Assembly (NCBI GenBank): GCA_018716505.1
Contig: DVJW01000036.1
Coordinates: 1-56,057 of the forward strand
Direction: 5' to 3'
Length of the DNA stretch: 56,057 nucleotides
Source: Candidatus Faecaligallichristensenella faecipullorum
GTDB taxonomy: Bacteria > Bacillota > Clostridia > Christensenellales > Aristaeellaceae
Shown: piece after piece, positions 1 through 56,057 of the stretch
Layout of the letters: every line of letters begins with the position of its first letter
Position numbering within the stretch: position 1 is the first letter of the stretch
Program-made: the position numbers and the translations under genes
Notes under the pieces: model-generated
What the model was told of the DNA's origin: nothing
What the model saw: only the letters and a program-made list of their open reading frames with translations
Databases searched by the model: none

Positions 1-482
1 GTTCGAAGCCTTTGGAAATTCTCAATTACATCGTAAAAGCCGAATCCCTTATTTTTATCGCGCACGGTCTGTCCCTCGTCGGGCCAGGGTTTGTGCTGAA
101 TGGCATAAGGCTTTTTGGGGTGCATCCAGAGCTGATGTTTGCCTTCCTCCCAACAGATGAGCTGGCTTTCCGAAAGACTGGTGGCGTTGGTGAGCCGAAA
201 GGGAAACTGAAGCCAAAGCCGGATGGTGTTTTCGGGGAAGAGATTCATGAGATAGTCCACCTGGTCAACGGTGGACTGATATACCACTTCCTCGTCGAGG
301 AACAAAAGTCCGACCCGCCGGTTACGCCTATGCGCCTCGAGAAGCGTCATGTAGGCCAGCACCGTGGAATCCTTGCCGCCACTTATGGAGACGATGATTT
401 TATCGAACTCGTCAAAGATGTAGCGGAGCCGTTCCTCGGCTGCCTCGGCCACGTTCTTCGGCACATATACCTGTTTGAGCAT
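1..482 (-). CDS. PP-loop ATP pyrophosphatase of the PAPS-reductase superfamily (DndC/IbrA-like). Only the N-terminal ~160 aa are present; the gene continues past the left edge.
   Basis: My own minus-strand translation from the ATG at 482 reads MLKQVYVPKNVAEAAEERLRYIFDEFDKIIVSISGGKDSTVLAYMTLLEAHRRNRRVGLLFLDEE... It contains the SGGKDS PP-loop motif, and a GGAGG lies 6 nt upstream of the ATG. It is not in the ORF track because it is edge-truncated; track ORF 12..557(+) is its antisense shadow. Confidence 0.8.
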   Translation of the reverse strand, partial: MLKQVYVPKNVAEAAEERLRYIFDEFDKIIVSISGGKDSTVLAYMTLLEAHRRNRRVGLLFLDEEVVYQSTVDQVDYLMNLFPENTIRLWLQFPFRLTNATSLSESQLICWEEGKHQLWMHPKKPYAIQHKPWPDEGQTVRDKNKGFGFYDVIENFQRLR

Positions 483-1353
483 AAAATTCCTCCAGGTGCT
501 GAATCCAATCAGCCAGATTGTGATAATAAACCTCGTCCACCGGGAGATGGGTGGTAATAAAGTGAAGGTCATGAAGTTCGCTGATTTTCAAAAAATCATT
601 GATGTCCATCTGACGCCGGGGAATATCCACCATGTGATAGGGTATCCCCGGTTGTATCTTTCGATAAACCGCCACGTTGTCCCTTCTCAACCGGCCGTTG
701 CGCGCCACAAAGTTCATATCGGGATGGGCATCCACATAGGCACGCTTAAACTGGCCGCACCAGATATGCAGCCGCCGGGGCACATTTTCGGGATCGCCCT
801 CCCCCAAGGAATTGAACAGCGCATCTCGTTCCTGCTCATAGCGCGCCCGGGCGTTGGCAGGCAGCGCCACCCCTGTCTGGTTCAAGGTGTAATAATGAGG
901 TTTGATATCCACCGGCGCTTCCTGAAGAAATTTCATTTCAAAGGGGCGCCCCTTGTATTTCCCGGGAAATTCCTTGTCCAGCAGGATCATGAAGTCGTTT
1001 GGGTCGGATACAAAGGGAAAATATTCAAAGATTAGCCGGTGGGGCGTCTGATTAAGGTAATGATGGAGACAATTGTAGGTCAGATCGCTGCGCTTTCGGG
1101 TGCGCAGGCATTCGTTGATGACCAATAGATAGGAGGCGTCCACCTTCTCCAGCAACGGGTAAAACACCCGATACATAATAATATCGTCATAGGTGTATGA
1201 CTCGGTCTCACATCCGGTGAGTGAGGCGATTTCCTTACCGTCCAGGGCAAAGGCGGGCGGCGAAAACAGAACGATCTTCTGCACGCCGCTCTCCTGTACC
1301 ATCTTCTGAATTCGATTCAGCTTTTCCGCTTTGGTATAGCCAAGCGCAATCAT
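412..1353 (-). CDS. Hypothetical protein, 313 aa, no motif I recognise
   Basis: Long ORF in the same orientation as its neighbours. Its ATG overlaps the SNF2 stop (ATGA), and its 3' end overlaps the next gene by 71 nt. No family assignment is possible by eye. Confidence 0.7.
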   Translation of the reverse strand: MIALGYTKAEKLNRIQKMVQESGVQKIVLFSPPAFALDGKEIASLTGCETESYTYDDIIMYRVFYPLLEKVDASYLLVINECLRTRKRSDLTYNCLHHYLNQTPHRLIFEYFPFVSDPNDFMILLDKEFPGKYKGRPFEMKFLQEAPVDIKPHYYTLNQTGVALPANARARYEQERDALFNSLGEGDPENVPRRLHIWCGQFKRAYVDAHPDMNFVARNGRLRRDNVAVYRKIQPGIPYHMVDIPRRQMDINDFLKISELHDLHFITTHLPVDEVYYHNLADWIQHLEEFYAQTGICAEERGRGSRGTAPLHL

Positions 1354-2744
1354 TTGTTATCCTCCGTTTCTCTCCCGTGGAGCCAAAGAACGCCATTGCG
1401 CAGCTTGAGCTCTGAGCGAAACCGCTCGGCCAGGTTTTCCTTGCGCTCCAGACAGGCCAAAATACGCTGGTCAATGGTATCCTCTGCGTAGATGTCCACA
1501 ATTTCCACATCGTGGGCCTGACCCAGCCGGTGCAGCCGGTCTTCGGACTGCGCACGGGTAGCCCAACTCCAATCATTATTATAATATACCGCAGTGTGGC
1601 AATATTGCAAGTTCAACCCGTAACCTGCGCAGGATTTATTTGCGATTAAAAAGCGGGCAGAGACACTGAAGCGATCCAATTCCTGCTGGCGGCAGCGCTG
1701 GTTGATGCCGCCATAAAACAGTGCTGTGCTGTCCCGGCCATATTCTTCCTGTAATATTTTCTGAATATCGAATAGCTCATGGGTAAACTTTACCCAGATA
1801 ACCACCTTTTCGCCGGCGTGTTTTAATACCTTTTTCAGGCATTGGATGCGAGGATTTTCATAAAGGGAATCAAACATCGGGCCATGACGGATGCTTTCTT
1901 CGGGGGCGGAAAGCATTTTATGGCCGCTGGTAACGGCCTGAAGGGCGATAAAGGTGCGATAGATGGCGATATCGCTGATGCCCCCGCTGCGCTCGGCAAA
2001 GGTACCCAGGAAAGCGCGCATGGTGGACTCATAATGGGCCCACTGTCCGGGAGTCAGGGAAAAGCCCGCCTTCAAAGCCCGCTTTCCGGGCAGAGAGAGA
2101 CAGTCGGCTTTTTTTACCGTGTAGCTATAGGGCGCGATTTTGTCCGCCAGATAGTCCACGTTCAGCACCCGGCGGATCCGGCTTTGAAAGCGATGGTCAA
2201 ATTCAAGATGGTTGGCCGCAAAGGACCAATAGGAACGGTAACCCAGGATGCGCCAATCCAAAAGATACCATTGGGCGTAAAGATCGGCTTCATTGTTGCT
2301 GATGGGCGTTCCGTTCAGCAACAGGCGGTAGGCACATCCCCGGGCCAGACGGGTGATGCGCTGGGTGCGGATGGCCGCGCTGTTTTTGACCAGATTGCTC
2401 TCGTCCACCACCAACATGGTTTTGCCCGAGGCTATAAAATGATCCAGCGCCGCGTAAAGGCTGACGCTGGAGGACAGGCTTTCAATGCCGTGGATGGCGA
2501 TAAAGGACAGCGCGCCCTCGGCGTGCTTTTTTATATCCGCGCGCAAGCTGGTCTTCACCGAACATGGGCAGAGCCACAGCACCCGGTCGATTTTTCCGGA
2601 TTCCTGGCGGCGTTTGATCATCTCCAGGGCGGTTCGGGTTTTGCCGGTGCCCATTTCCATATATAGCGCGCCCACTTTGATAGGCAAGAGTTTTTCCACG
2701 GCCCGGGCCTGATGGGGGAAAAGACCGGTTTTTAGTTCGATCAC
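1350..2744 (-). CDS. SNF2/Rad54-family DNA-dependent ATPase (helicase superfamily 2), 464 aa, short phage-like form
   Basis: Walker A MEMGTGKTRTAL; motif II VVDESNLVKN; LLLNGTPISNNEADLY (SNF2 motif III); C-terminal helicase lobe with ...GLNLQ...DWSWATRAQSEDRLHRLGQ. GTG start with GAGG upstream. Confidence 0.9.
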   Translation of the reverse strand: MIELKTGLFPHQARAVEKLLPIKVGALYMEMGTGKTRTALEMIKRRQESGKIDRVLWLCPCSVKTSLRADIKKHAEGALSFIAIHGIESLSSSVSLYAALDHFIASGKTMLVVDESNLVKNSAAIRTQRITRLARGCAYRLLLNGTPISNNEADLYAQWYLLDWRILGYRSYWSFAANHLEFDHRFQSRIRRVLNVDYLADKIAPYSYTVKKADCLSLPGKRALKAGFSLTPGQWAHYESTMRAFLGTFAERSGGISDIAIYRTFIALQAVTSGHKMLSAPEESIRHGPMFDSLYENPRIQCLKKVLKHAGEKVVIWVKFTHELFDIQKILQEEYGRDSTALFYGGINQRCRQQELDRFSVSARFLIANKSCAGYGLNLQYCHTAVYYNNDWSWATRAQSEDRLHRLGQAHDVEIVDIYAEDTIDQRILACLERKENLAERFRSELKLRNGVLWLHGRETEDNK

Positions 2745-2747
2745 GGA

Positions 2748-3875
2748 TTATACCTCGTCGTCCATCAAGTCGCTCAACACAGCCCGGCTGCTGGTCAGAA
2801 TCTGCTTCAGGCCGTCTTTCTGTTCTTTTTTTATGGTAACCGGCCGCACGCATGCCGCGCTTTCCAGCCGGGCGCGCTCCTGGGTAAGCCGCTGGCGGGC
2901 TGCCCAGCTCACCCGAAAGTCATACAGGCGTATGAGCTCACAAAGTCCTTCGAACTGGGAAAAAGGGACGGTGTAACATTTCCTTGGGTTGCTCCATTTC
3001 GGATACCGGGTCAAGGCGCTCAAGGCGGATCGGGCCGGCTGGTCCTCGCGCTCAAAATAAACCTCAAAGCTGCTTAAGGTGGCGTGGATCCATCGGGTAT
3101 GGCGCGGCTCATACACCCCGCGGATGACCATGTCCCGGGTTTTTTCGCTGGGCATGGCCACCGCAAAGCCACCCGACAACAGCTCCATGGCCAGCTCCAC
3201 CGCCCGATCCTCCGGCTCGCCATCCTGGATCAGACATTTTAGATGCCAGGCGCCGGCCTCCGCGCTCCAACGAAACCTTTGGCGGTATACGATCCTGCGG
3301 AAGGCGTCGTTGCGCTCATATATGGCCAAAATTCTGCGCTCCGTAATTCGAATTTCCACACATCCCGGTTGAGTTATCAATTCGGGACGCACCATCAGCT
3401 GTTCATTGATTGAGATGGCGGGACTTTCCACCGATTGGGTCTCAGGGGAAAGGGAGCGCTGCGCCTGAAGGGCCTTTTGAATAAACGGGCCCCGGGCCAA
3501 AACGCTGCGATTTTCGATGAACCAGCGGGCGGACGTGGTTTGCACAATGATTTTTTGATATTCGCTCACCTGTCCGGCCCACTCCATAAGCTCTTTGCCC
3601 TTCAGCCAAGTGATATTGCGTTCCAAAGTGGCCATCAGGTTGGCTCGGATGGTGGTCGCCCAGGCGACCTGTTTTTCACTTCCCGTGAGCTCGGGCAACC
3701 CCTGCGCCCGGGCGGCATCGGCGTTGCGCCGGTATTCTTCCTCCCGCGCCTTGAGCCTGCACGCGCCGCAAGGTTGGCTGAAATATTTATCCGCGCGCGG
3801 TTTGCAATTTTGAGCGGGACCGTATAGGTTGACGCTCCCTGGATGGCCGCAAATATGAGTACCCGAATAAATCAT
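2748..3875 (-). CDS. Zn-ribbon-like N-terminus plus two HARP-like repeats; putative accessory subunit of the downstream SNF2 ATPase
   Basis: Start chosen at MIYSGTH (GGAAGGGGGA SD 6 nt upstream; the track ORF starts 14 codons earlier). N-terminal C-x-H...C-x2-C cluster (HICGHPG...SQPCGACR). Two repeats fit the HARP pattern: ILAIYERNDAFRRIVYRQRFRWSAEAGAWHLKC and FEVYFEREDQPARSALSALTRYPKWSNPRKCYTVPFSQFEGLCELI. The stop lies 3 nt upstream of the SNF2 start codon. Confidence 0.7.
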   Translation of the reverse strand: MIYSGTHICGHPGSVNLYGPAQNCKPRADKYFSQPCGACRLKAREEEYRRNADAARAQGLPELTGSEKQVAWATTIRANLMATLERNITWLKGKELMEWAGQVSEYQKIIVQTTSARWFIENRSVLARGPFIQKALQAQRSLSPETQSVESPAISINEQLMVRPELITQPGCVEIRITERRILAIYERNDAFRRIVYRQRFRWSAEAGAWHLKCLIQDGEPEDRAVELAMELLSGGFAVAMPSEKTRDMVIRGVYEPRHTRWIHATLSSFEVYFEREDQPARSALSALTRYPKWSNPRKCYTVPFSQFEGLCELIRLYDFRVSWAARQRLTQERARLESAACVRPVTIKKEQKDGLKQILTSSRAVLSDLMDDEV

Positions 3876-4085
3876 GCCGTTTCCCCCTTCCCGTGCCGGG
3901 GAAATATGTGGTTGCAAGGTAAAAATATTCCCCCCGATTCGCTGGTCATTGGCGGGCCGGCGCCGCCATGCCGTTGAATCGAAGGGATGATCCCAAACGT
4001 CAAAGGAGATTGGAATGGGGCGCGGTCCGCGCTGATTATGCGTTGGACCTTGAAACTACAAGGTTCGTTTAAGGCTATATTTGCT

Positions 4086-4114
4086 AGTATATCATAAGAA
4101 AAATACTTTGTGAA
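4086..4114 (-). promoter_or_regulatory. Sigma-A-type promoter for the minus-strand HARP/SNF2/PP-loop operon
   Basis: On the minus strand: TTCACA (4114-4109), 17-nt spacer, TATACT (4091-4086) preceded by TGA (extended -10). This would give a ~200-nt leader. Confidence 0.45.
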
Positions 4115-4327
4115 CAGACATCAGTCACCTTTCGCCTCCATAAGTGCGGGAAATTTTCCGATTTTTTGAAAGAAATTCGCGCGCTGTTTTCAAATTCGTT
4201 TCTTCCTGTATTTGGAGGGAAAGTATCGGGGAAAAATGAGATTTTGTATACAAATGAAGAACTTATGTAACGAAGAAATCCATTGAGGGCCCTGAAGATT
4301 AACTTTGGGACAGCGGCGGCTCAGTGC

Positions 4328-4356
4328 TTTACGCCTGTTGATGAATGTGTTATAAT
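4328..4356 (+). promoter_or_regulatory. Candidate rsmD-coaD promoter
   Basis: TTTACG (4328-4333), 17-nt spacer, TATAAT (4351-4356) with upstream TGT (extended -10). Confidence 0.45.
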
Positions 4357-4395
4357 AATCTACATGTCAAGGAATGCATATCAGGAGACGGGTGT

Positions 4396-4965
4396 ATGCG
4401 CATAATATCCGGAGAGGCCAGGGGAAGAAAGCTGTTTGCCCCCCAGGGACTGAACACCCGGCCCACGGCCGACCGGGTGAAGGAATCGGTGTTTAACATT
4501 TTAGGCCGCCGGGTGGTTGAGGCCCGGGTGTTGGATCTGTTTGCGGGATCCGGAGCGATGGCCCTGGAGTGCATAAGCCGGGGCGCTGACTTTGCGGCGC
4601 TGGTGGATCAGGATCGGGGCGCGGCCGCGGTAATTGAGAAAAATATCGCGCTTTTGCGCTGTGCCGAAAGAACGCTGCTTATCAATATGGATTGGCGCCG
4701 CGCGCTGAAACAGATGCGGGGATACAGGTTTTCGTTGGTCTTCATGGATCCGCCCTACAAAATGGTGGAAAGCTATGATCAGGCCGCCCAGGCGCTCAAA
4801 GAGGATGGGCTGTTGGAGGATGACGCCACGCTGGTCATGGAGCACAGCCGGGAAGTTTCCCTGGAAGACCGGTTGGGCCAGGGTTTTGAAATATTTGATA
4901 AACGGGTTTACGGCGAAAGCGCGGTGAGTTTTGTCAGGCGAACGGAGGAAGAAGATCATGAGTAG
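4396..4965 (+). CDS. rsmD: 16S rRNA (guanine966-N2)-methyltransferase RsmD
   Basis: MRIISGEARGRKLFAPQGLNTRPTADRVKESVFNIL..., SAM motif DLFAGSGAMALE and catalytic DPPY. AGGAGA SD upstream of the internal ATG at 4396. Conserved pairing with coaD. Confidence 0.9.
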   Translation: MRIISGEARGRKLFAPQGLNTRPTADRVKESVFNILGRRVVEARVLDLFAGSGAMALECISRGADFAALVDQDRGAAAVIEKNIALLRCAERTLLINMDWRRALKQMRGYRFSLVFMDPPYKMVESYDQAAQALKEDGLLEDDATLVMEHSREVSLEDRLGQGFEIFDKRVYGESAVSFVRRTEEEDHE

Positions 4966-5437
4966 CTGTATCTTTCCGGGCAGCTTCGATCCGTTGACCG
5001 TGGGCCACCTGGATTTGATTCAGCGTTGCGCCCGCATGTTCGACGGAGTGGTGGTGGCGGTGATGTGCAACCCCGAAAAGCGCAGTGCCTTTAGCCCCGA
5101 GGAGCGGGTGGATATGATTCGCAAATGTGTGCGCGGCCTGAAAAATGTGTCGGTCATCCATTCGGAGGGCTTGACCATAGACGCTGCCCGGCGGGAAGGG
5201 GTTCAGGTCATGGTGCGCGGGGTGCGCAACGAGGTGGATTTCGGCATGGAAGTCCAGTTGGCCACCATAAACCGCCACCTTTCCCAGGGCATGGAAACGT
5301 TGCTCCTGCCCACGCTGCCGCAATATGCCTGGGTGAGCAGTTCCATCGTGCGGGAGGCGGCCCAATACGGCGGCCGCATCGAGGGATTGGTGCCCGGGGA
5401 AATTTTGGAAGATGTGCGCAAACGGTTTGCACGCTGA
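4958..5437 (+). CDS. coaD: Phosphopantetheine adenylyltransferase
   Basis: MSSCIFPGSFDPLTVGHLDLIQR... (the T/HxGH nucleotidyltransferase motif) and ...SSSIVRE. The start overlaps the rsmD stop. Confidence 0.95.
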   Translation: MSSCIFPGSFDPLTVGHLDLIQRCARMFDGVVVAVMCNPEKRSAFSPEERVDMIRKCVRGLKNVSVIHSEGLTIDAARREGVQVMVRGVRNEVDFGMEVQLATINRHLSQGMETLLLPTLPQYAWVSSSIVREAAQYGGRIEGLVPGEILEDVRKRFAR

Positions 5438-5533
5438 ACCTAAGCATAGAGCCATACGTCTAAGCGGCGTCAGGCCGCGTTTCGAAGGGGCCCCGCGCCC
5501 GCTTCGATTCATCAGCTGGAAGGAGAAGAGAGA

Positions 5534-6202
5534 ATGGATACCAGAGATCGGGACAATGCGATGAACTTCGATGAGGCCGAGGCGGGTTATACTGGCCGGG
5601 ATGTGGATGGTCTGCCCCATATGGTGGTGGAAGATTGCGAGGAAATGTATAAACTGCTCGATTTTTTGGAGCAGGAGCTGCAGAACCCGCCCGGACGCCG
5701 GCTGATGGGTCCCAATGTGGACGTGGAGCGCTGCATTGACATTGTGCAAAACATCCGCGAAAACCTGCCTTCGGCCATCCAGAATGCCCAGCGCACCTTG
5801 GATGAGCGCGAGCGCATCCTGCGCAATGCCGAGCGGGCGGCCGCGGATATCAAAAAACAGGGCAGGATTCAGGCCGATGGCGACATTGCCAGCGCCCAGG
5901 CCACCATTGCCGAGGCCAGCAAGCAGGCCCAGAATATCGTGGACGACGCCCAGCGCCAGGCCGACAATATTCTGGCCGAGGCCAAGGAACGGGCGGATGC
6001 CCTGGTGGCCAAGTCTGAAATTTTGCGCCGCGCCGAAACGGAGGCCGATGATATCGTGAACCGCGCCAATGCCGAGGCCAATGAGCGCAGGCTTCAGATT
6101 AACAATTATGTGCGCAATATATTGGACGGCCTGGAGGCTGATCTCACCGACAGCATAAACGCGCTTCAGACCACCCGGAAAAATCTCGGGGTAAACCGCT
6201 GA
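5534..6202 (+). CDS. Coiled-coil protein rich in A/E/R/Q heptads (ATP-synthase-b / V-ATPase-G-like repeats); function unknown
   Basis: GGAAGGAGAAG SD. The 222-aa ORF has long AEAxxRA-type repeats (NAERAAADIKKQ..., AEAKERADALVAKSEILRRAETEADDIV...). Confidence 0.65.
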   Translation: MDTRDRDNAMNFDEAEAGYTGRDVDGLPHMVVEDCEEMYKLLDFLEQELQNPPGRRLMGPNVDVERCIDIVQNIRENLPSAIQNAQRTLDERERILRNAERAAADIKKQGRIQADGDIASAQATIAEASKQAQNIVDDAQRQADNILAEAKERADALVAKSEILRRAETEADDIVNRANAEANERRLQINNYVRNILDGLEADLTDSINALQTTRKNLGVNR

Positions 6203-6220
6203 ACCCGCCCCATAAAACAG

Positions 6221-6262
6221 CGCCCGCTTCCGTTCGGGTTTTCCGAAGGAGCGGGCGTTTTT
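6221..6262. terminator. Bidirectional rho-independent terminator between convergent genes
   Basis: CGCCCGCT...AGCGGGCG stem followed by TTTTT (6258-6262). Confidence 0.7.
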
Positions 6263-6303
6263 ATGAGTTTTCTGTCGGGGGAGGCAACAAAGCTCTGGCG
6301 GCT

Positions 6304-6540
6304 TTAAAACAGTCCGCGAAAGACCAGGGCCACGCCAAAGATGCACAGCGGGATGCCCACGATGGCGCCGACCACCGAGACGCAGAGCAGCACGCCGATG
6401 CCCACTGCCACAAGGCCCAGAATGAGCGCGAAGATATGGCCGGTGAGCGAGAGAATCAGGCCGATCAGGCCGCCGGCTAGGCTGATGATTCCGCCGATTA
6501 GCCAGCTCAAAAATTCAAAGGGCCAGGTAATAAGCCACAT
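6304..6540 (-). CDS. Small membrane protein (two or three TM helices)
   Basis: MWLITWPFEFLSWLIGGIISLAGGLIGLILSL... is very hydrophobic. GGAGGTG SD lies 6 nt upstream of the ATG at 6540. Confidence 0.5.
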   Translation of the reverse strand: MWLITWPFEFLSWLIGGIISLAGGLIGLILSLTGHIFALILGLVAVGIGVLLCVSVVGAIVGIPLCIFGVALVFRGLF

Positions 6541-6747
6541 GATGTTCACCTCCAATTCAAATTATACCGCGACCGCCCGTTTTTTTCCAAAAGAGCGCCA
6601 TTAGATCATGATTAGAATTTCATGAGATTTCTGAGCGTGGGAAAAACAACCTGCGGATGCTTGCATGGGGCGCATTTATATGGTAAAGTGTTAATAGGTG
6701 AAAATACCCTGGGTATGTTTGAGGCTATGCCGGCGGGAGGGATGATT

Positions 6748-7046
6748 ATGTACGAATCCAAGATAAAAGACGAGCATACCGAGCTGTTGGTGAAGGCGAT
6801 TTTGGAGCTTAAAACGCCCGAGGAATGCTACCGGCTGTTCGATGATTTATGCACCATTCGCGAAATTCAGGATCTGGCCCAGCGCATGGAGGTGGCCCAG
6901 ATGCTGCGCAAAAAAACCACTTATAATGAAATTGCCCAGAAAACCGGGGTGAGTACCGCCACCATAAGCCGGGTCAACCGGTGTTTGACCTATGGCGCCG
7001 GGGGCTATGAAACGGTGCTCAAACGGCTGGAGGAGAAGGAAACCAA

Positions 7047-7050
<4 letters not shown>
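6748..7050 (+). CDS. yerC: YerC/YecD family TrpR-related DNA-binding protein
   Basis: ...CYRLFDDLCTIREIQDLAQRMEVAQMLRKKTTYNEIAQKTGVSTATISRVNRCLTYGAGGY matches the YerC signature. It sits directly upstream of pcrA-ligA, as in B. subtilis. The start could be 6742 or 6748. Confidence 0.85.
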
Positions 7051-11377
<4,327 letters not shown>

Positions 11378-11505
11378 GCGGGCACATTAGTGAAGTTTTG
11401 GGAAAAATCGCGCGTTTCTGTGGCTCAGGACGCGCGATTGTGCTATACTATATTACATATCGAAATATGCCCATACGAAACGGGTAGCCGAACGGGGGAA
11501 TGGAA

Positions 11506-12381
11506 ATGTACAGCATGACCGGCTATGGACGCGCTGCCCTGGATAAGGAAGGCCGCCAGATAACCATTGAACTGAAAGCGGTCAACCATCGGTTCCTGGA
11601 TTTGTCCTTTCGGATGCCGCGCAGCTTTAACTTCCTGGAGGATGAGATGCGCCGGCGAATCGGGGACAAGTTGGCCCGTGGCCATGTGGATCTGTTCGCT
11701 ACCTATCGAAACCTTCGCAGCGACGCCAAGAGCGTAACCGTGGACGAGGCGCTGCTGGCCGCCTATGGCCAGGCATTGGATCGGGTGGCCGAGCTGGCCG
11801 GGGTGGATGGCAAGAGGGGCCTTATGGATTTGGCGCGCATGAATGACGTGCTGGTGGTTTCCGAGGCCGAGGAGGATCAGGAGGCCTTAAAGGCCCTGGC
11901 CATGGAGGCCCTGGACGGGGCGCTGGAAAATATGCTGGCGATGCGTGAGCGCGAAGGCCAGGCCCTGAGGCGGGATCTCGCGGTTCGTTTGGACCATTTG
12001 GAGGCGCTCAATGCGCGCATTGAGGCGCGCTATCCGGATACCGTGCGCGAATATCAGCAAAAGCTGAAGGTGCGGGTGGAAGAACTGCTTTCGGGCGCCC
12101 AGCTTGACGAACAGCGTCTGGCCCAAGAGGTGGCCCTGATGGCCGACCGGTCCGCCATCGCCGAGGAGACGGTGCGGCTCAAGAGCCATATCGCCCAGAT
12201 GCGCGAGACCATTGCCTTAAACCAGCCGGTGGGCCGGAAGTTGGACTTTATCGTCCAGGAGCTCAACCGCGAGGTCAATACCATAAGCTCCAAATCTCAG
12301 GATATTCCCATCACCCAGATGGTGGTGGAGGCCAAGGCCGAGATCGAGAAAATGCGTGAGCAGGTACAGAACGTGGAGTAA
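11506..12381 (+). CDS. yloC: YicC/YloC family stress-induced protein (endoribonuclease family)
   Basis: MYSMTGYGRA..., ...KLDFIVQELNREVNTISSK. Lies upstream of remA-gmk, as in Bacillus. Confidence 0.9.
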   Translation: MYSMTGYGRAALDKEGRQITIELKAVNHRFLDLSFRMPRSFNFLEDEMRRRIGDKLARGHVDLFATYRNLRSDAKSVTVDEALLAAYGQALDRVAELAGVDGKRGLMDLARMNDVLVVSEAEEDQEALKALAMEALDGALENMLAMREREGQALRRDLAVRLDHLEALNARIEARYPDTVREYQQKLKVRVEELLSGAQLDEQRLAQEVALMADRSAIAEETVRLKSHIAQMRETIALNQPVGRKLDFIVQELNREVNTISSKSQDIPITQMVVEAKAEIEKMREQVQNVE

Positions 12382-12396
12382 GATACGGAGGCAAGC

Positions 12397-12672
12397 ATGG
12401 CCATTTCATTGATTAACATCGGCTTTGGAAACATTGTGTCCGCAAACCGGCTGGTGGCCATCGTCAGCCCGGATTCGGCGCCCATCAAGCGCATCATCCA
12501 GGACGCCCGGGACCGGGGCACCTTGATTGACGCCACCTGCGGGCGCAGAACCCGCGCGGTCTTGATTATGGACAGCGAGCACGTCATCCTTTCGGCGGTT
12601 CAGCCCGAGACCGTGGCCCACAGGCTGGACAGCAAGGACGCGCTGACGCTGGAGGAAGAGGAGGAATCGTGA
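12397..12672 (+). CDS. remA: RemA/YlzA (DUF370) regulator
   Basis: [62 protein letters not shown]. Confidence 0.9.
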
Positions 12673-13268
12673 TGGCCCAGGGATTGTTGATTATCGTATC
12701 CGGCCCGTCCGGGGTGGGCAAGGGCACCATCTGCAAGGAGCTGGTGGAGCGCAGGCCCAACCTGAAGGTCTCCATTTCCTGCACCACCCGCGAGCGCCGC
12801 AGGAATGAGGAAGAGGGCGTACACTATTTTTACAAGACCGAAGAGGAATTTAACCGCATGGTCATGGAGGGCCAGCTGTTGGAGCACGCCTATGTTCACG
12901 GCCATCAGTATGGAACCCCCAAGGCCTATGTGGTGGATATGCTGGAAAAGGGATATGACGTGCTGCTGGAAATCGACGTTCAGGGCTCGATTGCGGCCAT
13001 GAAGTCCTATCCCGACGCGGTAACCGTGTTTGTTCTGCCCCCGGATCGGGATCAGCTGCGCGAGCGGCTTCAAAATCGGGCCACCGAGACGCCGGAGCAG
13101 ATTGCCCTTCGGTTGCGCAACGCCGAATTGGAATTGTTTATGGTCAAGGAATATCAGTACTGCGTCATCAACGACAAGTTGGAAGACGCGGTGCATGACG
13201 TGGAAGCCATATTGGATGCCGAACATTGCAAGGTAAGCCGGGGCGCTCAGGGCGCCGCCGGGCTTTGA
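12672..13268 (+). CDS. gmk: Guanylate kinase
   Basis: LLIIVSGPSGVGKGT P-loop; ...YVHGHQYGTP. The ATG overlaps the remA TGA. Confidence 0.95.
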   Translation: MAQGLLIIVSGPSGVGKGTICKELVERRPNLKVSISCTTRERRRNEEEGVHYFYKTEEEFNRMVMEGQLLEHAYVHGHQYGTPKAYVVDMLEKGYDVLLEIDVQGSIAAMKSYPDAVTVFVLPPDRDQLRERLQNRATETPEQIALRLRNAELELFMVKEYQYCVINDKLEDAVHDVEAILDAEHCKVSRGAQGAAGL

Positions 13269-13292
13269 ACCATAATATAGGAGGTTTTTCTT

Positions 13293-13589
13293 ATGATCGT
13301 GGATCCGCCCATTGGAAAACTTTTGGAGAGAGTGGACTGCCGATACACCTTGGCGGTGGAGGCCTCCAAGCGTGCCCGGGAGATTATCGGGGGCGCCAAG
13401 CCGCTCATTGAAACCAAGGAGACCAAGCCGCTGGCCATTGCCATTGAGGAGATCAGCCGGGGACTGGTGATGTACAGCCGTTCAGCGGAAAACGACGCCG
13501 AAAAGCTGCCGGATGAACACGCGCTGGTCATTGACTCCGAGGCGGCGCCCGAGGAACAGCCGTCGGACGGAGAAGAAACGGCGGAATAA
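13293..13589 (+). CDS. rpoZ: DNA-directed RNA polymerase subunit omega
   Basis: ...DCRYTLAVEASKRAREI... plus synteny after gmk. Acidic C-terminal tail. Confidence 0.9.
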   Translation: MIVDPPIGKLLERVDCRYTLAVEASKRAREIIGGAKPLIETKETKPLAIAIEEISRGLVMYSRSAENDAEKLPDEHALVIDSEAAPEEQPSDGEETAE

Positions 13590-13696
13590 TTCAAAAAAAG
13601 AGGGGCATTGGCGGGGCGGGAGCGCCGCCAGTGCCTGATTGTATTTTTAGAAAAATAGCGTCCGGCTATGGGTTCGGACGCCAAGGAGGCATATCT

Positions 13697-14896
13697 ATGC
13701 CGGATTTGTCCGGGAAATGTGTGGTATTGGGCGTAACGGGCGGCATCGCGGCCTATAAAGCGGCGGAAATCGTGAGCCGGCTTGGGAAAATGGGCGCCAA
13801 GGTGCGGGTGGTTATGACCCAAAACGCCACCCGGTTTATCACCCCCATAACCTTGCAGACCTTGAGCGGTCAAAAGGTACATGTGGATACCTTTGATGAG
13901 AGCTGGGAAATCGGGCACATCGCCCTGGCCAAGGAGGCCGATCTTTTGCTCATCGCCCCGGCCACCGCCAATATATTGGGCAAGATGGCCGCGGGTATCG
14001 CGGATGATCTGCTGTCCACCACGGCCATGGCGGTGAGCAATCGCGCGCCCATCCTGTGCGCCCCGGCCATGAACAGCGGCATGTGGCGCAGTCCGGCCAA
14101 TCAGCAGAATATCGAAACCCTGACCCGGCGCGGGGTCAAATGGGTGGGCCCGGATAAGGGCCATCTGGCCTGCGGGGATGAGGATGTGGGGCGCATGTCC
14201 GCCCCGGAGGAAATCGTGGAGGCGGCCTGCGGCCTGTTGTTGAAAAAACAGGATTTAAAGGGCAAGCGCATTCTGGTGACCGCGGGCCCCACCCGGGAAA
14301 TGTTGGATCCGGTGCGCTTTTTGAGCAACCGCTCCACCGGACGCATGGGCTATGAAATCGCCATGGCCGCCCGGGATCGGGGGGCTTCGGTTACCTTGGT
14401 CTCGGGCCCGGTGGCGTTGAGCGCCCCCGAAGGGGTGGAAAGGGTCTCGATTTTAAGCACTTTGGATCTGTATCAGGCGGTGGTCAGCCGCGCGCCGGAA
14501 ATGGACGCGGTCATTCAGGCCGCCGCGCCCGCGGATTTCCGGCCCAAGGCCTATTCGGAGCGCAAGATCAAAAAGGATGGCAGCGCCATGACCTTGGAAC
14601 TGGAGCCCAACCCGGATATTGCGGCCCAATTGGGCCGCCAGAAGCGCCCGGGCCAGCTGTTGATCGCCTTTGCGGCCGAGACCAACGACATGTTGGACAA
14701 CGCCCGGAAAAAACTTTCGAAGAAGAACGCGGATATGGTGGTGGCCAACGACGTGACCATGCCCGGCGCGGGCTTTGAGGGTGCCACCAATCAGGTGGTG
14801 CTCATTGGGCGGGATTTTATGAAGCCCTTGCCCATGATGAGCAAGCGGGAAACCGCGGATGCCATCCTGGATCAAATGGCCGGTATGTTTGAGTAA
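13697..14896 (+). CDS. coaBC: Bifunctional phosphopantothenoylcysteine decarboxylase / phosphopantothenate-cysteine ligase
   Basis: GKCVVLGVTGGIAAYKAAEIV, PAMNSGMW, ...VTAGPTREMLDPVRFLSNRSTGRMG. AAGGAGG SD upstream of the ATG at 13697. Confidence 0.95.
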   Translation: MPDLSGKCVVLGVTGGIAAYKAAEIVSRLGKMGAKVRVVMTQNATRFITPITLQTLSGQKVHVDTFDESWEIGHIALAKEADLLLIAPATANILGKMAAGIADDLLSTTAMAVSNRAPILCAPAMNSGMWRSPANQQNIETLTRRGVKWVGPDKGHLACGDEDVGRMSAPEEIVEAACGLLLKKQDLKGKRILVTAGPTREMLDPVRFLSNRSTGRMGYEIAMAARDRGASVTLVSGPVALSAPEGVERVSILSTLDLYQAVVSRAPEMDAVIQAAAPADFRPKAYSERKIKKDGSAMTLELEPNPDIAAQLGRQKRPGQLLIAFAAETNDMLDNARKKLSKKNADMVVANDVTMPGAGFEGATNQVVLIGRDFMKPLPMMSKRETADAILDQMAGMFE

Positions 14897-14913
14897 ATAG
14901 AAGGAGGAGCGCC

Positions 14914-17160
14914 ATGCGGTATGCCGAGGTGATCGTGGATCTGGCCAGCGAAAGCGTTGACCGGGTGTTTACCTATTCGGTGCCCGAGCATTTGGCGCTG
15001 GAAGAGGGACATCGGGTGTTGGTGCCCTTTGGAAGCAGGAAAATCGAGGGGTTTGTGATGGGCTTTCAATCCGAGCCCGGCATAGACCCGGCGAAGATCC
15101 GCCCCATCATCGCCCGGTTGGAGGACTATCCCGCCCTGCTTCCCGAGATGATTCGCCTGGCCCAATGGATGCGGGAGCGCTATCACTGCAATCTGGTGGA
15201 CGCCCTGCGGCTGATGATTCCGGCCCAAATGCGCGGCGGCCGGGTGAAGGAAAAGACGGTTCGGGTGGCCGCGCTCAAACTTCAAGGGCCGGAACTGGAG
15301 CGGGCGGTGGAAGGGCTGAACCGCGCGCCCAGGCAAAAGGCGCTGGTGGAAGCCCTGATGAAGGGCCCGATGCCCACCGGGGTCTTGAACGCCATGATCC
15401 CGGGGGCGGACGCGGCGCTCAGGGCGCTTTCGGAGAAAGGCCTGGTGTCCATCACCTCAGACGAGGTGCAGCGCAGGCCCTACGATAACCTGTCCCACCG
15501 GCCCGGCGAGGATCCGCCCCTGATGCCCGAACAGCGCCAGGCGGTGGACGAGCTTTTGCGGGCCCTGGAAGGGCGGGGCGGGCGCTTTCTGCTCAATGGG
15601 GTCACCGGAAGCGGCAAGACCGAGGTCTATATTCACGCCATCCGCCAGGTGCTGAAAAGCGGCCGCACGGCCATTGTGCTGGTGCCTGAAATCGCCCTGA
15701 CGCCTCAAATGGTGGATTGGTTCCGGGCGCGCTTTGGGGATGACGCCGCGGTGCTGCATTCCCGGCTCTCGGCGGGCGAGCGCTTTGACGAATGGCGGCG
15801 CATCCGCAGAGGCGAGGCCAGGGTGGTGGTGGGCGCGCGCTCGGCGGTGTTTGCGCCCAATGCCAACCTGGGCATGATTATCGTGGATGAGGAGCATGAG
15901 CAGACCTATCTTTCCGAGCACAGGCCCCGCTACGACGCCCGGGAGGTGGCCCAGAAGCGCTGTGAGGACAGAGGCGCGGTGCTGCTCCTGGGCAGCGCCA
16001 CCCCGTCCATCGCCAGCTATATGCGCACCATGCCCGGGGTTCGGCCGGAGAACCGGCTGACCCTGCTTCGGATGAGCGAGCGGGTCATGGGGCGGCCCCT
16101 GCCCCAGGTGGATGTGGTGGATATGCGCAACGAGCTGTCCAAGGGCAACAAGTCCATGTTCAGCGGCGAACTCATGGAAGCCATGCGCGATTGCCTGGAT
16201 CAGGGACATCAGATGATTCTGTTCATCAACCGCCGGGGCCATTCCAGCTTTGTCTCCTGCCGGGCCTGTGGGCATGTGGTGAAGTGCGATGCCTGCGACG
16301 TGGCCATGACCTATCATCAGGCGGACGGCAAACTGAAGTGCCATTACTGCGGCAGGGAAACTTTGCCCCCCAAGACCTGCCCGGCCTGCGGCAGCAAATT
16401 CATCAAGTATTTCGGCGCGGGCACGCAAAAGGTGGAGGAGGAAGTCAAGCGCTATTTCCCGGGCGTGGCGGTGGACCGGATGGACGTGGACACCACCCGG
16501 GAGAAGGACGCCCATCTGAAAATTCTAAACCGTTTTGGGCGGGGGGAGAGCCGTATTTTGATCGGCACCCAAATGATTGCCAAGGGATTGGACTTCCCCA
16601 ACGTTACCTTGGTGGGGGTGGTGGCCGCGGATATGAGCTTAAACCTGCCCGATTACAGGAGCGTGGAGCGCACCTTTCAGCTCATCACCCAGGTGGCGGG
16701 CCGGGCGGGCCGGGCCGAATATCCGGGCAGGGTGATCGTGCAGACCTATGACCCGGATCATTACGGAATCCAGCTCTCCGCCCGTCAGGATTACGCGGCC
16801 TTTTATCATCAGGAGGCCGACCGGCGGCGGCGGGGACTTTACCCGCCCTACACGGTGTTGGCCAGGCTATTGGTCAGCGCGCGGGAGGAAGAAAGGGCCT
16901 GTCAGACGGCCCAGCGGCTGGAGGCAGAATTTTCCGGTTTCTTAAACGGCCCGGAGGGCTATATAAAAGATGTGGTACAAATGCGCGCCCTGGAGGCGCC
17001 GCTCAAGATGATTCGAAACGAATACCGCTATCAGGTATTCATCAAGCTCTACGCCAGGGGCCAGGTGGAACCCATCTTGGGCTATATGGAAGAATTGAGC
17101 AGACAGCCGGTGGAGGGCGTCCGAATTGAGCTGGAAGTCAACCCGGCCAACATGATTTAG
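14914..17160 (+). CDS. priA: Primosomal protein N' (replication restart helicase PriA)
   Basis: GVTGSGKTEVY, DEEHE, and the Cys-rich Zn insert CRACGHVVKCDACDVAMTYH...CHYCG...CPACGS. Confidence 0.95.
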   Translation: MRYAEVIVDLASESVDRVFTYSVPEHLALEEGHRVLVPFGSRKIEGFVMGFQSEPGIDPAKIRPIIARLEDYPALLPEMIRLAQWMRERYHCNLVDALRLMIPAQMRGGRVKEKTVRVAALKLQGPELERAVEGLNRAPRQKALVEALMKGPMPTGVLNAMIPGADAALRALSEKGLVSITSDEVQRRPYDNLSHRPGEDPPLMPEQRQAVDELLRALEGRGGRFLLNGVTGSGKTEVYIHAIRQVLKSGRTAIVLVPEIALTPQMVDWFRARFGDDAAVLHSRLSAGERFDEWRRIRRGEARVVVGARSAVFAPNANLGMIIVDEEHEQTYLSEHRPRYDAREVAQKRCEDRGAVLLLGSATPSIASYMRTMPGVRPENRLTLLRMSERVMGRPLPQVDVVDMRNELSKGNKSMFSGELMEAMRDCLDQGHQMILFINRRGHSSFVSCRACGHVVKCDACDVAMTYHQADGKLKCHYCGRETLPPKTCPACGSKFIKYFGAGTQKVEEEVKRYFPGVAVDRMDVDTTREKDAHLKILNRFGRGESRILIGTQMIAKGLDFPNVTLVGVVAADMSLNLPDYRSVERTFQLITQVAGRAGRAEYPGRVIVQTYDPDHYGIQLSARQDYAAFYHQEADRRRRGLYPPYTVLARLLVSAREEERACQTAQRLEAEFSGFLNGPEGYIKDVVQMRALEAPLKMIRNEYRYQVFIKLYARGQVEPILGYMEELSRQPVEGVRIELEVNPANMI

Positions 17161-17172
17161 GAGGCAATCATC

Positions 17173-17640
17173 ATGGCGATTCGTAAAATCGTAAAAATAG
17201 GCGACGACACTTTGCGCAAGGTTTGCCGTCCGGTTACCCAGATTGACAAGCGCATTTTGACCCTGTTGGGCGACATGGCCGAGACCATGTACGCGGCCGA
17301 CGGGGTGGGCTTGGCCGCGCCCCAGGTGGGCATTTTGCGCCGGGTTGTGGTCATCGACGTCGGCGAAGGACTGGTGGAGCTTATCAATCCCGAGATCGTG
17401 GCCACCGAGGGCGCTTCGGTGGGGCCGGAGGGCTGTCTGTCTGTGCCCGGACGCAGGGGTCTGGTGGAGCGGCCCACCAAGGTGACGGTGCACGCCCTGG
17501 ATCGCAAGGGACGCGAAATCGAGGTGGTGGGCACCGGGCTCATGGCCGTGGCCCTGTGCCATGAAATCGACCATCTGGACGGCGTGATCTATGTGGATAA
17601 GATGATTAAGGATATAACGGATCAGGAGGAAGAGGAATAG
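17173..17640 (+). CDS. def: Peptide deformylase
   Basis: [18 protein letters not shown] and HEIDHLDG motifs. Confidence 0.95.
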
Positions 17641-18572
17641 TGCGCATCGTGTTTATGGGCACGCCGGAGTTTGCCGTGCCCTCGCTGAAGGCGCTGATCG
17701 AATCCGGCTATCCGGTGGCGGGCGTGTTTTGCCAGCCCGACCGCCCGGTGGGCCGGGGCAAGAAGCTGGCCGTGGGCCCGGTCAAGGCGCTGGCCCTGGA
17801 AAGGGGCATACCGGTGTTCCAGCCTGAGCGCATCAAGCGCCCCGAGGGCGTGAAGATGCTGTTGGATCTCGCGCCGGATCTGGTGGTCACCGCGGCCTTT
17901 GGCCAGATTCTGTCCAGGGAGATTCTGGATATTCCGCCCATGGGCACGGTCAATGTGCACGCCTCTCTGTTGCCCCGGCATCGGGGCGCCGCGCCCATCA
18001 ACTGGTGCATTATGATGGGCGAAAAGGTGAGCGGGGTCACCACCATGTACACCGACCTGGGCCTGGATACCGGGGATATGCTGCTAAAGCGGGAAACGCC
18101 CATCGGGGAGATGGAGACCGCGGGCGAGCTCAGCGGGCGGCTCTCCCGTTTGGGGGCGGAACTGCTGATCGAGACGCTTCAAAAGATCCAGGACGGAACC
18201 TGTCCCCGAACGCCTCAGGATCAGGAATCCGCCAGCTATGAGGGCATGCTCAGCAAGGAGCTGGGCAAAATCAATTGGAGCCGTCCGGCCCGGGAGATCG
18301 CCTGTCAGGTGCGTGGACTCAACCCCTGGCCGGGCGCCTATACCGCCATGGCGGGCGGGGTGCTCAAGATTTGGCTGGCCAGAGCCCTGGACAAACAGGG
18401 CGGCGCGCCGGGCGAGGTCATGGCCACCTCGGGCAAAGAGGGGCTGATCGTGGCCTGCGGCCAGGGCTGCCTGGAGATTTTGGAGATGCAGGCCCCCAAT
18501 GGCAAGCGCATGAGCGCCAAAGCGTACTTATTAGGAAAGCCGGTGCCCGTGGGCACGGTACTGGGAGAATAG
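17640..18572 (+). CDS. fmt: Methionyl-tRNA formyltransferase
   Basis: (GTG)RIVFMGTPEFAVPSL..., ...NVHASLLPRHRGAAPI. Confidence 0.95.
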   Translation: MRIVFMGTPEFAVPSLKALIESGYPVAGVFCQPDRPVGRGKKLAVGPVKALALERGIPVFQPERIKRPEGVKMLLDLAPDLVVTAAFGQILSREILDIPPMGTVNVHASLLPRHRGAAPINWCIMMGEKVSGVTTMYTDLGLDTGDMLLKRETPIGEMETAGELSGRLSRLGAELLIETLQKIQDGTCPRTPQDQESASYEGMLSKELGKINWSRPAREIACQVRGLNPWPGAYTAMAGGVLKIWLARALDKQGGAPGEVMATSGKEGLIVACGQGCLEILEMQAPNGKRMSAKAYLLGKPVPVGTVLGE

Positions 18573-18576
18573 ACAG

Positions 18577-20091
18577 ATGAACGAAAACAGACCTTCGCCG
18601 CGCGGGACGTTTGGCGAAAAGAATAAGCGCTTTTCCTCCGATGGGGCGCAGGGCGCAAAAAAGCCCTTTACCCGGGGAAAATGGGATGGGAAGGCAAAGG
18701 GCGGCTATAAAAAAGAGGGCAAATCCGCAAAGCCGGTTTCGCGCATGGACGCCAGGCGGCTGGCGCTCAACGCCCTGGCGGATGTGACCCGGGCGAACGC
18801 CTATGCGGGATTGGCGCTGGATAAGGCGCTCAGATCCAGCGTGCTTCCGCCCGAGGAAAAGCGGCTGGCCACCAGCATTTTTTACAGCGCCGTGGAGAAC
18901 CTGCTGCGCATCGACTATATTTTGAAGCAGTTTGTGGAGCATATGCCCGAGCCCATTGTGGAGGATATCCTGCGGATCGCCGCGGCTCAGCTGCTGTTTA
19001 TGGACAAGCAGCCCGATCACGCGGTGGTGGACGAGGCGGTCAAGCAGGCGCGCGCCTTCAGGGGCGAAGGCTATACCGCCCTGGTCAACGGGGCGCTCCG
19101 AAATCTGATTCGCGCCCGGGATGATAAGACCATCGCCTATCCCGATCCGGCGGTGCGGCCCATTCAGGCGTTGGCCGTGGAGTATTCGGTGCCCGAGCCC
19201 TTGGTCAAGCGGCTGGTGGACGACTATGGAATTGAATTTGCCCAGGAACTTCTGACCTACCGGCCGGATGAGCGGTGGGAAACCTTGAGGCCCAACCGGA
19301 TGATGATGGATGATAACCAGTTTTCCGCCTATCTGACGGGCAGAGGATGGGAACATCAGCCGGGCCCGGTGCCCGGCAGCTTCAGAGTTCGGGCCGCGGG
19401 CGATTTGCCCAGCGATCCGGATTACCGCCGCGGCTTGTTCAGCATTCAGGGCGCTTCTTCCATGCTGGCCGCCATGGCGGTAAAGCCCCAAAGGGGCATG
19501 CGCATTCTGGATGCCTGCGCGGCCCCCGGAGGCAAGGCCTGTTTGATGGCCGAAATGATGGGCGGCACCGGCCGGGTGTACGCCTGGGATTTGCATGAAC
19601 ATCGGGTGGAGCTGATTCGGGCGGCCAAGAGGCGGCTGAAATTGGATAACCTGCGCCCGGCGGCCCACGACGCCTCGGTTTTCCGGCCGGAAATGGCCGA
19701 GGAAAAGTTGGACGCGGTGCTGATCGACGCGCCTTGCTCGGGCTTGGGCGTGATGATCAACAAGCCCGACATCAAGTACCGTCAAAACGACCAGACCATC
19801 GCCGGGTTGGTGGAAATCCAGCGCAATATATTGGAGGCTTGCTGCCAATATGTGAAGGTGGGCGGCGCGCTGGTGTACTCCACCTGCACCATCCTGCCTG
19901 AGGAGAACGTGCGCCAGGTGGAGCGCTTCTTGCGGGATCATGGCGAGTTTAGGCTGGATACCGACATGAGCTATCTGCCCCATGCGCTCAGGGACAAGGC
20001 CGAAAACGGCATGCTTCAGCTGTATGCCCATCGGGACGGCATGGAGGGCTTTTTCATCGCGCGCATGGTCCGGGTGGGGGATGAGGCATGA
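18577..20091 (+). CDS. rsmB: 16S rRNA (cytosine967-C5)-methyltransferase RsmB/Sun, with a ~56-aa basic N-terminal extension
   Basis: NusB-like N-domain. ILDACAAPGGK SAM motif, DAPCSGLGV and YSTCT catalytic Cys motifs. GGAGAA SD before the ATG at 18577. Confidence 0.9.
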   Translation: MNENRPSPRGTFGEKNKRFSSDGAQGAKKPFTRGKWDGKAKGGYKKEGKSAKPVSRMDARRLALNALADVTRANAYAGLALDKALRSSVLPPEEKRLATSIFYSAVENLLRIDYILKQFVEHMPEPIVEDILRIAAAQLLFMDKQPDHAVVDEAVKQARAFRGEGYTALVNGALRNLIRARDDKTIAYPDPAVRPIQALAVEYSVPEPLVKRLVDDYGIEFAQELLTYRPDERWETLRPNRMMMDDNQFSAYLTGRGWEHQPGPVPGSFRVRAAGDLPSDPDYRRGLFSIQGASSMLAAMAVKPQRGMRILDACAAPGGKACLMAEMMGGTGRVYAWDLHEHRVELIRAAKRRLKLDNLRPAAHDASVFRPEMAEEKLDAVLIDAPCSGLGVMINKPDIKYRQNDQTIAGLVEIQRNILEACCQYVKVGGALVYSTCTILPEENVRQVERFLRDHGEFRLDTDMSYLPHALRDKAENGMLQLYAHRDGMEGFFIARMVRVGDEA

Positions 20092-21164
20092 GCGAAGGCA
20101 AAATTCAGCTGGTGGGTCTAAGCTTTGAGGAACTGGAGCAATGGACCCTGGGGCAGAAACAGCCCAGGTTTCGAGCCAAACAGCTCTACGGTTGGCTGAT
20201 GAAGGGCGCGGCGTTTTCCGAGATGACCAATTTGCCCGCCGCCTTTCGCGAGGTTCTGGAACGGGAGGCCCTGGCCAACCCGGTGCGCATCGAGCGGTGC
20301 GTGAAGTCCAAGCTGGACGGAACCGAAAAGTTTTTGTACGCCCTGGAGGACGGAAACCTCATCGAAGGGGTGCTGATGCGCTATCATCATGGAAACACCC
20401 TGTGCCTGTCCACCCAGGTGGGCTGCAAAATGGGCTGCGCCTTTTGCGCCAGCACCTTAAACGGCTGTGTGCGCAACCTGACCAGCGGGGAAATGCTGGG
20501 CCAGGTGTTGTGCGCCAACAGGCATTTGAGCGAGACCGCGCCCGGGGAAAAGGTGGGCAATATTGTGCTCATGGGCAGCGGGGAGCCGCTGGATAATTAC
20601 GAAAATACCCTTAAATTTTTGCGTCTGGCCTTGGATGAGCGTGGGCTCAATCAGTCGGCCCGGGGCATTTCCCTGAGCACCTGTGGCCTGGTGCCGCGCA
20701 TTTATCAGTTGGCCGAAGAGGGCATCCCCCTCACCCTTTCCCTGTCGCTGCACGCGCCCAATGACGGGATCCGCGCCCGGCTGATGCCCATCACCCGCTC
20801 CTATTCCATGGATCAGGTGTTGGAGGCCTGCCGGTATTATGTGGAAAAGACCGGACGGCGGGTGATCTTTGAATATGCGCTGGTCAGGGATATCAATTCC
20901 GATCTCCGGCACGCGGATGAGCTGGCCCACAAATTGAGAAATTTGCAGTGCCATGTGAACGTCATTCCGCTCAACGACGTGCCCGAACGCAATTTGCGCG
21001 CCCCGGACACCCACACGGTTCAGGCGTTTTTGAACCGTCTGGCGCTTCGGCACATTTCGGCCACCCGGCGGCGGGAGATGGGCGACGATATTCAGGGGGC
21101 GTGTGGCCAGCTCAGGCGGCACGCCATGGAGGAAATGGGAAAACCGACAAGCGGGGAGGAATGA
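20088..21164 (+). CDS. rlmN: 23S rRNA/tRNA (adenine-C2)-methyltransferase RlmN (radical SAM)
   Basis: LSTQVGCKMGCAFCAS radical-SAM CxxxCxxC; ...GSGEPLDN.... Confidence 0.95.
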   Translation: MSEGKIQLVGLSFEELEQWTLGQKQPRFRAKQLYGWLMKGAAFSEMTNLPAAFREVLEREALANPVRIERCVKSKLDGTEKFLYALEDGNLIEGVLMRYHHGNTLCLSTQVGCKMGCAFCASTLNGCVRNLTSGEMLGQVLCANRHLSETAPGEKVGNIVLMGSGEPLDNYENTLKFLRLALDERGLNQSARGISLSTCGLVPRIYQLAEEGIPLTLSLSLHAPNDGIRARLMPITRSYSMDQVLEACRYYVEKTGRRVIFEYALVRDINSDLRHADELAHKLRNLQCHVNVIPLNDVPERNLRAPDTHTVQAFLNRLALRHISATRRREMGDDIQGACGQLRRHAMEEMGKPTSGEE

Positions 21165-21168
21165 AACC

Positions 21169-21891
21169 ATGAAGGCATTTGCGTCCAGCCATGTGGGCCT
21201 GGTTCGCCGGACCAATGAAGATGCCTATTATTTGCCCAAGTTGGAGGAGCGCTTTGCCGTAGTGGCGGACGGCATGGGCGGTCATCTGGCGGGCGAGGTG
21301 GCCAGCCGCATGGCGGTGGATGAGTTTGTGCGGGAGCTCAGGGAATACCGGTTCCCGGATGAGGAAATTATGAAGCACGCGGTGGAGGCGGCCAACGCCG
21401 CAGTCTATCGCGCCGCTCAGTTGGATATCTCCAAAAAGGGCATGGGCACCACGCTGACCGCGCTTTGGATGGGCAAGGACAGCGTGTGCCTGGCCCATGT
21501 AGGGGACAGCCGGGCCTATCTTTTGCGCAACGGCGCGCTGATGCAGCTGTCCAGGGATCATTCGCTGGTGGGCGAACTGATGGAGAAGGGCGAATTGACC
21601 TTTGAGGAGGCCATGGTGCATCCCCAGCGCAATCTGATCACCCGGGCCCTGGGCACCAATCCCAAGGTGGTTCCGGATGTGATGCGGTTGGACTATCAAA
21701 AGGGAGACGTATGGCTGCTGTGCTCGGACGGCATGAGCAACCATGTGCACAATCATGAGATGGCCGAAATCCTGAGACGTGGGGAAGAGTGGCAGCTAAA
21801 AGCCGACAGGCTGGTGGAGCTGGCGCTGGATCGGGGCGGTTCGGACAATATAACGGTGGTCTTAGTGGTCGGGGAGGAGGTCGGGAAATGA
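21169..21891 (+). CDS. stp: PP2C-family Ser/Thr phosphatase Stp/PrpC
   Basis: SHVGLVRRTNEDAY, ADGMGGH, ...CSDGMSN..., ...GGSDNITVV. Confidence 0.9.
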   Translation: MKAFASSHVGLVRRTNEDAYYLPKLEERFAVVADGMGGHLAGEVASRMAVDEFVRELREYRFPDEEIMKHAVEAANAAVYRAAQLDISKKGMGTTLTALWMGKDSVCLAHVGDSRAYLLRNGALMQLSRDHSLVGELMEKGELTFEEAMVHPQRNLITRALGTNPKVVPDVMRLDYQKGDVWLLCSDGMSNHVHNHEMAEILRRGEEWQLKADRLVELALDRGGSDNITVVLVVGEEVGK

Positions 21892-23747
21892 AATCTCCGA
21901 TCATTTCCGGCCGCTATGAGCTAAAGGAAATCGTGGGTACCGGCGGCATGTCGGTGGTGTATCGCGCCTGGGATTTAAAGTACGGCCGCGAGGTTGCGGT
22001 CAAGGTGCTGAGGCGCGAGTACATTGAGGATGAGGACTTTATCCGGCGCTTTAATCATGAAGCTCAGGCCGCCTCGAAAATGTCCCATCCCAATATCGTC
22101 AACATGCTGGACGTGGGCCAGGACGGGGAGATCCGCTATATTGTCATGGAGTATGTCAAGGGCCAGACCTTAAAGGAGCTGATTCGCAAGAGCGGCCGTA
22201 TCCGGCCCGCCCGGGCGGTTCAGATGACCATGCGAATTCTGGCCGCCGTGGATCATGCCCATCGAAATCATATCGTGCATCGGGATATAAAGCCTCAAAA
22301 CATCCTGGTGGACGAAAACGGCGTGGTTAAGGTGGCGGATTTCGGCATTGCCCGGCTCACCACCTCCAGCAGCACCCTGACCCAAAACGACGGGAATGTG
22401 CTGGGCTCGGTTCACTATTTTTCACCGGAGCAGGCCAATGGATTGGTGGCCGATGAAAAGAGCGACTTGTACTCGGTGGGTGTGGTGCTGTATGAAATGG
22501 TCACCGGACAGGTGCCCTTTGACGGGGATTCGCCCATATCCGTGGCGCTCAAGCACGTTCGCGAGGCCCCGCGCAGCACGCGTACCTTGAATCCCGAAAT
22601 CAGCCGGGGGCTGGATGAAGTCATTTTAAAGGCGCTGGACAAGGATTCCTCCCGCCGGTATCAGAGCGCGGCCGAAATGGCCCAGGATTTAAAAAAGGCG
22701 ATGCGCATGCCCGGGGGCGGCTTTGTGCGCTATCCCGACATGGGGGGCGCGGTGTACCATGTGGAGCAGGAGAAGTCCCGGCCGCCCGTGCGCAAGCGGC
22801 GAATCTGGCCGGTGGTGCTCTGCCTTGCATTGCTTGTGGTGTTGATAACCGTGGGGCTGTTCATGACTGTGGGCAGGAGAATGATCAATGACTTGATTAA
22901 GCAGCTCTATGTGCCCAATGTGGTATTCATGGATAGCGAACAGGCGCAGCAGACCCTGCAGGAGGCGGGATTGAGCGCGAGCTTGTCCAGCCGCCATGAC
23001 GAAACCGTGGAAGCAGGGGTGGTTATTGAACAAAATCCCGCGGCGGGCAGCCTGATTTGGCCGGGCTCCAGTGTTCGCATTGTGGTCAGCGAGGGGCAAG
23101 AGACCGTTATGATGCCCTCGCTGTTGGAACTCACCCGGGCCGAGGCGGTTTCGGAGCTGGAGGCGCGGGGGCTGAAATTGGAAACGGTGGTGCTGGAAAC
23201 CTCAGAGGCCCCGCCGGGCACGGTCATCAGTCAGGAACCCAAGGCCAACGAATGGGTGGCCCCGGGAACCGGGGTGGAGCTGCATATCAGCGGCGAAAGC
23301 GCGCCGGTGCCTGAGTTGACCGGCAAGACCCTGAGCGAGGCAGAAGATGCGCTGCAGGTGGCAGGATTCGGTTTGGGTACGGTGACCGAGCAGTATTCGG
23401 CGGACGCGCGCCCGGGCCAGATTATCGGCCAGAGCATATTGCCCCAAACCGTGACCTTACTGGGCACGCCCATCGGGGTAACGGTGTGCCAGGAATTGCC
23501 GGATACCTATAGAAAACAGGCCAGCTTCAAGGTGGAGATTAAAAAGAATGAAAGCTCGGTGCGCATTGTGCTGGTCAGCCCGTCCTCAGGGGAACGCGAG
23601 GTTTATGCGCAGACCCTGAATAAGGGCAGCCAGAGCATCAAGCTGGATCTGGATAATGCGGTGGAAGAGGCTTGCGAGCTCAAGTTGTATGTGAACGATG
23701 AGCTGGTGGAGACCAAAGAGATTGTCTTTGAAGCGCAGGAGGAGTAA
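21888..23747 (+). CDS. prkC: Ser/Thr protein kinase PrkC with a TM segment and extracellular PASTA repeats
   Basis: Hanks kinase motifs (VAVKVL, HRDIKPQNIL, DFGIA, SPEQ), a TM helix (WPVVLCLALLVVLITVGLFM) and three PASTA-like repeats. The start overlaps the stp stop. Confidence 0.95.
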   Translation: MKSPIISGRYELKEIVGTGGMSVVYRAWDLKYGREVAVKVLRREYIEDEDFIRRFNHEAQAASKMSHPNIVNMLDVGQDGEIRYIVMEYVKGQTLKELIRKSGRIRPARAVQMTMRILAAVDHAHRNHIVHRDIKPQNILVDENGVVKVADFGIARLTTSSSTLTQNDGNVLGSVHYFSPEQANGLVADEKSDLYSVGVVLYEMVTGQVPFDGDSPISVALKHVREAPRSTRTLNPEISRGLDEVILKALDKDSSRRYQSAAEMAQDLKKAMRMPGGGFVRYPDMGGAVYHVEQEKSRPPVRKRRIWPVVLCLALLVVLITVGLFMTVGRRMINDLIKQLYVPNVVFMDSEQAQQTLQEAGLSASLSSRHDETVEAGVVIEQNPAAGSLIWPGSSVRIVVSEGQETVMMPSLLELTRAEAVSELEARGLKLETVVLETSEAPPGTVISQEPKANEWVAPGTGVELHISGESAPVPELTGKTLSEAEDALQVAGFGLGTVTEQYSADARPGQIIGQSILPQTVTLLGTPIGVTVCQELPDTYRKQASFKVEIKKNESSVRIVLVSPSSGEREVYAQTLNKGSQSIKLDLDNAVEEACELKLYVNDELVETKEIVFEAQEE

Positions 23748-23749
23748 AC

Positions 23750-24625
23750 TTGACCGGGACGATATTAAAGGGCGTGGGCGGATTTTATACGGTTTTGTCT
23801 GAATCCGGCGAATGCTATACCCTGCGCGCCCAGTCCAAATTGCGCCGGCAGCGCATCACCCCCCTGGTGGGGGATCGGGTGACCTTTACCCCGGGACAAG
23901 GGGAACAGCACGGCTGGCTGGAGGCGGTTATGGAGCGCAAAAATCAGCTGGTTCGCCCGCCCATCGCGAATATCGACGCGCTGGCGTTGGTGGTGGCCGC
24001 GGGCGCGCCCGAGCCGGATCTGCTGCTGGTGGATCGAATGCTGTTGTATGCCCGGGAAAACGGCATAGAGCCCCTGCTGGTGATCAATAAATGCGATCAG
24101 GACGAAGGAAAAAAGCGGGAAATTGAAAGCCAGTATGCGGGCGCAGGAATTGAAATCTTTGGGGCCAGCGCCCAAACGGGAGAGGGGATCGAGGCGCTGA
24201 AGCGGGCGCTTCAGGGCAAAATACACGCCTTGGGCGGTCAATCCGGGGTGGGCAAGTCCAGCTTGATCAACGCGATGTACGGCCTGTCCCTGCAGACCGG
24301 GGATATCTCCGAAAAGATTGAGCGCGGCAAAAACACCACACGCCATTCCGAGCTCATTCCCTTGGACGGGGGCGGTATGGTGCTGGACACCCCGGGTTTT
24401 AGCCTTTTGGAGCTTAAGCTCATGGATCCTGGCCTGCTGGAGGCGGGCTATCCCGAGTTTCAGGGGCTGGAGCCCTGCCGGTTCAGCCCGTGTGCCCATA
24501 TTGCCGAACCTGGTTGCGCGGTGCGCCGGGCGGTGGAGGAAGGCGCCATTGACCGGGGGCGCTGGGCACGATATAAGGTATTATACGAAGAGATGAACAA
24601 GAGGTGGAAAGAGCGCTATGACTAA
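23750..24625 (+). CDS. rsgA: Ribosome small-subunit-dependent GTPase A
   Basis: TTG start; ...LLVINKCD..., GQSGVGKSSLIN, DTPGF, and C-terminal Zn cluster C..C.H..EPGC. Confidence 0.9.
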   Translation: MTGTILKGVGGFYTVLSESGECYTLRAQSKLRRQRITPLVGDRVTFTPGQGEQHGWLEAVMERKNQLVRPPIANIDALALVVAAGAPEPDLLLVDRMLLYARENGIEPLLVINKCDQDEGKKREIESQYAGAGIEIFGASAQTGEGIEALKRALQGKIHALGGQSGVGKSSLINAMYGLSLQTGDISEKIERGKNTTRHSELIPLDGGGMVLDTPGFSLLELKLMDPGLLEAGYPEFQGLEPCRFSPCAHIAEPGCAVRRAVEEGAIDRGRWARYKVLYEEMNKRWKERYD

Positions 24626-25262
24626 GATTTCGGCATCATTGCTGGCTGCGGATTTCCTCAATTTGGAAAAAGAAGTTTTGCGCATGAAGGATGCGGGCGC
24701 GGACTATCTGCATTACGATGTGATGGACGGCAGTTTTGTGCCCAATATCAGCTTTGGTATGGGCATTCTCAAGCAGGTGAGTGCGCTCAAGGCCCTGGAT
24801 ATGGACGTGCATCTGATGATCGAGCAGCCCGAGCGCCATATCGAGGCCTTTGCCGAGTGTGGGGCGCACATCATCACCGTGCATGCCGAGGCCACCCGCC
24901 ATCTGCACCGGGTGCTCACCCAAATCCGGAGCCTGGGCTGTCTGGCCGGGGTTTCGCTCAATCCGGCCACCGGGGAAGAGGCGCTGAAATATGTGCTGGG
25001 TGAATTTGATCTGGCGCTGGTCATGACCGTCAATCCGGGCTTCGGCGGCCAAAAGTTGATTCCCGCCACCTTGAACAAAGTGGCCGCCATTCGCAAGATG
25101 CTGAAGGAAGCCCAGGTGTCCGCCCGGATCGAGGTGGATGGCGGGGTGGGCGCGGATAACGCGCAAACCCTGGTCCGGCAGGGCGCGGATATCCTGGTGG
25201 CCGGATCGGCGCTCTTTGGGGCGAAGGATCCGGCGGCGCTCATTAAAGTTATGAAGGGTTGA
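24618..25262 (+). CDS. rpe: Ribulose-phosphate 3-epimerase
   Basis: ISASLLAADF...LHYDVMDG.FVPNISFG...MTVNPGFGGQK...VDGG. Confidence 0.95.
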   Translation: MTKISASLLAADFLNLEKEVLRMKDAGADYLHYDVMDGSFVPNISFGMGILKQVSALKALDMDVHLMIEQPERHIEAFAECGAHIITVHAEATRHLHRVLTQIRSLGCLAGVSLNPATGEEALKYVLGEFDLALVMTVNPGFGGQKLIPATLNKVAAIRKMLKEAQVSARIEVDGGVGADNAQTLVRQGADILVAGSALFGAKDPAALIKVMKG

Positions 25263-25311
25263 ACCCCGCCGCCTCCCAAGGCATAGTATACAGCAATGGG
25301 AGGGGAGGCAC

Positions 25312-25512
25312 ATGAGAACGAATTGTCATACGACTTCGACGCGGGTCCAGGTGGCCTCGCGGGGCGGTGGCGGCATCCTGCACACGGTGGGATTCTGGAT
25401 GATGATCCTGGGCGGCTTGCTGACGCTGTGCTTTGTGCCCTGCTGGCTTTGGCCGGCGGTATTGGGCATTCTTTTGGTTGTCATTGGTTTTTTGCTTTGG
25501 ATTTTCTTTTGA
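25312..25512 (+). CDS. Small membrane protein (two TM helices)
   Basis: GGAGGGGAGG SD followed by a hydrophobic 66-aa ORF ending ...LLVVIGFLLWIFF. Confidence 0.5.
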   Translation: MRTNCHTTSTRVQVASRGGGGILHTVGFWMMILGGLLTLCFVPCWLWPAVLGILLVVIGFLLWIFF

Positions 25513-25514
25513 TT

Positions 25515-25558
25515 TAAGCGGCGGATGGCGCGATGGATGAGGCGCCGTTCGCCGCTTA
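25515..25558. terminator. Bidirectional hairpin between convergent genes (small membrane ORF / rpmB)
   Basis: TAAGCGGCG ... CGCCGCTTA outer stem with an inner GGCGC/GCGCC stem. Confidence 0.6.
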
Positions 25559-25696
25559 CTTAAATCCCAGTCGAGGAACGAGAATACAGTCCGCGCCGTT
25601 TTCAACCCCTGCCAGGCGTATTATCCCTTGTACACTGAGGGCAAAGACAACAAAAAAACGCGGCCTATTTTGGCCACGTTATTTTGCGGGAAGCGA

Positions 25697-25888
25697 TTAC
25701 AGCGCACGCTCAACCTTGCCGCTGCGCAGGCAACGGGTGCACACCGACATACGGGTGGGCGTTCCGTTGACGATCACTCGAACTTTCTGAGTATTGGGAG
25801 CCCACACTCGACGGGTTTTACGATTGGAATGGCTCACGTTATTGCCGGACACCACTCCCTTATGGCACACTTCGCAGAATTTTCCCAT
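25697..25888 (-). CDS. rpmB: 50S ribosomal protein L28
   Basis: MGKFCEVCHKGVVSGNNVSHSNRKTRRVWAPNTQKVRV.... Confidence 0.95.
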   Translation of the reverse strand: MGKFCEVCHKGVVSGNNVSHSNRKTRRVWAPNTQKVRVIVNGTPTRMSVCTRCLRSGKVERAL

Positions 25889-25938
25889 TGATCACACCTC
25901 CTTCGCTAAGGCGCGCTAATTGCATCAAAACAAGAGAT

Positions 25939-25967
25939 ATTATATCATCAGCGGCCGCTTTTTGCAA
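25939..25967 (-). promoter_or_regulatory. rpmB promoter
   Basis: Minus strand: TTGCAA (25967-25962), 17 nt, TATAAT (25944-25939). Confidence 0.6.
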
Positions 25968-26079
25968 GTATTTTCTGGCCGCTTAGGGTTAAATCCGGCG
26001 CCTTACTCAAATTTCATACGAAAGATTCCCGGAAAAGACGGGAAAACGCCATGTTTAAACTTGGAAATGGCCCGGGCGC

Positions 26080-26108
26080 TTGCATGAACGGGCAAAATCC
26101 TGTATACT
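26080..26108 (+). promoter_or_regulatory. asp23-yloV promoter
   Basis: TTGCAT (26080-26085), 17 nt, TATACT (26103-26108). Confidence 0.6.
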
Positions 26109-26192
26109 ATTACCATGAAGGCTTAAGCAAGGGGCGGTCCGGCTAACCGGGGCGCTTGTTATTGAGGCAACCTTATAATGGAGGTCCGTCCT

Positions 26193-26543
26193 ATGGATTG
26201 TAAATTCAAAACCGAATTGGGCACTGTAACAGTGAATGAAGAGGTGCTGCTCAAGGTGGCCGGCTATTCCGCGCTGGAATGCTACGGAATCGTGGGTATG
26301 GCCGCCAAGCGGAGCACCGATGGCTTTGTGCAGCTTTTGGGCAGGGAAAACCTGGGCCGCGGCGTGCGGATTCGCGCCAATGACGACAGCCTGGAAGTGG
26401 ATCTGTTTATTATTGTGGAATATGGGATCTCCATTAGCGCGGTGGCGGCCACGATCATCGAAACCGTGAAATACAAAATTGAGCACCTTACCGGCATTGC
26501 GGTCAACCGTGTCAACGTGACGGTTGAGGATATCCGCGTGTAA
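26193..26543 (+). CDS. Asp23/Gls24 family envelope-stress protein (YloU-like)
   Basis: ...GTVTVNEEVLLKVAGYSALECYGIVGMA...VDLFIIVEYGISISAVAATIIETVKYKIE.... Conserved partner of YloV. Confidence 0.9.
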   Translation: MDCKFKTELGTVTVNEEVLLKVAGYSALECYGIVGMAAKRSTDGFVQLLGRENLGRGVRIRANDDSLEVDLFIIVEYGISISAVAATIIETVKYKIEHLTGIAVNRVNVTVEDIRV

Positions 26544-26576
26544 CGCGCGCAAGAGTCGGGATAGGAGGGGAAGAGT

Positions 26577-28220
26577 TTGCCGATTACATCGATCGATGGA
26601 GTTATGCTCAAGGAGATGTTCCTTTCGGGGGCCGCCTTGTTGGAGCGCAACCGTCAAAATGTGGACGCCTTAAATGTTTTCCCGGTGCCGGATGGCGACA
26701 CCGGAACCAATATGTCCCAGACCATGAGCGCCGCGGTGCGCGAGCTGAACGCGCGCAGCGCGCCCACGGTGGGCGATGTGGCCAACACCGTGGCCCGGGG
26801 CGCGCTTAAAGGCGCCCGGGGCAATTCGGGCGTTATCCTGAGCCAGATTTTCCGGGGGATTTCCCGGGTGTTGGACGGGGCCGAGGAAATGGATGCCCAG
26901 CTGTTTGCAAAAGCGCTGCGCCAGGGCGCGGATACCGCCTACAAGGCGGTTATGAAGCCCAAGGAGGGCACCATCCTCACTGTGGCCCGGGTAATCGCCG
27001 AGGACCTGGAAAAAGAGGTCTTGAAGACCAATGACCTGATGGAGCTCATGGAGTTTGTGCTCAAAAGCGGCGACGCGATTTTAAAGAAGACCCCGGAGAT
27101 GCTTCCGGTGCTCAAACAGGCGGGCGTGGTGGATTCGGGCGGAAAAGGGCTGATGGTGCTCTATGCCGGCTTTAACGCGGCGCTGCATGGCGAACCCATA
27201 GAGGATATGGAGCTGAACCAGGCCGCGGGCATGACCCTTCCGGGGGAATTTGTGGATGACCATGAGGCGCTGGAGGAAATCACTTTTGCCTATTGCACCG
27301 AGTTTATCGTCTCCCATCCCAAGCCCGAGGTTAGGGACAGCGACGTGGCCCGGTTGCGCAAGCGATTGGAGCGCATTGGCGACTGCGTGCTGGTGATCGG
27401 CGATTTGGAGGTTATCAAGGTTCATGTGCACACCAATGATCCGGGCAAGGCGCTGCAAATGGCGCTGGAACTGGGGGAATTGGACGCCATAAAGATCGAC
27501 AACATGCTGGAGGAGCATCGCGAGCGCCAGGCCAAGATGGAGGCCCAGGCCGCCGCGCAGCCCAAGAAATTCGGCATGGTGGCCGTGGCCCTGGGCGACG
27601 GCCTGGTGGAAATCTTAAAGGATTTGCAGGTGGACAAGGTGGTGGATGGCGGCCAAACCATGAACCCCAGCATAGAGGACCTGCTGGAGGCCATTGAGGC
27701 GGTCAATTCCAACGAAATCTTTGTGCTGCCCAATAACTCCAACATCATCCTGGCCGCCCAACAGGCCGCCGAACTCACCGAAAAGACGGTGCATGTGCTG
27801 CCCACCAAGTCGGTGCCCATGGGCATCGCGGCCGCGGTGGCCTTCCAGGAGGAGCTGAGCGGCGAGGAAAACGAACGCCAGATGGATATCGCGGCCTCCA
27901 ATATGCATACCGGATCGGTGACCTACGCGGTTCGGGATACCAATTTCGACGGCAAGGACATTCACCAAGGCGATATCATGGGGTTGATCGACAACAAGAT
28001 CAGCACTTTGGGCCATGAAGCCGATGAGGTTTCCATGGAAATCCTGGATCAAATGGTAACCGACGACAGTGGGTTGATTACCATTTTCTACGGCGAAGAG
28101 GTGGCCGAAGAAGATGCGCGGGCCCTGTACGACCGGGTGGTGGAAAAATACGAGCTTTGCGATGTGGAAATCCATCGGGGCGGCCAGCCGCTGTATTATT
28201 ATCTGCTGGCCGTGGAATAA
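26577..28220 (+). CDS. yloV: DAK2-domain fusion protein YloV
   Basis: TTG start; ...LNVFPVPDGDTGTNM...ARGNSGVILSQ... (Dak2 phosphatase-domain signature) plus a C-terminal DegV-like half. Confidence 0.9.
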   Translation: MPITSIDGVMLKEMFLSGAALLERNRQNVDALNVFPVPDGDTGTNMSQTMSAAVRELNARSAPTVGDVANTVARGALKGARGNSGVILSQIFRGISRVLDGAEEMDAQLFAKALRQGADTAYKAVMKPKEGTILTVARVIAEDLEKEVLKTNDLMELMEFVLKSGDAILKKTPEMLPVLKQAGVVDSGGKGLMVLYAGFNAALHGEPIEDMELNQAAGMTLPGEFVDDHEALEEITFAYCTEFIVSHPKPEVRDSDVARLRKRLERIGDCVLVIGDLEVIKVHVHTNDPGKALQMALELGELDAIKIDNMLEEHRERQAKMEAQAAAQPKKFGMVAVALGDGLVEILKDLQVDKVVDGGQTMNPSIEDLLEAIEAVNSNEIFVLPNNSNIILAAQQAAELTEKTVHVLPTKSVPMGIAAAVAFQEELSGEENERQMDIAASNMHTGSVTYAVRDTNFDGKDIHQGDIMGLIDNKISTLGHEADEVSMEILDQMVTDDSGLITIFYGEEVAEEDARALYDRVVEKYELCDVEIHRGGQPLYYYLLAVE

Positions 28221-28234
28221 AAATTGGAAAACAA

Positions 28235-28262
28235 GGCCCGTCTGCCGGATTGGCGGACGGGC
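28235..28262 (+). repeat. Copy A of a 28-bp direct repeat; it forms an 11-bp hairpin but has no U-tract
   Basis: GGCCCGTCTGCCGGATTGGCGGACGGGC is identical to 28488-28515. Stem GCCCGTCTGCC/GGCGGACGGGC (one G-U pair), loop GGATT. Confidence 0.95.
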
Positions 28263-28487
28263 TCAGCGTGTCGAGAAAATCGACACGCTGTCAGGAAAAT
28301 GAATGCTTCATTTTCCTGAGTTGCATCATTTTCCTGTCACCTTCGGTGGCGGCCGGAAAATGATAGAGGAAGCGGCCACCTGGGCCGCTCCTCGAACCGG
28401 CGAAGCCGGTTCTGCGGATTGAATATGAAGGGGCTGTGGCCCCTTCATGCATCCCCAGAGTAATAAATTGGGCTTTTTGACAGTTTG

Positions 28488-28515
28488 GGCCCGTCTGCCG
28501 GATTGGCGGACGGGC
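28488..28515 (+). repeat. Copy B of the 28-bp direct repeat
   Basis: Identical 28-mer to 28235-28262, here followed by TTTTT. Confidence 0.95.
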
Positions 28516-28520
28516 TTTTT
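28489..28520 (+). terminator. Rho-independent-terminator-like hairpin plus U5, ending 23 nt before the recG ATG
   Basis: 11-bp GC-rich stem, 5-nt loop, TTTTT (28516-28520). The recG SD GGGAGG is at 28532-28537. Confidence 0.6.
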
Positions 28521-28543
28521 CGGAACAAGGCGGGAGGTAAAGA

Positions 28544-30544
28544 ATGGATATTGCGCTGAATAAGCTGCCCGGGATCGGGCCCGCGCGGCTGAAGGCGCTG
28601 GAAGACGCGGGGATCTTTTCGGTGCGCCAGTTGGTGGAATACCTGCCTCGCTCCTATCGCAACCTGTCGGACAGGCGTCCGCTGGCCAGCCTCAAGGTGG
28701 GGGATGAGGCCGCGGTCAGCGTGCGGGTGTCCGGCGGGGTAAACGAACACAGGAGCGGGCGGCTGCTGATTACCAAAGCCTATGTGGAGGACGATTCCGA
28801 CCGCATGGCCGTCGTCTGGTACAATCAGCCTTGGCTAAAGCGTCAGCTGAGTCCGGGGAAACCGCTTTTGCTGTATGGGCGGGTGGAGGCCAAGTATGGC
28901 TCCATCGCCCTGGTGTGCCCGGTTTTTGAACAGGGGGACGGACTGGTTCCGGTGTATAAACCCATTCCGGGGATGAGCAACAAGTTGCTGCGCCAATGTA
29001 TATCGGACGCGCTCAGCGTCTGCGAAGGCCAATGGCCGGATGAGTTGCCCGAATCCATCCGCATGAAATACCGCCTTTGCGAGCGCAATTATGCCATGCT
29101 CAACGCCCATAATCCCATCAGTCTCGAGGCGTTGGAGGCGGCCAGGCGGCGGATATCCTTTGAAGAGCTGTTGTTGTATCAGGTTTCCCTTTGGCTGCTG
29201 CGGGGCAGTCATGAAACCGGTGTTTGCATTGAGGCCTCGGCGGAAGAGGCCGATGCCTATTGGGCCAGCCTGGGCTTTGAGCCCACCCGGGCCCAGCGGC
29301 GGGTGTTGGAAGAGATTCAAAGGGATATGGCCGAGAGCGCGCCCATGGCCCGGCTGGTCCAAGGCGACGTGGGCTGCGGCAAGACGGCCATCGCCTTTGG
29401 CGCGCTGTATCTCTGCGCGCTGCATGGCTGGCAGGGCGCGCTGATGGCCCCCACCGAGATTCTGGCCGGGCAGCATCTGGAAACCGCCCAAAAGGTGCTG
29501 GAGCCCCTGGGCATTCGATGTGGATTGCTCACCGGCAGCTTGAGCGCCAAGCAGCGCAAGGAGGCCCGGGAGCAAATCGCCAGCGGGGAGTGGCAGGTGG
29601 TCATCGGCACCCATGCCCTGATTTCCGAGGGCGTGGAGTACAAAAACCTGGGGTTGGTCATCACCGATGAGCAGCACCGCTTTGGGGTCAAACAGCGCAC
29701 CAAGTTGGGGGCCAAGGGCCAGGGGCCCAATGTGTTGGTGATGTCGGCCACCCCCATCCCGCGCACCCTTTCGCTGATCCTGTACGGCGATCTGGACATC
29801 TCCATTGTGGACGAGCTGCCCCCGGGGCGAACCCCGGTGCGCACCAGCATTGTGCCCGAGCGCAAGCGGGCGGATATGTACGGCTTTTTGCGCCGGGAGG
29901 TGGAAGCCGGGCGCCAGGTGTATATCGTCTGTCCGCTGGTGGAGGAATCCGAAGCCCTGGAGGCCCAGTCGGCCCAGCAGCTCTATGAGCGCCTCAGGGA
30001 TCACGAATTCAAGGATATTGAGGTGGCGCTGGTGCATGGGAAGATGCGGCCCCAGGATAAGGACGACGTGTTGAACCGGTTTCACGCGGGCCAAATCAAG
30101 GTGCTCATCTCCACCACCGTGATCGAGGTGGGCATCAATGTGCCCAACGCCAGCGTGATGGTCATCGAAAACGCCGAGCGCTTTGGCTTGGCCCAGCTGC
30201 ATCAGCTGCGTGGACGGGTGGGCCGGGGCAGCCAGGTTTCCTGGTGCTTTTTGATGGCCGAGCCCAATGAGCGGTTGAAGCTCATGACCCAGACCAACGA
30301 CGGCTTTTTGGTGGCGCAAAAGGATTTGGAGCTGCGCGGGCCGGGCGAGATCTTCGGCGAGCGCCAGAGCGGACTGGCCGCACCCACGGCCGGGGCTTTG
30401 CTGGCCGATACCGCCATGCTCAAGGAGACCCACGACGCGGCGCGCTTGCTCATGAAAGATGCCGGAAGTCCGGACAGCCAGACGGTCATTCGCCTGGCCA
30501 AACAGGTGTTTGAGCGCAGGTTCCAGGAAGTTGCGCTGAACTAA
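28544..30544 (+). CDS. recG: ATP-dependent DNA helicase RecG
   Basis: Wedge domain followed by MARLVQGDVGCGKTAIA, ITDEQHRFGV, MSATPIPRTL and QLHQLRGRVGRG. Confidence 0.95.
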   Translation: MDIALNKLPGIGPARLKALEDAGIFSVRQLVEYLPRSYRNLSDRRPLASLKVGDEAAVSVRVSGGVNEHRSGRLLITKAYVEDDSDRMAVVWYNQPWLKRQLSPGKPLLLYGRVEAKYGSIALVCPVFEQGDGLVPVYKPIPGMSNKLLRQCISDALSVCEGQWPDELPESIRMKYRLCERNYAMLNAHNPISLEALEAARRRISFEELLLYQVSLWLLRGSHETGVCIEASAEEADAYWASLGFEPTRAQRRVLEEIQRDMAESAPMARLVQGDVGCGKTAIAFGALYLCALHGWQGALMAPTEILAGQHLETAQKVLEPLGIRCGLLTGSLSAKQRKEAREQIASGEWQVVIGTHALISEGVEYKNLGLVITDEQHRFGVKQRTKLGAKGQGPNVLVMSATPIPRTLSLILYGDLDISIVDELPPGRTPVRTSIVPERKRADMYGFLRREVEAGRQVYIVCPLVEESEALEAQSAQQLYERLRDHEFKDIEVALVHGKMRPQDKDDVLNRFHAGQIKVLISTTVIEVGINVPNASVMVIENAERFGLAQLHQLRGRVGRGSQVSWCFLMAEPNERLKLMTQTNDGFLVAQKDLELRGPGEIFGERQSGLAAPTAGALLADTAMLKETHDAARLLMKDAGSPDSQTVIRLAKQVFERRFQEVALN

Positions 30545-30562
30545 TTTTAAGGAGGAGAGACC

Positions 30563-32326
30563 ATGCTGAAGACCATTAGGGGTATGTACGGCTATACCTT
30601 GACATCGCAGCAGGATGGGTTTGAGGTCACGTTTTCGATTTCCAGGCAGGAGAACGGATTTGAGGAGCTTTTCGTTTGTATGGACAGCGCCGAAGCGCGG
30701 GTGCCCGCGCCCATGAGGTTGGAGTTTTCCCTGCCCATTGTGGATGTGCAGGGCTGCTGGCGCCCTGATCTGGGCTCGGGTTGCCCTCTGCCGGTGGATT
30801 GGATGCACCCCATGGAATCCAAAGCCACAGCCATGGCCCCGGTGGTGGAGCTGTTCGGCCAAAGGTATGAAAACCGGCTGTGCTTCGCCTGCTCGGATGC
30901 CCTGAATATCGTGAAATACAATGCCGGCGTGCATGAGGAATCCGCCGAGATGCAGGTGTACGCCCTGTTGTTCGACGCGCCCATGGCTCCGCTCAGCCAC
31001 TACGAGGTCAAATTTTATATCGACGCCCGGCCCCAATTTTACGCCCGGGCGCTGGAGGGGGTGGCGGCCTGGTGGCGCGAGAATGGCTATGAGCCGGCCG
31101 GCGTGCCCGAGAGCGCCCGCTGGCCCATGTACTCCAGCTGGTATAGCTTCCATCAGCGGCTCAATCCCGAGGCCCTGGAGCGGCAGTGCGCCCTGAGCGC
31201 CAAGCTGGGCTGCGGCGCGGTGATCGTGGACGACGGTTGGCAGACCGATGACAATGCCCGGGGCTTTGCCTATTGCGGGGATTGGGAGGTTTGCCAGGCC
31301 AAGATGGGCGATATGCGCGCCCATGTGGCTCGGGTGCACGCCCTGGGCATGAAGTATATGCTCTGGTTCTCGGTGGCCTTTGTGGGGCTGAAGTCCAAGG
31401 CCTGGCCGGTATTCAAGGACAGGATCTTGGAGATAGACCACGAGCAGGGAGCGGGCATTCTGGATCCGCGCTATCCCGAGGTGCGCGAATATCTGATCTC
31501 CACCTATGAGCGCGCCATGCGCGAATGGGATCTGGACGGCTTTAAGCTGGACTTTGTGGATTCCTTCCGCCAGCCCGCCCAGGAAAACCCGGATGCGCCC
31601 GCGGGACGCGATACCCCGTCCGTGCCCGAAGCCGTGGATATCCTGCTCAAAGAAACTTTGGCCCGGCTGCGCAAGATCAAGAGCGACGTGTTGATTGAGT
31701 TCCGCCAGCGCTACACCGGCCCGGCCATGCGCAGCTATGGCAACATGTTCCGCGCCGCCGATTGCCCCAACGACCGGGTCACCAATCGGGTGCGCACCCT
31801 GAACATCCGGCTTTTGTGCGAAAACAGCGCGGCCCACGCGGATATGCTGATGTGGCACGAGGACGAGCCGGTGGAGAGCGCCGCGCTTCAATTGATTAAC
31901 GTGCTGTTTGCGGTGCCCCAGGTATCGGTACTGCTGGATAAGCTGCCCGAGGCGCACCATAAGATGGTGGAATTCTATCTGAAGTTCTGGCGGGAAAACC
32001 GGGATGTGCTGCTGGATGGGAAGCTGAAGCCCTTTGCCCCCGAGTTAGCCTATCCTTTGGTCAAGGCCGAAACCCAGGATAAGCTGCTGGCCGTGGCCTA
32101 TGCCGATTGCTGCCTGGAGTTTGAGGCCGGAGAGGCGCGGAAGATTTTGCTGGTCAATGCCTCGGGCCGGCCCAGGCTGATCGCGGACTTCGCCTCCGAT
32201 CTTGGGGCGCGCGAATACCGGGTGTATAACTGCATGGGCGAAGTGGTGGAAAGCGGAACCCTGGACTTGAAAGCCGGGGTGCAGGCTCTGAAGATTCCGG
32301 AGAGCGGCATCATGATGATCGGCTAA
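30563..32326 (+). CDS. Alpha-galactosidase, GH36 (short TmGalA-like subgroup)
   Basis: VIVDDGWQTDD and GFKLDFVDSF (clan-D nucleophile context, like FKIDF of T. maritima GalA). AAGGAGGAG SD. Confidence 0.75.
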   Translation: MLKTIRGMYGYTLTSQQDGFEVTFSISRQENGFEELFVCMDSAEARVPAPMRLEFSLPIVDVQGCWRPDLGSGCPLPVDWMHPMESKATAMAPVVELFGQRYENRLCFACSDALNIVKYNAGVHEESAEMQVYALLFDAPMAPLSHYEVKFYIDARPQFYARALEGVAAWWRENGYEPAGVPESARWPMYSSWYSFHQRLNPEALERQCALSAKLGCGAVIVDDGWQTDDNARGFAYCGDWEVCQAKMGDMRAHVARVHALGMKYMLWFSVAFVGLKSKAWPVFKDRILEIDHEQGAGILDPRYPEVREYLISTYERAMREWDLDGFKLDFVDSFRQPAQENPDAPAGRDTPSVPEAVDILLKETLARLRKIKSDVLIEFRQRYTGPAMRSYGNMFRAADCPNDRVTNRVRTLNIRLLCENSAAHADMLMWHEDEPVESAALQLINVLFAVPQVSVLLDKLPEAHHKMVEFYLKFWRENRDVLLDGKLKPFAPELAYPLVKAETQDKLLAVAYADCCLEFEAGEARKILLVNASGRPRLIADFASDLGAREYRVYNCMGEVVESGTLDLKAGVQALKIPESGIMMIG

Positions 32327-32331
32327 TCTTG

Positions 32332-32380
32332 AAAAAGCAACGCCTTGGGACGGTGCGCCCGGGGCGTTGCTTTGTGTTTA
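32332..32380. terminator. Bidirectional terminator between convergent genes
   Basis: AAAAA-GCAACGCC...GGCGTTGC-TTTGTGTTT. Confidence 0.7.
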
Positions 32381-33034
32381 CAATGAGGCCAGCATCAATG
32401 CGGTGGCATGATCCTTCCAGACCAGCTGGACCTTCGCAAAACCGGCCTGTTGAAAGAGACCGAGCTGATGCTGCACGGTGAGCGGGGTGTCGTAGTGATA
32501 GGAGGCCGCCTGATCCAGCGCGCCCTCCCGAAGCAGCCGTTTATATTCGCCAAAGAAAAAGGCCTCCTGCTCATCGTCGTCGGCGGTGTAGTCGCATTCG
32601 ATATAGACCCCGCCCGGACGGAGGGCTTCCCGAATCCGCCGGTAGAGCGTCAGCTTTTTTTCGGGCTTAGAATGGTGCATGGTCTGAAAGGAGAGCGCCG
32701 CGTCAAAGCATTCTTTTCCGAAATCCACCTCGAAATAGCTGCCGCAGATCAGGCGCATGGGCTGATCCGGATGCTTTTTGCGCAGCTCGTCCAGCATGGC
32801 CTGGGTGAGGTCGATGCCGGTCACATGAAAGCCATCCCGAAGCTTGAATAGCGCGTCCAGTTCCAAGCCGGTTCCGCATCCCAAATCCAACACGTCTTTT
32901 GCGCCGGAGGGCACCAGGCGGGCCATGCGCTCATAGCCTTCCCGGCAACCGTTTACCTCTTCCAACATGTGCCGGTCATAGTCGTCCACTCGGGCGGTAA
33001 AAAACGCGCTCATTTCTTCCAATTGAGGGTTCAT
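32378..33034 (-). CDS. Class I SAM-dependent methyltransferase
   Basis: VLDLGCGTGLE motif I. Start at MNPQLEE (AAGGAAGTG SD). Confidence 0.8.
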   Translation of the reverse strand: MNPQLEEMSAFFTARVDDYDRHMLEEVNGCREGYERMARLVPSGAKDVLDLGCGTGLELDALFKLRDGFHVTGIDLTQAMLDELRKKHPDQPMRLICGSYFEVDFGKECFDAALSFQTMHHSKPEKKLTLYRRIREALRPGGVYIECDYTADDDEQEAFFFGEYKRLLREGALDQAASYHYDTPLTVQHQLGLFQQAGFAKVQLVWKDHATALMLASL

Positions 33035-33229
33035 TTTTTCACTTCCTTTGAATGATCTCCGCTTCACAAGGCAAAAATATGCTTGCCTTTATTATAAGTG
33101 CCGGATAGCCGCCTGTCAAACATTCCAGGATTCTCCGGTTTTCCATAAAAAAAGATGGTTGGGCGATATTCGGCGGTGGAGATGGGCATAATGCATCTAA
33201 AGGCAGACCCGCCGGGAGGAAGGAAAATC

Positions 33230-33403
33230 ATGCGAAACAGGGCGATTTATCTCATTGGAGCGCTGAGCATACTGCTCATGATCTGCATTTGCGCGCTGAT
33301 CCTTTGGATAAGCGGATCCATAAGCGACAGGGCGCCCGAGACGTTTTCCAATGCGCGGCTGGTTTGGATGGGGGAGGCGATGGACAATGGAAGAAGGATC
33401 TAG
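33230..33403 (+). CDS. Possible small membrane-anchored protein upstream of the spoVA genes
   Basis: GGGAGGAAGGAAAATC-ATG; MRNRAIYLIGALSILLMICICALILW.... No recognisable family. Confidence 0.3.
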   Translation: MRNRAIYLIGALSILLMICICALILWISGSISDRAPETFSNARLVWMGEAMDNGRRI

Positions 33404-33517
33404 GCATGCGCTGCCCGAATGCCCGATGCTCAATGCGCCGCGGCCGGGCAGCCGGGAGATCCGGCGCACCGAGCGCCCGGAACATTTTTTAACCCGATCA
33501 AAAGGAGCGGAAACGAA

Positions 33518-33973
33518 ATGAGCGATCAACAAAAATTCAAGGAATATGATCAAATGGTCAAACGCATGACGCCCAACAGCCAATATTTTCAGGGCTTTGT
33601 GCGCGCCTTCTGGGTGGGCGGGCTGATCTGTGTGTTGGGCCAATTGATCAGCATGGCCGGCGAGTACTGGCTGCATCTGGATCAGTCCGGGGTCTCCATG
33701 TTTACCAGCATTGTGTTGGTTTTCCTGGGCACGACCTTGACCGGATTGGGTATCTATGACCGAATCGGCTGCTATGCGGGCGCGGGCTCGGTGGTGCCCA
33801 TAACCGGCTTCGCCAATTCGGTGGCCGCGCCGGCCCTGGAGTTCAGGCGGGAAGGCATGATCTTGGGCCTGGGGGCTAAACTGTTCCAGATAGCCGGTCC
33901 GGTGTTGGTGTACGGAATCGGAAGCTCGGTGGTGGCTGGCGTGATTTACTGGATAATTGTGAGGTGGTTTTGA
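33518..33973 (+). CDS. spoVAC: Stage V sporulation protein AC
   Basis: ...FVRAFWVGGLICVLGQ...GAGSVVPITGFANSV... signature. AAAGGAG SD. Confidence 0.9.
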   Translation: MSDQQKFKEYDQMVKRMTPNSQYFQGFVRAFWVGGLICVLGQLISMAGEYWLHLDQSGVSMFTSIVLVFLGTTLTGLGIYDRIGCYAGAGSVVPITGFANSVAAPALEFRREGMILGLGAKLFQIAGPVLVYGIGSSVVAGVIYWIIVRWF

Positions 33974-34995
33974 TGGGCCGGGTGGGCAAGCGCACCTTTG
34001 TCTATGAGCATAGGCCCGCCATCCGGGGATGGGCCAGCATAGCCGGTCCCAAGGAAGGCCAAGGGCCGCTGGGCCATACCTTTGACGCGGTGAGCGAGGA
34101 CGACCTCTGGGGTCAGCCGAGCTGGGAAAAGGGCGAGAGCGAAATGCTGCGCCAATGCGTGGAAAAATGCCTGGAAAAGAGCGGGGTGGCGCTGAGCAGC
34201 GTGCAGGCCGTGCTGTGCGGCGATCTGCTGAACCAGATTATTTCCTCCAGCTTTGCCGCCCGGGCGCTGGGCGCGCCGTTCCTGGGGTTATATGGGGCCT
34301 GTTCCACCATGATCGAGGCGCTCCTGATCGGCGGCGCGCTGGTGGATGGGGGCTATTTGTCCAACGCGGTTTGCGCGGCGTCCAGCCATTTTTCCACGGC
34401 CGAGCGGCAATATCGCTTCCCTCTGGAAATGGGCTGTCAGCGGCCGCCCTCGTCGCAATGGACGGTCACGGCCTCGGGCAGCATGCTGCTGGATGGAGAG
34501 GATCGTGATTCCCTGGCTGTGTTGACCCATGGCACCATGGGCCGGGTGGTGGATTATCAGATCACCGATGCCAATCACATGGGCGCGGCCATGGCCCCGG
34601 CCGTGGCCGACACCATTCAGGGGCATTTCAGCGACATGGGCCGGGAAATGCGCGATTATGATCTGATCGCCACCGGGGACCTGGGGCATATCGGGCGCGA
34701 ACTTTTGATCGAACTGCTTACCCGGCGGGGCATTGCAGTGGATCAAGAGCGGCTTATCGATTGCGGCGACAGCATATTTTCCAAAGCCCAAAACGACGTC
34801 AATGCCGGGGGCAGCGGATGCGGATGCGTGGCTTCGGTACTGTGCGGTTGGCTGATGCGCCGGATGGAAGAAGGGGAGCTGCATCGCATGCTGCTCGTCG
34901 GCTCGGGCGCGCTGATGAGCACCACAAGCTCTCAACAGGGCGAGAGCATTCCGGGCATTGCCCATGCGGTGGTTATCGAAAGGAGGAAGCGCTGA
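33973..34995 (+). CDS. spoVAD: Stage V sporulation protein AD (thiolase-fold)
   Basis: ...SIAGPKEGQGPLGHTFD..., ...LYGACSTM.... The ATG overlaps the spoVAC TGA. Confidence 0.9.
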   Translation: MGRVGKRTFVYEHRPAIRGWASIAGPKEGQGPLGHTFDAVSEDDLWGQPSWEKGESEMLRQCVEKCLEKSGVALSSVQAVLCGDLLNQIISSSFAARALGAPFLGLYGACSTMIEALLIGGALVDGGYLSNAVCAASSHFSTAERQYRFPLEMGCQRPPSSQWTVTASGSMLLDGEDRDSLAVLTHGTMGRVVDYQITDANHMGAAMAPAVADTIQGHFSDMGREMRDYDLIATGDLGHIGRELLIELLTRRGIAVDQERLIDCGDSIFSKAQNDVNAGGSGCGCVASVLCGWLMRRMEEGELHRMLLVGSGALMSTTSSQQGESIPGIAHAVVIERRKR

Positions 34996-35357
34996 TGCTG
35001 TGGACGTTGATCAAATGTTTTGTGGTGGGCGGCCTGCTGTGCTGTGTGGGCCAGGCGATTTTGATGTTTACCAAGCTCACCAATGCCCGCATATTGGTGC
35101 TCTTTGTGGTGTCCGGCGTGGCGCTTACCCTGTTGGGGGCCTATAAACCGCTGGTGGACTTTGCGGGCGCTGGGGCAACGGTTCCGCTCACCGGGTTTGG
35201 ATATTCGTTGGCCACCGGCGCCATGCAGGCGGTTCAGGAGATCGGCCTCATGGGTGCCTTTACCGGTGGGATTACCAATACCGCGGCCGGCATTACCGCG
35301 GCCATTGTGTTTGGATTTTTAAATGCCATCTGCTTTAAACCCAAGACCAAACCATAA
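34995..35357 (+). CDS. spoVAE: Stage V sporulation protein AE (SpoVAEb)
   Basis: MLWTLIKCFVVGGLLCCVGQ...GAGATVPLTGFGYSL.... The ATG overlaps the spoVAD TGA. It is the in-frame distal part of track ORF 34761..35357. Confidence 0.85.
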   Translation: MLWTLIKCFVVGGLLCCVGQAILMFTKLTNARILVLFVVSGVALTLLGAYKPLVDFAGAGATVPLTGFGYSLATGAMQAVQEIGLMGAFTGGITNTAAGITAAIVFGFLNAICFKPKTKP

Positions 35358-35360
35358 AAA

Positions 35361-35405
35361 ATCGCGGCCGCCCCGCAAACGGACAGGCCGCGATACTTTT
35401 GTTTT
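35361..35405 (+). terminator. spoVA operon terminator
   Basis: ATCGCGGCC...GGCCGCGAT followed by ACTTTTGTTTT. Confidence 0.7.
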
Positions 35406-35434
35406 CAGTATAGATCAATAAAATCATTTCTAAT

Positions 35435-35764
35435 TTAAGCCTGATCCACTCGGATCAGGAAAAGACGCCGGTTAAATTCTCCGTTATTGACCGCCTTTTG
35501 CGCGCGCAGGGTCTCCAGCTCCTCCGAACACATGCCCTCGGCCGCGGCCAAGGCTCGGATCACCTCATAAATATCCGCCAATTCTTCCAAAGATCCGCTT
35601 TCCTGATATTCCATCACCTCTTCCATCAGTTTCATTTTAAGCCGCATTCTATATTCGTCGTCGTCCAAAGTGCGAACCACACAGACGTCGCCCTTCGCCT
35701 GAATAATTTCGGGAATTCGATCGCGAACCAGCTTGTTGTATTCAATTGTATTCGTGCAAATCAA
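35435..35764 (-). CDS. MazG-like nucleoside triphosphate pyrophosphohydrolase (phosphoribosyl-ATP PPase-like)
   Basis: YNKLVRDRIPEII...EE..E........EELADIYEVIRAL is the typical all-alpha NTP-PPase signature. Confidence 0.8.
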   Translation of the reverse strand: MICTNTIEYNKLVRDRIPEIIQAKGDVCVVRTLDDDEYRMRLKMKLMEEVMEYQESGSLEELADIYEVIRALAAAEGMCSEELETLRAQKAVNNGEFNRRLFLIRVDQA

Positions 35765-35970
35765 CCTCCCTTCTAGGCTCTATTATAGCGCGATTTGTAT
35801 TGCTTTTCAATACAATGTTCAAAATATGTAAAAATTTTTTTAAGATATGGTTTTATAACGGTATGATTTCTGGGTCAGGCCATGGAATTTTAGGGTTTCT
35901 GGTTGTGGATTTGATTTGGTCCGTGGTATACTATAAAAATAAGACAATGCCGTGCGGGAGGGTTGAAAGC

Positions 35971-36678
35971 ATGATTTTCACGGTTTTGGGCATGAACGGG
36001 CCTTATGCGGCCGCGGGCGGCGCGGGCTCGGGGTATTTATTGCGCGATGACGAAATGAAAGAAAATATTTTGCTGGATTGTGGGCCTGGGGTGTTGGCCC
36101 GGCTTCAAAAATATACCGGGCTTCGGTCTCTGTCCGGCGTGGTGCTTTCCCATTTGCATTATGACCACATGTCGGATATGCTGGCCCTGCAATATGCGCT
36201 CGGGAACTGGGAAAATCCGCTGCGGGTGGTGGCGCCCGAGGAACCGAAACCGGTTTGGACGCTGCTGAACGCCCCTTGCTTTCAGCTCCAAGCCCCCATG
36301 GAGATGGAGCTAAAGGGGTTTCATTTTGAATTTATTCCGGCGGTACATCCGGTGCCTGCCGTTTCCATGGCCATTTCCCGGGAAAACCGACGCATGGTCT
36401 ATACCGGAGATACCAATCTGAATCCGGAGCTGAAGGTCTTCGCCAAGGGCGCGGATCTGTTGGTGGCAGACGGCGCGTTCTTAATGGAAGAGTGGGCGGC
36501 GGAAAAGCCGCATATGGCCGCGGCCCATTGCGCGCGTCTGGCCCAGGAAGCCGGGGTAAAGCGACTGGTAATCACCCATTTCGCCCCGGACAGCGACCGG
36601 ATGCGGCTTCTGAAACAGGCCGCGGAGATCTTCCCGGAGGTTATCCTGGCCTCGGAAGGATTGACGCTGAGCGTATGA
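35971..36678 (+). CDS. MBL-fold metallo-hydrolase
   Basis: LSHLHYDHMSD (HxHxDH). Start at MIFTVLG with GGGAGGG upstream; the N-terminal 75 codons of the track ORF look non-coding. Confidence 0.8.
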   Translation: MIFTVLGMNGPYAAAGGAGSGYLLRDDEMKENILLDCGPGVLARLQKYTGLRSLSGVVLSHLHYDHMSDMLALQYALGNWENPLRVVAPEEPKPVWTLLNAPCFQLQAPMEMELKGFHFEFIPAVHPVPAVSMAISRENRRMVYTGDTNLNPELKVFAKGADLLVADGAFLMEEWAAEKPHMAAAHCARLAQEAGVKRLVITHFAPDSDRMRLLKQAAEIFPEVILASEGLTLSV

Positions 36679-36679
36679 T

Positions 36680-39001
36680 ATGATGAACTTTGTACAAAAG
36701 CGGCCCTTGGTCGGTTTTGCCGCCTGCATGGCCCTGGGCATGGCTTCCGCGTTTCTGGGCGTCCATTGGGCGATCGGAATCGCGCTGTTTGGAGCGGGCG
36801 CGCTGCTGCTCCTTTTCAGGAAAGGGCTGTACGGCATGTTGCTCATGGCCGCCGGGCTGGGCGTGACGTTGGTCTGTTTTGCGCTCATCAAGCCGCCTTT
36901 GCCCGGCGAGGGCGAATATCTTTTGAACGCCAAGGTGGTCTCCAGGCCGGTGGTGGAGGAAAACCGGGTAAAGCTGACCTTGGATGAGGTCAAGCTGGAT
37001 GGACAGCCGGCGGGCGTCCGGCTTCAGGCCTATTTCAGCAACTACGACGGAATTTCAAATTTCCTGCGCTATGGACAGCACATAGAGGTTCAGGCGCGGA
37101 TCTTTTTGCCCAAGGGACAGACCAATCCACACGGGTTTGACTTCGCGGCCTATCTTTGGAGTCAGAGCATCGGGGCCTGCGCCAGCGCGCCCTTGGACGA
37201 GGTTCAGGTAACCCGGCCCGCCGGATTCAGCCTGATGGGCGCTTCCATCGAACTCAGCGAACGGCTGAGCCGGAGGATTGATCAGCTTTTTCCCAGGGAG
37301 AGCGCGCTGTTTACCGCCATGCTGTTGGGCGATCAGAGCGATTTGGACGAAGCCTTCAAGCGGGATTACCGGGCTGCGGGCATTGCCCATGTGTTGGCGG
37401 TCTCCGGGCTGCATGTGGGGTATATCGCCTGGATTGTGAACCGGCTGCTGCTTTGCCTGGGGTTATCCAGGCGGCAGAGCTTCTGGGCCATGCCGGTTTT
37501 TCTGTTCGGCTATGTGTTTTTGACCGGGTGTTCCGCCTCGGCCATGCGGGCCGCGCTGATGTATTTGATGGTATGCGGCGGATGGAAGCAGGGCAGGCCC
37601 TCGGATTCGATGACCGGATTGGCGCTGGCCTTTATCGTTCTGGCCCTGATCGATCCATTGGGCGTTCAGCAGGCCGGGTTTGTGCTGTCCTTCAGCGCGG
37701 TGGCCGGTATTCTGCTTTTGTATAGGCCCATTCGGGCGCTGATTGGCAAATTGGACAGAAGCAAAAGGCATTCCTGGCTGCGCCAAAGGATCGTCGCTCC
37801 GGCCATGAGTTCGGTTTCGGTAAGCGCCGCGGCCCAGCTGGGCGTGACGCCCGCCACCATTCAATTTTTTCACCGGCTTCCCCTTTGGTCGGTGGTGGCC
37901 AATTTGTTTGCCGCGCCGCTGATCGCCCTGGCTTTTCCCATGGCCATCGCCGCGCTGGGCCTGAGCGCCATCAGCATGGAAGCGGGGCGCGCATTGGGAT
38001 TTGTGGCGGATGGGCTCATGCATGTCATGAGTTTGGGCGCGGGTTGGGTCGCGTCCTGGCCCGGTGCGGTGCTGCGCCTGCCCTCCTGGCCGGTCTACCT
38101 CTTGGCGCTGTACGGCATGCTGATGGTCGGGGCCTCGGAATACATCCGGCGGCCCAAAGCAGTGGGCCTTATCTGTCTTGGGCTTTTGCCCGCGGTTTGC
38201 CTGGCCGGGTGGGCGATGGACCGGTTGGAACCCAGAGAGGAGCTGCTGGTCAGCTTTTTGGACGTGGGTCAGGGCGACTGCGCTTTGGTGGACACCCAGG
38301 GCTCGCTCTATCTCATCGACACCGGCAGCGAGAACAGCGGGGCGGAAGACGTTTTGACCTCCATGGCCAGGCCGCTGGAGGCGGTGTTTTTAACCCATGC
38401 CCACGAGGATCACGCGGGCAATTTGATGGAGATCGCCTATGCCGCGCCCATGAAGAAAATTTATCTGCCCGAATGCTGGGCGCGCACCCCGGACAGCGAG
38501 CTTATGGATGAACCACTCCGGGCCCTGGAACGGGCGGGCGTGGAGATTTGCCCGCTCAAGGCGGGCGACGTGGTGAAGCTTTCGGAGGAAACCAGCGCAA
38601 AGGTGCTGTTTCCGCCCGAGGGATATACCCCGGAAACCGGCAACGAGGGCTCCATGGTGCTGCTCATCGATTCCGGCGAAGGGGCGCGCCTGCTTATCGC
38701 AGGAGATCAGAGCGCCCAATGGATGGAAGGGCTGAGCGAACTTCGGGCCCAGGTGCTGAAGGTCAACCATCACGGCGGATTAAACGGCACCTCTGGCGCG
38801 CTGTTGCGCCGGGTCAATCCCGCGCTTTCCGTGATTTCGGTGGGCCATAACAGCTATGGACATCCCAAGGAGCGGGTGTTGGAACTGTTGAACCGGGCGC
38901 CTTCCCGGGTTATGCGCACCGACCAATCGGGGGCGGTGATGGTTCGCAAAAATGAATCGGGCGGCCTGGAGGCGGCCGGATGGCTGAGCGGAGAGGAATA
39001 A
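36680..39001 (+). CDS. comEC: DNA internalization-related competence protein ComEC/Rec2
   Basis: Multi-TM competence domain (...AAGIAHVLAVSGLHVG...) plus a C-terminal MBL domain (DVGQGDC...THAHEDHAGN...NHHG). Confidence 0.9.
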   Translation: MMNFVQKRPLVGFAACMALGMASAFLGVHWAIGIALFGAGALLLLFRKGLYGMLLMAAGLGVTLVCFALIKPPLPGEGEYLLNAKVVSRPVVEENRVKLTLDEVKLDGQPAGVRLQAYFSNYDGISNFLRYGQHIEVQARIFLPKGQTNPHGFDFAAYLWSQSIGACASAPLDEVQVTRPAGFSLMGASIELSERLSRRIDQLFPRESALFTAMLLGDQSDLDEAFKRDYRAAGIAHVLAVSGLHVGYIAWIVNRLLLCLGLSRRQSFWAMPVFLFGYVFLTGCSASAMRAALMYLMVCGGWKQGRPSDSMTGLALAFIVLALIDPLGVQQAGFVLSFSAVAGILLLYRPIRALIGKLDRSKRHSWLRQRIVAPAMSSVSVSAAAQLGVTPATIQFFHRLPLWSVVANLFAAPLIALAFPMAIAALGLSAISMEAGRALGFVADGLMHVMSLGAGWVASWPGAVLRLPSWPVYLLALYGMLMVGASEYIRRPKAVGLICLGLLPAVCLAGWAMDRLEPREELLVSFLDVGQGDCALVDTQGSLYLIDTGSENSGAEDVLTSMARPLEAVFLTHAHEDHAGNLMEIAYAAPMKKIYLPECWARTPDSELMDEPLRALERAGVEICPLKAGDVVKLSEETSAKVLFPPEGYTPETGNEGSMVLLIDSGEGARLLIAGDQSAQWMEGLSELRAQVLKVNHHGGLNGTSGALLRRVNPALSVISVGHNSYGHPKERVLELLNRAPSRVMRTDQSGAVMVRKNESGGLEAAGWLSGEE

Positions 39002-39004
39002 AAA

Positions 39005-40018
39005 ATGAACTACAGAGAGTTTTTCGCCCAGATGGATAAGGGCAAAATCGAAAAAGTCTATCTTTTTTCAGGGGAAGAGGAATATGTAAAGCGCCAGGCC
39101 CTGGAAAGGCTGCGCGGGAAGATCCTGCCCCAGGGCTTCGAGCAGCTCAACGAGAGCCTGTTGGAGGGGGTGGACGCCCAGACCATCATGGACGCCGCCG
39201 AAACACTGCCGCTCATGTGCGAAAGGCGGCTGGTGGTGATTCGGGATTGGGCGCCCCTTTTGCCCGGGAAGGCCAAGAACGAAGCCGAGGAGACCGAGCG
39301 CATGACCGGCTATCTGAAGCGCGCGCCCGAGACCTGCTGCATGGTGTTTTACATGCGCAAGGAGATGGACGGCCGCAAAAAAATGGTTCAGAACCTGCAA
39401 AAGACGGCCGGATGGGTGGCTTTTGAGCCGCTTTCCGACGCGGACTTGATGAATTGGGTCAAAAAGACCTTAAAGCCCATGGGCAAGCAGATGGACGCCC
39501 AGGCCGTGCAGGCGCTGTCGTTCATGGCGGGCCGGGGCCTGACCAGGCTGGAACTGGAGCTGAAAAAACTGGCGGCCTACGCCGGGGAAAGCCCGGAGAT
39601 CACCCAAGAGGACGTGGAAAAACTGGTTTCGCCCTCGCTGGAGTGTACGATATTTCAATTGGTGGACCGGGTTATCGAGCGCAACGCCTATCAGGCACAG
39701 CGGCTTTTAAAGCACATGCGCGAGGCCGGGGAATCGCCGGTGGGCATATTGGCCATGATTACCCGGCAAATGCGCATGATGACCTTCATCAAACTTTTGC
39801 GGGAGCAGGGCCTGCAGCTGAGCGAAATTGAAAAGAAATTGGAACTCAGCCACTTTGTGGCCGGGCGCGCGGCAAACCAGGCCCAAAGGTTCCATACCGA
39901 GTCCCTGAAGGACGGATATAAGGCCTGCGTCGAGGCGGACTACCTCATCAAGAGCGGCCAGATGCGCGACAGCGCGGCGCTGGACCTGGTGATGCTCAAA
40001 TTGAACAATCTGGCGTGA
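39005..40018 (+). CDS. holA: DNA polymerase III delta subunit
   Basis: ...VYLFSGEEEY...; size; conserved position after comEC. Confidence 0.85.
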   Translation: MNYREFFAQMDKGKIEKVYLFSGEEEYVKRQALERLRGKILPQGFEQLNESLLEGVDAQTIMDAAETLPLMCERRLVVIRDWAPLLPGKAKNEAEETERMTGYLKRAPETCCMVFYMRKEMDGRKKMVQNLQKTAGWVAFEPLSDADLMNWVKKTLKPMGKQMDAQAVQALSFMAGRGLTRLELELKKLAAYAGESPEITQEDVEKLVSPSLECTIFQLVDRVIERNAYQAQRLLKHMREAGESPVGILAMITRQMRMMTFIKLLREQGLQLSEIEKKLELSHFVAGRAANQAQRFHTESLKDGYKACVEADYLIKSGQMRDSAALDLVMLKLNNLA

Positions 40019-40044
40019 GGCCCGATACAAAGGAGATGAAGAAC

Positions 40045-40725
40045 ATGGAATTGTCACGCCCCATTCGGCTCAATCAGGACACCAACCTGCTCAAGCTGGT
40101 GGCCATTATCACCATGATGATCGACCACATGGGCAAGATGTTGTTCCCCCAATACCCAATTTTTCGCATCATCGGCCGCATTGCCTTTCCGCTGTTCAGC
40201 TATTGCATGGCCGTGGGCTGCACCTATACCCACGACTTCAAGCGCTATGTGGGCAGGGTGGCGCTGCTGTTTTTGATCTCTCAGCCGCTGTATGTGTTGG
40301 CCCTGGGCGGCGGATGGTTTAAGTTCAATATCCTGTTGGCGCTGGTGGCCGGCATGCTGGTGGTGGGCTCGCTGCACAGGGGAAAAATCGGCCTGGCCGC
40401 GGTGGCTTTGGCTGCAAGCTTCATCTTTCAGGACTATTTGGATTACGGCTTCCGGGGCATATTGCTCATGCTGCTGTTCTATGCGCTGTACGATAAACCG
40501 GCGCTCTCTTTTATCGCGGTGGGCGGCTTTATGTTCCTTTGGGGCATGCAATACGGCGGATACAGCATCGGCGGGCTGAGGTTTTCGACCCAGATGTTCG
40601 CGCTCATGGCGCTTCCCTTGATCTATATCCCCACGCACAGCGGCCTCAAGCTCAACAAGTATGTGTTTTATGCCTTTTATCCGGCCCATCTATTGGTGAT
40701 TTATATCCTTTGTCAGATTTTTTGA
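40045..40725 (+). CDS. TraX-family membrane protein
   Basis: ...LLKLVAIITMMIDHMGKMLFP...IIGRIAFPLFSY... TraX signature. The start could be 40036 or 40045. Confidence 0.8.
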   Translation: MELSRPIRLNQDTNLLKLVAIITMMIDHMGKMLFPQYPIFRIIGRIAFPLFSYCMAVGCTYTHDFKRYVGRVALLFLISQPLYVLALGGGWFKFNILLALVAGMLVVGSLHRGKIGLAAVALAASFIFQDYLDYGFRGILLMLLFYALYDKPALSFIAVGGFMFLWGMQYGGYSIGGLRFSTQMFALMALPLIYIPTHSGLKLNKYVFYAFYPAHLLVIYILCQIF

Positions 40726-40745
40726 GCCGGCTTTCGGCGTCTGGG

Positions 40746-40774
40746 TTGACAAATATAGTACTATATAGTATTAT
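40746..40774 (+). promoter_or_regulatory. marR-operon promoter with a perfect 14-bp palindromic operator in the spacer
   Basis: TTGACA (40746-51), 17 nt, TATTAT (40769-74). Palindrome ATATAGTACTATAT at 40753-40766. Confidence 0.65.
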
Positions 40775-40797
40775 TCTGAATGGAAGGAAAACGCGGC

Positions 40798-41268
40798 ATG
40801 AAGCAGACCAGCGGGGGCTTTTTGATTTCCCAGATCAAACAGGTGCAGGGGCGCATTTTTGAGCGGATGCTTCAAGAGGCGGGCATCGATCAGTTCAACG
40901 GCGCGCAGGGGCGGATTTTGTATGTGCTTTGGCGGCAGGATAACCTGCCCATATCCGAGCTCTCCGCGCGCACCGGGCTGGCCAAGACCACGCTCACCAG
41001 CATGTTGGACCGCATGGAGGCCGCCGGGCACATCCGGCGCGTGGCCGACAAAAAGGACCGGCGCATGGTGCGCATTGCGCTCACGGAATCGGCCCGGGCC
41101 ATGAGCGGGCGGTATGATCAGGTTTCCGGCCGCATGACCGAGGCGTTCTATCAAGGGTTTACGGATTCGGAAATAGAGGCCTTCGAAGGGTATCTGCGCC
41201 GGGTTTTAGAAAACCTTACGAAAGGCGGCGCGAGCAATGGAGGACAGAACCCGGAAAATGATGGATGA
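40798..41268 (+). CDS. MarR-family transcriptional regulator
   Basis: ...FNGAQGRILYVLWRQDNLPISELSARTGLAKTTLTSMLDRMEAAGHIRRVADKKDRRMVRIALT... (winged HTH). Confidence 0.85.
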   Translation: MKQTSGGFLISQIKQVQGRIFERMLQEAGIDQFNGAQGRILYVLWRQDNLPISELSARTGLAKTTLTSMLDRMEAAGHIRRVADKKDRRMVRIALTESARAMSGRYDQVSGRMTEAFYQGFTDSEIEAFEGYLRRVLENLTKGGASNGGQNPENDG

Positions 41269-41668
41269 GCTCATTGAGCGGTCGGGCAACGCGTATGTAT
41301 GTTCGGTGGATGAGGCGGGCTATCCCTTGGTCAAGTGCATGTTTGCCCGAGGAAAGTCGGGAAACCGGTTCTACTTTTCCAGCAATCTCTCTTCCCGGCG
41401 CACAGGACAGTTTCTGCGCAATCCCAAATCCAGCGTCTATTTTTGCGACGAGGCGAATTTTCAGGCGGTTTTGCTGAGCGGCGAGATGGAAGTTTTAACT
41501 GATTTGGATCACAGGCGTATGATCTGGAGAGAGGGAGATGAGCAATACTATCCCGCCGGGGTGGAGGACGCGGATTACTGCGTGCTGCGTCTCACCGCGC
41601 GCCGGGGCCGGTGCTATCTGTTTCATGCCCAGGAAAATCAGGTGATTATGGAGGATTTTGAGCTATGA
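41237..41668 (+). CDS. Pyridoxamine 5'-phosphate oxidase-family (FMN-binding split-barrel) protein
   Basis: General-stress-protein-26-like pattern: ...AYVCSVDEAGYPLVKCMF...RFYFSSNLSSRRTGQFLRNPKSSVYF.... Start uncertain (41237 or 41258). Confidence 0.7.
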   Translation: MEDRTRKMMDELIERSGNAYVCSVDEAGYPLVKCMFARGKSGNRFYFSSNLSSRRTGQFLRNPKSSVYFCDEANFQAVLLSGEMEVLTDLDHRRMIWREGDEQYYPAGVEDADYCVLRLTARRGRCYLFHAQENQVIMEDFEL

Positions 41669-42207
41669 AAAAGATCGCCAAGGACGACGCCTGTTTTTTC
41701 ACCCAACAACCCTTTCTGATCGGCACTTATGACCCGGAGGGCGCGCCCCGGTTCGCCACCATATCCTGGATCAGCTACACCTTCGGCCCGCCGGCCTGTC
41801 TGGTGGTGAGCATGTACGGAAAAAAGCACACCCGCGACAACATCGAGCGCACCGGCCAATTTACCGCCGGTTTGGTGACGCCTGAGCTGTTGCCCTTATG
41901 CGAGCACTTCAACCGGGCCACCCACCGCCCGGACCTGACGCCGGATTGGGCAGCGCGCCCGGCCCAGATCGTCGAAGCCCCGCTGCTGGCGGGGGCCAAG
42001 TTCAGCTATGAATTGAAGGTCATTCAAAAGGTGGAAATCGGGGATTGCGTGACCTATTTCGGGGAGATTCAGCGGGTGGACGTCTCGGAAGAGATTCAGA
42101 ATTTGGAGTTTTTTGACCTGCGTAAAATCAATCCGGTCATTTATTCGCCCTACCATTATTTTACCGTGGGCGAACACCTGGGCGAGATTGGAGATTATTC
42201 AAAATAG
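41665..42207 (+). CDS. Flavin reductase-like FMN-binding protein
   Basis: ...PFLIGTYDPEGAPRFATISW...HTRDNIERTGQFT... The start overlaps the upstream stop (ATGA). Confidence 0.75.
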   Translation: MKKIAKDDACFFTQQPFLIGTYDPEGAPRFATISWISYTFGPPACLVVSMYGKKHTRDNIERTGQFTAGLVTPELLPLCEHFNRATHRPDLTPDWAARPAQIVEAPLLAGAKFSYELKVIQKVEIGDCVTYFGEIQRVDVSEEIQNLEFFDLRKINPVIYSPYHYFTVGEHLGEIGDYSK

Positions 42208-42216
42208 AGATAAAGC

Positions 42217-42245
42217 GGCCCGGAACGCGGAAGGCGTTCCGGGCC
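42217..42245. terminator. Bidirectional hairpin between convergent operons
   Basis: Perfect 12-bp stem GGCCCGGAACGC / GCGTTCCGGGCC with a 5-nt loop. Weak U-tracts. Confidence 0.55.
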
Positions 42246-42258
42246 GATTGCCCCTGAA

Positions 42259-42951
42259 TCAATAGAAATAAGAGAACACAGTGGCCGCCAGCACGGTCAT
42301 GAGCCCGGCCACCGCAATGGACAGGCTGCTCATGGCCCCTTCGATGCGGCCCATTTCCATGGCCTTGGTGGTGCCGATGGCATGGGAGGCGGTGCCGATG
42401 GCCAGGCCCCGGGCGATTTTATCCTCAATATGGAACAGCTTCAGCACCCGCTCGGCGATGATATTGCCCAGAATTCCGGTCAAAATGATGGCGGCCACGG
42501 CGATGGTGGTGATGCCGCCCAGTTCATCGGAAACGCCCATGCCGATGGCCGTGGTAATGGATTTGGGCAGCAAGGTCACATATTGCTCATGGCTCAGGCC
42601 AAACAGCACGCTTAACAGCCATATGCTGCCCAGACAGGAAAGCACCCCACAGGCCACCCCGGCCAGCACCGCGACGGCGTGCTTTTTTAGCAGGCTGATC
42701 TGTTCATACAGCGGGATGGCCAGGCAGACCGTGGCCGGAGTCAAGAGATACGTCAGGTATTGAGCCCCCTGATTAAAGGTTTCATAATCGATGTCCAACA
42801 CGAGGAGCAGCGCCATAATCAGCACCACCGCGATCAAAAGCGGGTTGAAGATGGAGAGCTTGAACCGCTTCCTGCACCAGACCCCGATGAGGTAGCAGCC
42901 CACGCTGAGCACCATGCCAAAGTAGGTTGCGTTAAGAAGAAATTCGTTCAT
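42259..42951 (-). CDS. lrgB: LrgB/CidB-family membrane protein
   Basis: ...YLLTPATVCLAIPLY...SITTAIGMGVS...GTASHAIGT... signature. Confidence 0.9.
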   Translation of the reverse strand: MNEFLLNATYFGMVLSVGCYLIGVWCRKRFKLSIFNPLLIAVVLIMALLLVLDIDYETFNQGAQYLTYLLTPATVCLAIPLYEQISLLKKHAVAVLAGVACGVLSCLGSIWLLSVLFGLSHEQYVTLLPKSITTAIGMGVSDELGGITTIAVAAIILTGILGNIIAERVLKLFHIEDKIARGLAIGTASHAIGTTKAMEMGRIEGAMSSLSIAVAGLMTVLAATVFSYFY

Positions 42952-43333
42952 TGACCTTTTCTCCTTCGATTTTTTCCGGAGCGCGGCTTTGACGGCGGCG
43001 CACCAAAGCCTGGGCCGTGAGACCGGTGGCGCCCATGGTGAGGAGGGTGGTCAGGATCAATATGACCACCAGTGGAAGCAGCATGGCCTGGAGCGCTGGA
43101 AGGCTTTCCATCAGCCCCACCGAGGGCCCGATGAACATCAGCGGCATGATCTCAATCAAAAAGTCCGCCGCGGTCTTGACCTGATGGAGTTTAACCACCC
43201 CGGTCATCAGCAAAATCAGCATCAATACCAGGCCGTATATGCTGGCCGGTACGGGAAACGGAAGCAGGAGGCTTAGAAGCTCCCCGGCAAAGGAAACGCC
43301 CGCGATAATCAGAAATTGCCCAATGAGTCGCAT
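42932..43333 (-). CDS. lrgA: LrgA/CidA holin-like protein
   Basis: MRLIGQFLIIAGVSFAGELLS..LPFPVPASIYGLVLMLILL... The 3' end overlaps the lrgB start. Confidence 0.85.
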   Translation of the reverse strand: MRLIGQFLIIAGVSFAGELLSLLLPFPVPASIYGLVLMLILLMTGVVKLHQVKTAADFLIEIMPLMFIGPSVGLMESLPALQAMLLPLVVILILTTLLTMGATGLTAQALVRRRQSRAPEKIEGEKVNERISS

Positions 43334-43472
43334 AGTTCTTTCCCCAATCCCATGAATCGTTTTCCGTGCGCGATGGAAACGTATCAATTATAGCATTGAA
43401 GGCCCGGCTTTTCCCGCGCGTTACGTTGCGATTTGGCGCAGAATATGTTGTGTTTTGAAAATATTCGCAAAG

Positions 43473-43506
43473 GTGTCTTGACACATGTCGCGATATGATG
43501 CATACT
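43473..43506 (+). promoter_or_regulatory. nadA promoter with a candidate NiaR operator
   Basis: Inverted repeat GTGTC-TT-GACAC (43473-43484) overlaps the TTGACA -35 (43478-83). After 17 nt comes CATACT (43501-06). The operon ends with niaR. Confidence 0.45.
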
Positions 43507-43540
43507 GAGCAAGGATTTGTTACAAGAGGGAGACGGAGCA

Positions 43541-44446
43541 ATGGAGATTATCGAGGAAATTCGCGCACTGAAGCAGCGGCGCAATGCGCTGATTCTGGCG
43601 CATTACTATGTGGACGGCCAAATTCAGGCGGTGGCGGATTATGTGGGCGATTCCTATTTTTTAAGCAAAAAGGCGGCCGAGACCGATTGCGATCTCATTG
43701 TGTTCTGTGGGGTGCGGTTCATGGCCGAGAGCGCCAAGCTGCTCAATCCGGGAAAGACCGTGTTGCTGCCCGACGCAAGCGCGGATTGCCCCATGGCGCA
43801 TATGGCCGGAGTGCGGGAAATTGAGGAGATGAGGGAAATCCATCCCGACCTGGCGGTGGTTTGCTACATCAATTCCACGGCCGAGATCAAGGCCCATTCG
43901 GATGTGTGCGTGACCAGTTCCAACGCGGTCAAGGTGGTTTCCGCCCTGCCCAATTCCACGATATACTTTATCCCCGACGGCAATTTGGCGCGGCATGTGG
44001 CGGAAAAGGTCCCGGAAAAGCGGTTTCTCTATGGCCACGGCCATTGCCCGGTGCATCAGGCGGTCACGGCAGGGGATGTGCGCGCGGCAAAGGTGAGACA
44101 TCCCCAGGCCCAGGTGCTGGTACATCCGGAATGCCCCAAGGAAGTGGTGGATTTATCCGACTACGCGGGCAGTACCGCGGGCATCATTGAATACGCCGGA
44201 AAGAGCCAGGCGGAGGAATTCATCATTGGCACCGAGATCGGGGTCATGTATGAATTGGAGCGAAGAAATCCGGGCAAGCGCTTTTATCCGGTGAAGGATG
44301 GCATGATCTGTCCGGATATGAAGCTCAACAGCCTTCAAAATCTGCTGGCAGCCTTGAAAGATGGAAAAAACGCGGTAAACCTTTCCAAAGAACAGATGGA
44401 AAACGCGCTGCCGCCGCTCAAGCGGATGCATGAGATCGCCCAGTAG
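43541..44446 (+). CDS. nadA: Quinolinate synthase
   Basis: ...ILAHYY...VADYVGDS...FCGV.FMAE..K...CPM.... Confidence 0.95.
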   Translation: MEIIEEIRALKQRRNALILAHYYVDGQIQAVADYVGDSYFLSKKAAETDCDLIVFCGVRFMAESAKLLNPGKTVLLPDASADCPMAHMAGVREIEEMREIHPDLAVVCYINSTAEIKAHSDVCVTSSNAVKVVSALPNSTIYFIPDGNLARHVAEKVPEKRFLYGHGHCPVHQAVTAGDVRAAKVRHPQAQVLVHPECPKEVVDLSDYAGSTAGIIEYAGKSQAEEFIIGTEIGVMYELERRNPGKRFYPVKDGMICPDMKLNSLQNLLAALKDGKNAVNLSKEQMENALPPLKRMHEIAQ

Positions 44447-44460
44447 GGGAGGAAGAAACG

Positions 44461-45780
44461 ATGTTGGATACAGCGGATGTGGTGGTGGTGGGCACCGGGG
44501 TGGCCGGGCTGTTCTGTGCGCTGAATTTGCCCCGGACGGCCAAAGTGGTCATGCTCACCAAGGATCAATGCGAAAACTGTGATTCCTTTTTGGCCCAGGG
44601 TGGGATTTGTACCCTTAGAAGTCCCGAGGATTACAACAGCTTTTTCGAGGACACCATGCGCGCCGGCCATTATGAGAATAACGCGGCTTCGGTGGAACTC
44701 ATGCTGCGCGGGGCGCCGGAGGTGATTTCGGATATCGTGGGCTATGGGGTGGAGTTTGACAAAGAGGACAACGGCGAATATCAGTATACCCGGGAAGGCG
44801 CGCACTCGGCCTATCGGATTTTGCACCACGACGACCTCACCGGCCGGGAGATCACCGAAAAATTGCTCAAAGAGGCGCGCGGCCGGGAGAATATTGAAAT
44901 ATTGGAGTACGCCGCCATGGTGGACTTGATGGTCAAGGATGGCCGGGCGGTGGGCGTGGTGATGCGCTATCGGGGAGAACTGATGCCCCTTTACGCCCGG
45001 GCCGTGGTGCTGGCCACCGGCGGCATCGGGGGATTGTTTAAGAACTCCACCAATTTCCGGCACATCACCGCGGACGCCCTGGCCATTGCGCTGATCCGTG
45101 GCATCAAAACCCAGGATGTGAGCTATATTCAGATTCATCCCACCGCGCTGTATTCGAATAAGCCCGGGCGCAGGTTCTTGATTTCCGAATCCGTGCGCGG
45201 CGAGGGCGCGGTGCTGCTCAACAAGGCGGGCGAACGCTTCACCGATGAGCTCAAGCCCAGGGATGTGGTGAGCGCGGCCATTCACCGCCAGATGGAAAAG
45301 GACGGTATGGATCATGTGTACCTTTCGGTTACCCATTTAAACAAAGAAATGGTGCCCCGCCGGTTTCCCAATATCTATAAAAAATGTCTGGAAGAGGGCT
45401 ATGATTTGACCAGGGAGCCCATTCCGGTCACCCCGGCCCAGCATTATTACATGGGCGGCATTCTGTCCGGCGGAGAGGGTCAGACCTCGCTGACCGGATT
45501 GTACGCGGTGGGCGAGGCCGGCTGCAACGGGGTGCATGGGCGCAACCGTTTGGCCAGTAATTCGCTTTTGGAAAGTTTGGTCTTTTCCAAGCGGGCGGCG
45601 CTTCAGATCGGGGCGCGGCTGAACGGATGGAAGGCGGTGCTCATGAAGCCCGACCTTAAGCGGTATGAGGATCAGGCGGCGCTGAAAAGCCGGTATAAAC
45701 AGGTGATTTTTGACGAGATTCGAAGGAAGGATGAGGCGTTTTATGATCAGTGGTGTAACGATGAAGATATTGATGGATGA
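44461..45780 (+). CDS. nadB: L-aspartate oxidase
   Basis: DVVVVGTGVAGL FAD motif, ...AQGGI..., ...HPTAL..., ...GLYAVGEAGCNGVHGRNRLASNSLLE. Confidence 0.95.
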   Translation: MLDTADVVVVGTGVAGLFCALNLPRTAKVVMLTKDQCENCDSFLAQGGICTLRSPEDYNSFFEDTMRAGHYENNAASVELMLRGAPEVISDIVGYGVEFDKEDNGEYQYTREGAHSAYRILHHDDLTGREITEKLLKEARGRENIEILEYAAMVDLMVKDGRAVGVVMRYRGELMPLYARAVVLATGGIGGLFKNSTNFRHITADALAIALIRGIKTQDVSYIQIHPTALYSNKPGRRFLISESVRGEGAVLLNKAGERFTDELKPRDVVSAAIHRQMEKDGMDHVYLSVTHLNKEMVPRRFPNIYKKCLEEGYDLTREPIPVTPAQHYYMGGILSGGEGQTSLTGLYAVGEAGCNGVHGRNRLASNSLLESLVFSKRAALQIGARLNGWKAVLMKPDLKRYEDQAALKSRYKQVIFDEIRRKDEAFYDQWCNDEDIDG

Positions 45781-46600
45781 TTACATTCGCAGGGCGCTGG
45801 CCGAGGATATTACCAGCGAGGACGTGAGCACCAACGCGGTCATGCCCGAGGCCAGACAGGGCAGCGTGGAACTGATCTGCAAACAGGACGGCGTGCTGGC
45901 CGGGTTGCAGGTATTTGCCCGGGTGTTTGAGCTGTTGGACGAAAGCGCCCGGTTTGAGAGCGAATATCGCGATGGAGACGAGGTAAAGGCGGGCCAGCGC
46001 ATCGGCATGGTGTACGCGGATGTGCGCGCGCTGCTCTCCGGCGAGCGCACCGCCCTCAATTACCTTCAGCGCATGTGCGGCATTGCCACCATGACCCGGC
46101 AGCTGGCCCGCGTGCTGGAGGGCAGTAAAACCCGGCTGTTGGATACCCGAAAGACTACGCCCAACATGCGCCCCTTTGAAAAATACGCGGTGCAGGTGGG
46201 GGGCGCGGGCAATCACCGCTACAATCTCTCCGACGGGGTGCTGCTCAAGGACAACCACATCGACGCCGCGGGCGGAGTGCGCCGGGCTGTGGAAATGGCC
46301 AAGGCCTATGCGCCATTTGTGCGCAAGATTGAAGTTGAGGTGGAAAACCTGGATATGGTACGCGAGGCGGTGGAGGCCGGAGCGGATATCATCATGTTGG
46401 ACAATATGGACAGCGAAGCCATGAAACAGGCCGTGGAGCTCATTGACGGAAGGGCTGAAACCGAATGCTCGGGCAATGTGACCTTGGAGCGGTTGGAAGA
46501 GATCAAGAAGATCGGGGTTGACTATGTTTCCAGCGGAGCGCTCACCCATTCCGCCCCCATTATGGATATCTCCATGAAGCATTTGAGGTGTCTCAATTGA
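45743..46600 (+). CDS. nadC: Nicotinate-nucleotide pyrophosphorylase (carboxylating)
   Basis: ...ALAEDI...D.T..., ...LSGERTALNYLQRMCGIAT..., ...DTRKTTPN.R..EKYAV..GG..NHR..L.D..L.KDNH. Start 45743 (better SD) or 45761. Confidence 0.9.
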   Translation: MISGVTMKILMDDYIRRALAEDITSEDVSTNAVMPEARQGSVELICKQDGVLAGLQVFARVFELLDESARFESEYRDGDEVKAGQRIGMVYADVRALLSGERTALNYLQRMCGIATMTRQLARVLEGSKTRLLDTRKTTPNMRPFEKYAVQVGGAGNHRYNLSDGVLLKDNHIDAAGGVRRAVEMAKAYAPFVRKIEVEVENLDMVREAVEAGADIIMLDNMDSEAMKQAVELIDGRAETECSGNVTLERLEEIKKIGVDYVSSGALTHSAPIMDISMKHLRCLN

Positions 46601-47130
46601 GCAAGACGCAAATGGCCGGCGAGCGGCGGGCGGCCATACTGGAAATGTTGAGCGCAAGCCATCAGCCGCTGAGCGCCGGACACATCGCCCGGGAGATGGG
46701 GGTCAGCCGCCAGGTGGTGGTGGGGGATATCGCGCTGTTGCGGGCTTCGGGGGAACAGGTTGTTTCCACCGCACGGGGGTATCTGTTGACGCGTCCGGCG
46801 CCACAAAAAACCTGGATCATCGAATGCAGCCACAGCAAGGAAGGGCTGCTGGAGGAGCTGTACGCGGTGGTGGACAACGGCGGCGCGCTGTTGGACGTAA
46901 AGGTGGAACATCCCATATACGGCCTGATTTCCGGCACGCTCAACATTCGCTCGCGCCATGACGCGGATCGTTTTGCCAATCAGCTTAAGGAGCAAAAGGC
47001 TGCGCCATTGAGCCTGCTCACGGACGGGGCGCATTTTCATACCGTGAGCTGTCCGGACGAAGAGACGTTTGAGCGCGTTTTGCGAAGCCTGGGCGAGAAG
47101 GGAATTTTAATTCAGCGGACAAAGCCGTGA
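46597..47130 (+). CDS. niaR: NiaR (YrxA) transcriptional repressor of NAD biosynthesis: HTH plus 3H domain
   Basis: GERRAAILEML..S.QPLSAGHIAREMGVSRQVVVGDIALLR plus the His-containing 3H domain (ECSHSKE...VEHPIYG...GAHFHTV). Start ambiguous (GTG 46588, TTG 46597 or ATG 46612). Confidence 0.85.
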   Translation: MSKTQMAGERRAAILEMLSASHQPLSAGHIAREMGVSRQVVVGDIALLRASGEQVVSTARGYLLTRPAPQKTWIIECSHSKEGLLEELYAVVDNGGALLDVKVEHPIYGLISGTLNIRSRHDADRFANQLKEQKAAPLSLLTDGAHFHTVSCPDEETFERVLRSLGEKGILIQRTKP

Positions 47131-47162
47131 GAAGATAAAGCGTAAGAAAAGGGGCGAGACTC

Positions 47163-47399
47163 ATGCGGTGCGGATGTCCGGAATGCGGCACTTATATGAT
47201 TCAATCTGAAGGCATGAGGCTGGGCTGTGTTTGTCCCAACTGCGGCACGCGCTGCACCGACTGCCTGGGCACCAATACCGTCATCAGCCGGGAGGCGCTC
47301 AAGGAATTAAAGGGCAGGGAATGGTTCCAATGGGAGAAAACGGAACGCCAAAGGGCCGAGGATGAGGAACACTTCTGGAAGCGGGAACCGGAAGATTAA
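47163..47399 (+). CDS. Small zinc-ribbon protein (78 aa)
   Basis: MRCGCPECGTYM...GCVCPNCGTRCTDCLG has paired CxxC motifs. AAGGGG SD, and its own terminator at 47406-47434. Confidence 0.55.
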   Translation: MRCGCPECGTYMIQSEGMRLGCVCPNCGTRCTDCLGTNTVISREALKELKGREWFQWEKTERQRAEDEEHFWKREPED

Positions 47400-47405
47400 A
47401 CGGCG

Positions 47406-47434
47406 GCGCGGACGGTGTGGTCCGCGCTGTTTTT
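47406..47434 (+). terminator. Rho-independent terminator
   Basis: GCGCGGAC-ggtgtg-GTCCGCGC followed by TGTTTTT. Confidence 0.8.
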
Positions 47435-47452
47435 GTTGGGAGGGATAAGCAG

Positions 47453-47480
47453 TTGAAATTGGGGGAGCACATGTTATAAT
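47453..47480 (+). promoter_or_regulatory. Near-consensus sigma-A promoter in the CRISPR leader
   Basis: TTGAAA (47453-58), 16 nt, TGT-TATAAT (47472-80). It points toward the repeat at 47644, and no ORF follows it. Confidence 0.55.
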
Positions 47481-47643
47481 AAAACATCCAAGAAAGATTT
47501 TCATGGCATTGTTTTTGGTGTAGTTCGTCATTCATCCGGGACAGGGCGGTTCAATGGTGTTTAAGGTCCAAATGGGGATAGAAGTGTCTTTTCGAGCTGT
47601 CTGAGATCCAGGCGATGGCAAAAGGTTAATTTTTGTGATTTAA

Positions 47644-47736
47644 GTATTTCCCCACGCACGTGGGGGTGAACCGTCGGCTTCGTCCACCTGCTTCAAAAAA
47701 ATGGATAGCGTTCCCAACGGCGTGGAGGTTGAAAAG
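47644..47736 (+). CRISPR. Orphan type I-E-like CRISPR mini-array: one intact repeat, one 32-nt spacer, one degenerate terminal repeat
   Basis: Repeat GTATTTCCCCACGCACGTGGGGGTGAACCG (47644-73) has I-E architecture: CCCCAC-GCAC-GTGGGG stem-loop plus an 8-nt GTGAACCG handle (compare E. coli GAGTTCCCCGCGCCAGCGGGGATAAACCG). Spacer TCGGCTTCGTCCACCTGCTTCAAAAAAATGGA (47674-705). Second copy ..GTTCCCAACGGCGTGGAGGTTGAAAAG (about 47706-36) matches about 20/27 with gaps. An AT-rich leader lies upstream. Confidence 0.65.
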
Positions 47737-47790
47737 ATGCACGGCACAAAAGGAGAAGACCGTTGCACCGTGCATCTTTACTGCTTTTTA
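47736..47790. terminator. Bidirectional terminator (end of CRISPR transcript / end of minus-strand Cys-rich gene)
   Basis: GATGCACGG...CCGTGCATC stem (47736-76) followed by TTTACTGCTTTTTATTTTT. On the minus strand it is followed by TTTTC. Confidence 0.65.
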
Positions 47791-47793
47791 TTT

Positions 47794-48522
47794 TTAGCTG
47801 TTTACCAGATAGCCCATCTTAATCATGCCGTTGCTGCTGCAAACAGAGCAGGTAGCTTCACCGCTTCCCAGACAATCCGTGCACATCATGAGGATACCGC
47901 CAACCACTTCCTGCCCGCTGCCATCACAGGTGGAGCAAGGTCCGCTGCCTCCGCTGCCGTCGCAAAAAGGGCATTCCCGTGTATAATCTTTGGTCATAAT
48001 TCCATAGCCACGGCAAGTTTTACAGGCATATTTCCCCGAACCGCCACAGGCCATACAGGTTTTTCCATAGGCCGACCCCGAACCACTGCAGTTCAGGCAA
48101 GCGTCGGTGTAGCCCAGCCCCTCGCAAGCCGAGCATCGGTGATTCGACTGATAGTCTTTCAGGATCTCCACCAGCCATTGGGAAGGATTGTCCAGCGCAC
48201 CACCATTATAAAGCCCCTGTTCGATTTCAAAGCTGAAGTAACTGGTAAAGCGAACCAAAAGTTCAAAGCTTTCTTGCTCGGTTCCGCCGTAGCAGAGTCC
48301 CAGAATTTCATTTTCGTTCTCGGCGGACGGGCCTGCTTGCCAGCTCACATTGGGAAAAGCGGCGTTCAGGGCGTCGCCGATGGGCACACCGTTCACACGT
48401 TTGCTTTGAAAGGTCCAGATGTAGTCGTCCATCGTCCATTGATAATCCGCTCCGGCCAGCGCAACGGACGGTAGAAGACAAAGAACAGTCAATAGCAATG
48501 GCAGCCAACTTTTCCGGTGCAT
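47794..48522 (-). CDS. Exported protein with eight DnaJ-type CxxCxGxG zinc-finger motifs and no J-domain
   Basis: Signal peptide MHRKSWLPLLLTVLCLLPSVALA-GA. C-terminal motifs CSACEGLG, CLNCSGSG, CMACGGSG, CKTCRGYG, CPFCDGSG, CSTCDGSG, CTDCLGSG, CSVCSSNG. GAGGAGG SD. Confidence 0.8.
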   Translation of the reverse strand: MHRKSWLPLLLTVLCLLPSVALAGADYQWTMDDYIWTFQSKRVNGVPIGDALNAAFPNVSWQAGPSAENENEILGLCYGGTEQESFELLVRFTSYFSFEIEQGLYNGGALDNPSQWLVEILKDYQSNHRCSACEGLGYTDACLNCSGSGSAYGKTCMACGGSGKYACKTCRGYGIMTKDYTRECPFCDGSGGSGPCSTCDGSGQEVVGGILMMCTDCLGSGEATCSVCSSNGMIKMGYLVNS

Positions 48523-48572
48523 GGGGAAACCTCCTCTGCATTTAAAATAACAGAAAATAATTCTTTTGCTTA

Positions 48573-48602
48573 ATTATACTGCACGGGAATGGATACTGTC
48601 AA
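48573..48602 (-). promoter_or_regulatory. Promoter of the Cys-rich exported-protein gene
   Basis: Minus strand: TTGACA (48602-48597), 18 nt, TATAAT (48578-48573). Confidence 0.6.
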
Positions 48603-48610
48603 TGGAGCAT

Positions 48611-48645
48611 AAAAAATTGTGCCATACCCATCGGATATGGCACAA
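48611..48645 (-). terminator. Terminator of the NifU-like/GGGtGRT operon
   Basis: Minus strand: TTGTGCCATA-loop-TATGGCACAA followed by TTTTTT. Confidence 0.8.
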
Positions 48646-48656
48646 CGAATAGGAAT

Positions 48657-49658
48657 TTATTTCTTCATGGCCTCTTCCACAGCCACAGCCACAGCCACGG
48701 ACGCGCCCACCATGGGGTTGTTGCCCATGCCGATCAGGCCCATCATCTCAACGTGCGCCGGCACAGAAGAGGAGCCCGCGAACTGGGCATCCGAGTGCAT
48801 GCGGCCCATGGTGTCGGTCATGCCGTAAGAGGCGGGGCCGGCGGCCATGTTGTCGGGATGCAGCGTGCGGCCGGTGCCGCCGCCGGAAGCAACGGAGAAA
48901 TACTTCTTGCCCTGTTCCCAGCATTCCTTTTTATAGGTGCCGGCCACCGGATGCTGGAAGCGGGTGGGGTTGGTGGAGTTGCCGGTGATGGAAACGCCAA
49001 CCTTCTCATAGTGCATGATGGCCACGCCCTCGCGCACATCGTCCGCGCCATAGCAGTTGACCTTGGCGCGCTCGCCGTCCGAATAGGACTTGCGGGACAC
49101 GATCTTGAGCTCGCTGGTCTTATAGTCGAACTGGGTCTTCACATAGGTAAAGCCGTTGATACGGCTGATGATCATGGCCGCATCCTTGCCCAGGCCGTTC
49201 AGGATCACGCGCAGCGGCTGCTTGCGAACCTTGTTGGCGTTGCGGGCGATGCCGATGGCGCCCTCGGCGGCGGCGAAGGATTCATGGCCAGCCAGGAAGC
49301 AGAAGCACTCGGTCTCTTCCCTGAGCAGCATGGCGGCCAGATTGCCGTGGCCCAGGCCTACCTTGCGCTGGTCGGCCACAGAACCCGGGATACAGAACGC
49401 CTGCAGGCCCTCGCCGATGCACTCGGCGGCCTCGGCCGCGGTCTTTACGCCCTTCTTCAACGCGATGGCGGCGCCCAACTCGTAGGCCCACTTGGCGTTT
49501 TCAAAGGCAATGGGCTGAATGCCCTCAACGATCTTGTAGGCGTCCACGCCCTTGGAATTGTTATAGGCTTTCAACGCGTCGAAATCGGCGAAGCCATACT
49601 GATCCAGAATGGGCTGGATCTGAGCAATACGTCTCTCGTAACTCTCGAACAGAGCCAT
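48657..49658 (-). CDS. GGGtGRT-family protein (conserved, function unknown)
   Basis: Contains the eponymous ...FSVASGGGTGRTLHPDN... motif. 333 aa. AAGAGGTGA SD 14 nt after the upstream stop. Confidence 0.85.
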   Translation of the reverse strand: MALFESYERRIAQIQPILDQYGFADFDALKAYNNSKGVDAYKIVEGIQPIAFENAKWAYELGAAIALKKGVKTAAEAAECIGEGLQAFCIPGSVADQRKVGLGHGNLAAMLLREETECFCFLAGHESFAAAEGAIGIARNANKVRKQPLRVILNGLGKDAAMIISRINGFTYVKTQFDYKTSELKIVSRKSYSDGERAKVNCYGADDVREGVAIMHYEKVGVSITGNSTNPTRFQHPVAGTYKKECWEQGKKYFSVASGGGTGRTLHPDNMAAGPASYGMTDTMGRMHSDAQFAGSSSVPAHVEMMGLIGMGNNPMVGASVAVAVAVEEAMKK

Positions 49659-49672
49659 TTATGTCACCTCTT

Positions 49673-50365
49673 TTACTGCTTGCGCGGGTCGATGTGCTTG
49701 GGAGCGTCGGCATAGCGGCCGTAGGTGCCGATATTCTTTTCGTAAGCCTCGTTGGGGCTCATGCCCTTCTTGATGGCGTCCATCATCTTGCCCAGGCTTA
49801 CGAATTTGTAGCCGCATACCTGATCGTCCTCGTCCAGGGCGATCTTCAGCACATAGCCCTCGGCCATCTCCAGATAGCGGGTGCCCTTGAGCTTGGTGCC
49901 GTACATGGTGCCCACCTGAGACCTGAGGCCCTTGCCCAGATCTTCCAAGCCCGCGCCGATGGGCAGGCCGTCGTCCGAGAAAGCGGACTGGGTGCGGCCG
50001 TACACGATCTGCAGGAACAGCTCGCGCATGGCGGTGTTGATGGCGTCGCACACCAGGTCGGTGTTCAGCGCTTCCAAAATGGTCTTTCCGGGCAAAATTT
50101 CGGAAGCCATGGCGGCCGAATGGGTCATGCCCGAGCAGCCAATGGTCTCCACCAGCGCCTCTTCAATGATGCCGTTTTTCACATTCAGGGTCAGCTTGCA
50201 GGTGCCCTGCTGGGGCGCGCACCAGCCGATGCCGTGAGTCAGGCCGGAAATATCGGTAATTTCCTTGGCCTGTACCCATTTTCCTTCCTCGGGAATCGGC
50301 GCCGGGCCGTGGTTGGGGCCCTTTGCCACGCAGATCATCTGCTCAACTTCGTGAGAATATTGCAT
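49673..50365 (-). CDS. NifU/IscU N-terminal-domain-like putative Fe-S scaffold protein
   Basis: Start at MQYSHEVEQ (GGGAGGA SD). ...GIGWCAPQQGTCKLTLNVKNGIIEEALVETIGCSGMTHSAAMASEIL.GKT..EAL is an IscU-like pattern. Confidence 0.8.
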   Translation of the reverse strand: MQYSHEVEQMICVAKGPNHGPAPIPEEGKWVQAKEITDISGLTHGIGWCAPQQGTCKLTLNVKNGIIEEALVETIGCSGMTHSAAMASEILPGKTILEALNTDLVCDAINTAMRELFLQIVYGRTQSAFSDDGLPIGAGLEDLGKGLRSQVGTMYGTKLKGTRYLEMAEGYVLKIALDEDDQVCGYKFVSLGKMMDAIKKGMSPNEAYEKNIGTYGRYADAPKHIDPRKQ

Positions 50366-50587
50366 TGTTCGTCCTCCCTTTTCAGGTGATGGTGACTGAG
50401 CCGGGGCTCGCACGGCGGATTTTGACGCCCATATTTGGCCGCGGCATTGCATACGCATTTATTATAACACAAAAAGCCGCTGGATATAAAATCCTGACGT
50501 TTTTTTAACAAAATTCGTACAATGAGGGGAAATAAGGAGGAAAACGAACGGAAAAAGCAGAGTTTTGCGTGTTTTTTCGAATCCGGC

Positions 50588-50616
50588 TTGCAAAACCGTG
50601 CGCTTTCCCGTACAAT
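50588..50616 (+). promoter_or_regulatory. Promoter of the aconitase-family hydratase gene
   Basis: TTGCAA (50588-93), 17 nt, TACAAT (50611-16). Confidence 0.55.
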
Positions 50617-50660
50617 CTTTTATATAAACCAAAACGGCCAACTTTGGAGGGAAGAACGAT

Positions 50661-52895
50661 ATGGTAACGCTTATAAAGGAAAGCATGAAATACACAGACG
50701 GCCGCCTGGTGCCTTCTCAGCAGGGCGACCGGGGGGGCAGCATGGCCATGCGCATATTGGAAAAGCATAATATCGCCCGGGACGGAGCGGGCATGCGCAT
50801 CCGCTTTGACGCCATGGCCTCCCATGACATCACCTATGTGGGTATCATTCAGACCGCCCGGGCCAGCGGCATGAAGGAATTTCCGCTGCCCTATGTGCTC
50901 ACCAACTGTCACAACAGCCTGTGCGCGGTGGGCGGTACCATCAACGAGGACGACCATCAGTTCGGCCTTTCGGCGGCCAAGAAATACGGCGGTATCTATG
51001 TGCCCGCCCATCAGGCGGTCATCCATCAGTACATGCGCGAATGCTGGGCCGGCTGCGGCAAGATGATCCTGGGCTCGGACAGCCATACCCGCTACGGCGC
51101 GCTGGGTTGCATGGGCGTGGGCGAGGGCGGCCCGGAGCTGGTCAAGCAGCTGCTCAAAAAGACCTATGATATCGCCAGGCCCCAGGTGGTGGCGGTGTAC
51201 CTCACCGGCGCGCCCAGGCGTGGGGTGGGCCCCCAGGATGTGGCGCTGGCCATCATCAAAGCGGTCTTTGGGTGCGGCTTTGTGAAAAATAAGGTCATGG
51301 AGTTCATGGGCCCGGGCGTGGAAGGATTGAGCGTGGAGTACCGCAGCGGCATTGATGTCATGACCACCGAGACCACCTGTTTAAGCTCCATTTGGACCAC
51401 CGACGAAAAGGTGAGGGATTATCTAAAGCTCCATGGCCGCGAGGAGGATTATCAGCCTTTGGCGCCCGAGGAAGGGGCGCTGTACGACGGAGCGGTGATG
51501 GTGGAGTTGGACAAGGTGGAGCCCATGATCGCGCTGCCCTTCCATCCCAGCAATGCCTGCACCATCCGCGAATTCATTCAAAACGCGCCGGAGCTGCTGA
51601 AGAAGGTGGAGGATACCGCCAGCGGAATGGTCAGCAAGGGCAAGGTGCCGGATTTGAAGGCCAAGATCAAACCGGACGGGGTTTATATCGAGCAGGGCGT
51701 GATTGCGGGCTGCTCAGGCGGCACCTACGAAAATCTGATGACTGCGGCCGACATCCTGGAGGACGCCAGCATTGGAGACGATGTGTTCTCCTTGAGCCTG
51801 TATCCGGCCAGCCAGCCCCAGTACTTGGCGCTGATTCAGAGTGGAGCCGCGGCCAGGCTCATGAAAACCGGAGCCACTTTGCGCTCGGCCTTTTGCGGCC
51901 CTTGCTTCGGGGCGGGCGACGTGCCCTCCAATGGCGCGCTCTCCATCCGCCATACCACCCGCAACTTCCCCAGCCGCGAGGGTTCCAAGCCGGGCGAGGG
52001 ACAGATTTCCTATGTGGCGCTCATGGACGCCCGTTCCATCGCGGCCACCGCGCGCAATGGCGGCAAGTTGACGCCTGCGGATGAGGTGGATTGGGTGGAC
52101 AGCGATCACAGCTATTCCTTTGACGCCTCGGTGTACGCCAACCGGGTATACAACGGATGGGGCAAGGCGCAACAGGATTTGCCCTTGGTGTTTGGCCCCA
52201 ACATTGCCGACTGGCCGGAAATGATCCGGCTGCCGGAGAACCTGGTGCTGGAGGTGGCTTCCTCCATATTGGATCCGGTGACCACCACGGATGAGCTGAT
52301 TCCCTCGGGCGAAACCTCCTCTTATCGCTCCAACCCGCTGCGCCTGGCCGAATTCGCCCTTTCCCGCAAGGATCCGGGCTATGTGGGCCGGGCAAAGGCC
52401 ATTCAGCGGATGGAGAACAGCCGGCGCGCCTTCCTCGCGGGCGGGTCTTTGGATCAGGAGGCCCGGGAAATGCTGAGCTTAACCGGCAAAGAGGCGGAGC
52501 AGGCCGCCCGGGATACCGGATTGGGTTCGCTGGTATTCGCCCTGAAGCCCGGCGACGGTTCGGCCCGGGAACAGGCCGCCAGCTGCCAGCGGGTGCTGGG
52601 CGGATGCGCCAATGTGGCCGCCGAGTATGCCACCAAGCGCTATCGCTCCAATGTGGTGAATTGGGGCATGCTGCCCTTTATCATGAAGGATGCCGCCGCG
52701 TCTCCCCTTCAGGTGGGCGATAAACTGCTGTTGATGGGCATTAAAAGAGCGCTGGAGCAGGGCGGCGAGCACATTTGCGCGACCTTAATCCGCAATGGTG
52801 AGCGGCGTGAGATCGCCCTGGAATTGCCCGCCATAACCAAGGACGAGCGGGATATTTTGCTGGCGGGATGCCTGATCAATTACTACGCTGAATAG
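50661..52895 (+). CDS. Aconitase-family (4Fe-4S) hydratase, 744 aa
   Basis: ...[11 protein letters not shown]... and ...[10 protein letters not shown]... (aconitase Cys-ligand and catalytic motifs) plus a C-terminal swivel domain. GGAGGGAAG SD before 50661. Confidence 0.8.
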
Positions 52896-52913
52896 GCGTG
52901 TAACGATGAATTT

Positions 52914-52957
52914 ACCGGCTTTTTTGTCCGACGAAAGGTCAAAGAAGCCGGTTTTTT
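52914..52957 (+). terminator. Rho-independent terminator
   Basis: ACCGGCTT...AAGCCGGT stem with extra internal pairs, followed by TTTTT. Confidence 0.75.
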
Positions 52958-53125
52958 GAAAAGTTCATGAGACAAGGAACCGGCAATTGTGGATATAACA
53001 CAATATATTGCGAAGAAATTGTGAGCAATTGCGTCGATTCTTTGAAAAATGCGATTTGGGTCTGGAAGTCCAGGTAAAGATGTTGTATAATGGAAGCAGC
53101 AAAAGAAGTAAGGAGGCGACCCCTC

Positions 53126-53536
53126 ATGATTCAGGTAATTATGGGTAAAAAGGGAAGCGGGAAGACCAAGCGTCTGATCGATCAGGCCAATGACGCGCTG
53201 AAAGTGGAGCACGGCAGCGTGGTCTTTATCGACGATGATACGCGGTACATGTACGACCTGCGCCATGAGATCCGCTTTGTGGACGCCAGCGATTACAAAA
53301 TCGCTTCGGCCGATATGTTTTATGGTTTCGTCAGCGGCATGCTGTCCATGAATTTTGATATCTCCGTTATCTTTGTGGATGCTTTCGTGAAGATGGTCAA
53401 TGCGGATATGAAGACCATGGAACCATTCTTTGCCCGACTGGAAGAGCTGAGCAAGGCTCGCAACGTGAACTTCGTCATCAGCATCAGCGGCGATCCGGCC
53501 GAGCTTCCGGAGTTTATCACGCGTTACGCGATCTGA
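53126..53536 (+). CDS. Minimal stand-alone P-loop NTPase (136 aa), function unknown
   Basis: MIQVIMGKKGSGKTKRLI (Walker A); ISVIFVDAF (Walker-B-like hhhhD). AAGGAGG SD. Lies 42 nt upstream of thrC. Confidence 0.65.
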   Translation: MIQVIMGKKGSGKTKRLIDQANDALKVEHGSVVFIDDDTRYMYDLRHEIRFVDASDYKIASADMFYGFVSGMLSMNFDISVIFVDAFVKMVNADMKTMEPFFARLEELSKARNVNFVISISGDPAELPEFITRYAI

Positions 53537-53578
53537 CGGACAAAGAGGAAACCCATTACAAAATACGGAGTGTAGTAT

Positions 53579-55069
53579 ATGCATTATGTGAGCACGCGCG
53601 AAGGGAAAGCTGCTTTTTCCGCCGCGCAGGCCATTGTAAGGGGTATCTCCGAGGAAGGCGGGCTGTTTGTGCCTGCCTTCTTTCCGCATATGGGGCTGGA
53701 TGAAATTGGCGCCATGGTGCAAAAGAGCTATCAGGAGCGGGCCTGCGTTATTTTGGGAAAATTTTTGACGGATTTTTCGGCGGAACAGATCCGGAAAATG
53801 GTGGAGGCGGCCTATGGCAGCGGCTTCGATGCCCCGGAGGTTGTTCCCGTGCGGGAGATCGATAAGGGGCGGGCGGTGGCCGAGCTTTGGCACGGGCCCA
53901 CGTTGGCCTTTAAGGATATGGCGCTTCAGCTTCTGCCACATTTGATGACCGCTTCGGCGGCTCAGGTGGGGGAAAGGCGGGAAATTGTCATACTGGCCGC
54001 CACCTCAGGGGATACCGGCAAGGCGGCTTTGGAGGGTTTCGCCGACGTAAAGGGCACGCAATGCGTGGTGTTTTATCCCAAGGAGGGGGTTTCCCAGGCC
54101 CAGCGGCTTCAGATGGTGACCCAGGAGGGGAAAAACACCCATGTGATCGCGGTGCGCGGCAATTTCGACGACGCCCAGGCCGGGGTTAAACGCATTTTCG
54201 GCGACCCGGAAGCCAGGGATTGGATGAACCAACAGGGCAAGGTGTTTAGCTCGGCCAATTCCATCAACTGGGGCCGGTTGGCGCCGCAACTGGTCTATTA
54301 TTTCTCGGCCTATGTGGATCAGGTCCGGCAGGGGCGGATTGAGCTGGGGGATGAGCTGAACTTTGTGGTGCCCACCGGAAACTTCGGCAACATTCTGGCT
54401 GCGGTTTATGCCCGGAACATGGGGCTGCCCATAGGCAGGTTGATTTGCGCCAGCAATCGCAACCGGGTGCTGGCCGATTTCCTGAAAGACGGGGTGTATG
54501 ACGCCCGGCGGGCGTTTTATCAGACCACGTCGCCCTCGATGGATATTTTGATTTCCTCCAATCTGGAGCGCATGCTGTTCGAAATCAGCGGACGCGAGGT
54601 TGCCCAGGTAAACGAATGGATGGAATCGCTCAGAACAAAGGGGCGGTATGAGGTCAGTGGCCAGGCGCTGGATGCGTTGAAGGCGCTGATTTGGGGCGGA
54701 TGGGCCGGGGATCAGGCAGTTTCCGAGACCATCAGTCAGACCTGGAAGCGGTGGGGCTATCTGACCGATCCCCATACCGCGGTGGCGCTCAATGTGCATC
54801 GTCAATATGTCGAGGCCACGGGCGATGAGCGGCAAGCGGTGATTATGTCCACCGCCAGCCCCTTCAAGTTCGGAAAGACCGTGCTGGAAGCCATCGAAGG
54901 GGGCGTTCAGGCTCAGGACGATTTCGAATGTTGCCGGTTCTTGAGCCAAAAGACCGGCTGGGTGCTGCCCAAGGCCATTGCGGAGTTGCCGGGCAAGCCG
55001 GTGCGCCATCGCGCCGAGTGCGAGCCGGGGGATATGATGGACGCGGTGAAGCGGGCGATGGAGGAATAG
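53579..55069 (+). CDS. thrC: Threonine synthase (long form)
   Basis: MHYVSTR...GPTLAFKDMALQ (PLP-lysine motif) ...ATSGDTGKAA.... Confidence 0.95.
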   Translation: MHYVSTREGKAAFSAAQAIVRGISEEGGLFVPAFFPHMGLDEIGAMVQKSYQERACVILGKFLTDFSAEQIRKMVEAAYGSGFDAPEVVPVREIDKGRAVAELWHGPTLAFKDMALQLLPHLMTASAAQVGERREIVILAATSGDTGKAALEGFADVKGTQCVVFYPKEGVSQAQRLQMVTQEGKNTHVIAVRGNFDDAQAGVKRIFGDPEARDWMNQQGKVFSSANSINWGRLAPQLVYYFSAYVDQVRQGRIELGDELNFVVPTGNFGNILAAVYARNMGLPIGRLICASNRNRVLADFLKDGVYDARRAFYQTTSPSMDILISSNLERMLFEISGREVAQVNEWMESLRTKGRYEVSGQALDALKALIWGGWAGDQAVSETISQTWKRWGYLTDPHTAVALNVHRQYVEATGDERQAVIMSTASPFKFGKTVLEAIEGGVQAQDDFECCRFLSQKTGWVLPKAIAELPGKPVRHRAECEPGDMMDAVKRAMEE

Positions 55070-55083
55070 GCATTATGACAGAA

Positions 55084-55125
55084 AACCGGGCTGAAAAGCG
55101 GAGGACTTTTCGGCTCGGTTTTTTT
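55084..55125 (+). terminator. thrC terminator
   Basis: 15-bp stem AACCGGGCTGAAAAG / CTTTTCGGCTCGGTT (two G-U pairs) followed by TTTTT. Confidence 0.8.
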
Positions 55126-55336
55126 CGGAATGGCAGAGTGGGGATGGGCGGTTTGGGAGGGGGAGAGGAAAAGGATCATTTATCGAATCATCACCATACT
55201 CTTTATGGCAATGGTGCTGTTCGATTTGCTGGTCATGATTGTCATCCCCTTTGAGCATTTATAAATGCATTGAATGCGCACAACAGTTCGTTTCAATATG
55301 GGATGACCGGCAGGCCGGTGCGCCGTCTTCCGGCTG

Positions 55337-55387
55337 AAAAAATGAAGGATCGGATTCTTATCAAAGCGATGTATGTATCCGATCCTT
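55337..55387 (-). terminator. Terminator of the MFS transporter gene
   Basis: Minus strand: AAGGATCGGAT-loop-ATCCGATCCTT followed by CATTTTTTC. Confidence 0.7.
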
Positions 55388-55440
55388 TATTCAATTGAGT
55401 TTTTTTGAATCCCCGTCCCAGAGATCCTGTTTTCCCGCGC

Positions 55441-56057
55441 TCAGGCGCTCTGTTCTTCCTCCACTTGCGGCTCCTGGATACGGCCAATGATCAGCATGGC
55501 CGTGACAAACAACAGGAAGGTGAAGACAAAGGGCAGACGGCGATCCATGCTGGAGAGCCATCCGGCCAAATACCCAAAGGGAGAGGAGAAGGCGATGGTG
55601 GAGGCCATGATCAGGGCATTCAGGCGCGCCCGCTCCTGGGAGGTGATATTCAGTTGGAGCAGCGCGTCTTTGCGCGGATTGACCAGCGCAGCGGCCACGG
55701 CGGCAACCAGTACATAGAGCAGCACAAATCCCAGACTGTCCGCGGGGGAGAAGACCAGCACCAAGGCCGCCGCAGCGTACAGGGCCAGACCGATCCATAG
55801 CGGAAGGCGGAATTTCGTGGCGTTCATGCGGTGTTGAAATCCTACCATGAAGACCAGCATGACAGCGGCGTTCAAAATGGGGAACAGCGCCAAAAAGTTT
55901 TCCGAAAGACCCAGACGTTGCGTCACATACAGGCCGAAAAAGTTCGTACTCACCATGTTGGTGATATACAGGATTACCGAGACAGCCACGGCTTTGAGAA
56001 CGCTCCTGTTCTTCAGCAGGCTGGGGATCAACTGGCGATATTCTCCCAGCATGTGGG
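55441..56057 (-). CDS. MFS transporter, C-terminal half (the gene starts beyond the right edge)
   Basis: Six hydrophobic helices (...LYITNMVSTNFFGLYV..., ...PILNAAVMLVFMVGF...). The ORF stays open to the window end, so the track start M is internal. Confidence 0.75.
   Translation of the reverse strand, partial: HMLGEYRQLIPSLLKNRSVLKAVAVSVILYITNMVSTNFFGLYVTQRLGLSENFLALFPILNAAVMLVFMVGFQHRMNATKFRLPLWIGLALYAAAALVLVFSPADSLGFVLLYVLVAAVAAALVNPRKDALLQLNITSQERARLNALIMASTIAFSSPFGYLAGWLSSMDRRLPFVFTFLLFVTAMLIIGRIQEPQVEEEQSA

Follow-up and report, generated by a model that had tools for sequence, protein, structure and literature searches.

A phage-related six-gene cassette, probably encoding a DNA-modifying machine, in the chromosome of Candidatus Faecaligallichristensenella faecipullorum

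The left end of the window (the whole stretch of DNA analysed, 56,057 nucleotides of Candidatus Faecaligallichristensenella faecipullorum) holds four packed minus-strand genes, the last of which is cut by the edge, raising the question of what the complete locus is and what its products do. The first-pass annotation read these genes as one operon encoding a Zn-ribbon/HARP-like protein, a SNF2 ATPase, an orphan 313-residue protein and a PP-loop enzyme of the PAPS-reductase superfamily, which probably marked the right-hand limit of an island or prophage reaching further left. An ORF check of the window returns the four genes (A to D), all on the minus strand, where they had been placed, and the junctions are confirmed in the sequence: a 3-nt gap between A and B (TAA-tcc-GTG), a 4-nt ATGA overlap between B and C, and a 71-nt overlap between C and D, which recurs in other loci. 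This tight coupling supports a single operon.

The complete locus and its conservation

The full locus, obtained from metagenome contigs, is an island of 5.8 kb comprising six genes in the order A-B-C-D-E-F. Left of position 1, the cassette runs only ~2.4 kb further, with the remainder of gene D followed by genes E and F (recovered in L002:10872-13300), and then come the core genes blaR1/blaI, rodA, and minD. The ParB-like partner and the methyltransferase that had been reported missing are therefore E and F, the next two genes, their apparent absence being due to the window edge cutting the cassette. The recovered flanks consist of housekeeping genes on both sides and contain no phage genes; the island is a six-gene insertion between core genes, not a prophage. 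Thus, the foreign, phage-related origin first proposed stands, while the prophage extending leftward does not. On the other side, the AT-rich spacer already described is a 520-nt divergent intergenic region (3876..4395) with a G+C of 0.45-0.48, as compared with 0.52-0.61 in its surroundings, that separates gene A from rsmD and coaD; the distal half of the island is also lower in G+C. A consensus scan of this spacer reports a promoter-like site directed toward the cassette (4114 to 4086, TTCACA-17-TATACT with TG) and another directed toward rsmD (4328-4356), two candidate sites that are suggestive only when compared with the 1.1±1.3 sites found in shuffles. A search for parS-like palindromes upstream in the window yielded no conserved one.

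A literature search returned no published description of this six-gene cassette. Its full order is present in 51 of 79 independent loci from several phyla, mostly prophages (42 of the 62 first loci and 9 of the 17 GTDB loci, most others being cut by contig ends), in Clostridia, Bacteroidales, Anaerolinea, Synergistaceae, Desulfobulbales, Methylomonas, and Victivallis. Bacterial carriers include Caldicoprobacter algeriensis TH7C1, Anaerobacterium chartisolvens DSM 27016, and Peptostreptococcus sp. D1. Since order and tight spacing are alike in 62 of the 63 first loci mapped and in 17/17 GTDB loci, the arrangement is not due to chance; C-D-E-F form a core that is nearly universal among the loci. 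The island is found in every sampled contig of the source species (10/10 contexts with an identical RsmD), and a sister lineage has it at an identical chromosomal position, again in all contigs sampled. With regard to the alternative, named in the first-pass annotation, of genes universally conserved in the clade, carriers outside these two lineages are rare (17 of 185,579 species representatives in a pattern scan). Between the two lineages, all six genes display dN/dS values of 0.03-0.19 at dS ~0.9-1.4 and are under purifying selection, and the catalytic motifs of B, D, E, and F are intact. One sister-lineage MAG exhibits a 109-nt deletion in D, which is intact in the other contigs of that lineage. 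The cassette is conserved, of phage-borne origin, and kept in the chromosome of this lineage without a phage.

The phage contexts of the module vary (within a Mu-like prophage, after lysis genes, or among early genes), as fits an accessory cassette. It is frequently the last element of a late operon or a neighbour of regulatory genes, 14 loci have an HTH_3 gene and a 177-residue gene after F, and some prophage copies adjoin other accessory genes such as bpMoxR/VWA. Cultured phages, including Flavobacterium phage FCV-1, S. thermophilus phage CHPC1148, and C. scindens phage phiCs5676-1, carry reduced B-E-D, B-D-E or A-B-D-E modules devoid of F. Carriage so widespread among phages speaks for a function of advantage to the phage itself.

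Genes A, B and C: a putative SNF2-type motor

Gene B (1350..2744, minus strand, GTG start, 464 residues) was rightly assigned as a SNF2 ATPase: Pfam reports SNF2-rel_dom (1.1e-12) and Helicase_C (6.2e-12), and PHROG reports phrog_62 (1.8e-91). Motifs I (GTGKT), II (DESN..KN), III (NGTP), and VI (QSEDRLHRLGQ) are intact, with G32, G34, K35, D114, E115, S116, Q399, D402, R403, R406, and Q409 invariant. Its matches with ZorD, DpdE, DrmD, and BrxH are partial and sub-threshold, and those with RapA and a "pilus expression-regulating Snf2 helicase" are weak and far below the family cut-offs. Gene B encodes a compact, intact SNF2-family ATPase, predicted to be a dsDNA translocase.

Gene A (2748..3875, minus strand) starts with the ATG at 3875 and encodes 375 residues, as backed by gene callers and homologues; the 389-residue version starting with the TTG at 3917 was set aside on the same grounds. 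The protein has a Zn-ribbon at its N terminus and a conserved acidic tail at its C terminus, together with a helical domain bearing the LPELTGSEKQVAWA motif and two tandem HARP/XPB-DRD-like α/β domains. In the family alignment, C9, C36, and C39 are nearly invariant (90% or more), and P61, L63, G65, K68, Q69, W72, and A73 are invariant. The gene A profile matches AcrIF23 (7.8e-4) and AcrIE7 (0.015-0.024) through a GSEKQVxWA motif, and the protein matches phrog_16123 (2.3e-18); Pfam returns no hit, its HARP family included. Foldseek analysis of the AF2 model (pLDDT 83) reports weak PDB hits with the XPB damage-recognition domain (probability 0.90) and MutS-beta, and BFVD hits with a HepA-related protein of Bacillus phage vB_BcoS-136 (6.6e-6) and with a 73-residue protein annotated as SMARCAL1-like (TMt 0.68). 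The HARP-like assignment proposed at first is therefore retained with structural support of weak-to-moderate strength. The protein is predicted to serve the motor as its DNA-structure-recognition subunit.

Gene C (412..1353, minus strand) encodes 313 residues, of which ~296 are conserved, the last ~17 being unconserved and modelled with pLDDT <50. It has no match in Pfam, PHROG, NCBIfam or PADLOC, lacks a canonical Walker A, and has NEC..RT as motif II and NQTP as motif III. The AF2 model (pLDDT 89, pTM 0.85) returns SF2 helicase/ATPase cores as all of its top 22 PDB hits in Foldseek, mostly SNF2-family remodellers with TMq up to 0.6 (9fpy_Y at 6.7e-8, Chd1, ISWI, Snf2h, CSB, RapA). Genes B and C display weak reciprocal HMM cross-hits, and hhalign aligns their profiles over 258 columns with motifs II and III in register (E-value 0.0096, with a reported probability of only 4%). 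Gene C thus resembles a degenerate two-lobe SNF2 paralogue with lost ATPase motifs, an assignment strong by fold and weak by sequence, and is predicted to be a motor subunit without catalytic activity that binds DNA or has a regulatory role. It is no orphan: its family, new and previously without annotation, counts 426 homologues when clustered at 90%, or 218 clusters at 50% identity.

Because natural B-C fusions (P0186, P0190, and P0309) and an A-B-C fusion in one polypeptide (P0195) exist, A, B, and C likely constitute a single motor unit. By analogy with the HARP domains of SMARCAL1, gene A is predicted to provide this motor in trans with a Zn-ribbon and HARP-like DNA-structure-binding domains.

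Genes D, E and F: an IbrA/IbrB pair and a putative methyltransferase

The window contains the N-terminal 160 codons (1..482, minus strand) of the 373-residue gene D. A GGAGGA box precedes the ATG at 482 by 7 nt, and gene callers choose the GTG at 464 in the window species. The start is placed at 482 since the homologues, which begin with MLKQVY/MRKQVY, and the sister-lineage protein, called from the homologous ATG (373 residues), agree on it. The fragment carries the PP-loop SGGKDS, invariant in the family, and matches phrog_2302 (1.5e-35), while the full-length protein matches PAPS_reduct (3.8e-13), DUF3440 (1e-9), and phrog_2302 (4.6e-86), in agreement with the first-pass assignment. Its nearest solved relatives are FAD synthase and CysD; scores are far below the CysH, CysD, and DndC cut-offs (19.7 with the DndC model, for a cut-off of 290), and the similarity to DndC, SspD, and BrxP is weak and local. 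The family alignment displays no conserved cysteine. Within the PAPS-reductase clade, PP-loop enzymes such as CysD, FMN adenylyltransferase, and DndC act by placing AMP on an oxyanion. Judging from its sequence, D is an IbrA-type PP-loop enzyme of the PAPS-reductase superfamily, of the adenylyl-transfer type and devoid of catalytic or Fe-S cysteines.

Gene E (180 residues, left of position 1) matches ParB_N (8.3e-7), phrog_2159 (1.4e-56), and phrog_498, a ParB-N-terminal DNA methyltransferase (8.7e-15). With invariant DGFHR and NRARGxH motifs and a C-terminal HTH, and resembling ParB, Noc, and SbnI, it is an IbrB-type ParB/Srx protein, and D and E are an IbrA/IbrB pair. Gene F (214 residues, also outside the window) lies directly 3' of gene E, which it overlaps, and is always accompanied by IbrA and C. 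Its profile matches beta-class N6A DNA methyltransferases (5hek, 9.5e-7; CcrM, 3e-4; MboIIA, 3.3e-3), and it is below every threshold of the Pfam methyltransferase models, N6_N4_Mtase included. D52, P54, and W55 of the DPPW motif are invariant, followed by a D-x-C-x-G-x-G motif. Gene F thus likely encodes a small beta-class DPPW amino-methyltransferase.

Related systems and possible function

As first noted, the cassette fits no canonical layout: screened with PADLOC and NCBIfam models, it does not match the definitions of Dnd, Ssp, BREX, Dpd or DISARM. Among the nearest known systems are the IbrA/IbrB genes of an E. coli ECOR-9 prophage (YbdN/YbdM in K-12; phage "PAPS reductase" and "ParB-like" genes of PHROGs 2302/2159), in which a PAPS_reduct + DUF3440 protein is also followed by a small ParB_N protein; D and E match both PHROGs over their full length, and phage homologues are annotated IbrA/IbrB. 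The PP-loop gene is therefore the usual phage IbrA type that the first-pass annotation had considered, but outside of a prophage. In the cassette, however, the pair sits in fixed order between the A-B-C motor and methyltransferase F, and described IbrAB loci have no counterpart of A or C. Dnd and Ssp also associate a ParB/Srx protein (DndB) and a PAPS-reductase-clade PP-loop ATP pyrophosphatase (DndC, SspD) with an ATPase acting on DNA. However, DndC requires a three-Cys 4Fe-4S centre and a Cys dyad (PMC10853773), whereas D has no conserved cysteine, and the cassette lacks a cysteine desulfurase, DndD/E, and SspB/C, with a SNF2 motor in place of the SMC-like DndD. SMARCAL1/HARP-type annealing helicases and phage HepA-related proteins likewise combine a SNF2 motor with tandem HARP/XPB-DRD-fold substrate-recognition domains. 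Here these reside on separate polypeptides (A and B being fused in P0195), are accompanied by a Zn-ribbon, an AcrIE7/AcrIF23-like helical motif, and the inactive SNF2-like C, and would work with modification enzymes instead of in the repair of replication forks. The ParB-methyltransferase fusions of phages and plasmids (B. cereus Bce_0392, phrog_498; PMC5512222) recall the E-F overlap, but E and F are two separate small proteins, F is minimal, has DPPW instead of DPPY/F, and always occurs with IbrA and C. Lastly, B aligns with the motor domains of ZorD, DpdE, DrmD, and BrxHI/II, and SNF2 accompanies a methyltransferase in DISARM and BREX; the generic motor domain alone matches, all NCBIfam scores being far below cut-offs, and DrmA/B/C, DpdA TGT, PglZ/BrxC/BrxL, and ZorABC are not among the six island genes or the annotated flanks.

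The cassette is probably a DNA-modifying machine, best read as a predicted motor-coupled DNA-marking system. In its specific form, which is tentative and a little less likely than not, it would be a phage-derived, chromosomally kept machine that uses ATP to move along DNA and leaves a covalent mark on it. E would load onto DNA and bring in D and F, and the A-B-C motor would shift or open the duplex, giving F access to methylate an exocyclic amine, most likely adenine N6. D would spend ATP on a second modification, adenylylation activating an oxyanion on DNA or on a base. In phages, the mark would serve the phage by protecting it from host restriction or defence, or by controlling expression; in the source bacterium, the cassette would persist as a chromosomal epigenetic or self-marking system. 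Several points do not favour such a machine: the cassette encodes no nuclease or other reader of the mark, and F is missing from the reduced phage modules, so that the IbrA/IbrB/SNF2 core can do without methylation. The sub-threshold Pfam scores of F, the weak-to-moderate fold matches behind the HARP assignment of A, and the weak sequence relation of C to SNF2 also count against it, as does the genetic definition of IbrA/IbrB.

Sandt et al. (in 2002) are reported to have defined IbrA and IbrB by genetics, as proteins that activate prophage gene expression rather than modify DNA; this co-activation (of eib) is, to our knowledge, their only experimental phenotype, and database records label homologues "co-activator of prophage gene expression". 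IbrB might then be a ParB-like DNA-loading clamp or HTH regulator, as the HTH and the Noc and SbnI likeness of E suggest, while IbrA and the SNF2 motor, like RapA on RNA polymerase, would remodel nucleoid/RNA-polymerase complexes and activate or unsilence phage and host genes, the methyltransferase being an accessory epigenetic switch. The RapA-like fold of C, the weak B matches with RapA and the pilus regulator, and the late-operon or regulatory neighbourhoods, with HTH_3 and 177-residue genes in 14 loci, point the same way. Yet those B matches are far below cut-offs, the invariant SGGKDS of D and the intact motifs of F poorly fit pure regulators, the window has no conserved parS-like palindrome upstream, and HARP-like domains suggest branched or single-stranded DNA substrates rather than RNA polymerase, making this rather unlikely.

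Also doubtful is a prophage-carried, host-captured anti-phage defence or superinfection exclusion system analogous to DISARM, Dpd or Dnd, with F marking self, the SNF2 protein, A, and C scanning DNA, E acting as a nickase or NTPase, and D, the effector, attacking invaders that lack the mark. In FCV-1 and CHPC1148, which carry modules devoid of methyltransferase and which we take to be virulent (no integrase in the CHPC1148 region shown), host defence is an unlikely role. The part types (SNF2, methyltransferase, ParB, PAPS-reductase-like) are those of DISARM, BREX, Dpd, Dnd, and Ssp, with partial PADLOC matches, but A, C, E, and F match no PADLOC model. ParB/Srx domains can nick DNA (reviewed in PMC5512222), and PAPS reductase and ParBc proteins are putative effectors in PANGU-related loci (bioRxiv 10.64898/2026.04.06.716658), but the cassette contains no dedicated nuclease (PLD, REase, HNH). 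Accessory prophage positions, as beside bpMoxR/VWA, and stable retention under purifying selection in a chromosome free of phage genes would suit defence, but the housekeeping flanks form no recognisable defence island.

The highly improbable reading of an inert, decayed prophage remnant, or of misannotated sulfur-metabolism AMGs in which a PAPS reductase aids sulfate assimilation beside unrelated neighbours, draws on the common description of phage "PAPS reductase" genes as such AMGs (PMC12323421), the lower distal G+C, and the 109-nt deletion in one MAG, and is already largely refuted by six intact genes under purifying selection, a D that is intact in the other sister-lineage contigs, scores far below CysH, CysD, and DndC cut-offs, and, having no conserved cysteine, would be unable to perform CysH-type PAPS reduction, the presence of the island in every sampled contig, and strict co-linearity with DNA-acting proteins in >70 loci.

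Chromosomal setting of the six-gene island

The left end of the window carries four tightly packed genes on the minus strand, as the first-pass annotation had read directly from the sequence. Gene A (2748-3875) encodes 375 residues from its ATG, or 389 if the TTG at 3917 is used, and is followed after a 3-nt gap by B (1350-2744, 464 residues), which overlaps C (412-1353, 313 residues) through an ATGA; C in turn shares 71 nt with D (1-482), which is truncated at the edge after 160 codons and contains an SGGKDS motif. The ATG of D at 482, preceded by a GGAGGA box, and that of A at 3875 are backed by homologues and by the gene call in the sister lineage, a related lineage with the island at the same site (C 78% identical). 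A spacer of 520 nt separates A from rsmD, with a G+C content of 0.45-0.48 versus 0.52-0.61 around it, and a scan of this spacer for a parS-like palindrome or a convincing promoter returned nothing significant. Neither Rfam nor tRNA scanning returned a match in the window, hence no tRNA integration site is present.

The left flank was recovered by an exact-sequence look-up of protein C, which returned 21 metagenome contigs from the same organism. Left of position 1 lie the remainder of D (called as 367 residues on these contigs; 373 residues counted from the ATG at 482), a ParB_N protein of 180 residues, E, and a protein of 214 residues, F. Beyond F, the convergent blaR1-blaI pair is followed by housekeeping genes (M50/M23 peptidases, rodA, minD, and a PBP), and the opposite flank is formed by rsmD-coaD-pcrA-ligA. 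Integrase, structural, lysis, and replication genes contiguous with the block are absent from both flanks in all contigs. Housekeeping genes on both sides thus define the unit as an island of six genes and ~5.8 kb, bounded by rsmD-coaD-pcrA-ligA and blaR1, and rule out a prophage in this genome. The first-pass annotation expected an island or prophage running on leftward and reported neither a ParB-like partner nor a methyltransferase: core genes are found past F and phage genes on neither side, and both partners, E and the predicted methyltransferase F, are located just left of position 1. Its operon, its non-canonical layout, and its foreign origin stand, the remainder of its interpretation being partly an artefact of the edge.

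A look-up with the neighbouring RsmD returned 10 contexts, all of them with the island. Between the window and the sister lineage, dN/dS values of 0.19 (A), 0.12 (B), 0.14 (C), 0.03 (D), 0.055 (E), and 0.14 (F), with dS comparable to that of flanking core genes, indicate purifying selection on all six genes. One sister-lineage MAG (GCA_029782595.1) carries in D a 109-nt deletion (contig L015:10950-11000) by which the PP-loop is lost and the frame shifted; the deletion reflects either an error of assembly or a variant with recent loss of function. D is intact, with 373 residues, in two other sister-lineage contigs. Given this selection and the intact copies of D, the island is a maintained acquisition, probably inherited vertically, and not a decaying remnant. 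It exemplifies the domestication of an accessory phage cassette at a constant site in the chromosome, with purifying selection acting on it.

In the window species, 131 nt separate D from the downstream E, two genes that overlap in almost all other loci. The D-E spacer of the window lineage (L002:11994-12123, on the recovered left flank) comprises a G+C-rich hairpin, GCCCTTGG-CGCC-CCAAGGGC, a -10-like TATACT, and an RBS; E and F may be separately transcribed or attenuated in this lineage. The window stops within D and several independent contigs of the same organism (L087-L090) stop within or just past F, a recurrent assembly break on the blaR1 side of the island that strain variation or a repeat there might explain. 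On the other flank, a small TrpR/YerC-like gene (6622-7050) overlaps the start of pcrA (7047-9305) by 4 nt; gene calls in the sister lineage merge them into a single 764-residue protein with Trp_repressor and UvrD-helicase domains.

Genes A, B, and C

Judged by its motifs, B is an SNF2 ATPase: SNF2-rel_dom and Helicase_C both score above the Pfam cut-offs, motifs I, II, III, and VI are intact, with GxGK, DES, and QxxDRxxRxxQ invariant, and phrog_62 is matched at 1.8e-91. For C, considered an orphan at first pass, neither a Pfam SNF2 or helicase match nor a match in any other family library scanned was returned. Its predicted fold is confident (pLDDT 89), and its best Foldseek matches, with E values as low as 6.7e-8 and TMq ~0.6, are to SNF2-family remodellers, in keeping with two RecA-like lobes and SNF2-type inserts. 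Profile-profile alignment of C and B with hhalign places NEC..RT over DES..KN (motif II) and NQTP over NGTP (motif III), with weak statistics (E 0.0096, reported probability 4%), and the two HMMs cross-match weakly in both directions. The supposed orphan is therefore assigned as an SNF2 paralogue by fold, with weak profile support. In the alignment, the Walker A motif GxGK[T/S] is absent from C, the N-terminus of which has IGLxxxEK, and NEC replaces DEx in motif II. We read C as an inactivated SNF2 paralogue, a module that defines a new protein family; an exhaustive HMM search among 1.84 billion representatives reports only 218 clusters of it at 50% identity. Some members are fused to their neighbours, as B-C proteins of 787, 752, and 630 residues and as an A-B-C protein of 1144 residues. 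A, B, and C are thus physically linked, and these fusions provide Rosetta-stone evidence that they form a single motor complex. Three other C-family members, P0274 (515 residues), P0193 (374 residues), and P0215 (409 residues), possess unrelated N-terminal extensions of 75-200 residues and no B fusion.

A comprises a Zn-ribbon, a helical domain, two tandem α/β domains, and a conserved acidic tail, and Foldseek analysis of the whole chain against the PDB reports weak local matches only. The helix motif of the helical domain, LPELTGSEKQVAWA (LTGSEKQVAWA; window 3600-3700, A residues ~60-95), recurs in two anti-CRISPR proteins, AcrIE7 and AcrIF23, the latter at E 7.8e-4. All three may thus share a module for binding ssDNA or a helicase, one found widely among phage proteins (phrog_16123); AcrIE7 binds R-loop ssDNA (PMC12002350). 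The α/β domains return a weak Foldseek match with the XPB N-terminal damage-recognition domain (prob 0.90, 62 residues) and better ones in BFVD, with a HepA-related viral protein (6.6e-6) and with a 73-residue protein annotated as SMARCAL1-like (TMt 0.68). HARP is said to have an XPB-DRD/MutS fold, an assignment credited to Mason and co-workers in 2014. Since Pfam HARP returned no match in the 15 A-family members tested, the term HARP-like is, on these structural models, plausible but not proven for A. Taken together, A and B resemble a split HARP-SNF2 enzyme of the SMARCAL1 type.

Genes D, E, and F and their relation to known systems

Full-length D matches PF01507 (PAPS_reduct, 3.8e-13) and PF11922 (DUF3440, 1e-9), both above cut-off, and phrog_2302 covers its residues 3-365 (4.6e-86). 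The SGGKDS motif is invariant in the D family, in the alignment of which no cysteine is invariant or near-invariant, and the nearest solved relatives (FAD synthase, CysD, and PAPS reductase) are all distant. DndC/CysH-type sulfur chemistry is ruled out for D by the absence of a conserved cysteine. E exhibits a ParB_N domain (PF02195, 8.3e-7; phrog_2159, 1.4e-56) and a C-terminal HTH; DGFHR and NRARGxH are its invariant motifs. By these profile matches D and E are members of the IbrA/IbrB pair, which is the known kind closest to the cassette. F does not return any Pfam match at E<0.1. In its DPPW motif, D52, P54, and W55 are invariant, and D169-x-C171-x-G173-x-G175 comes later, which is the permuted order of the beta-class amino-methyltransferases (motif IV before the SAM-binding motif I). 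The F profile matches the DpnA-like 5hek across both motifs (9.5e-7), CcrM (3e-4), and MboIIA (3.3e-3), and F is a predicted beta-class amino (N6A/N4C) DNA methyltransferase. E and F resemble a split version of the ParB-methyltransferase fusions.

The canonical layouts differ from the island in their defining features, as the first-pass annotation had anticipated. DndC possesses a cysteine triad binding a 4Fe-4S cluster and a Cys dyad (PMC10853773), whereas D is devoid of these cysteines and scores 19.7 bits with TIGR03183 (cut-off 290.4); DndD (an SMC-like ATPase), DndE, and a cysteine desulfurase are absent from the six genes and their flanks. The SspD model covers the N-terminal PP-loop of D only (E 0.0039, 14.9 bits), and the partners SspA, SspB, and SspC are absent. 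With BREX type 4, the likeness is a local match to BrxP (PAPS reductase-DUF4007; 66 residues, E 2.1e-5), and PglZ, BrxC, and BrxL are absent from the locus. The DISARM models for the SNF2 protein DrmD (NF038317/NF038318) report 44-45 bits against cut-offs of 610/950, and the other Drm genes are absent. Lastly, Dpd analysis returns a motor-domain match to DpdE only (NF041062, 26 bits; cut-off 500), and the island contains no TGT-like (DpdA) gene. The open-access papers searched that mention both "PAPS reductase" and ParB do not describe an SNF2-IbrA-IbrB(-methyltransferase) module; matches to "IbrA" itself were dominated by acronyms of other meaning.

Distribution and proposed function

The comparison of the cassette covered 48 IMG/VR contigs, distant contigs from metagenomes, and 17 GTDB genomes. 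The full order A-B-C-D-E-F is found in 42 of 62 and in 9 of 17 loci, the exceptions being mostly contig-end truncations, and the constant core is C-D-E-F. The hosts belong to Clostridia, Bacteroidales, Anaerolinea, Synergistaceae, Desulfobulbales, Methylomonas, and Victivallis. Distant copies reside in prophages, one in a Mu-like element that also encodes a portal protein, Mor, and an integrase, others past a holin-amidase cassette or in an early-gene region that includes a D12 methylase and a PDDEXK protein. D alone matches 223 cultured-phage records, and no match to C was returned by tblastn in cultured phages or plasmids; the full module is thus far known from metagenomic or prophage sequences and a few bacterial genomes only. 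Versions of it occur in three cultured bacteria (Caldicoprobacter algeriensis TH7C1, Anaerobacterium chartisolvens DSM 27016, and Peptostreptococcus sp. D1) and three cultured phages, which are tractable test cases. The phage versions are reduced: in Flavobacterium phage FCV-1, B-E-D is flanked by terminase and portal; S. thermophilus phage CHPC1148 has B-D-E behind its lysin; and in C. scindens phage phiCs5676-1 the endolysin is followed by A-B-D-E. In phages, the cassette behaves as an accessory cassette.

The association of D and E with an SNF2 motor and a methyltransferase, together with the fusions between motor parts, points to a DNA-directed function. The reading we prefer, held tentatively and at somewhat less than an even chance, is that of a motor-coupled DNA-marking machine, in which E would load on DNA, the A/B/C motor would translocate along or open it, F would methylate an exocyclic amine, and D would perform an ATP-dependent activation of the adenylyl-transfer type toward a second modification. 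The phages carrying B-D-E are presumably virulent, and this argues for a role beneficial to the phage, either protection from host defences or expression control. A more specific version, possible but rather doubtful, is an unrecognised DNA-modification system, mostly prophage-borne and spread over several phyla, in which the A/B/C motor, made up of a HARP-like reader, an active ATPase, and an inactive SNF2 paralogue, would deliver along DNA the adenylyl-transferase D, the ParB/Srx protein E, and the minimal DPPW methyltransferase F, and a new kind of mark would be installed, possibly a hypermodified adenine or a backbone adduct.

A module controlling gene expression is unlikely, even if it agrees with the original definition of IbrA/IbrB, which was reportedly a genetic one, the activation of prophage gene expression. 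Little probability is given to a self-marking defence system. PADLOC, NCBIfam, and Pfam scans for known defence or modification systems returned only sub-cut-off generic motor or PP-loop similarity. An inert remnant or a sulfur AMG, the latter being how phage "PAPS reductases" are discussed in the literature (PMC12323421), is very improbable and largely refuted by the selection on the genes, their co-linearity, and the absence of catalytic cysteines.

Pairs of the IbrA/IbrB type, "PAPS reductase + ParB", are present in many phage genomes and are routinely labelled sulfur AMGs or "co-activators" without a mechanism; the cassette suggests that the AMG label is wrong. If the DNA-modification reading is true, it would give a molecular function to phage IbrA/IbrB genes now mislabelled as sulfur-metabolism "PAPS reductases". 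A new DNA mark, if involved, would bear on phage-host conflict and on base-modification signals in long-read metagenomes, and might yield enzyme tools.

A minority of loci (L021, L023, L024, L040, L041, L046, L047, L067, and L079) are devoid of A and B and possess instead a second, stand-alone PAPS_reduct protein of ~250 residues. In L021, L023, and L024, its gene precedes C, with three unannotated proteins (about 210-280 residues) encoded just upstream. F is followed, in 14 further loci, by genes for an HTH_3 protein and an uncharacterised protein of 177 residues.

Follow-up and report, generated by a model that had tools for sequence, protein, structure and literature searches.

A hairpin block between yloV and recG as a probable miniature element of IS1182-type, hairpin-targeting insertion sequences

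The 56,057-nt contig analyzed here (DVJW01000036.1, Candidatus Faecaligallichristensenella faecipullorum; hereafter the window) carries an unusually dense run of hairpins between yloV and recG. Comparison with related sequences indicated, at a probability of about 0.9, that this block is a miniature element (MITE) of an IS1182-type, hairpin-targeting insertion sequence (IS), flanked by a 29-nt duplication of the whole yloV terminator hairpin. The yloV terminator is the target of the insertion. The family is putatively mobilized in trans by IS1182-family DDE transposases that choose hairpins or palindromes; this IS1182-type clade is common in gut Clostridia and their phages. An initial annotation had proposed three readings. 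The block could be an ncRNA or UTR element with a defined structure, a miniature element that had entered the yloV terminator and duplicated the hairpin there, or a REP/BIME-like cluster. The second reading was supported by exact sites without the insert, by inverted repeats at the ends, by dozens of copies at other loci and by an autonomous relative that encodes a transposase. A sequence oddity is explained in ordinary terms, and a candidate novel ncRNA is removed.

Filled and empty forms of the yloV–recG spacer

The yloV–recG spacer occupies positions 28221–28543 (323 nt). The features of the region are listed below.

26577–28220, plus strand: yloV/FakA-like DAK2 gene (Pfam FakA-like_C, Dak2, FakA-like_M)
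28235–28263, plus strand: target-site duplication copy A, the single copy in empty sites; hairpin at 28236–28262 with an 11-bp stem (28236–28246 with 28252–28262) including one G–T pair
28264–28487, no strand assigned: whole probable miniature element, 224 nt, no credible ORF
28264–28290, no strand assigned: TIR hairpin (hairpin 2), 11 bp, perfect; the outward terminal inverted repeat CAGCGTGTCGA paired with an inward copy, TCGACACGCTG
28291–28319, no strand assigned: hairpin 3, 13-bp perfect stem, loop TGC; hairpins of different sequence at the same position in other copies
28325–28364, no strand assigned: hairpin 4; outer stem ATCATTTTCC/GGAAAATGAT conserved, inner stem variable
28366–28393, no strand assigned: hairpin 5; 4 of 6 pairs of helix 7 compensatory
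28394–28412, no strand assigned: hairpin 6, 8 bp, perfect, GAACCGGC-GAA-GCCGGTTC; 3 of 6 pairs compensatory
28413–28461, no strand assigned: most conserved core, made of TGCGGATTGAAT, hairpin 7 (28425–28448, 10 bp, perfect) and GCATCCCCAGAGT; invariant columns in a 12-copy alignment
28474–28487, no strand assigned: right terminal inverted repeat TTTTTGACAGTTTG
28488–28520, plus strand: target-site duplication copy B (hairpin at 28489–28515) and the original T tract, TTTTT at 28516–28520
28544–30544, plus strand: recG (Pfam RecG_wedge, DEAD, Helicase_C)

All eight hairpins of the initial annotation were found in their places. Its direct repeat was also found as two identical copies 253 nt apart, but the true length is 29 nt rather than 28 (28235–28263 and 28488–28516, 100% identity). 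Each repeat copy is an 11-bp-stem hairpin, and six further hairpins lie between the two. No third copy of the repeat was present in the 56-kb window with up to three mismatches allowed. The long-range pairing between copies A and B is a by-product of the duplication. A second GGGCTTTTT (28470–28478), earlier taken as a trace of rearrangement, overlaps the right terminal inverted repeat of the element. As annotated, the block has no plausible ORF; only palindrome-generated ORFs of at most 53 aa lie inside it.

Four of the 13 distinct perfect hairpins (stem ≥8 bp) of the 56-kb window fall within 185 nt of this spacer. Folded as RNA, the 323 nt reached −178.1 kcal/mol, versus −114 ± 4.9 kcal/mol for dinucleotide shuffles (z = −13.0); the z-score of the minus strand was −11.8. 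A promoter/terminator scan returned nothing useful and missed copy B, and the spacer had no blastn match in plasmid and phage collections.

The block is short and non-coding, carries terminal inverted repeats and is bounded by a target duplication for which an empty site exists, as is typical of MITEs. Its left end is CAGCGTGTCGAGAAAA, and its right end, read as the reverse complement, is CAAACTGTCAAAAAG; the terminal inverted repeat consensus of the family is CAGNNTGTCAAAAAA. At one end of every family member stands the TIR-hairpin feature CAGNNTGTC(A/G)A...T(T/C)GACANNCTG. The right-end consensus of the family is TTTTT(T/C)GACAG(T/C)CTG, and the tip of the window copy is mutated from CTG to TTG; therefore, to judge from this tip, the window copy may be immobile. 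Copy A of the target hairpin is cut off from the T tract and is followed by the CAG end of the element (CAGCG...). Copy B is still an intact terminator, 23 nt upstream of the recG start and at the original distance from recG.

We compared contigs encoding YloV and RecG proteins identical or near-identical to those of the window. In a sister lineage whose YloV is 94% identical, the spacer was 74–75 nt long in six contigs (L009–L014; JGI, ENA and Logan), with a single hairpin followed by TTTTTCGG, including TTTTT. The spacer is thus not conserved among close relatives, contrary to its first description. Among conspecific contigs, L015/L025 (three SNPs) and L017 contained the insert, and L026 was empty, with the same YloV protein as the filled L025. 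The 75-nt spacer of L026 equals the filled spacer of L015/L025 minus 253 nt, that is, minus the 224-nt block and one repeat copy. Compared with the window spacer minus 253 nt, its sole difference was the short variant of its lineage just past the yloV stop. Because the empty sites carry one hairpin and lack the 253 nt, the 29-nt repeat arose by duplication of a yloV terminator that was already there.

Two upstream haplotypes, AAATTGG... and AAATCGGAAAACCAAAC..., were both seen filled, and one was also seen empty. The simplest account of the empty conspecific allele is therefore that the insert was precisely lost between the 29-nt repeats; independent gain is a possible alternative.

Some further observations concern the same locus. 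The spacer's TAATAAATTGG near the right end was considered as a relic of a duplicated yloV 3' end, and this was rejected; the motif belongs to the element in L199 and L202. In L017 (ERZ28574921, 1044–2677), yloV was called as two ORFs of 301 and 238 aa, reflecting either a frameshift or stop, or an assembly error. The conspecific contig L018 (ERZ1478606 k87_306275, 1–65) enters the yloV–recG element through a different left part, CGCCGGGTACGCTCGGCGAATTTTCAATTCGCCG..., which matches larger element variants with extra hairpin modules inside hairpin 4 (L183 and L193). Either this allele is real or the contig is a chimera of two copies.

The wider family, its targets and its transposase

A relative with a 73% identical YloV (L034–L036) also has a hairpin-rich region downstream of yloV. 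Its insert and that of the window both start with CAGNNTGTC(A/G)A(A/G)AAA and end with an inverted copy, and each lies between two copies of a hairpin, whose sequence is not the same at the two sites. Ends of the type CAGNNTGTCAAAAAA delimit inserts in L034/L036, L042 and L047, with a different duplicated hairpin each time. Each element has an extra, inward-facing copy of the terminal repeat at one end, forming the perfect TIR hairpin.

This TIR hairpin was used for scanning. Among viral contigs, three true members were found; two of them, L042 and L047, are complete elements with duplicated terminator hairpins and the T tract on the distal copy only. In one-genome-per-species contigs the scan gave at least 119 stretches, overwhelmingly from gut Clostridia MAGs. 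Hosts among the matches listed were Oscillospiraceae, Faecousia, Christensenellales-like bacteria and unnamed Clostridiales, and several genomes had at least 2–4 of the listed matches each. At least 47 full TIR hairpins were present, and at least 14–16 elements of about 170–370 nt were delimited by duplicated adjacent sequence. In the fully read examples, the duplication was the entire local palindrome, 25–38 nt long and different at each site; across the delimited copies overall, the duplicated flank at hairpin targets was the whole palindrome, about 21–46 nt. By interior sequence, at least four other subfamilies occur among the matches listed.

In CABQNH010000023.1 (L121, 1778–2363), two identical 293-nt elements stand in tandem with the middle target hairpin in common, which suggests repeated insertion into the same hairpin. 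The 73% relative L034 also contains, in a second intergenic region, a 102-nt segment repeated at 97% identity (1348–1449 and 1972–2073), each copy holding the hairpin GATTTCCAGAATT(T/C)TCTGGAAATC. This is another repeat family, with no CAG..TGTC ends. The family-carrying phage contig L042 has a GP20-b RNA match at 1122–1179 (Rfam RF03003, 52 bits, gathering threshold 36.2).

Copies of the window's own subfamily were collected by running the most conserved core of the window element as a search pattern on metagenome contigs. The scan recovered 43 stretches with 36 distinct right flanks. The closest copies (L199, L180/L185, L189 and L200) are 87–91% identical to the window element and have, like it, the TGTCGA end variant and the right end GCATCCCCAGAGTAATAAATTAGGTTTTTTGACAGCCTG; two copies from one rabbit-gut MAG (L119 and L101) are 77% identical. 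A strong hairpin (−17 kcal/mol or stronger) adjoins 22 of the 36 flanks, versus 106 of 1500 random positions on the same contigs (Fisher p = 4e-16). This energy-based criterion replaced a test for perfect stems only, which was too strict. Duplications of the subfamily at hairpins ranged from about 21 to about 46 nt, and those at non-palindromic targets were 8–9 nt (L199 and L119). That the duplication length follows the palindrome and is 8–9 nt elsewhere supports structure-defined attack points. The orientation relative to the T tract of the target was 11 against 3, by a noisy measure that is wrong for the window itself.

A subfamily copy in L192 (LHCFI01400__coassemble_12618) is inserted directly beside TGTCAGGAAAATGAATGCTTCATTTTCC, a hairpin 3 that belongs to a second copy. 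Hairpins of the element can thus be targets themselves, giving nested insertions.

The window itself contains one copy only of the 224-nt element. L207 is 97.9% identical to window positions 42252–43140 over 889 nt, and another element copy adjoins there, its far end truncated and joined to a gene absent from the window. Therefore, the species group has at least two polymorphic sites. At 42216–42246, between convergent ORFs, the window has an unoccupied perfect hairpin with a 13-bp stem, CGGCCCGGAACGC-GGAAG-GCGTTCCGGGCCG. In L207 (1880–2978), the copy adjoins sequence 5 nt downstream of the position of this hairpin, and a pfk-like gene stands in place of the hairpin and its upstream gene, indicating a rearrangement at an element end.

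Logan contigs of the species (k = 31) end at 28309 and resume at 28440. The nearest bases specific to this copy are 28279, in the loop of the TIR hairpin, and 28470, and each break is exactly 30 nt away from one of them. Such breaks are to be expected if 28280–28469 recurs in the same samples. An inversion or a microhomology deletion was considered for the breaks and rejected; the k = 31 repeat-boundary arithmetic fits exactly instead. Together with the 97.9% identical relative, the assembly-graph breaks suggest that the window's genome may have a further copy.

The link to a transposase came from an autonomous relative. JAFTVV010000012.1 (L050) contains at 4209–5961 a 1753-nt element with the family ends and a duplicated 37-nt palindrome at its flanks. 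Its 474-aa ORF matched the NCBIfam IS1182-family transposase model NF033551 with 379.7 bits (cut-off 270) and contains the Pfam domains DUF772, DDE_Tnp_1_6 and DDE_Tnp_1. Five relatives of this transposase were found in viral contigs (L210–L214), with ends of the type CAGNNTGTC(A/G)AAAAA adjoining terminator-like hairpins. In L211 and L213, whose transposases are 48–50% identical, both ends were visible and hairpins of 22–23 nt were duplicated; in L210, L212 and L214, a terminator hairpin adjoins the one readable end. The right-end form of the window element also terminates L050, L211, L212 and L213.

No transposase was found in the 56-kb window, and tblastn of the L050 transposase against 1.3 Mb of collected loci gave no further copy. 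Among the elements found, none was autonomous with the interior of the window subfamily, so its link to the transposase rests on common ends and target behavior. The end pair expected of its IS1182-family partner is CAGCGTGTCGA/GACAGCCTG.

The layout of L050 suggests a possible route from IS to MITE. This IS has two left-type and two right-type ends, and its first 244 nt, from the left end to the internal TIR hairpin, are by themselves a subfamily-A MITE. On this layout, MITEs could arise simply by use of the internal right end of a full-length IS. In L213 (IMGVR_UViG_3300029713_000150), the duplicated target hairpin reads GGTTCGCGC-TTT-GCGCGAACC in one copy and GGTTCGCGC-AAA-GCGCGAACC in the other, so that the loops are reverse complements of each other. 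This is either a post-insertion loop flip in one palindrome or a clue to the joining geometry.

Interior structure and alternative explanations

Twelve element copies were aligned (A1), and a consensus structure was computed with RNAalifold. It has 69 pairs, 22 of them with compensatory double changes. When partners were slid by 1–3 columns, compensatory pairs fell to 1–7 and paired cells to 38–55%, versus 95.9% in the true register; shuffled alignments gave 11.7 ± 2.2 compensatory pairs, and none of 500 shuffles reached the observed value. Hairpins 3, 5 and 6 and the inner stem of hairpin 4 are swapped among copies for hairpins of different sequence at the same positions (hairpin 6, for example, for GCGGCGTACATGCCGC or GGGGCGG..CCGCCCC), and some copies (L183, L193 and L018) have extra hairpin modules inside hairpin 4. 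Nearly invariant are TGCGGATTGAA, hairpin 7, which is enclosed by a GGAT/ATCC stem, and GCATCCCC. The internal stems covary, but neither strand has a consistent folding advantage (over 16 copies, the difference averaged −1 kcal/mol and had mixed signs), so the conservation is not a specific pointer to RNA.

The strong covariation of the internal stems is not explained by MITE identity alone. Selection on DNA secondary structure, or self-correction of palindromes by template switching, may possibly account for it. A stronger view is that the five-hairpin interior is a functional structured nucleic acid acting in cis with the hairpin-seeking transposase. The invariant single-stranded motifs TGCGGATTGAA and GCATCCCCAGAGT and the pairing-preserving changes in the stems could be read in this way, but we consider it unlikely. 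The interior might then readily form cruciforms that recruit the enzyme or position it, or further copies might use it as a landing pad; alternatively, it might act as an RNA that arises by read-through from the host gene. If such a function were true, the transposon would depend for its mobility on the secondary structure of DNA or RNA, at the donor as well as at the target. In subfamily B (L047, L053 and L113), unlike the window's subfamily, one strand folds 5–20 kcal/mol better, and by the layout of L050 it would be the strand sense to the transposase. This predicted bias hints at an RNA-level structure in subfamily B.

Some of the data speak for a host-encoded structured ncRNA or 3'-UTR element of the yloV–recG operon, whose fold would be selected for RNA function. 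The fold z-score of −13, the compensatory changes in 22 of 69 pairs and the excess of paired cells over slid alignments agree with it. Of the three SNPs that separate L015 from the window, two preserve plus-strand pairing through G–U, which also fits. Read-through from yloV is also plausible, because copy A has no T tract. Yet the block is missing from the sister lineage and from one conspecific contig, occurs at 36 unrelated flanks, has related family members in phage contigs, and is bounded by terminal inverted repeats and target duplications. Neither strand is favored consistently in folding. An Rfam search, another check named in the initial annotation, gave zero matches at gathering thresholds for the window, the spacer or the related elements; in a permissive search, the best score on the window was 18.7 bits, versus thresholds of 58–95. 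Although the stems covary, strain-variable presence, unrelated loci and the Rfam result made an ncRNA or UTR element improbable as the primary identity.

The two remaining explanations were judged more improbable still. A REP/BIME-like cluster, in which a RAYT-type enzyme would have spread every hairpin through the genome as a palindrome of its own, would account for the dense run of extragenic palindromes, and repeated hairpins do occur in related genomes, such as GCGATTCCC..GGGAATCGC twice in L034. Those, however, represent one duplicated target hairpin. Single hairpins of the block do not turn up again in the 56-kb window, the 224-nt unit recurs whole at other loci, and the associated enzyme is a DDE IS1182-family transposase, not a Y1 RAYT, so this third proposal of the initial annotation is very improbable. 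For a transposase, a direct repeat of 29 nt is long, this one is located at the 3' end of a gene, and an exact "excised" form exists in L026; these traits would suit the remnant of an element integrated site-specifically by a tyrosine or serine recombinase, with the repeats as attL and attR cores. But the repeat differs in sequence at every other insertion and coincides with the local palindrome, which argues against a site-specific recombinase, since it would need one conserved core. The termini are inverted repeats (CAG...CTG), and the enzyme that full-length copies encode is a DDE transposase, not a recombinase. We regard an integration remnant as hardly credible, and a MITE of the IS1182-type family remains the preferred reading.

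Host effect and known systems

For the MITE, we infer the following cruciform-foot chemistry. The insertion point would be the foot of the yloV intrinsic-terminator hairpin. The two transposon 3' ends would each be joined to one foot of the palindrome, on opposite strands, and the palindrome would probably be extruded as a cruciform at the time. Gap repair would then copy the whole 29-nt hairpin to each side.

The transcriptional consequences were inferred from the same arrangement. Copy A has no T tract and therefore should terminate poorly. Transcription of yloV would run through the element to copy B and TTTTT, and the yloV 3' end is expected to be 253 nt longer, very structured and carrying the element. 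Copy B keeps the T tract; transcripts therefore probably still terminate before recG, and the insertion would be nearly neutral. Insertion into a terminator with regeneration of an intact terminator should spare the flanking genes, a "safe landing".

The family offers natural whole-hairpin target duplications of about 21–46 nt in many sequences, made by an IS1182-type clade: three full-length elements, at least 14–16 delimited members and several copies of the window subfamily. The family provides ready substrates for experiments on how a DDE transposase chooses targets by structure. In practice, the family breaks short-read assemblies of gut Clostridia at intergenic hairpins, and genome scans may mistake it for riboswitch-like or sRNA-like structure.

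REP/BIME sequences resemble the block as clustered extragenic palindromes near gene 3' ends. They differ in that here there is no REP consensus, all hairpins are different and form one moving unit with inverted-repeat ends, and the linked enzyme is a DDE transposase, not a RAYT. Bacterial MITEs such as Correia elements, RUP and ERIC also resemble it: they are small, have no ORF, carry terminal inverted repeats, duplicate their target, and occur in many intergenic copies mobilized in trans, which is putative for the window element. The usual duplication of bacterial MITEs is 2–10 bp and of fixed length, whereas here its length is set by the target palindrome, at about 21–46 nt.

[quoted passage not shown] On that description, its duplication outcome is the same as that of the window element; it differs in its IS30 transposase family, its different 27-bp ends and its autonomy.

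Also among the closest known systems are IS1272 and TnSha1 of the IS1182 family. To our knowledge, IS1272 is the only IS1182 member studied experimentally. The targets of IS1272/TnSha1 are terminator hairpins without sequence consensus, and IS1272L and TnSha1 have three inverted repeats (PMC4923244, PMC5678879). Both papers also cite Siguier et al. 2015 for some IS1182 members targeting palindromes. The likeness lies in the transposase family (L050 matches NF033551), in hairpin targets that are mostly intrinsic terminators, and in the extra internal copies of the terminal repeat in IS1272L/TnSha1, whose counterpart here is the TIR hairpin. Unlike these staphylococcal elements, the window element is non-autonomous, a derivative of 224 nt whose multi-hairpin interior is conserved, and the hosts are gut Clostridia and their phages. 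IS1272 deletes all or part of the stem-loop without target duplication (PMC4923244, PMC5678879); the hairpin is lost there, whereas here it is present on both sides at 100% identity. This is the outcome of pathway b in Fig. 13 of PMC5678879, in which attack at the 5' feet of an extruded cruciform duplicates the whole stem-loop, an outcome predicted, not observed, in the cruciform-foot model for IS1272.
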